This document shows, piece by piece, positions 1 through 33,988 of a stretch of 33,988 bases of DNA. A program made the position numbers and the translations under genes. The stretch lies in assembly GCF_001194135.2 (NCBI RefSeq), contig NC_068985.1:61603836-61637823 (forward strand). Reading direction: 5' to 3'. The stretch is from Octopus bimaculoides. Taxonomy: Eukaryota. A model generated the notes under the pieces. That model saw only the letters and a list, made by a program, of their open reading frames with translations. It had not been told where the DNA came from and did no database searches. Each line of letters starts with the position of its first letter. Position 1 is the first letter of the stretch.

Positions 1-1
1 T

Positions 2-335
2 TCAAAATACAAAGACCTGGAAATAGAGATAACTCGAATGTGGAATCTAAAAACAGAAACAATTCCTATCATAGTAGGTGCCTTAGGTATAATAAAAAAA
101 TATTCAGACAAATACATAACAAAAACATCAGGACTCACAAATATATATAACATACAGAAAATTGCATTACTGGGTACTGCACACATTCTACGCAAAACAC
201 TTTCAGTACAGTAAACATAAGAGCACCACAGCAAACCGCAGCACATACCCAAGGCGCACAGAGCTGCGCTCGGTAGTGAAGTGAAAGCACGTTATAAAAA
301 TAAAACTACTGAACAATAATAATGATAATAATAAT
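2..335 (+). mobile_element. 3' end of an R4/Dong-like (restriction-like endonuclease) non-LTR retrotransposon, copy 1, with 3' UTR and (AAT)n tail
   Basis: Frame 2 (2-214) is open: SKYKDLEIEITRMWNLKTETIPIIVGALG...IQKIALLGTAHILRKTLSVQ*, the typical C-terminus of R4/Dong-type ORFs. It is followed by ~100 bp of UTR and an AAT-rich tail at 314-335. The ORF runs off the left edge, so the element may be intact upstream. Confidence 0.88.
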
Positions 336-348
336 CACATGTAAGTAA

Positions 349-1020
349 GTGTAGCAAACAAACGAAACTATCTCACATGTAAGTGTAGAAAACTGTTCCA
401 AAAGTGTTACAAAAGGAGACACGATAACTAAGTTTGACGAAGTTTGTTCACTGGAGTCTGTGTGAAAGGTACGTCCTGGAAAGAGCACAGAAGTGGTACG
501 AACATGAGAACAATTAATATAAGAGTTTGTAGGATTTTACAATCCAATGTGAATCCTTAATTGATACTCGGAGACCATACAATATTGTGGCTGATAAAAA
601 GAAAAAGGTAAGTAAGGTCATAAATATTGCCATGCTTGAGGATGCACGCGTAGGTGACAAAAAGCTAGAAAAGGTGGAAAAATACAAATTCTAGAAGACG
701 AAATTGCATGACTGTGCGCAATGAGGACAGTGACTGTTATCCCAGTAATTGTAGGGACACCCGGAGCAATAACAACCAAGTTCGAGAAATATGTCGGAGA
801 AACTGGAATTGATATGAGGGCTGAGTATGCCCCCCCCCAACTGCACTATTGGGGACAGCTAGGATTTTGAGATTGGTACTTCAGTGTTGAGTATCTTCCA
901 TGATACTTAGGATCCAAGTACCAGGTCTTATAATTTGTGAAAAGAACCCTGTGATCTCTGACAAAATCAATTAGAGCAAGTAAGACCGAGGGCTCTGAGA
1001 AGTAAAATATAATGATGATA
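349..1020 (+). mobile_element. Decayed 3' fragment of a second, diverged R4/Dong-like element (zinc knuckle + endonuclease)
   Basis: Manual translation with stops and frameshifts: ETISH..., KRRHDN, VHWSLCERY..KWYEHE, DFTIQC..TRRPYNIV.DKK, EKVEKY, VIPVIVG..G, ALLGTARILRLVLQC* (TGA 888-890). Ends in ATAATGATGATA at ~1009-1020. Confidence 0.85.
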
Positions 1021-1057
1021 TAGTCTTCTGTATGTGGTTTATGTATTATGTATTTTT

Positions 1058-2023
1058 TTACCTACCTTTAGCTGAAGGCAATATTGGTGGAAAGGAAATA
1101 TTATGCATGTAATTTGTATGCTTCGATGATGGAACTCCTTTTCTGTCAGAATGTGATTTTGGAAATTTGAAATTTCCATATTTCCCATTTAACCCATTTA
1201 ATATTTTTACTTTAGTCTTATATTTTCCATTTAATAGTTTTACTTTAGTCTTATATACTTTGCGTGTTTTAGCGACCGGTAACGTTTTGTTGTCAATAAT
1301 TATGGTTTGTTTCACAATAATCGTTGTAAAGGTTTTATCTTTTTTTCTTTTTTTAGCTGTTAAACCTAATGTGGATTTCATTTCTTTTAGGACGCTCTTT
1401 TTTAACTTTTCCTTCTTCTCCTTTTCTACGTCGTCTTCTACTTCCTCATCCTCTTCCTCTTTATCAGCCTCAAATTTTTCTTCATCTACCTCCTCTTCAT
1501 CATCATAAACATCCTTGTCTACATTGGACTTCTTACCTTGATATTTATACGATATAACTATTTTCGACATATTCTTACGATTGTCTTCATCATTACGAAC
1601 TGTTACATCCGTTTGTTTTCCTTTGATTAACTTAGCAATGGATTTTAACAAATTATTTCCCACATCTGAGACGTTATTATGCATTATATTACTAGTTTTA
1701 TTGCCATTTCCAGTTCTTACTATTTTAGTTTTCTTAGTCAAATTTCTTACTTGTGAAACTAATTTATCTATAGAGTCTTCATCGTGTAAAGTCTTCCTTT
1801 TTTGTCTCCAAAATTTAAGTTTATTTTGAGAATTCCCTAGAATAAATTTCCGCAGAAAAGATGTAAATGTCTCCGCAAATAATAATATCCTTTTATTCAA
1901 CGAAGAACTCGAGATATCCGTTTTATTGTCCACTTTGTAATGGGCGTTTGATGAAGGCAAGCAGCTCTGAGATACAAAACTGTTACACATCACAAAATAT
2001 ATTAAAAGCCAGATCGGTATCAT
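1058..2023 (-). CDS. Putative secreted Lys-rich protein with acidic central block (orphan, 321 aa)
   Basis: 966-bp stop-free ORF in AT-rich DNA. ATG context ACTAACA-ATG has A at -3. Hydrophobic N-terminus MIPIWLLIYFVMCNSFVSQS resembles a signal peptide. Contains a D/E block (21 of 30 residues), dibasic clusters and no TE motif. A TATA-like element lies ~170 bp upstream. The family is not recognised, and the 3' end may be spliced. Confidence 0.75.
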   Translation of the reverse strand: MIPIWLLIYFVMCNSFVSQSCLPSSNAHYKVDNKTDISSSSLNKRILLFAETFTSFLRKFILGNSQNKLKFWRQKRKTLHDEDSIDKLVSQVRNLTKKTKIVRTGNGNKTSNIMHNNVSDVGNNLLKSIAKLIKGKQTDVTVRNDEDNRKNMSKIVISYKYQGKKSNVDKDVYDDEEEVDEEKFEADKEEEDEEVEDDVEKEKKEKLKKSVLKEMKSTLGLTAKKRKKDKTFTTIIVKQTIIIDNKTLPVAKTRKVYKTKVKLLNGKYKTKVKILNGLNGKYGNFKFPKSHSDRKGVPSSKHTNYMHNISFPPILPSAKGR

Positions 2024-2190
2024 TGTTAGTATTTATGACTTTTTACAGTATCCCATCGAGATTGGCTTCAAGCTATCAGATTAAACAGGTCGACTAAATG
2101 ATTGACATGTTTTTGCTGTGATGTCATAGTACCATGACGCCAAAATCTCGTTACTTCACGAGATTTCGGAAGCCATGACAATTGATAGTG

Positions 2191-2198
2191 CTTATATA
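2191..2198 (-). promoter_or_regulatory. Candidate TATA box (TATATAAG) for the 321-aa gene
   Basis: Plus strand CTTATATA reads TATATAAG on minus, ~170 bp upstream of the ATG. In AT-rich DNA this could be chance. Confidence 0.3.
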
Positions 2199-2599
2199 CG
2201 TAAATATCTGAATGACTTCCACTTTTGCTAAAAGTAGAAATGGATATGAAATATTTTATAATTTTACGTACGAATAAAAGATAATTTAATATGATCCTAG
2301 CCCAAGTTTGAAACATACAACAATAGCAACAACGGCACCCCACCACTTTACAATAGAAATCTCAGCAATTAAGTAATCAGTAAATTAATATTCCACTCAC
2401 ACTTAATTCTCGAACAATTCCAATTAGCAGTGAGTTGCACTGAAGAATCAATTGAATGAAACACAACATTTAGCCTTGATAGAACTGTATATGCAAATAA
2501 AACTTTCTTATATATCTTTATTCTAAAATGGCGACATAATACTTTAAATTTTATGTCTGCAAAGTCTATGATTTTAAGTAAATATTCAGCCAAGATCTT

Positions 2600-3060
2600 T
2601 GAAGACTGAAGCGAAGAAGGGTATCGTGTAAACAGCGGTCGAATATGGGTCAGCCAGTCCTAAAAAGTGGACGAGTGCTTTTACGAAAGATGCTGGGTCC
2701 GTCAACGTCGTCGGTTGTAGTCGGTGGTAGTTTTCATAGTTGTCGGCTTCGGCTGATGTTAGCTGTTGCAGTTGCTGCTACTCGTGCCACAGCCTTCACG
2801 CCAACTAACCACTAACAAAACGCGATCGAAAGGAAATCAAGTTAATATTTCCGAACCTGAACTCGGAGAAGTCCTGTTTCGCGGTGGGAAGGCACCACGT
2901 TTGCGCGTTTCCGCTGTCGAGGTTGGTGGTCGAGCGAAGGAGTGGTAATGCAAACGAGCCGAGAGATATTGCTAGGTGCCCCGTAACGAGTATCTATTCG
3001 TCGTAAAGGCTCGTGTCTGTGGAACGTCTCATCCAAAGGTATGGATATGGTACCTGCAGA
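2600..3060. promoter_or_regulatory. CpG-rich island, possible non-coding first exon or promoter
   Basis: Visibly higher GC and many CpG dinucleotides relative to the flanks, no long ORF, and a donor-like AAG|GTATGG at 3039 on the plus strand. Confidence 0.35.
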
Positions 3061-4004
3061 GTACCATGTCTTCAGCTTTATACATTATCTTATTTTAATT
3101 AACCTCCTCTTCAATATTCCAACCAATATTCTCAACTGCTTTAATCAATAATCACTAATGAACTAAAGCATTATGAATGATAACATACAGGAAACGAAAT
3201 AACTAGCAAACGTGCTGTAACATCGAGTGGTAAGTAGCAATGATAAGATGCTACATATTCAAAATGAACATCAAGAAAGTCCAAAGCAAGAAATCTACTT
3301 CAAGAAATCCCTTAACAATTTCTGATCAAGAAACTGTCACGTTGTTCACAATCGGAACCAAACTAAAAGACCTCACTTAAAGTCATATTATAATTTCTTA
3401 TACTCTGCATTGTATGAAACAGAGAGCGTATCATTGTGGATTGTCTTTTTACAGTTTTCATGAATCAAACGAAACATTAGCATTTACTTTGGTGTCACTC
3501 GTGTTATTTCACATGTCAGATGGATGTTCTGTTTATATGATTTTATATCAAAGAAGCTACTTAAATAAATATCTTCCGTCAAACACATTGGTTAAATATA
3601 TGCGTCAAGGGGGTGGCTGAATGAAATAAAATAAAAAATAATAAAGCAGGTCTAATCTGTCAAAAGCCATCTTTGGGTGTGTTTACTTACATTAAAAAAA
3701 TCTTTGAAATATCCATTTATAAAAGAAAGCACATTAAATACATTCTCATTTTTTAGACTTTGTTACTGACGATAACAAAAATAAAATACTTTTATCTGAA
3801 TGATATAGCCAGGCTGTTTTATGTGTTCCATTAGCTCAATTGAAAACATCGTATTATGCTATTGCACTAGTATAAACAGAAATATTTATTGTTTATTTAA
3901 AGATGTACAAACTATTGCTCTCAGATTATTGTCGAATCATCACTTCAAGTGTTATAATTGTAGACACAAGACAGCTGATAGCATACGATATACTTACTGA
4001 TTTA

Positions 4005-4470
4005 TGTATATATACTAACTGGAAGTGTATATACAAATTGATGTATATACTTATAGATAGGCGGCGAACTGGCAGAAACGTTAGCACGCCGGGCGAAATG
4101 CTTAGCGGTATTTCATCTGTCTTTATGTTCTGAGTTCAAATTCCACCGAGGTCGACTTTGATTTTCATCTATTCGTGGTCGGTAAATTAAGTACCAGTTA
4201 CATACTGGGTCGATGTAATCGACTGGCCTCTTACCCAAAATATTTCGGGCCTTGTGCCAAGAGTAAAAGAAAAGAATGTATATGTGTGTATGTGTGTACT
4301 AACTGGATGTGTATATACTAACTGTTGTGGAGACTGACTGGTATGTATATTTATACTAACTAAAAATGTATATATTTAGTGACATATATACTTTGTGTAT
4401 ATGTACTAACTGAACTGTATATACTAACTGATATATAGACTAACTGATGTTTGTATATACAAACTGAAAG
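4005..4470. repeat. Degenerate minisatellite (GTATATACTAACTGA-like units) interrupted by a SINE
   Basis: Repeated TATATACTAACTG motifs on both sides of the 4059-4277 SINE. Confidence 0.6.
4059..4277 (+). mobile_element. tRNA-derived SINE, family 1, copy a
   Basis: A-box-like TGGCAGAAACGTTAGC, B-box-like GAGTTCAAATTCC, body with AATTAAGTACCAG...GGGTCGATGTAATCGACT and an A-rich tail. Aligns by eye with the copies at 4549-4759, 18914-19126 and 27943-28080. Confidence 0.88.
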
Positions 4471-4548
4471 ATAGATTAGTGAGGCCAACAGTCTGAACTG
4501 CTTCAAGTTTTAATTATGGTCGACAGCTCAAATAAAATAAAATATTAA

Positions 4549-4759
4549 TTTCAAATTTTGGCACAAAGACAGCAATTGCCGGTGAAGGGTAATGTCGATG
4601 ACACCGACCCCAGAACTCCACTGGTACTTATTTTATCGACTCCGGATGATGAAAGACAAAGTTGACCATTGCGAAATTTGAACTCAGAACGTGAAAATGG
4701 ACAAAATTCCGCTAAGCAAATTCCCCCGGAGGGCTAACGAATCTACCAACTCGTCGCCT
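4549..4759 (-). mobile_element. tRNA-derived SINE, family 1, copy b, with probable TSD
   Basis: The reverse complement matches copy a. Flanked by AAATAAAATAAAATATTAA (4530-4548) and AAATAAAATAAAACATTAA (4762-4780), one mismatch. Confidence 0.88.
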
Positions 4760-4869
4760 GAAAATAAAATAAAACATTAAACAATAAAAAAAAAGCCTTG
4801 GTTTGATATTAAAACTATCTGGAAATGCTTGTAAGTTTTTCTTTATACTTGAGAAATTACAGAAGTTGA

Positions 4870-5060
4870 AACAGTGTAAAATTAGTCAAAGCTGTTCCAG
4901 ATCATCCCAGATTAAAGGAGTTCCAAACATGACCATCCGTCAAATTTAATGCGAGACCACGTTGTCCATTGCGGTATTTCATTCTTTATTTGAAACTGTA
5001 ATATGTAATTGGATGGAGATTTGGTTGCTATTTATAGCGACCATTTAGAGGCTTCCTTAT
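4870..5060 (+). repeat. Old dispersed repeat (third family), related to 8990-9180
   Basis: Shares GACCATC and ATTTGG(C/T)TGCTAT..AGAGGCT blocks with the reverse complement of 8990-9180. Highly degenerate. Confidence 0.4.
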
Positions 5061-6401
5061 TGGCTATGAGTATAAGGACCTTGCTGCAATATTCCCATCT
5101 CCCAGTTTGGTTGAGTCAAGAAATATTTAGTGTCTTGGTGGATCCCCGACATGGTTATACGACTCTTTAGAAATAATAACCACTTCTTCAAATCCGGATC
5201 TTTTCAGTTTGGCTGCCAATTTTCGAAAATCCAAAGTTTATTGAAAATTTTAAAATTTGGTTTATTAATGTAGTTTTACAAGCTGAATCTCAGGAGATAT
5301 TTCACTTTTTCCAGAAATTGTTTAAAAAAAAGTTAATGAGGTTTAAATTTTGATGATTTTCACCCAGTCAGAAAACAGGATTTGGCAACTGTCATTTTGT
5401 GCATGACAGCACGAATTGTCAACTTTTTTATTTTTTGGAATTTTCAGAAAATTTTTGCGAATTTGGGATCTAGTCAAACTGATTCACAAAATAAACATTT
5501 TTTAAAAGGAAGTAAAAAAATCTGAAAATCTATAATAATGTAGTTTTCCAGTTTTATTGCTATGAAGGAATGATGTTGTGGAGAAAAAATTGGAGGAAAA
5601 AGTTACAGAGGTCTTAAATCGGAAAAAAGGACTGTATTTTTTAGCCAATAGCAAGACGACTAGATCCNNNNNNNNNNNNNNNNNNNNNNNNNNNNNNNNN
5701 NNNNNNNNNNNNNNNNNNNNNNNNNNNNNNNNNNNNNNNNNNNNNNNNNNNNNNNNNNNNNNNNNNNNNNNAGAATCTGATGTTATTTGGCAATAAAGTT
5801 GGGAAATTTGGGTAATTTTAGCCAATCAACAGACAGCGTGGCATTAGCAACTTGTTACCATAAACAACTGCATGCTGTGTTGTGGTTCACTGTTGTCTGT
5901 GCCGCTGTTGTCTATGTTGATTTTTCACACTTAACTCTTCACACCACGAGATTCTTTTCACCTACATGTTTTGTTTTAATTTTTCTGTGTTAGTATATTA
6001 CATATTTTTCTGTGCTTTTGTGTATTAGTATTATTTTTACATATTTTTTATTTCATATATTTTTGGGACTCATTGACTCAGATAGCTGGATTTATGATTT
6101 CACTAGGTTAATTCTGTTCATAAAAATTTTAATTAGGTGTATTTCTTAAACCGTTAGCTTCACATTTCAACAGCTTAACTGAAATTTAGCCCACGTAACA
6201 GGAACTGAGAGGAATATCATGGAACAGAGAAACTGTGGGTAATACAGATTATTTAACATTATTTTTGAATTCTGCATGCAAAAACATGAGATACAAGTAT
6301 TCTTCTCCTTGGGACAAATTCATTGTTGACCAGTGTTATTCTTATCGGAGATCACAAATCGAAGCATGAAAACGTTACTCAACTTTGGAGTTTTGGAGAC
6401 A

Positions 6402-6433
<32 letters not shown>

Positions 6434-7460
6434 NNNNNNNNNNNNNNNNNNNNNNNNNNNNNNNNNNNNNNNNNNNNNNNNNNNNNNNNNNNNNNNNNNN
6501 NNNNNNNNNNNNNNNNNNNNNNNNNNNNNNNNNNNNNNNNNNNNNNNNNNNNNNNNNNNNNNNNNNNNNNNNNNNNNNNNNNNNNNNNNNNNNNNNNNNN
6601 NNNNNNNNNNNNNNNNNNNNNNNNNNNNNNNNNNNNNNNNNNNNNNNNNNNNNNNNNNNNNNNNNNNNNNNNNNNNNNNNNNNNNNNNNNNNNNNNNNNN
6701 NNNNNNNNNNNNNNNNNNNNNNNNNNNNNNNNNNNNNNNNNNNNNNNNNTATATATATATATATATATAATATATTTTATTTTAAAATCCAAGGGAAATA
6801 ACCCATTCGCCTCTGGAAGGAATTCTTGTATATAGCACAAGGAAATAACCCATTTATTTGCCTAAATTATTTGGTAAAAATGAAATTGAGTATGCTTATT
6901 TCTTAGTATTTGAACTGTTAGAGTTATTTTCGCAATTTATCCAGTACAACCCTTAAACAAGTAAATAGCATTTTCCTAAACAATAGATTCACTTATTTCG
7001 GTTAGTGACTTATTCACGAATATGCCAACACTAGCGTCGCTGAGGGTAATAATCTCTGGGAACGCACAAAAGCCCTTTTCAGAGTTATTTACCTTGAATT
7101 GTTTATTATCTCATATCTGATTAACCTGTTATTACGTAACATGCTTCACGATTTTAGTATACATACCTTAGTAGTATTTCTTTCTATGTTCTATATACCC
7201 AGGGAATGCATTAAAGCCTTTTTCGGAGCTACTTTATTTGAATTCTTACTATCGGGTTACTAATTTCATGTTATTACATAACTGACTTCACAATTTGGGT
7301 ATTCATAACTTATTGAGAATTCCTAAAAACAAGATCCTGTGTAAGACATTTCGGTATTTTCAATAAATGCACAAAAACCGTTTTAAGGGCTACATACTTT
7401 GTACTGTTGTTATTGGATTAGCGAAACAATTATGAGAACGGAACCAAGAGATAAGCCCCG

Positions 7461-7493
7461 CTTTCCCGGGAATTACCGGGTACGTCAGTTAGT
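7461..7493 (+). mobile_element. Possible Helitron 3' terminus (GC hairpin + degenerate CTAG)
   Basis: CCCGG-GAATTA-CCGGG hairpin (7465-7480) followed 8 nt later by GTTAG|T. Resembles the hairpin-CTAG-T end of Helitrons with one change. Confidence 0.4.
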
Positions 7494-8274
7494 GAAAGCA
7501 TAAATATACATATAAATTTATATATGAATACATACATCCACATGCACTTATATATTAACGATGTACACAAATAAATGACAGGTATACATAATACTGAAAT
7601 ACGCATAAAGTAAACACATGCAGACAAATATATTAATATAACAAATTTGAAAAAATAATTAAACCACACAATCAAGGAAGAAACAAAAGAAACAGTAAGA
7701 TGTTACATGTTGATTTTATTAAGTATTTCTGTTTATTTATAAACCTACAAAGAACAGGTCAGACGCTAAGCTCTAAATTTCAAAGTTGACATCGCTCCGC
7801 TAAACACAGAGAATTTCTGTCTCGCTATTGGCTAAAATTGTACAGTCTTTTCGAGTTTTAAACCTCTGTGACTTTTTTTTCCATTTTTTTCCTCCACAAC
7901 ATCATACCTTCAAAGCGATAAGACTGGAAGGCTACATTGTTATAGCCGATTTTCAGATATTTTACTGTCTTTTAAAAAATGCATATTTTGCGAATGAAAA
8001 AAACTATATCCCATTATAACGAATATGAAATCTATTCGAGCAGGAATTGAAGAGATTGAAAATTGGCAGCCAAACAGAAAAAATCCTCAAATTCTATATA
8101 ATAGACAGTATCGTTTGGGTATGATGCGGGGTCACCGTATGGCTTGTGAAACGAAGGAGCTGCACATAACACAGGTCTAGGTAAGTTTATCTATTGGAAA
8201 CTAAAAGCTGTCCATGTCTGTTGTCCAAAAGAAGGCAAGGCCCGATATATCTTGGCACCACTACAATTATATTG

Positions 8275-8311
<37 letters not shown>

Positions 8312-8428
8312 GTACTACTACTACCACCACCACCACCACCACCACCACCACCACCACCACCACCACCACCACCACCACCACCACCACCACCACCACCACA
8401 ACCACCACTACCACCACTACTACTACTA
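8275..8428. repeat. Compound (ACT)n-(ACC)n-(ACT)n trinucleotide microsatellite
   Basis: Seen directly; explains the poly-T and poly-V ORFs. Confidence 0.97.
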
Positions 8429-8989
8429 GTGCTGCTGCTGCTAGTCTTTACTAGTACATTGCTACTATAAACATTCTATACCTTTATTAGCCTAGTCAGC
8501 CTCAACCAGTGACGTAGCAAGCATTTTCGGTGCCCAAGAGTGAGAGTGGGATGTGTGGGGTGTTGCGAGTGCAAGGACACTTTTATCGTTACCACCTTAA
8601 TTAACAGGTGTGATCAACGCGATGAAAATTTGTACCCTTCTTCTCGCCTGCACCCAGAAGGGAAGTTTTTCCCGAACCTCTTCTTGCAATTCTGTCAATT
8701 TCTCTTTCTCTGCCCTCAACTCCTGTTCCTTCTGTTAATTCCTTTACTCACTCAGTCTGTTCTCCCTCTTGTCGAGCAGGTTTAACACTGATACACTCGT
8801 TTAACCACATTCCTGTACTGACACATAGGAAGGAACAGCTTTCTCCACCTCTCTGTCTTCCCCCATTTTCATCACTCTTTTACCAAAATACTACACAACT
8901 TTCATACCCGCATCCCCATCTTTTATCATCTCCTTTTGAGCTCTTCTATTAGACACTGTTTTAGATTGAGCCACCGAGACAGCCTCAAG

Positions 8990-9180
8990 CTGGTTGCTCA
9001 ACCTTCCAGAGATAGCAGCCAAATTTTCCTGAAATCGAACTCAGCTGACTTAAACAGAGCTGACTTAAACAGATAATGTTATCCTAGACATCCTTAAAAG
9101 ACGAGATGGTTATGGCAAGAATGCTTTTGATCTTAGGTCTGTTTAATCAAGTTTGATCTGGGACTAAACAACAATAACTG
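8990..9180 (-). repeat. Old dispersed repeat (third family)
   Basis: Reverse complement shares blocks with 4870-5060. Contains a 15-bp tandem duplication AGCTGACTTAAACAG x2. Confidence 0.4.
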
Positions 9181-9761
9181 TTTCATATCTTCGGGGAAAG
9201 CCAGCAACCATTTCAAATCTTTCTCTTCCCTAATAGAAACAGCTACCGAATCACCCTTGAATTAAGTCTGAATGAAAAACAGGATGGTCACGGCCGGAGT
9301 GATGAATTTATATTTTACTTTTTGTAGTTTAGCTTCAGATCGACCTAAAAATTGCTCTAGATTCTATTTGATATTGCTGCTATTTCTAATAATTCAAGAG
9401 ATTACATAGAGACCACTTCATTGACCAGTATAGATTTAGTGACAAGTAAACGAGGATTGAACTGTAATAATGTATTGACATGTTTAATTATTTACTATTT
9501 TTTTTGAGAAGTATATATCCAGCATTGACAGGAAATAAGAGTGAATGGAATTCGAACACATGTCCTCATTATAGATAAGTCAATGTTAAAACTGCTATAC
9601 TAGTAATAAACTCTCAGATAAATATCTACTTCGCATTATCTGACGTGTGTGATGAGGTAATGTCCACTGTACTTGTCTGGTATTTTAATTTATTGAAAGG
9701 AGGAAACGTTAACCCAACCTCAACAATATTTGAACACACATCGTCAAAGGTTGTAACTAAG

Positions 9762-9801
<40 letters not shown>

Positions 9802-10114
9802 TTCTTGCACCGCCTTTTCTGGTATCTAACGCCTTTCCTGCTGAAATAATAATGGAAACATTCTGAAAATAGAATAAAGTAAACAGAACAAGAAAGATAG
9901 TTGAAAAGATGAAAAATGAAGTAAATACAATAAAATATGGATTGTATTAGAACTGGAGTTGAAATCTAAACCAGAAGGTGACTTGCGTCAAAGATTTTGA
10001 TATATGTATGTGCATGTGGGTGTTCATGTATGTATGTATGTACGTATGTATAATTTTCCTTTACGGTAAAACATTGCAAATAGCTGTTTTTATTAATTTT
10101 TGTATATATATATG

Positions 10115-10254
10115 TATTCTTTTATTCTTTTGTTTGCTTCAGTCATTTAACTGCGGCCATGCTGGAGCACCGCCTTTTAGTCTAACAGATCGGCCCCAGA
10201 GCTTATTCTTTGTAAGCCAAGTACTTATTCTATTGGTCTCTTTTGCCGAACCGC
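10115..10254 (-). mobile_element. 3' half of SINE family 2
   Basis: Reverse complement begins GCGGTTCGGCAAAAGAGACCAATAGAATAAGTA, matching the end of the 31869-32171 copy, and ends in an (AAAGAAT)n-like tail. Confidence 0.8.
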
Positions 10255-10886
10255 AAAATATATATGTATACATATATATGTATATGTATATATATGTATG
10301 TATATATNNNNNNNNNNNNNNNNNNNNNNNNNNNNNNNNNNNNNNNNNNNNNNNNNNNNNNNNNNNNNNNNNNNNNNNNNNNNNNNNNNNNNNNNNNNNN
10401 NNNNNNNNNNNNNNNNNNNNNNNNNNNNNNNNNNNNNNNNNNNNNNNNNNNNNNNNNNNNNNNNNNNNNNNNNNNNNNNNNNNNNNNNNNNNNNNNNNNN
10501 NNNNNNNNNNNNNNNNNNNNNNNNNNNNNNNNNNNNNNNNNNNNNNNNNNNNNNNNNNNNNNNNNNNNNNNNNNNNNNNNNNNNNNNNNNNNNNNNNNNN
10601 NNNNNNNNNNNNNNNNNNNNNNNNNNNNNNNNNNNNNNNNNNNNNNNNNNNNNNNNNNNNNNNNNNNNNNNNNNNNNNNNNNNNNNNNNNNNNNNNNNNN
10701 NNNNNNNNNNNNNNNNNNNNNNNNNNNNNNNNNNNNNNNNNNNNNNNNNNNNNNNNNNNNNNNNNNNNNNNNNNNNNNNNNNNNNNNNNNNNNNNNNNNN
10801 NNNNNNNNNNNNNNNNNNNNNNNNNNNNNNNNNNNNNNNNNNNNNNNNNNNNNNNNNNNNNNNNNNNNNNNNNNNNNNNNNNNNNN

Positions 10887-11290
10887 CACAAAAACATGGA
10901 AAGCGAACTTTCTTTTCGGACAACGAAAGAAACAAATAGAGAAACGAGACAGGCAACATACAGAACAATCCCTTCATCAGTTGTCCGCTGTTTTATCTAC
11001 TCCGCATTTCGAAGGTAGGGACAAGACGCGACTTCGTTAAAACAGTCCTTCATGCAAAGCAAATTAAATAAAATTTATGATATTTTCGGTGAGTCAAAGT
11101 GGTAACAAAAACAGGGCAGTAAGAACAAAACAGTAAAAACAAACGGTGAGTGCTGTTAAGCCATAACGAGGTGAAGTGGTGAACGCTGGAGAAAGGAGCT
11201 ATGACAACGGACAGGCAAAAGTAGGTCTTATCTTTGTGAAGCGAGAGGAAAAAAGAACGATAGCCGCTGTTCACGTGTGAGCAACGAGAG
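10887..11290 (-). repeat. Dispersed repeat, copy 1 (longer copy) of a ~270-bp duplicated element
   Basis: 10891-11158 aligns with 11655-11925 at roughly 85% by eye. This copy extends ~130 bp further to an (AG)n tract. Confidence 0.85.
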
Positions 11291-11305
11291 AGTCAAGGAG
11301 GAAGA

Positions 11306-11357
<52 letters not shown>

Positions 11358-11654
11358 AAGAGAACGGTGAAGGAGGAGAAGAAAACAAAGAAAGAAGAAT
11401 AGTGATAGAAGGAGAATAGAGAGTGTAGAGTGCGGATCAGAATTATTAAGATAAAACTTACTTGGAAATGGATGCGTGGCATTCGGATAGATCGCTAACA
11501 ACTACGCACATTTTTTCTTTTCTTGTTTCTCTCTTTGTTTCTTTCTGTGTTCCTTTCTGTGGAAGAGCGNNNNNNNNNNTATGTACATAACTACATATAT
11601 ATGTATATATACATGCATATATGGGTATAAGACGTAAAAAAAAACGGGAACATA

Positions 11655-11923
11655 AAAAAAACATGGAAAAGGAACTTTTTTTTCGGACAATGAAAGAAAC
11701 AAATAGAGAAACGAGACAGGCAACATACAGAAAAATTCCTTCATCAATTGTCCCCTGTTTTATCTACTCCGCGTTTCGAGGGTAGGAACAAGACGTGGTT
11801 TCGTTAAAACAGTCCTTGATGCAAAGCAAATGAAATAAAATTTGGGATTTTTGCGGAAAGTTAAAGTGGTAACAAAAACTGGACAGTAAGAACAAAATAG
11901 TAAAAACAAACGGTGAGGGCTGT

Positions 11924-11925
<2 letters not shown>
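11655..11925 (-). repeat. Dispersed repeat, copy 2, same orientation as copy 1
   Basis: Direct alignment with 10891-11158. Bounded by an (ATGT)n microsatellite. Confidence 0.85.
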
Positions 11926-11928
<3 letters not shown>

Positions 11929-11957
<29 letters not shown>

Positions 11958-12058
11958 TGTATGTATGTATGTATACACACACGCACGCACACACACACAC
12001 ACACACACATATATAATTCTTTTATTTGTCCCAGTCAATTGACTGCAACCATGCTATG

Positions 12059-12111
<53 letters not shown>

Positions 12112-12215
12112 ATATATATATATATATATGTTGTATGTATGTACACACACAAACACACACATACACACATATATGTATGTATATAAGAAAGAATACATAC
12201 ATACATACATACATA
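11929..12215. repeat. Compound microsatellites (ATGT)n, (CA)n, (TCTA)n, (TA)n with a ~40-bp SINE family 2 remnant at ~12015-12056
   Basis: Seen directly. CAGTCAATTGACTGCAACCATGCT resembles CAGTCATTTAACTGCGGCCATGCT at 10140. Confidence 0.9.
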
Positions 12216-12351
12216 CGTAGAAAAGTATGTATGGATTGCATCTTGCAGATTGTTTATATGCAGCAAAGAGAAATATGTTGCATCAATTCTTTTCTTTTAT
12301 TGTTATACTTGTTTCAAACTATCTCTCAATTTAAATTGTACATAATATTTT

Positions 12352-12545
12352 CATGGGAACTAAAATCTAAAAATATTATGTACAATTTAAATTGGGAGAT
12401 AATTTGTGAAGCTAAATCTTATCGAATAGGTAGTGCTTTTTGTTTATTATGTACTAATGAATTTAAGATGTTATTAACTGATAACAAAAAAATTGGTTAA
12501 TTCCCTAGATGATCGAAAATTAAATGCAGACATAAGTTAAATTAC
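12352..12545 (+). mobile_element. Penelope-like element, GIY-YIG endonuclease C-terminal fragment
   Basis: Translates as WELKSKNIMYNLNWEIICEAKSYRIGSAFCLLCTNEFKMLL...(LVNS)LDDRKLNADIS, matching the W.LK...Y.L.W.I...Y..G...C.LC..E...LN..E...C.H pattern at the end of PLE ORFs. Frameshifted near the end. Confidence 0.75.
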
Positions 12546-13046
12546 TTATATAATAAGTTTAGTTGAGTTGTATACTTATATGAACCCTAGTTTATGTTAC
12601 TAATTGTTCTAGTTATGATTTGTGTAGAATGTGTATAAATTAGCACGAAATTATGTCAGCTTAATTTAATTCGTCCTTAGTCGAAAGACATCGAAAGACA
12701 TCTGTTGTTATGTCGAAAGACATCTGTTGTTATGTCTTGTTTTATTATTTTTATTGTATTTGTGTAACATTGTTCGTTTTTTTTCGTTCTTGTTTTTGTA
12801 TACATTCGCTGCTTTCTTCCAAGGAATCTAATGCTCTTAGCTTAGTTTTTCCTTGGAGCTGACCAGATTGGAGCAATATCGAGAATAACCAGCCGAAATT
12901 GAAAGGATAATCTGGATCTCGACTGAAGAGAGAAAACTCCGAATGACCTGTCCGTGTTTTCTTTGTATCGTCTATTTGTATGTTTTGTCTCTTTCGTGTA
13001 CCACCTAACTGTCTGGATGTTTTGCGTCCTTGTCCCATTTTGTATT

Positions 13047-13049
<3 letters not shown>

Positions 13050-13113
<64 letters not shown>
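13050..13113. repeat. (CA)n microsatellite
   Basis: Seen directly; lies at the truncation point of the Penelope fragment. Confidence 0.97.
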
Positions 13114-13117
<4 letters not shown>

Positions 13118-13134
13118 TTTGTCTAAATGCGTGT

Positions 13135-14130
13135 ATATAATTCGGGCATTTAATGCAGTAGATCAAATTTCTGCTTTTGCAGTTCATATCTGCATTTACG
13201 AAAATCTTTCCATTTTTTTGTTCTAATGGATCTACCAGTAAGCATGTATTGACACATTCCACATTTGTTATCATTACTCTTGGTTTGATTAGTTATTATG
13301 TTCTTAATTTTTCACTTTGTTTCATGATTGGCAAATTTGTTTTGATGATGTTAACGATGTTTTAGTGATGCGGATTATGTTACTAGAAAATGTACTGTGT
13401 CCTGCTGATGGGTTCGTTTTTCTCGTGTTGTCCTAAGTTGTTCTCTAGCTATCTCTTTTGCTCGTTGCATGCTATTTTCTATAAGTAGGAAAGGGTAATT
13501 TTGCTTGAGCAGAAATCCTTTGAGTTCTATAAGTCTTACGTTCTTGGTATTTAGACCATCTACTATAGTACAAATTTTCCTGGCTAGACAGTGCGGAATG
13601 TTGCGTTTTGTGTGTGTTGGGTGGCATGATTTGAAATTTAGGTACTGGTGTGTATCTGTGCTTTTGTAATAAATATCAGTTGTGATTGTGGTGTTGTTTT
13701 TAATTACCATTATGTCAAGAAATGGTAATTGTGTGTTGCTCATTTCTCTTGTGAATTTAAGACTAAGATGTAGATTGTTGAGGAGGGTGCTGAATTCTTC
13801 CAGATTTTCTAAGGATTTGGTCTAAATTAGAAAACAATCATCGAAATATCTTTTCCATGTGTCCTCTATATGTCTTCTAATAGTCATGCTGTAGTTCTCT
13901 TCAATTTTTTATATATAGGTTTGTTCCAAGTATCCCAATATTGAGTTCGTGAAAACTGGAGCAAATCGCATCCCCATAGATGTGCCTCGAATTTGGATAT
14001 AGGTTTTACCGTAGAAAAGGTATGTATTTTTTCTAGGATGAAGCTGACCGCGTCTAGTATGAAAATTACTGTAAATTTGCTGGGGATCGCTTCTCTGTGT
14101 TTCCCGACCCTTTGTTTTATTGAATGCAGA
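13135..14130 (-). mobile_element. Penelope-like element, decayed RT core, thumb and start of GIY-YIG
   Basis: KHREAIPSKF..FIL, QIRGTSMG.RFAPVF, WKRYFDDCFL (YFDD at 13837-13848), LKFT..., LPFLDIMV...DIYYKSTDTHQYLNFKSCHP..KRNIP, then MNCKSRNLIYCIKCPN. Several frameshifts and stops. Confidence 0.93.
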
Positions 14131-14156
14131 GTTCTACGGTCCAAATTTTCTTTATT

Positions 14157-14925
14157 CAGGAACAGTGTGTAATCTTGGTATTTCTATTTCCTTGTGAACC
14201 AGTGAGATATCCTTCAGACTTCCGTAACATGAACGACAAGGGGTTTTCAGAAAGTATTAACATCACAGAGAGGCTGTCCCCTGGGAATATGCCTTTGCGA
14301 TACTGTATTCTATCAGTGATAATAGTCACTCTTTGTATTTAATTTCAAGATGGTGGCCCACGATGAAGTCAGGTCAGCTATGGCTTTAGCATGTTGAAGG
14401 CTTCTAGCATCCATGAGTGGGGAACAGTGTCAAAGGCTTTCTTGTAGTCTAGCCACATTGAAACTAGATTCCTCCTACGCTCTCACACCTCTGACATTAC
14501 ACTTTTGTTGATTAACAATTGCTCGGGATATGATCTTTAGAATGTTAGCTTCTTGTGCCAATATCCAACTATCAAGTCTCTTCCAGGTGTTTTTCCATCC
14601 TGGAGTTTCTGGATCACAGTTGCACGAGTTTCACCATTAATGTTGTATATCTTGGATGTAACGCAGGAGCAATAACTTCTTCAGATTTCTTCCAGGCACA
14701 GAGCATCTTGATGAAACTCCTTCTCTTCACTCCAGGTTTTCCTCGGGAAGGAGTCTAATTCTTCTCGTGAAAGAGCTTCTGTGATGTTCACTGCTCCTCC
14801 TCTCATGTCTCTGTATACTGCTGCCTGGTTCCGGTTAATTTTTTGTTTATTGTTCTTCTCTCGGTTATTCTCTTCTGATGTCGGAGTTTTTCACTGACAT
14901 GTACGTGATCTAACAGCATTTTACT
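14157..14925 (-). mobile_element. R4/Dong-like non-LTR retrotransposon, decayed RT fragment with internal deletion
   Basis: NRNQAAVYRDM, KTPGRDLIVGYWHKKL, QLLINKSV..RRNL.SMWLDYKKAFDTVPHSWMLE, KGIFPGDSLS..NPLSFML..EGY..KITH. These motifs are of non-LTR, not Penelope, type. Confidence 0.85.
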
Positions 14926-15142
14926 CTACTCACTTGAGGAAATGCATTATGCCTATGCCGCTATTTGCTGAGTGACATTAAACGCAATGTTGTTTACAAT
15001 ATATGTAATATTCAACAATGAACAGCGGATAATGATGTATTGAAAGAGTTGCAGGGATGTGTAATACAACTTATTTAATCCACCTCCTCTTATTTATAGT
15101 TTTGATATATACTCTACGGATACTGATGGATTTCTAGATATA

Positions 15143-16466
15143 TTAGGTCATCCCGTTCTGTCCGAATTATGAATAAAGAAAGCAAGTGATGAAATGTTAT
15201 ATTTAACTGAAATTTAATTATCAATGTACTTTCCCTCATTATCTATGACTTTCTTCCATCTATTTACAAGTTTTTTAATCCCATCAATGTAAAACTCTTT
15301 TGGTTTCAAAGCGAAGAACTCTGAAATGTCAGTTTCGACCTCCTCTTGTATTGCGAAAGCTATGTCCCCCAAATGCTTCTGTAAACTACGAAACAAACGA
15401 TAGTCTGAAGGAGCAAGGTTGGGAGATTAAGGTGGATGAGAAATTTCTTCCCAGCCAAGCTCTTCGATCTTCTGTGATATGATCTTTGCAGTGTGGGGTC
15501 GTACATTGTCCTGATGAAACATCCCTCCTTTTCGATTTACTAAAGCGGGTCTTTTTTTCTTCAAAGCTTGGTTCAAACGCTCTAATTGCTGACAGTAGAC
15601 TTTGAGCATTGATTGTTGCATTAGGTGGTAACAGTTCAAAGTGAATTACTCCTTTGCAATCCTACCAGATAGAGAGAAGAACCTTTTTCTCATGAAGTTC
15701 CCTTCTGGGTTGTGCTTGAGCTTTTTCCCTTTTACCAAGCCACTGTTTACGNNNNNNNNNNNNNNNNNNNNNNNNNNNNNNNNNNNNNNNNNNNNNNNNN
15801 NNNNNNNNNNNNNNNNNNNNNNNNNNNNNNNNNNNNNNNNNNNNNNNNNNNNNNNNNNNNNNNNNNNNNNNNNNNNNNNNNNNNNNNNNNNNNNNNNNNN
15901 NNNNNNNNNNNNNNNNNNNNNNNNNNNNNNNNNNNNNNNNNNNNNNNNNNNNNNNNNNNNNNNNNNNNNNNNNNNNNNNNNNNNNNNNNNNNNNNNNNNN
16001 NNNNNNNNNNNNNNNNNNNNNNNNNNNNNNNNNNNNNNNNNNNNNNNNNNNNNNNNNNNNNNNNNNNNNNNNNNNNNNNNNNNNNNNNNCCTGTTCGATC
16101 TTCATCTTCAAGGCTGAAATCTCCACTTCTGAATTTTGCAAACCATTTTCTGCAAGTTCTTTCATTCAAGCATTCTTTCCCGTAAATTGTGTGTATGTTT
16201 CGAGTCGCTTCGGCTGTAGAGTTTCCTTTCTTGTACTCATAAAGCATTATGTGCCTTAAAAAGCTCTTTGGATACTTCCATGTTAGAAAGGGTTTTAATC
16301 AAAGAAATTTTAATTCTATTATTCTGTAAAATAAAATTTAATTAGTTTTAAATGTACATAAATGCATAAAAGTAATTTTTAATTCCATTAGACATTCTAA
16401 AATACTATTAAATTTCTTTCAATTTTAAAAAAGGTAAAATCGAACAGAACTTATGGGATGATCTGA
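15143..16466 (-). mobile_element. mariner (DD34D) transposon, copy A, defective, gap in the middle
   Basis: TA-flanked TIRs: TTAGGTCATCCC[4-bp deletion]GTTCTGTCCGA at 15143 and TCGAACAGAACTTATGGGATGATCTGA ending 16466. Transposase remnant 15214-16281 with HQDN and SPNLAPSDY; frameshift near the start (extra A at ~16258) and an in-frame stop before SPNL. Confidence 0.96.
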
Positions 16467-16607
16467 TATATCCAGTAACAAAGGTCCCGCTGCATGATCG
16501 CATTTTTTAACCGCTACCCACAGAGGCCTTTCGCAGAGCACACAATAATTTTTTACACAGATTTTATGTTTGTGCATGATGTATTTATATGTATATGTGT
16601 ATATATA

Positions 16608-16930
16608 TCTATGTATATAAAGATGAGAATGTGTGTCTGTCTGTCTGTGTGTCTGTATGAATTCGTAAAACTTGAGAACTACACAACCAATTTCATTCAA
16701 ATTTTACACATGCCTTACTTAGGGTCCATGCAGTGTTATAGGCCAAATTTTGTTTTTTAACTTCCTGACTAGTGCGAGCCCAGAGCAATATCATATCTCC
16801 TTCACTATTTCAGTATTACGTGTCAGAAGTGAAACAATGACATCTCTCTATTGTAATGTCAGATACTTTCACTTTAATAGTTTCACTTTAATACTGAAAC
16901 TATTAAAGTGAAACTATTATCTCACATATA

Positions 16931-16965
<35 letters not shown>

Positions 16966-17242
16966 TATATATATATGTACATACAGTGTACATTTAAACA
17001 CATAAAAGATGTCCATAATAGGACATCTAACCCGCTAGAAGGAGCAGTCAAACTCCAAACCACAATTAGGGATAATTTCGGAAGGGAATGAAAGATAAAA
17101 ACATTTACCATCTATTTCCTGTACCATAGTTTCAAGCTATTTTCAGCAAAATAAAATAATTTGCTAGGCCAGCTATCATCAGCAGGAAAGCCAAGATTAA
17201 CATATAAACACGAGGCAATGCATATAACATGCCTCGTGCTTA
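16608..17242 (+). mobile_element. Probable non-autonomous Helitron/HINE-like element (5' end clear, 3' end uncertain)
   Basis: A|TCTATGTATATAAAGATGAGAATG, a (GTCT)n tract, then AAACTTGAGAACTACACAACCAATTTCATTCAAATTTT, an architecture typical of non-autonomous Helitron-like repeats. A 9-bp hairpin CACGAGGCA/TGCCTCGTG (17209-17238) lies just before the gap. Confidence 0.45.
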
Positions 17243-17674
17243 NNNNNNNNNNNNNNNNNNNNNNNNNNNNNNNNNNNNNNNNNNNNNNNNNNNNNNNNNN
17301 NNNNNNNNNNNNNNNNNNNNNNNNNNNNNNNNNNNNNNNNNNNNNNNNNNNNNNNNNNNNNNNNNNNNNNNNNNNNNNNNNNNNNNNNNNNNNNNNNNNN
17401 NNNNNNNNNNNNNNNNNNNNNNNNNNNNNNNNNNNNNNNNNNNNNNNNNNNNNNNNNNNNNNNNNNNNNNNNNNNNNNNNNNNNNNNNNNNNNNNNNNNN
17501 NNNNNNNNNNNNNNNNNNNNNNNNNNNNNNNNNNNNNNNNNNNNNNNNNNNNNNNNNNNNNNNNNNNNNNNNNNNNNNNNNNNNNNNNNNNNNNNNNNNN
17601 NNNNNNNNNNNNNNNNNNNNNNNNNNNNNNNNNNNNNNNNNNNNNNNNNNNNNNNNNNNNNNNNNNNNNNNNNN

Positions 17675-17741
<67 letters not shown>

Positions 17742-17744
17742 ACG

Positions 17745-18555
17745 GAGTGTTATTTAATACAGAGTTGGTTCATCTTCGGCACCGATCATAAGTTTAATAC
17801 GTCAAGAAATTGACTCATACAGGTTCTGATCGGTTGTTAATGGAAAATAGAGACATTCTCAAGTAAAACTTGCTTCTATTCTTTCTACAACGATAGTAGA
17901 GGGAAGCGGTTCTTCACTTTCTGCTCATTTTTGCTATCTCCCAACATAAACTCAGTCTGAAGTAGGAAAAAGAGGGTAAATAACGGATTCATTAAATATG
18001 ACATTGTTCAATTGAGCCATTGACTCTTTCTGATAGTATAGACAACATTTTTTCCACTGATCGGTGTTGATTGTAGATGGAGAAGGTTTAGCGATTGCAG
18101 CCTTTTCACGGTATCCAGCTTTTTGCAGCTCCCAACTAATGGTTTTGATTGTCACAAGGTTGGCAAGATGGTTTTTTTAGACACAACACGCTTTTCTATT
18201 CAGCTGTCTTTCTGAGAGCTTTGCATTCCTCCCAGAATTATACTGGCCAGAACTGATTTTGCCTTGGTTTTGGAATGCCAACATGACATTAGGGACTCTG
18301 CCTCTCAAAATATTAAACAATTCAACAGTTTTAGTGACTGAAGTTCTAGCCATCCACGCTCCAACAATTTGTCCTCGTTGGAAATTAGATAGGTCACGCA
18401 TTTTAACTTATTAAAAAAATCTTCAAAAACAAACAAAATACTGTATAATCAAGTACAAGCTATATATAGTACGTATGAATACACATATACGGACTTGAAT
18501 AGTTTTGAATTTGTTATTACCAATAATAATAAATAATGAGTGGTGTTTCCATACA
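17745..18555 (-). mobile_element. Internally deleted Tc1-like transposon
   Basis: MRDLSNFQRGQIVGA..SVTKT..GKISS...SGR..KLSER (18177-18401), KAAIAKP...VIF.ES...LFPTS (17952-18155) and a C-terminus QNLYESIS.RI...PTLY* (~17754). TIR remnant ATGGAAACACC at ~18542-18552. Most of the DDE domain is missing. Confidence 0.85.
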
Positions 18556-18913
18556 TTCTTATATTCACACACACACACACACACACACACATAAAACTTC
18601 ACGGTTACATAAGAATCTAAGCATATTCTTTCTATAGTTTCGATGTGCAGAAAAAAGGAAGGAGTTATGTGACGGAGTGTTTCACAGGTGATTGACCGCT
18701 CTTCAAAAAAGACCTACTCGGCTTCTTAGCTTCTTTCCCTAATCAGTAGCACAGATCAGCTACTATATAAGGCAGTCCTAAATTAGGCCAATACCACGGT
18801 GGATGGCCTTATTTGCATATTTGTGCCTTCGACGACTCATCATTAATGAAACAATATGACAATACAACATAAATCAAGGAAACAGAAATAAATCTCAATA
18901 TTACAAAGCTTCA

Positions 18914-19126
18914 AGGCAGTAGGGTGGCAGAATCGTTAGCAGGTCGGGAAAAATTATTGGCGGCATTTCGTCCGTCTTTACGTTCTCAGTTCAAATTCTG
19001 CCGAGGCCGACTTTGCCTTTTATCTTTTCGCGGTCGATAAAATAAGTACCAGCCGAGCGTTGAGATCATGTTAATCAACTTACCTTCTCCCCTAAAATTG
19101 CTGGCCTTATGCTAAAATTTGAAACA
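18914..19126 (+). mobile_element. tRNA-derived SINE, family 1, copy c, with perfect 17-bp TSD
   Basis: AATATTACAAAGCTTCA at 18897-18913 and 19127-19143; A-box TGGCAGAATCGTTAGC and B-box AGTTCAAATTC. Confidence 0.92.
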
Positions 19127-20037
19127 AATATTACAAAGCTTCACTTCCGGTTAAATTAGACTGTAAGTACATTCTTTCTATGCTAATGATGCATAAATGC
19201 TGCTTTTTTAGTATATATACCTTAAAGATGCAGACCACATTTCTTATCTATTATCTTGAGAATAGATACATTCCTGTTTTGTCCTGGCGCCAGATTTCGA
19301 AAGCTTAGACAAGCTCAATGGTCAGCTGTCTCGTTTTGAAGATAACAATTCAGTTTTACTTGTCATTAACTTCCCAACAAATTTTTTCTCAGTCTTAAAT
19401 TCCAGCATATAAATAGAATATGACCCTTTTATAAATCCCCTTTAAGATAAGCTTACATTAGTTTAGTTGTCTTTAAAATCGAGCTGCTTGATTGCTCACC
19501 AAATTGGATATCTCCAACCTATATTGAATTTTGATTTGCTTCGAATTTTCTTTTCCCCACTAGATATATTGTATTTCACTAAAATATTTGGCAAAATATG
19601 ACATAAGGAAACGGAATGGTTATGTAACAACAATCATTTACATAATTTTATCTAAAGTTATGTAATGGACTCGTATTTGCAATACACCACTGATTTGAAA
19701 CATGTGTAACAATTTTTTGAACTATCCATTCGTTTTTGTTCACTAAATATTCCGCGTAAAATGTAACAGATATACCTTTGATGCATACACTGATCTGCAG
19801 GTTACCCGAGACCAGTGAACAACTGTTTAACTCTATAGAGACTGCTGAACTAAACAGCTGAATTGCCTGAAATACTTTTTTCGGAGTACTCTGTTTAACC
19901 AAAGATACGTGGAGATGCTTCTTGGTTAATTTGCCAAGATCTATTTGACCCCTCTGTTTTACTATACATACATAATACATACATACATACATACATACAT
20001 ACATACATACATACATACGTACGTACATAGAGAAAAA

Positions 20038-20240
20038 GGACATCTATGGACCATTGACAAGGACTTTGCAAATCCAGTACCCAAGATACTCTTTCGGCTT
20101 GAGCAGCATACCTACGCGTCTAGTGCAAAGTATATCTGAACTTGGGATGCTGGGGAGAGAATGTAAATCCTTAATTCATATGCGACAAAAGATCACGATA
20201 TCTGGGACTATAAAACCTGCAAGACCATCTTAAAATTTAA
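20038..20240 (+). mobile_element. Highly decayed C-terminus of a REL-type non-LTR element (related to 32462-33095)
   Basis: One frame reads DIYGPLTRTLQIQYPRYSF...ISELGML.RE.KSLI...ITISGTIK, parallel to NYGQLL..HPDYKF...LDKLGFSEKESNQLI...VSGTVK at 32462-32707. Confidence 0.5.
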
Positions 20241-21044
20241 AGCATGATGGTTAAAACAAGATGCTTTCCTTTATAACTTTGCGACCAGTCTAAATTTATT
20301 CTGAATTAAAAGAGAATATACATACATACATACATACATACACAAACATATATATACACACACGCACATATATGCATATATATGCATATATGCATATGGT
20401 AAGTTCTTTACTTCTATGGTTAGTTAATCATCAGATAGTCAGGCTAAACAACAATTATCTATGGGAAACATGGTGTGACACTATTAAGAATCTGTTTAAG
20501 AAATGTTAAAATATATATAAATATATGTTATGAATATGTAATTGAAAATATAAATAAATGAATACAAAATTCACGCATAGATAGATTGGAAAGAGTGAGA
20601 GAGGGAAAAGGGAGAGAGTGAGGGAATGAAAGTCTAAGAATGGTAGGTGGTATTTTACAGCCATTAAGGAACCACATAATCTTCAGGATACGAGACATGA
20701 AGGCGACTAGGCGAGAGCTCACAAAACAAAAGGAAAGAGAAAATAGTGAGGGGGCGTAGGCAGGAAGAGCCGGCCACCCTCACAGGTTTCTGAGCAACAA
20801 CGTAAAGTCAGACTATTGCAGTAAAATATTGCAGTGAGAAAAGAGGGTGCCTGGGCAAAGGAATGTGGAAAAAGGGAAGAGGAAGGTGTGAGAGAAAGTG
20901 AAATATGTTCAACATTTTGTCCAACTAGAAATATATTGTAACAACGTAAAATCCCACCAAAAAACACGGAAAGAAGAGAAAATTAAGTTTCAAACTATGA
21001 AAAAGAAGTTAATGACAACAATAACGCGACGATATGGTAACGAT

Positions 21045-21081
21045 ATGTGTGTATGCGAGCGCTAGTGTGTGTGTGTGTGCA

Positions 21082-21140
<59 letters not shown>

Positions 21141-21319
21141 ATACACACATAGAAAGAGAGAAGGTAAGTGTGAAGCAGACGTATACAAATATATACGTAC
21201 ACACACAGATATGTACACATATACATATATGCATATATATACATATGTAAAGGTATATAATATACATACTTATATATACATATGTGTATATGCAAATATA
21301 TATGTATATGTATATATAT
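21045..21319. repeat. (GT)n / (TA)n / (CA)n compound microsatellite
   Basis: Seen directly. Confidence 0.95.
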
Positions 21320-22017
21320 NNNNNNNNNNNNNNNNNNNNNNNNNNNNNNNNNNNNNNNNNNNNNNNNNNNNNNNNNNNNNNNNNNNNNNNNNNNNNNNNN
21401 NNNNNNNNNNNNNNNNNNNNNNNNNNNNNNNNNNNNNNNNNNNNNNNNNNNNNNNNNNNNNNNNNNNNNNNNNNNNNNNNNNNNNNNNNNNNNNNNNNNN
21501 NNNNNNNNNNNNNNNNNNNNNNNNNNNNNNNNNNNNNNNNNNNNNNNNNNNNNNNNNNNNNNNNNNNNNNNNNNNNNNNNNNNNNNNNNNNNNNNNNNNN
21601 NNNNNNNNNNNNNNNNNNNNNNNNNNNNNNNNNNNNNNNNNNNNNNNNNNNNNNNNNNNNNNNNNNNNNNNNNNNNNNNNNNNNNNNNNNNNNNNNNNNN
21701 NNNNNNNNNNNNNNNNNNNNNNNNNNNNNNNNNNNNNNNNNNNNNNNNNNNNNNNNNNNNNNNNNNNNNNNNNNNNNNNNNNNNNNNNNNNNNNNNNNNN
21801 NNNNNNNNNNNNNNNNNNNNNNNNNNNNNNNNNNNNNNNNNNNNNNNNNNNNNNNNNNNNNNNNNNNNNNNNNNNNNNNNNNNNNNNNNNNNNNNNNNNN
21901 NNNNNNNNNNNNNNNNNNNNNNNNNNNNNNNNNNNNAGGAGGAGGAGGAAGAGGAGGAGGAGAATGCGGAGAAGAAGAAGAATAATGCGGAGAAGAAAAA
22001 TGCGGTCTTTCTGTTGT

Positions 22018-22452
22018 TATTATGAGCGGGAATATTACTTGTCTTTCTATATCCGCGGCCAGCTCCCGGTATCCTTTCCATCTTTCGTCTGCCTCTTATA
22101 CTTTTCTAGACCTAGTCTTATGTCCTTTTCCTTCCTTCTGGAAGTATATCCATTCGCGCTTTTCCACTTTCGGGTACTCTCTCCTATTGTACTCCTCGAT
22201 CTTCTAGTTGTGACGCCATGCACATCTGTCCAGAGCCAGCAGGCTGTTTGACAGGACGTGTCTCATCGTTGCTTTCTCTCCGTATTTACATTCACCAGCC
22301 GTTTGTATGTTGCACCGGATTAAGATGGCCGGTGACTGCAAAACGTCGAAGGTGGACTTGATCAGGAAGGATGTTATTGCTTGGTCCTAAATCCAAAGTT
22401 CTTTCTATGTGATTTTGCAACTGATCACATATTCCTCCCATTTCCTGTCTTG
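22018..22452 (-). mobile_element. NeSL/Hero-type non-LTR retrotransposon fragment (post-RT, zinc-knuckle region)
   Basis: KWEE....KIT*KELW...SFLIKSTFDVLQSPA.LIR...C..G..AT.RHVLSN.LLAL.R..WRHN*...IYFQKEG...ELAADIE.QVIFP, with several stops. Confidence 0.82.
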
Positions 22453-22732
22453 GTTTGTGTTTGCTACCTTGGAATTCTCTGTTTAGTGGGTTGATCCACT
22501 ACTCAGGAAGAAACTATTCTAAGAGTGCGTCCTGCCTTATCTTCGAAACGCCTAGTTTAGAATAGAGGCAGCTGATGAAGAATTAATCCAAGTGGCTATT
22601 TGTTTTTCTATGTGTTCGTTCCGTTGTCTGTAGTTCATTTTTCTAACGTCCTGTACCTGAATATGCATCTATATACACACGTAGATGTAAATATGTACAT
22701 ATATGTGTGTATACATGCTTATATATCCGTTG

Positions 22733-22773
<41 letters not shown>

Positions 22774-22895
22774 ATAATGTATATGGATGGGTACATACAC
22801 CCATATACATGCACAAAAAGAAAGATAGGCTGGAACTAGGGATCTGTATTAGGCTTCCGTGTTATCAGGTATACGTATTATATTAGGAGGAAAAG

Positions 22896-23327
22896 GGCAA
22901 CAAAAACCAAGGCAGGATGAGTATCTCAAGTCATATAGAATAATTTAATTAGGTAAAATTTGAAGTCTTACAGCTGTTTCTGGGATATCCCAAGTGATAA
23001 GCTAACATGTTCGTACACTGAGTATTCCGTCATCAGAGACAAGGTGAGTATGTATGAAAGTTCTAGACAGGGAAATTCACAGTTTATAAGGAATAAATTA
23101 GAAGAATAAAGAATAAAATAGAAGAAGACAGACAGGAGAATAAAGTGCACAGCTCATCATTTTCGAGAAGGTATGGAGGTTGGTCCGTATTTGACGGAAT
23201 ACCCAGCGTACGGACATGCTCGCCTATCACTTGGGTTATCCCACAAACAGCTCTAAGACTTCAATTTACCCTAATTAAATTATTCTATATGATTTGAGAT
23301 ATTCGTCCTACCTTGATGTTTGTTGTC
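22896..23327. repeat. Long inverted repeat / MITE-like structure (~135-bp arms)
   Basis: 22896-23032 is the reverse complement of 23192-23327 at roughly 80-85% by eye, with a ~160-bp spacer. Confidence 0.85.
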
Positions 23328-23381
23328 CATGTTAACCATGTCTAACTTGGAGAAGAAATTTAATGATGTTTCATATCACAG

Positions 23382-23880
23382 TCATTCTTTGGGCACCATA
23401 GCCCATTCAAGTAAAGAATTATTGTTTGCAGAGATATATCCGTGTGTAGAAGGTTTATCAGGAATTTGTTGGAGATGTTCGTTCAGGACTCTTCAATGTT
23501 AAGAGATCTCTTATGTGAATTGGCATGATGTTAAAGGGAGCAGGGCCAGTTGAATTGAAAAAAATTCTTAGTGTGATGCGAACATGATTTTTGTGGAGGT
23601 TGAACGGCACGGAGACCAAGTCTGAATTTTAAAGTTGATGCCAGCATCATTTGGGCAGTGCCGTTGGAATACTTTCCACACCATACAAATGAAATAGCGC
23701 TCGAGGCAACATTAGAGGGAATAATGTTTGAATTTCTTGGGAGGTCCCAATAATCAAGACCTGTTATGTCTTCTATTGTCCTTCTGAGCGATCTGTGGGG
23801 TGCTTCAATTCTTATAACATTTTGTTTCGTGTACGGAGACCTCAACGGACAACAGTATTCAAGGTGAGGACGGGCGATGG
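23382..23880 (-). mobile_element. CR1/L2-group LINE, decayed 3' end of ORF2
   Basis: ARPHLEYCCPL.SPY.KQNVIRIEAPHRS...IEDITGLDYWD, MWKVFQRHCPND.GI.FK, GP.LFNIMP.HIRDL, QQIPDKPS..GYIS.NNNSLLEWA, TGA at 23382-23384. Confidence 0.82.
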
Positions 23881-24764
23881 TGGAGAAGAGAATAATGGTA
23901 GGGGTGTCTCTAGACCTATAAATCCTGAGAATCCAGCAGTATGCACTTTGAGCTATGTTGACTTTGTTGTTTGTGTGAGCACTCCAGCTTAAGTTGTTGT
24001 CGACACTTACTCCGAGGTCTCAAGTAGATGTTTTCGCCCGGGGAAAGTGTGTATGGCAACTTAAATGCAGCCTCTTTACCGAAGCGGATTAACTCAAATA
24101 AACTATGTATGTATGTATGTATGTATGTATGTATGTATGTGTGTGTGTGTGTGTGCATTAAAAGTAAAAACAATATACATGGCATGTGTGTGTGCATGTA
24201 TGTGTGTATATATATATGCGCTTATATACACATATACATACATACATACATACATACATACATACACTTATACCTTTCCCGTGTTTACAGATTACTATAT
24301 CTCCACCTGCTAGTTTCCGTCAAAACTATCAACAATAGAAGCTGCAGCTTCATCGACAACTGTAGAAATTCAAGTTTTCCAGCTAATGCTATGACTTTCA
24401 TGTATTTTCATGAACAAGGAAAGTACGGAAGCGATGGTATTTCATTGTCGCAGATGCATGTTATGCGTTGACCAATGCAACGAAAGATCCCCTTTTATTT
24501 GTGGTTTCCAGAAATTCATGACTTGACTTGCGTAAGGTTTTATTATAGTAAAGAAGGACTGAGTCAAATGAGCACCTTCTATCCCTCCTAACATTTTAGA
24601 TCAGTGGTATGCCGGGTTGAGAATACTGGAAATATACCAGGAGTACAATAAGATGATCAAGAAGATCAACGTGTTGTAGTGAGCTCTGAGTTACGTGTCT
24701 TGCAGCAACATTATTAAATATCGCCCTTATGTAGTTTCCTCTGAACAGTTCGTATATGTATGTA

Positions 24765-24803
<39 letters not shown>

Positions 24804-25409
24804 ATGTATGTATGTATGTATGCATGCATGTATGTATGCATGTATGTATGTATGTACGTATGTATGTATATATATATATATATATATATGTATGCATGNN
24901 NNNNNNNNNNNNNNNNNNNNNNNNNNNNNNNNNNNNNNNNNNNNNNNNNNNNNNNNNNNNNNNNNNNNNNNNNNNNNNNNNNNNNNNNNNNNNNNNNNNN
25001 NNNNNNNNNNNNNNNNNNNNNNNNNNNNNNNNNNNNNNNNNNNNNNNNNNNNNNNNNNNNNNNNNNNNNNNNNNNNNNNNNNNNNNNNNNNNNNNNNNNN
25101 NNNNNNNNNNNNNNNNNNNNNNNNNNNNNNNNNNNNNNNNNNNNNNNNNNNNNNNNNNNNNNNNNNNNNNNNNNNNNNNNNNNNNNNNNNNNNNNNNNNN
25201 NNNNNNNNNNNNNNNNNNNNNNNNNNNNNNNNNNNNNNNNNNNNNNNNNNNNNNNNNNNNNNNNNNNNNNNNNNNNNNNNNNNNNNNNNNNNNNNNNNNN
25301 NNNNNNNNNNNNNNNNNNNNNNNNNNNNNNNNNNNNNNNNNNNNNNNNNNNNNNNNNNNNNNNNNNNNNNNNNNNNNNNNNNNNNNNNNNNNNNNNNNNN
25401 NNNNNNNNN

Positions 25410-25473
<64 letters not shown>

Positions 25474-26421
25474 GTGAAAACAGATGTATGTATGTATGTA
25501 GACATACTAGTAGGTTGTTCGGCGTTGCCTGGGAAAGAAATGACAGTCGCACTTTTCTCGAAGAAAAGTCAGAGTAATTCTAATTTTGCCAAAATGTAGT
25601 ATTTGAAATTCAACGTTTATATTTTTTGGAAGGATATATATTGATGTAAATTGTCTTCTTTCTTCAAAAATATATTTAAATAATTCTTAGAGAAGATCTT
25701 CCATCTTGAATATTGACATAAAAATTATTCTGACAAACGTGAATATCCAAGATGTAGCTGTTCATGATAAGAGTGTGACTCTTCTTATTCAGCTACCTTC
25801 AACTTCCTCACTCTGGATATTTCTAAGATTAGGCAGTTGAACATTTGGAGTGTCTTGAGCTGAAATGGGTTAACTGACTGAATAAGAATTCTGAAAATGA
25901 ATGTAACCTCTTCTTTTTCACATCCGGAAAGAATCGTACTTTCAGTGACACACAGTATGCGATTCTTAACAACCAGTCCTGTCACATTGCACAGATCACG
26001 ATGGAGTATGATAGTTTTTTTTTTTATTTAGACAATGCTGTAGGCCTCCTAGAGATTCCAGTGAATTTCGAAACTGCTGGGTTGTTGACTTTTGAATTTA
26101 GATCAAGAAGTTTATCATGGACTTGTGGTCTTAGATTCTTGTTGCAAAACCGTGTCAATGACTTTGTAGTTTGGAAGTAATATTGCTCTTCTATACACCA
26201 ACTTGTGATTCTGTTTGTTTCTTGTAGGAAGACTATTTCCCTCAGTTAAATAGAGAACACTGTTAAACTGACTGTTCCCGTGTCAATTCTTTGTTGTCTC
26301 TCTGATTTACTTTTCTTTTGTCTCGTTACATTTAGTTATTTGCGAATTGCTCAGAAATTTATCCTCATCTAGACTGGCTATCAAGTTGGTGATTAATTCT
26401 TTTTAACTCTTTTACTTTTCA

Positions 26422-26422
<1 letters not shown>

Positions 26423-26475
<53 letters not shown>

Positions 26476-26511
26476 CCTATCTACCTATCTATCTATCTAT
26501 CTATCTATCTG

Positions 26512-26546
<35 letters not shown>
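26423..26546. repeat. (TCTA)n tetranucleotide microsatellite
   Basis: Seen directly. Confidence 0.97.
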
Positions 26547-27172
26547 GCATGTGTGTGTGTGTTTGTGTGTGTCTGTGTATGTATGTGTGTGCGCGCGCAT
26601 ACCAAGCTAAATCGATTTAAATAAGTTAAACTTAAAGACCGATAAAATAAGTAGCACACTGGGACGGGTAGGTTTGACTAAAACATTTAAATACTGTGGT
26701 CAGTAAATGACAACTTCAAAACGAAGTCTAAACTAATGATATCTCCAGATGCATTTTCATATTAGGGTATTTGAAAGACTTTAAAAATTTACTGAACATT
26801 TAACAGAAACCAAATGTAGGTAAAACAGAATATCAAAAGTAAAATATTTCAAAAACATTTCTCTTGTTTGATTTTGTGAATGTTAGATATTTGGCTTTAT
26901 TCTAGAAATATGCTGACATATTATCAATCATTTAATACACACACACACGCACACGCCCNNNNNNNNNNNNNNNNNNNNNNNNNNNNNNNNNNNNNNNNNN
27001 NNNNNNNNNNNNNNNNNNNNNNNNNNNNNNNNNNNNNNNNNNNNNNNNNNNNNNNNNNNNNNNNNNNNNNNNNNNNNNNNNNNNNNNNNNNNNNNNNNNN
27101 NNNNNNNNNNNNNNNNNNNNNNNNNNNNNNNNNNNNNNNNNNNNNNNNNNNNNNNNNNNNNNNNNNNNNNNN

Positions 27173-27206
<34 letters not shown>

Positions 27207-27942
27207 ACACGCACGCACTACAATGCAAACATTCGTACATTTCTCTATGATCATATCTCATTTCTTTAAGTATGATCTACTTTGATGCATCTGTCTCTAT
27301 CAAACTCTGTCTTTTTACTCATAACAAAGTCTGGCTGGCGTCACAACTTCATGCTTTGCAACCGGATGTTAGATTTTGTTTTTTACTAAATTGCTCCCCG
27401 TATTTTCCCGGAACGGTTTCCAGGAGTCAAGCTTCTTTCTGTCTAGAATTCTTTCTTCGAACTCAAGCCGTGATTCAGTTTCTCTGCCCCAATTCCTTTT
27501 TTTAAGTATTGGCCATAAAATTGTGACCCTTGAGAAAATTAAGTATTTTCACTTTTGATTTGTCCCGCCACCATGATGTCGCATCCTCTTACAAAAGCAA
27601 ACAAAATATCTGCGTAAATATTTGGATTAACAAAAACTAACTTATGGTTTCTGAAGATTTAACATCAACTTTATATTATCTTCTGTATTTGTTAGTTTTA
27701 TTGTTTCCATTTTCGTATAATTGTTTCATACTGATAGCGGGGTGTGTAACACTAAACAGATCATACTGTTCTTTACAGACAAAATGTCTGCTTTTTGCCA
27801 CATATGTAATTTATCATCTCATTTCTGTTGTTGGAGAACAGCAGACAACAGTACAGAATAAGTATACATCGTTGTCAGTGGTGAAGTTTTCAATTAATTC
27901 AAGTTTTATCAAATTACTTCATTTATAGAGTATTTAATCAAA

Positions 27943-28080
27943 GCCACACATTTTGCAGCAGGGGATTGTCGATTAAATCGACTTCGGTATTTGATTGGTA
28001 CTTATTCTATAGGTCTAGAAAAACTGAATGGTCGAGTGAACATCGACCGGATTAGAACTTACGAAATGGACGCAACTAAA
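27943..28080 (-). mobile_element. SINE family 1, old degenerate copy d
   Basis: Reverse complement contains TAGAATAAGTACCAATCAAATACCGAAGTCGATTTAATCGAC, matching the family body. The head is decayed. Confidence 0.65.
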
Positions 28081-29846
28081 TACAATTCTTCACACCCTTT
28101 TTGCTATTTCAGTTCTCACTTCCATTTTCTACTGAGCAGATGAGGGAACATTTTTATTGATAGGAAATTAAGTTGATTCTTCTTTTAAATACGCCACTAT
28201 AGAGGCGTAGAAACATCGAAGCATATACTTGCACATGTTCATGCAGCAGTAATATATATANNNNNNNNNNNNNNNNNNNNNNNNNNNNNNNNATATATAT
28301 ATATATATAAATATGTATATATATTTATAACGAATGTGTATATATGTTCAGTTTTAGTTTAGTTTTTGAATTTCTCACCAATGGAGAAGGAGCCGGTTTT
28401 CTAGCCTAGTAACAAGATTCTTACATGGAAATTTAGACATCAAACATGTATGTATGCATGTATGCATGTATGCATATGTATGCATGCGTGTATATATGCA
28501 TGTGTATATGTGTATGTGTGTATACATGTATATATGCATACGTACATGTATGTATACATGCATGCATGCGCACATTTATGCGTGTACACATATTTGCATA
28601 TGCACATATGTGCATGTAGACGTAGGCATGGATGACATTAAATATCTAGATCCTATTACATGCTGAACTTCATGAATGTTTTGCATATTTTGGCAGCTTT
28701 TAGTTGAAATCTTTTGCTTCGGAGTATTATTTTTGGCTTTGTGAAGCCCAACTCCTTAAGATTGGTATTGATGCAGATAGTCACGTATCCAAGGTCTCCA
28801 ATAATTATTGGTTAAAATCTTAAGTTATAATCCAGGTGAAACACCTAATGAATTTTCATGTTTTTGTAGATGTTGTCTCTTACTAATCTTTAACATTATA
28901 CAGACATCTGCTGAGCAGCTGATTTCAGCTATTGTATGTATGTATTTGTGTATGTGTGTGTGTGTGTGTGGGGGGGGGGTATATGTATGTGCGTGTATAT
29001 GGGTATATATTTGTATGTGTGTGACCAGGTAAGGCATATATCTGCTATTGGTACTATGTAAACCACTGCTACATGTATTAATGGTCGGTCTGTCGGTGAC
29101 TAAATCGGCAAACCCACACAGAATTCTTTTCCTAAGGTTAAGAGGGCGCATGTGAAAGATCAAAATCAAAACCTGTCAAAGGAAAGTGTCACTCGTGAAC
29201 AAACAGCCATTCAATGCAACTGTTTCCACCTCTTTGCTATTTCACTCAAGTGTGGAATTGTTATATCTGTCACATTTGAGGACAGACTGTTCAATTACGC
29301 TACACTCTTCCTAGTTATGAGACTGTAATGGAGGTAGGCTAACCATTGTTCTCTCAATTTGACCAGAGGGATCTCATCTTTCAGTTTTATCAATACTTAT
29401 GTACATACTGTTACCCAGACAATGAATTTCGGAAAGTGGAATTAGTTCAGTGCTCTTAGTTCAGGTGTTTACCTTCATCATCACGGGGACTCCATGGTTA
29501 TCCCTCTGAAAATCCAATATGGCCCATTTCCTTCAGCCCATTTAAATGTACAGCTACTGTTGGAAATATGTCTTCAAGATAGACGCAGGTCAGAATGCAA
29601 ACTTCTTCGAACCCGCAAAATGACAGAGGATCTTTTGTGACAGCGGTCAGGGATAACACGTGCGATTGCAACAATAAAATATTGACACTTTCATTATTTT
29701 ATCGTAAGGAATGTGAAAGTAGATGCGAATCTTCAGTTCCCTGTATGGCTGCATTGTTTGTTGTTGGGGTGATTAAGTGGTGGAAAACGAAGAACGACCA
29801 ACAATAAACCAAGATATGGTCATGCTCGAATACGAGTTCACAATCT

Positions 29847-29995
29847 GTATGTATGTATGTATGTATGTATGTATGTATGTATGTATGTATGTATGTATGT
29901 ATGTGTGTGTGTGTATGTATGTATGTATGTATGTATGTATGGATGGATGTATGTATGTATATTTGTATGTATGCATGTATGTATTGTATGTATGT
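29847..29995. repeat. (ATGT)n microsatellite
   Basis: Seen directly. Confidence 0.95.
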
Positions 29996-30357
29996 ACAGC
30001 ATTAAACTGCATTCAGTGCCGAGGGTCCAATTCGGGAGTGCTGGAGATGTGGGGAGCGTAGAGTCACCTCTTACCATTACTTCCAGTCCCGTTGCGATCC
30101 AGAACAGTGGTACTTGTCAAGGTATCATTTGTTGGTTAAATAGATTTCTCAAGGGTAGAGGAGGCTCCTGCTATTTTTCATAAAACCGTGGAGGAAGGCA
30201 GCTCTTCTTAGGGAAAGATACTTTGACAAAAAAGTTGCAGTCAAAATAGTACCACTCATCTTGCAATGCTCGTCACTGGAACCTAATATGGTGACCGAGA
30301 GAGTGGCAAAATGTTGTACAACCTTTTGTTATTTACACCCAATGACGTACAGATGCA

Positions 30358-31637
30358 TCAGGTCATCCCATAAGTTCTGTCCGAATTTTGAATAAAGAAA
30401 AAAAGTGATCAAATGTTATATTCAATTGAAATTTAATCAGCAATGTACTTTCCCTCATTATCTATGACTTCCTTCCATCTATTTACAAGCTTTTTAATCC
30501 CATCAGTGTAAAACTCTTTGGTTTCAAAGTGAAGAATTCTGAAATGTCAGTTTCGACCTCCTCCTGGCTCGTGAAAGTTATGTCCCCCAAATGATCCTGT
30601 AAACTATAAAACAAATGGTAGTCTGAAGGAGCAAGGTTGGGAGAATAAGGTGGATGAGGAATTTCTTCCCAGCCAAGCTCTTCGATCTTCTGTGATATGA
30701 TCTTTGCAGTGTGGGGTCGTACATTGTCCTGATGAAACATCATACCTTTTCGATTCACTAAAGCGGGTCTTTTTTTCTTCAAAGCTTGGTTCAAACGCTC
30801 TAATTGCTGACAGTAGACTTGAGCATTGATTGTTGCATTAGGTGGTAATAATTCAAAGTGAATTACTCCTTTGCAATCCCACCAGATACAGAGAAGAACT
30901 TTTTTTCCACGAAGTTCCCTTCTGGGTTGTGCTTCAGCTTTTTCCCTTTTATCAAACCACTGTTTACGACGTTTAACACTTCGATAGAAGATCCATTTTT
31001 CGTTACCTGTCACAAGTCTATCCAAAAAGGGTGAAATGCGTTCACGAGAATTGAGAGAAGAGCAGATGTCAACCCGGGATTTGCGGTTGCTTTCGGACAA
31101 TTCATGAGGCACCCATTTTCCAAGTTTAGGAACCTTTCCAAGTTATTCAAGATGACGATGAACAGTTGTATGGTTTGAACTAAGCTTTATTGCCAATTCT
31201 TCACCTGAAAATGCAGGATTTTCTTCAAGTAATGCTTCAAGGAGCTTATCATCATACTCAACTGGACGCCCTGTTCGATTTTCAAGGCTGAAATCTCCAC
31301 TTCTGAATTTTGCAAACCATCTTCTGCAAGTTTTTTCATTCAAGCATTCTTTTCCATAAACTGAGTGTATGTTTCGAGTCGCTTCGGCTGCAAAGTTTCC
31401 TTTTTTGTACTCATAAAGCATTATGTGCCTTAAAAGCTCTTTGGATACTTCCATGTTAGAAAGGGTATTTTAATCAAAGAAATTTTATTCTATTATTCCG
31501 TAAAATATTTAATTAGTTTTAAATGTACACAAATACATAAAAATAATTCTTAATTCCATTAGACATTCTAAAATACTATTAAATTTCATTCAATTTTAAA
31601 AAAGGTTAAATCGGACAGAACTTATAGGATGACCTGA
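30358..31637 (-). mobile_element. mariner (DD34D) transposon, copy B, full length (1280 bp), defective
   Basis: 27-bp TIRs TCAGGTCATCCCATAAGTTCTGTCCGA (30358-30384) and TCGGACAGAACTTATAGGATGACCTGA (31611-31637), one mismatch. Right flank is TA, left flank is CA. Confidence 0.97.
30433..31454 (-). pseudogene. mariner transposase pseudogene
   Basis: HTH region, WVPHEL, VTGNEKW (first catalytic D replaced by N), HQDN, YSPNLAPSDY. Premature stop at 31143-31145 and a frameshift near 30520; the native end GKYIAD* is at 30433. Confidence 0.95.
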
Positions 31638-31868
31638 TATCACTATAATATCACTTTCATTTCCTGATGCGTTACGTTTGAAGTCGTATCCGCGCACCTG
31701 CAAGGATGAAAGTAAATCAGAACCATCAGGCTGAATGTAAGACAGCTATCATCTCACAAGATGAGACAATCATCATATGCGTGTGTGTGTGAGTGTGTGT
31801 GTGTGAGTGTGTGTGCGTGGGTGTATATACGCGTGTATGCACGTATATATGCATGTATATAGGCTATA

Positions 31869-32171
31869 GGCGCAGGAGTGGCTGTGTGGTAAGTAGCTTG
31901 CTTACCAACCACATCGTTCCGGTTCAGTCCCACTGCGTGGCACCTTGGGCAAGTGTCTTCTGCTATAGCCTCGGGCTGACCAAAGCCTTATGAGTGGATT
32001 TGGTAGACGGAAACTGAAAGAAGCCCGTCGTATATATGTGTATATATATATATGTGTGTGTGTTTGTGTGTCTGTGTTTGTCCCCACCACCATCGCTTGA
32101 CAACCGATGCTGGTGTGTTTACGTCCCCGTAACATTAGCGGTTCGGCAAAAAGAGACCGATATAATAAGTA
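31869..32171 (+). mobile_element. tRNA-derived SINE family 2 (CORE-SINE-like), 3' end lost in gap
   Basis: A-box-like TGGCTGTGTGG, B-box-like GGTTCAGTCCC (31921-31931), then GGCACCTTGGGCAAGTGTCTT resembling the start of the CORE domain, and an internal (TA)/(GT) tract. Confidence 0.85.
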
Positions 32172-32357
32172 NNNNNNNNNNNNNNNNNNNNNNNNNNNNN
32201 NNNNNNNNNNNNNNNNNNNNNNNNNNNNNNNNNNNNNNNNNNNNNNNNNNNNNNNNNNNNNNNNNNNNNNNNNNNNNNNNNNNNNNNNNNNNNNNNNNNN
32301 NNNNNNNNNNNNNNNNNNNNNNNNNNNNNNNNNNNNNNNNNNNNNNNNNNNNNNNNN

Positions 32358-33095
32358 TTCTTTCCTGTTTTTAATTATTCAAATTCTTCCCTTGAAGATG
32401 GAGCTGCTTTCTAACAAAGATGCCAAGCTCTATCGTTGGGATGTAGATAACGAAGACAATGTCACATTTTAAACCTGAGAAAAGTCTTGCATAGTTTTAC
32501 TGTTCCGCTTACAGATTGCATTCGTAATGTTTGCAATATACGAATCAGTTGGTTGCTTTCCTTTTCTGAAAATCCTAGCTTATCTAGACTGACAGTTAAG
32601 CATTTACTTACAGAACCATGTTCAGCAATTATTATTGGTATAAATATAAATTTGTAATCCGGATGTAGAAGCTGTCCATAATTGTCTTCTTTCTCTTTGA
32701 TTTTCATAGAGATGTTTACATCGGCAGGACAGCTGACCTCTGTGACGGTACATGCTTTTTCTCGTCAGTCCCAAACAACAATATCTGGCTTCTTATGTTT
32801 ACACTTGGCACTTGACAGATGTTTAGATAGGAAAGTTCCACCAGTATTCCTTGTGCTGATATTTGTGCTGATATTCAATAAAAGGGGGATTCTCTATATT
32901 TATTCCAGGACAGTCTTTTTCCGGATGGCATAATGTTTTTGCGACAAAGGGTGGTAGTACCTTGTTGACATATTTGGGCAACTGCTATTCATATGTATGA
33001 TGACTTCCAGAATATTATGACACACTCTATATTTTCGGTTGCATCTTGGAACTCCAAGGGTTTCGTATGTATCTATGAATGCCCGCGTGCATGTG
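32358..33095 (-). mobile_element. 3' fragment of a REL-type (R4/NeSL-group) non-LTR retrotransposon
   Basis: CNRKYRVCHN...HM.SSCPNMSTRYY (decayed CCHC), EYWWNF, KPDIVVWD..K.C.VTEVSCPADVNISMKIKEKE.NY (PD..D/E..K endonuclease), IPIII...SGTVKLCKTFLRFKM* at 32462. Confidence 0.85.
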
Positions 33096-33126
33096 TGTAG
33101 ATTGCTAGCTAGAAAGATAGATAGAC

Positions 33127-33885
33127 AAAGATAGATATGACTAGTTTACGGGGTTACTCTGGATTTCACGTCCATAAAGCGCTTAGCTTTTTCAGCGTTT
33201 CTTCAGACTCCAGGCCTGATGTCTCATACACTAGTATTAACGCTACCGGTGCCAGTACAAACACAAACACCAACATCAACAGCACCAGCACAACCAACAG
33301 CGGTAGTAGCAGCGTCAACATCAACAGAAACAACATTGCCAACACCCGCATATCGGATGTTCCGGGAACACGTTCAAGCAACGCCTCTCCAACCACAGAT
33401 CCTCTTTCAGGATCCCGGAAACGAGATACTCTACGTCCTTAACCAGCCATATATGGCCGCTAAAAGACGACGGACTCCACACGTAATATCAGGAAAGAAC
33501 GTAGAAAATTCAGGCCTCTACATAAATAGGACCAAGCGTTGTAAACTATGCATAACCGAACTGACGGCGATAGTAAAGGACTCCTTCGACCCGGAGAAAA
33601 TCCTTAACTCCGAGACGGAAGTCTTCAGACCCTGCTTGCATTTTAGAAAATCTCTGCTGTCGTCCTGGTATCCACAGGGTATCCACAGGGTCAATTACGA
33701 ATAACAGTCAAAGGGAGACAATCCTTTGTCGACATTGAGTAACGAAGTCGTTTCCTCCCCCGTTTTCTAGATAAGCCACTTACAAGAGAGTCCATAGGCC
33801 AAGGGTTTGAAGAAACGTTGTAAATCTAAGCGCTTTGTGGACGTAAAACCCAGGGTAACCCCATATACCGGTCATATCTATCTTT
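33127..33885 (+). mobile_element. Penelope-like 3' fragment with ~90-bp inverted terminal arms
   Basis: 33480-33704 encodes YINRTKRCKLCITE...ILNSETEVFRPCLHFRK, a PLE GIY-YIG C-terminus. 33127-33217 is an inverted copy of 33796-33885. Confidence 0.75.
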
Positions 33886-33946
33886 ATATACTCTACTGCT
33901 CTATAACTTAAAGTGTGCTCCTTTTTCGGATTTATGATTTACTGAC

Positions 33947-33949
<3 letters not shown>

Positions 33950-33986
<37 letters not shown>
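33950..33986. repeat. (TA)n microsatellite
   Basis: Seen directly. Confidence 0.97.

Positions 33987-33988
<2 letters not shown>

Follow-up and report, generated by a model that had tools for sequence, protein, structure and literature searches.

A candidate convertase-processed secretory precursor encoded by an octopod-restricted gene of Octopus bimaculoides

Proteins that are cut by convertases include prohormones and the precursors of neuropeptides and growth factors; a molluscan example is the egg-laying-hormone precursor of Aplysia, which contains an acidic peptide. Granins (chromogranin/secretogranin) are secreted, disordered proteins with many dibasic sites and long acidic runs. An anionic propiece combined with a cationic peptide is a common layout among the precursors of antimicrobial peptides (AMP). 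Fast evolution and changes in repeat number are common in structural and adhesive secreted proteins. In addition, cephalopod genomes contain numerous lineage-restricted genes whose roles are undefined.

The protein described here is the product of the O. bimaculoides gene LOC106871967. By analogy, its nearest counterparts are prohormone-type precursors that convertases process and that contain an acidic spacer, and it has no detectable membership of a described family. It shares with these precursors a signal-like N-terminus, R-x-K-R sites and the acidic spacer, and its best-conserved segment follows a cleavage-type site, the rest being poorly conserved and disordered. However, similarity to known prohormones, Gly-Lys-Arg amidation signals, a Cys framework and repeated short peptides were all absent from the octopod protein. 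With granins the octopod protein has disorder, dibasic sites and an acidic run in common, as well as probable secretion, and the orthologue of Argonauta also resembles them in being net acidic. However, in Octopus the proteins have a strongly basic pI of 9.4-9.8, are much shorter and lack a granin Pfam signature. Granin membership was rejected on the lack of a Pfam hit and on the pI values (O. bimaculoides 9.8, Argonauta 5.1).

The DNA analysed (the window) is a stretch of 33,988 nucleotides of O. bimaculoides, chromosome record CM046605.1. Its minus strand carries an ATG-start ORF of 321 codons (1058-2023); the chance probability of a stop-free run of this length, calculated from the ORF's own A+T-rich base composition, is about 1e-13. 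The initial annotation, made from the DNA letters alone, had described this ORF as an orphan protein and as the only intact long ORF present. The ORF and every count given for it were reproduced exactly (321 aa, 1058-2023, minus strand), and the second statement is essentially correct, the remaining ORFs of at least 120 aa being gap or microsatellite run-throughs or transposon remnants. The run-throughs cross N-masked gaps and microsatellites, and the longest of the other ORFs is a 209-aa fragment of a mariner-type transposase; two mariner/Mos1 pieces were detected in the window by Pfam.

By tblastn, the ORF translation is 100% identical to residues 1-319 of XP_014774242.1 (LOC106871967, UniProt A0A0L8H9M6), a protein of 408 aa annotated as "uncharacterized protein". 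The ORF belongs to a real, single-copy gene restricted to octopods and forms the first, and the larger, of its two coding exons. At its end the ORF runs out of the coding exon, its final two codons (G, R) and stop codon being read from the intron. The orphan protein corresponds to a real gene but is incomplete, an 89-aa terminal exon being located outside the window. No public transcript contig encodes the exact unspliced ORF product. LOC106871967 is already annotated but uncharacterised: its gene, protein and UniProt identifiers were not found in searchable full texts or in the supplements of octopus and argonaut papers, and its peptide strings were not found in full texts. The end of the first exon is organized as follows.

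1066-2023, minus strand: coding exon 1 of LOC106871967 (codons 1-319 and the first base of codon 320)
1058-1065, minus strand: 5' splice donor GTAGGTAA of a phase-1 intron; the G-R-stop of the ORF is read from this donor

When 1.84 billion representative proteins were searched with a HMMER profile, the family gained a single sequence, from Argonauta. A deeper search consisted of two word-seeded searches of 5.8 billion proteins, in the second of which the profile included Argonauta. Relatives outside Octopoda were found neither among the 1.84 billion representatives nor among the 5.8 billion proteins. As these searches added only Argonauta, the family appears to be restricted to octopods as far as the databases searched can show. 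The orthologues available for comparison are the following.

O. sinensis: isoform X1, 410 aa; isoform X2, 333 aa, with an alternative last exon
O. vulgaris: CAI9722302.1, with an alternative 5' structure
Outgroup octopod: P0003, 307 aa, from a Logan contig of run SRR11869384; collinearity with the flanks shows this contig to be genomic
Argonauta hians: GAB1602328.1, 323 aa, the sole addition from the HMMER profile search

Only one copy of the gene was seen in about 140 kb of loci compared, and each species has one cluster in the protein databases. O. bimaculoides, O. vulgaris and the outgroup octopod share an identical donor, AAAG/GTAGGTAA, and the donor of Argonauta, G/GTAGGTTAA (G/GTAGGT), occupies the homologous position in the same phase. 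In O. bimaculoides the intron after exon 1 measures about 12.8 kb and the terminal exon 2 lies about 11.7 kb past the left edge of the window. The Argonauta gene also consists of two coding exons separated by a phase-1 intron, of about 660 nt, with a near-identical acceptor tract. This sharing of exon structure, intron phase, donor and acceptor tract establishes orthology, and we regard the gene structure and orthology of LOC106871967 as practically certain. The gene structure of Argonauta also indicates that the Lys-rich tail of the Octopus proteins is an expansion within the 3' end of exon 1. Conservation was assessed on an alignment of 4-5 sequences from two octopod families, so that its statistics are thin.

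Pfam recognized no known domain in the ORF, in the 408-aa protein or in the Argonauta orthologue, and among the Pfam domains there was none of a known AMP or matrix protein. The hits obtained were sub-threshold and compositional: CDC45 (16 bits against a cut-off of 34 bits), TTI1 and PPP4R2. Sequence and profile searches of the PDB yielded no meaningful relative either. AlphaFold2 models of the Octopus and Argonauta targets reached mean pLDDT values of only 35 and 41, respectively, with scattered helices, and on this basis the protein is probably largely disordered. The O. sinensis isoform X2 (XP_036359016.1) carries the NCBI automatic name "DNA ligase 1-like". Its likeness to DNA ligase 1 is limited to a Lys/Glu-rich low-complexity composition; the identity was rejected because the adenylation, OB-fold and DNA-binding ligase domains are all lacking by Pfam. 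The label is probably a compositional artefact in need of correction.

The start of the protein has been annotated differently in O. vulgaris, and three further features of the window bear on this point.

2024-2200, minus strand: TATA box TATATAAG (about 2191-2198) and a 175-nt conserved promoter-proximal region/5' leader
1836-1847, minus strand: internal 3' splice acceptor tttattctag/GG, predicted from the O. vulgaris gene model
27643-27729, minus strand: equivalent of the exon that opens the O. vulgaris model; in O. bimaculoides it is non-coding when read from its ATG

The O. vulgaris model CAI9722302.1 maps to window positions 27729-27643 and then from about 1840 onwards, its first exon lying about 26-31 kb upstream, so that the hydrophobic N-terminus (beginning MIPIW) is skipped. 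This is exactly the structure expected if the gene encoded an intracellular Lys/Glu-rich protein of the nucleus or nucleolus, made from a transcript of an upstream promoter (about 26 kb away) that splices past the hydrophobic N-terminus. RQKRK and KKRKK would then be nuclear localisation signals, and the acidic block a patch binding histones or other basic proteins. The upstream exon region shows 98% DNA identity over 181 nt with its GT donor (A/GTTAGT) retained, and the name "DNA ligase 1-like" reflects a resemblance to K/E-rich nuclear proteins. However, in O. bimaculoides the upstream exon runs into an in-frame TAA after 17 codons (MKQLYENGNNKTNKYRR, then the stop), whereas O. vulgaris itself retains the whole MIPIW ORF unbroken. 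The hydrophobic N-terminus and the sequons are kept in Argonauta, whose model begins at the homologous hydrophobic segment, and neither ligase domains nor other nuclear domains are present. We consider a nuclear protein improbable.

Immediately upstream of the MIPIW ATG there is a conserved leader and, at 175 nt, a conserved TATA box. This leader is the best-conserved DNA of the locus, with 95.9% identity to the outgroup octopod compared with 91% for the coding sequence and 86-88% for the flanks. A 33-nt core of it is weakly recognisable upstream of the Argonauta gene, but this likeness is marginal, its score of 13 being reached by 16 of 1000 shuffles and by 2 of 63 real-sequence controls. Because of the upstream TAA, the intact ORF of O. 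vulgaris, the start of the Argonauta model and the conserved TATA box and leader, we conclude from the sequence comparison that the proximal promoter and the MIPIW start would be ancestral and mainly used. As for the upstream exon, it may serve as an alternative 5' exon that is non-coding, or as a regulatory element; the gene model of O. vulgaris that lacks the signal peptide is probably an annotation artefact to be corrected. A scan for sigma-70 promoters and terminators was disregarded, being inapplicable to a eukaryotic locus.

From the MIPIW start onwards, the 408-aa protein can be divided into nine modules, of which the last two are encoded by exon 2.

1964-2023, minus strand: signal-peptide-like N-terminus, residues 1-20; h-region I2-M12 and small residues at -3/-1 before C21
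1793-1888, minus strand: amphipathic helix motif, residues 46-77, ending in R73-Q-K-R76; first copy of a 25-aa repeat
Residues 81-116: variable segment, 11% identity to Argonauta
1529-1675, minus strand: conserved core, residues 117-165; helix, KQTDVT strand pair and sequons N117 and N151
1430-1519, minus strand: acidic block, residues 169-198, with 21 D/E in 30 residues
1355-1423, minus strand: basic amphipathic helix KEKKEKLKKSVLKEMKSTLGLT, residues 201-223, 48% identity to Argonauta
1067-1354, minus strand: Lys-rich tail, residues 224-319, a low-complexity expansion of the Octopus lineage
Residues 320-343 (exon 2): second copy of the helix motif, 42% identity, ending in R-V/F-K-R-R
Residues 344-408 (exon 2): C-terminal peptide of 65-66 aa, Cys-free, 66% identity to Argonauta

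The first 20 residues had been called signal-peptide-like, and the segment MIPIWLLIYFVM is indeed the hydropathy maximum of the protein (Kyte-Doolittle 11-mer mean of 2.38); the 19-mer hydropathy is 1.56. The small residues at -3 and -1 are S18 and S20, and in the alignment WLLIYFV is invariant from Octopus to Argonauta. The n-region contains no basic residue and the hydrophobic stretch comprises 16-17 uncharged residues. O. bimaculoides has 8 N-x-S/T sequons where 4.1 are expected (P = 0.036), a modest enrichment, and four sequons are positionally conserved to Argonauta even though their neighbours have changed (NKT/NES, NVS/NGS/NSS/NMS, NMS/NTS and NFT/NFT). The conserved hydrophobic N-terminus and sequons make entry into the secretory pathway likely. 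The hydrophobic stretch could also be a signal anchor instead of a cleavable signal peptide, and the O. vulgaris annotation proposes an isoform devoid of it.

The basic sites previously listed were all found (LNKR at residues 42-45, QKRK at 74-77 and AKKRKK at 223-228). In the comparison with Argonauta, however, two sites of the type R-x-[KR]-R stand out: RQKR 73-76 and RVKR 338-341, the latter outside the window, are invariant, and their Argonauta counterparts RSKR and RFKRR (compared with RVKRR) occupy homologous positions. Only 0.17 sites of this type are expected from composition, whereas two are observed (P about 0.01) in both lineages. The first one closes the helix motif ETF.S..RK.I.G.S.N...R.KR (residues 46-80), whose named residues are invariant to Argonauta, with 40% identity over the segment and an R-Q/S-K-R end. 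The two helix motifs are homologous, with a hhalign score of 24.3 compared with 10.2 +/- 2.0 (maximum 17.2) for a column-shuffled null, and the consensus of the 25-aa repeat is [FY][IL]...[ND]KLK.[WFL]R.KR[KR]. A longer internal duplication extending over the glycosylated beta-hairpin was rejected, hhalign supporting only the 25-column helix/R-x-K-R motif. In a Lys-rich protein, R-x-K-R and KRK can also be read as nuclear localisation or glycosaminoglycan-binding motifs.

Between the two sites, conservation is uneven. The core is 35% identical to Argonauta; its two sequons are conserved, KQTDVT, N-x-S and SK.VI..K are invariant, and AlphaFold2 predicts a helix and a hairpin at low confidence. 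The acidic block DKDVYDDEEEVDEEKFEADKEEEDEEVEDD is densest at residues 169-198, with the 21 D/E in 30 residues already counted in the initial annotation; the acidic segment 166-200 is 37% identical to Argonauta, in which it is longer. The basic helix follows the pattern KEKLK..LK.M.S..G.T and is the only segment of the Argonauta model with pLDDT values of 63-74. The mature part contains one Cys. The C-terminal peptide, placed right after the second R-x-K-R site, is the most conserved module of all (66% identity compared with 9-48% elsewhere).

Selection on the coding sequence was estimated by a simple counting method (Nei-Gojobori) that treats transitions and transversions alike. Pairwise dN/dS values among three octopod sequences were 0.47-0.55, with a synonymous excess at P = 0.004-0.04, and the segments differ as follows.

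Residues 25-80: dN/dS of about 0.13 with respect to the outgroup
Residues 80-170: dN/dS of 0.9-1.8
Acidic block: dN/dS of 0.05-0.2
Lys-rich tail: dN/dS of 0.75-0.9

The eight indels found among octopods are all in frame (multiples of three), with no interruption of the ORF in O. vulgaris or the outgroup octopod. Coding constraint is real but weak and uneven. These data bear on whether the ORF could be non-functional or derived from a transposable element (TE), being open by chance or in early decay. Such an origin would suit its position among repeats and transposon remnants, its low complexity, the lack of any domain and the high dN/dS of two segments. However, four Octopus-clade genomes and that of Argonauta all retain an open frame, along with the splice sites and the intron phase; the indels preserve the frame, some segments show the low dN/dS values given above, no TE domain is present, and the compared loci and the protein databases alike contain the gene as a single copy. 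A non-functional ORF, or one derived from a TE, is close to refuted. A TE ORF was also rejected as a candidate in its own right: the ORF yielded no TE domain, whereas mariner remnants elsewhere in the window were readily detected. The initial annotation had named dN/dS and the ORF in related species as checks, and a match to a TE ORF as contrary evidence: the ORF is conserved, with dN/dS of about 0.5, and neither a TE domain nor dispersed copies were found.

The feature that had attracted attention is the 93-aa tail following KKRKK, whose composition (18 K and 3 R, 3 D and no E) was confirmed. The tail is only 9% identical to Argonauta, where the 96 aa of O. bimaculoides are replaced by about 35 unrelated residues. 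A 33-nt (11-aa) tandem duplication is present at 1194-1256 (Tandem Repeats Finder (TRF): period 33, 1.9 copies, 96% match); one copy of the 11-aa unit is missing from the outgroup octopod (a 14-codon gap) and there is none in Argonauta. The indels in the tail comprise 1, 3, 5 and 14 codons. From these comparisons, the tail is best read as a young expansion of the Octopus lineage that is evolving almost neutrally, and not as a conserved working part.

In the initial annotation this tail was taken for the mature peptide of an AMP or toxin precursor, in which the acidic propiece would neutralise a 93-aa cationic peptide until its release at AKKRKK. The composition is as described, an acidic block followed by a cationic one behind a putative signal peptide, as in cationic AMP precursors of the defensin or cathelicidin type, although this applies only to Octopus species; the fast evolution of the tail would also suit an immune effector. 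However, KKRKK is replaced by EKVKK in O. vulgaris and O. sinensis and by KNLKK in the outgroup octopod, and Argonauta lacks the tail and yet has a longer acidic block. The dN/dS of the tail and its gain and loss of repeats resemble relaxed constraint, and its hydrophobic moment is unremarkable, the top amphipathic segments being located elsewhere. Unlike AMP precursors, the octopod protein shows neither a cathelin or defensin domain nor a Cys pattern, and its cationic block is not C-terminal, because 89 further residues follow. With the cleavage site and the tail both unconserved, this part of the initial annotation did not hold, and we consider a cationic AMP or toxin very improbable.

The opposite charges of the blocks could alternatively be used without processing. 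In that case, the protein would be an extracellular structural or adhesive glycosylated polyampholyte, whose blocks self-associate or coacervate in mucus, in the cement of egg stalks or capsules, or in sucker or skin secretions, and whose basic motifs bind polyanions instead of being cleaved. Block-wise charge and disorder, the Lys-rich tail and the Tyr and Gly within the expanding 11-aa repeat are in agreement with this possibility, as are the fast evolution and the changing repeat number; the evidence for secretion is the same as for a processed precursor. However, the absence of the tail in Argonauta flips the net charge from +32 (pI 9.8, O. bimaculoides) to -15 (pI 5.1), so charge complementarity is not a conserved property. 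Moreover, there are only about two repeat units, the gene is single-copy, and the most conserved part is the non-repetitive C-terminal peptide after R-x-K-R-R. Supplements of argonaut eggcase papers contained no match by sequence or identifier, a weak test given that they are small text files. An unprocessed polyampholyte is thus unlikely.

The furin-type sites that close the repeats, and the position of the best-conserved segment after the second of them, are the reasons why we favour a convertase-processed secretory precursor, a chain of events to which, taken as a whole, we give an even chance. The protein would enter the endoplasmic reticulum by means of a cleavable N-terminal signal peptide and would be N-glycosylated at no fewer than four conserved sequons. 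Furin-type proprotein convertases would then cut at the two conserved R-x-K-R sites, each of which closes one copy of the repeated 25-aa amphipathic motif. Three products are predicted: an amphipathic N-terminal peptide, short at about 27-55 aa; a large middle piece that is disordered, evolves fast and bears the acidic block; and the Cys-free C-terminal peptide of 65-66 aa, encoded outside the window. The acidic block could serve as a conserved element for spacing or sorting, and the Lys-rich tail would be a recent expansion of the spacer in the Octopus lineage and not a mature peptide. Being by far the best conserved, the C-terminal peptide is the strongest candidate for an active product.

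The inference of a lineage-specific processed secretory precursor made in the initial annotation can thus be retained in its general terms (a coding gene found only in octopods, with conserved convertase-type sites and probable secretion) but not in its specific architecture. A further, tentative possibility is that the gene encodes an octopod-specific signalling precursor with new bioactive C-terminal, and perhaps N-terminal, peptides of the hormone, pheromone or cytokine kind, which would have arisen after the split from squid and cuttlefish. If processing were confirmed, an octopod-specific family of secreted peptides would be added to those described, and the gene offers a clear anatomy in this respect: a signal-like N-terminus, glycosylation sites, two convertase-type sites and a conserved C-terminal peptide. 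It is also a cautionary case, since conservation is lowest in the eye-catching cationic tail, and the part most likely to be important resides in an exon outside the window.

The window itself contains the counterpart of an alternative terminal exon.

306-476, minus strand: equivalent of the last exon used alternatively by O. sinensis isoform X2 (acceptor ctctttccag/G)

The counterpart of the last exon of X2 lies at about 441-476, and the C-terminus of P0002, ERTLHTGSSEQT, matches window positions 473-441. In O. bimaculoides the frame of this alternative exon runs on to position 306, its length not being conserved.

The most conserved DNA of the LOC106871967 locus is the 175 nt that extend from a TATA box to the ATG of coding exon 1:

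2024-2200, minus strand: conserved TATA box TATATAAG (~2191-2198) and 175-nt leader up to the ATG

The identity of this leader with the outgroup octopod (genomic contig from run SRR11869384) reaches 95.9%, while that of its flanks is 86-88%. Its recognisable elements are an inverted repeat (ATCTCGT-GAAGTA-ACGAGAT), a half-site CGTCA, a CRE-like sequence, TGACATCA, and upstream ATGs that are conserved. A 33-nt core of the leader is weakly recognisable 5' of the Argonauta hians orthologue (L004, ~9860-9900), with a score that was matched by 16 of 1000 shuffles.

Further upstream lies the long block that is best conserved with O. vulgaris:

27173-28260, minus strand: 94.5% identity over 1.1 kb, especially 27600-27780

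Identity between O. bimaculoides and O. vulgaris rises to 98% over a 181-nt stretch surrounding the exon with which the O. vulgaris model (CAI9722302.1) begins. In O. bimaculoides, a TAA closes the reading frame of the counterpart of this exon. For the same gene, this block could supply an alternative 5' exon that is non-coding, or it could serve as promoter or enhancer.

The alternative terminal exon of the O. sinensis isoform X2 also has a counterpart:

306-476, minus strand: conserved acceptor ctctttccag|G

O. bimaculoides lacks the isoform X2 stop after ...SSEQT, and its reading frame stays open for some 50 further codons, so the C-terminus of isoform X2 is not conserved as coding sequence.

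In Argonauta hians the single coding intron is only about 660 nt long; its length is 12.8 kb in O. bimaculoides and reaches 18.5 kb in O. vulgaris. This 20-30-fold expansion in the two Octopus species relative to A. hians, presumably caused by repeats, has left the splice-site sequences in place. Several N runs, which are masked stretches or assembly gaps, are present in the window:

~6.4-6.75, 10.3-10.9, 15.75-16.1 and 17.2-17.7 kb: N runs
~21.3-22.0, 24.9-25.4, 26.95-27.2 and 32.2-32.4 kb: N runs

They are flanked by microsatellites of the (CA/TG)n and (TATG/CATA)n types, and the N runs with these microsatellites produce the majority of the false "long ORFs" that a mechanical ORF list contains.

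Pfam searches identified two mariner/Mos1-type transposase remnants (Transposase_1, E = 1e-29; HTH_48, E = 8e-18) and gave no match for two non-repetitive ORFs:

30483-31112, minus strand: mariner/Mos1-type transposase remnant
15747-16247, minus strand: mariner/Mos1-type transposase remnant, reaching into an N gap
13375-13743, minus strand: non-repetitive ORF, 122 aa
33219-33704, plus strand: non-repetitive ORF, 161 aa

The 122-aa ORF carries the motif YKSTDTHQYLNFKSCHP, which may resemble a motif of retroelement-associated ORFs of marine invertebrates.
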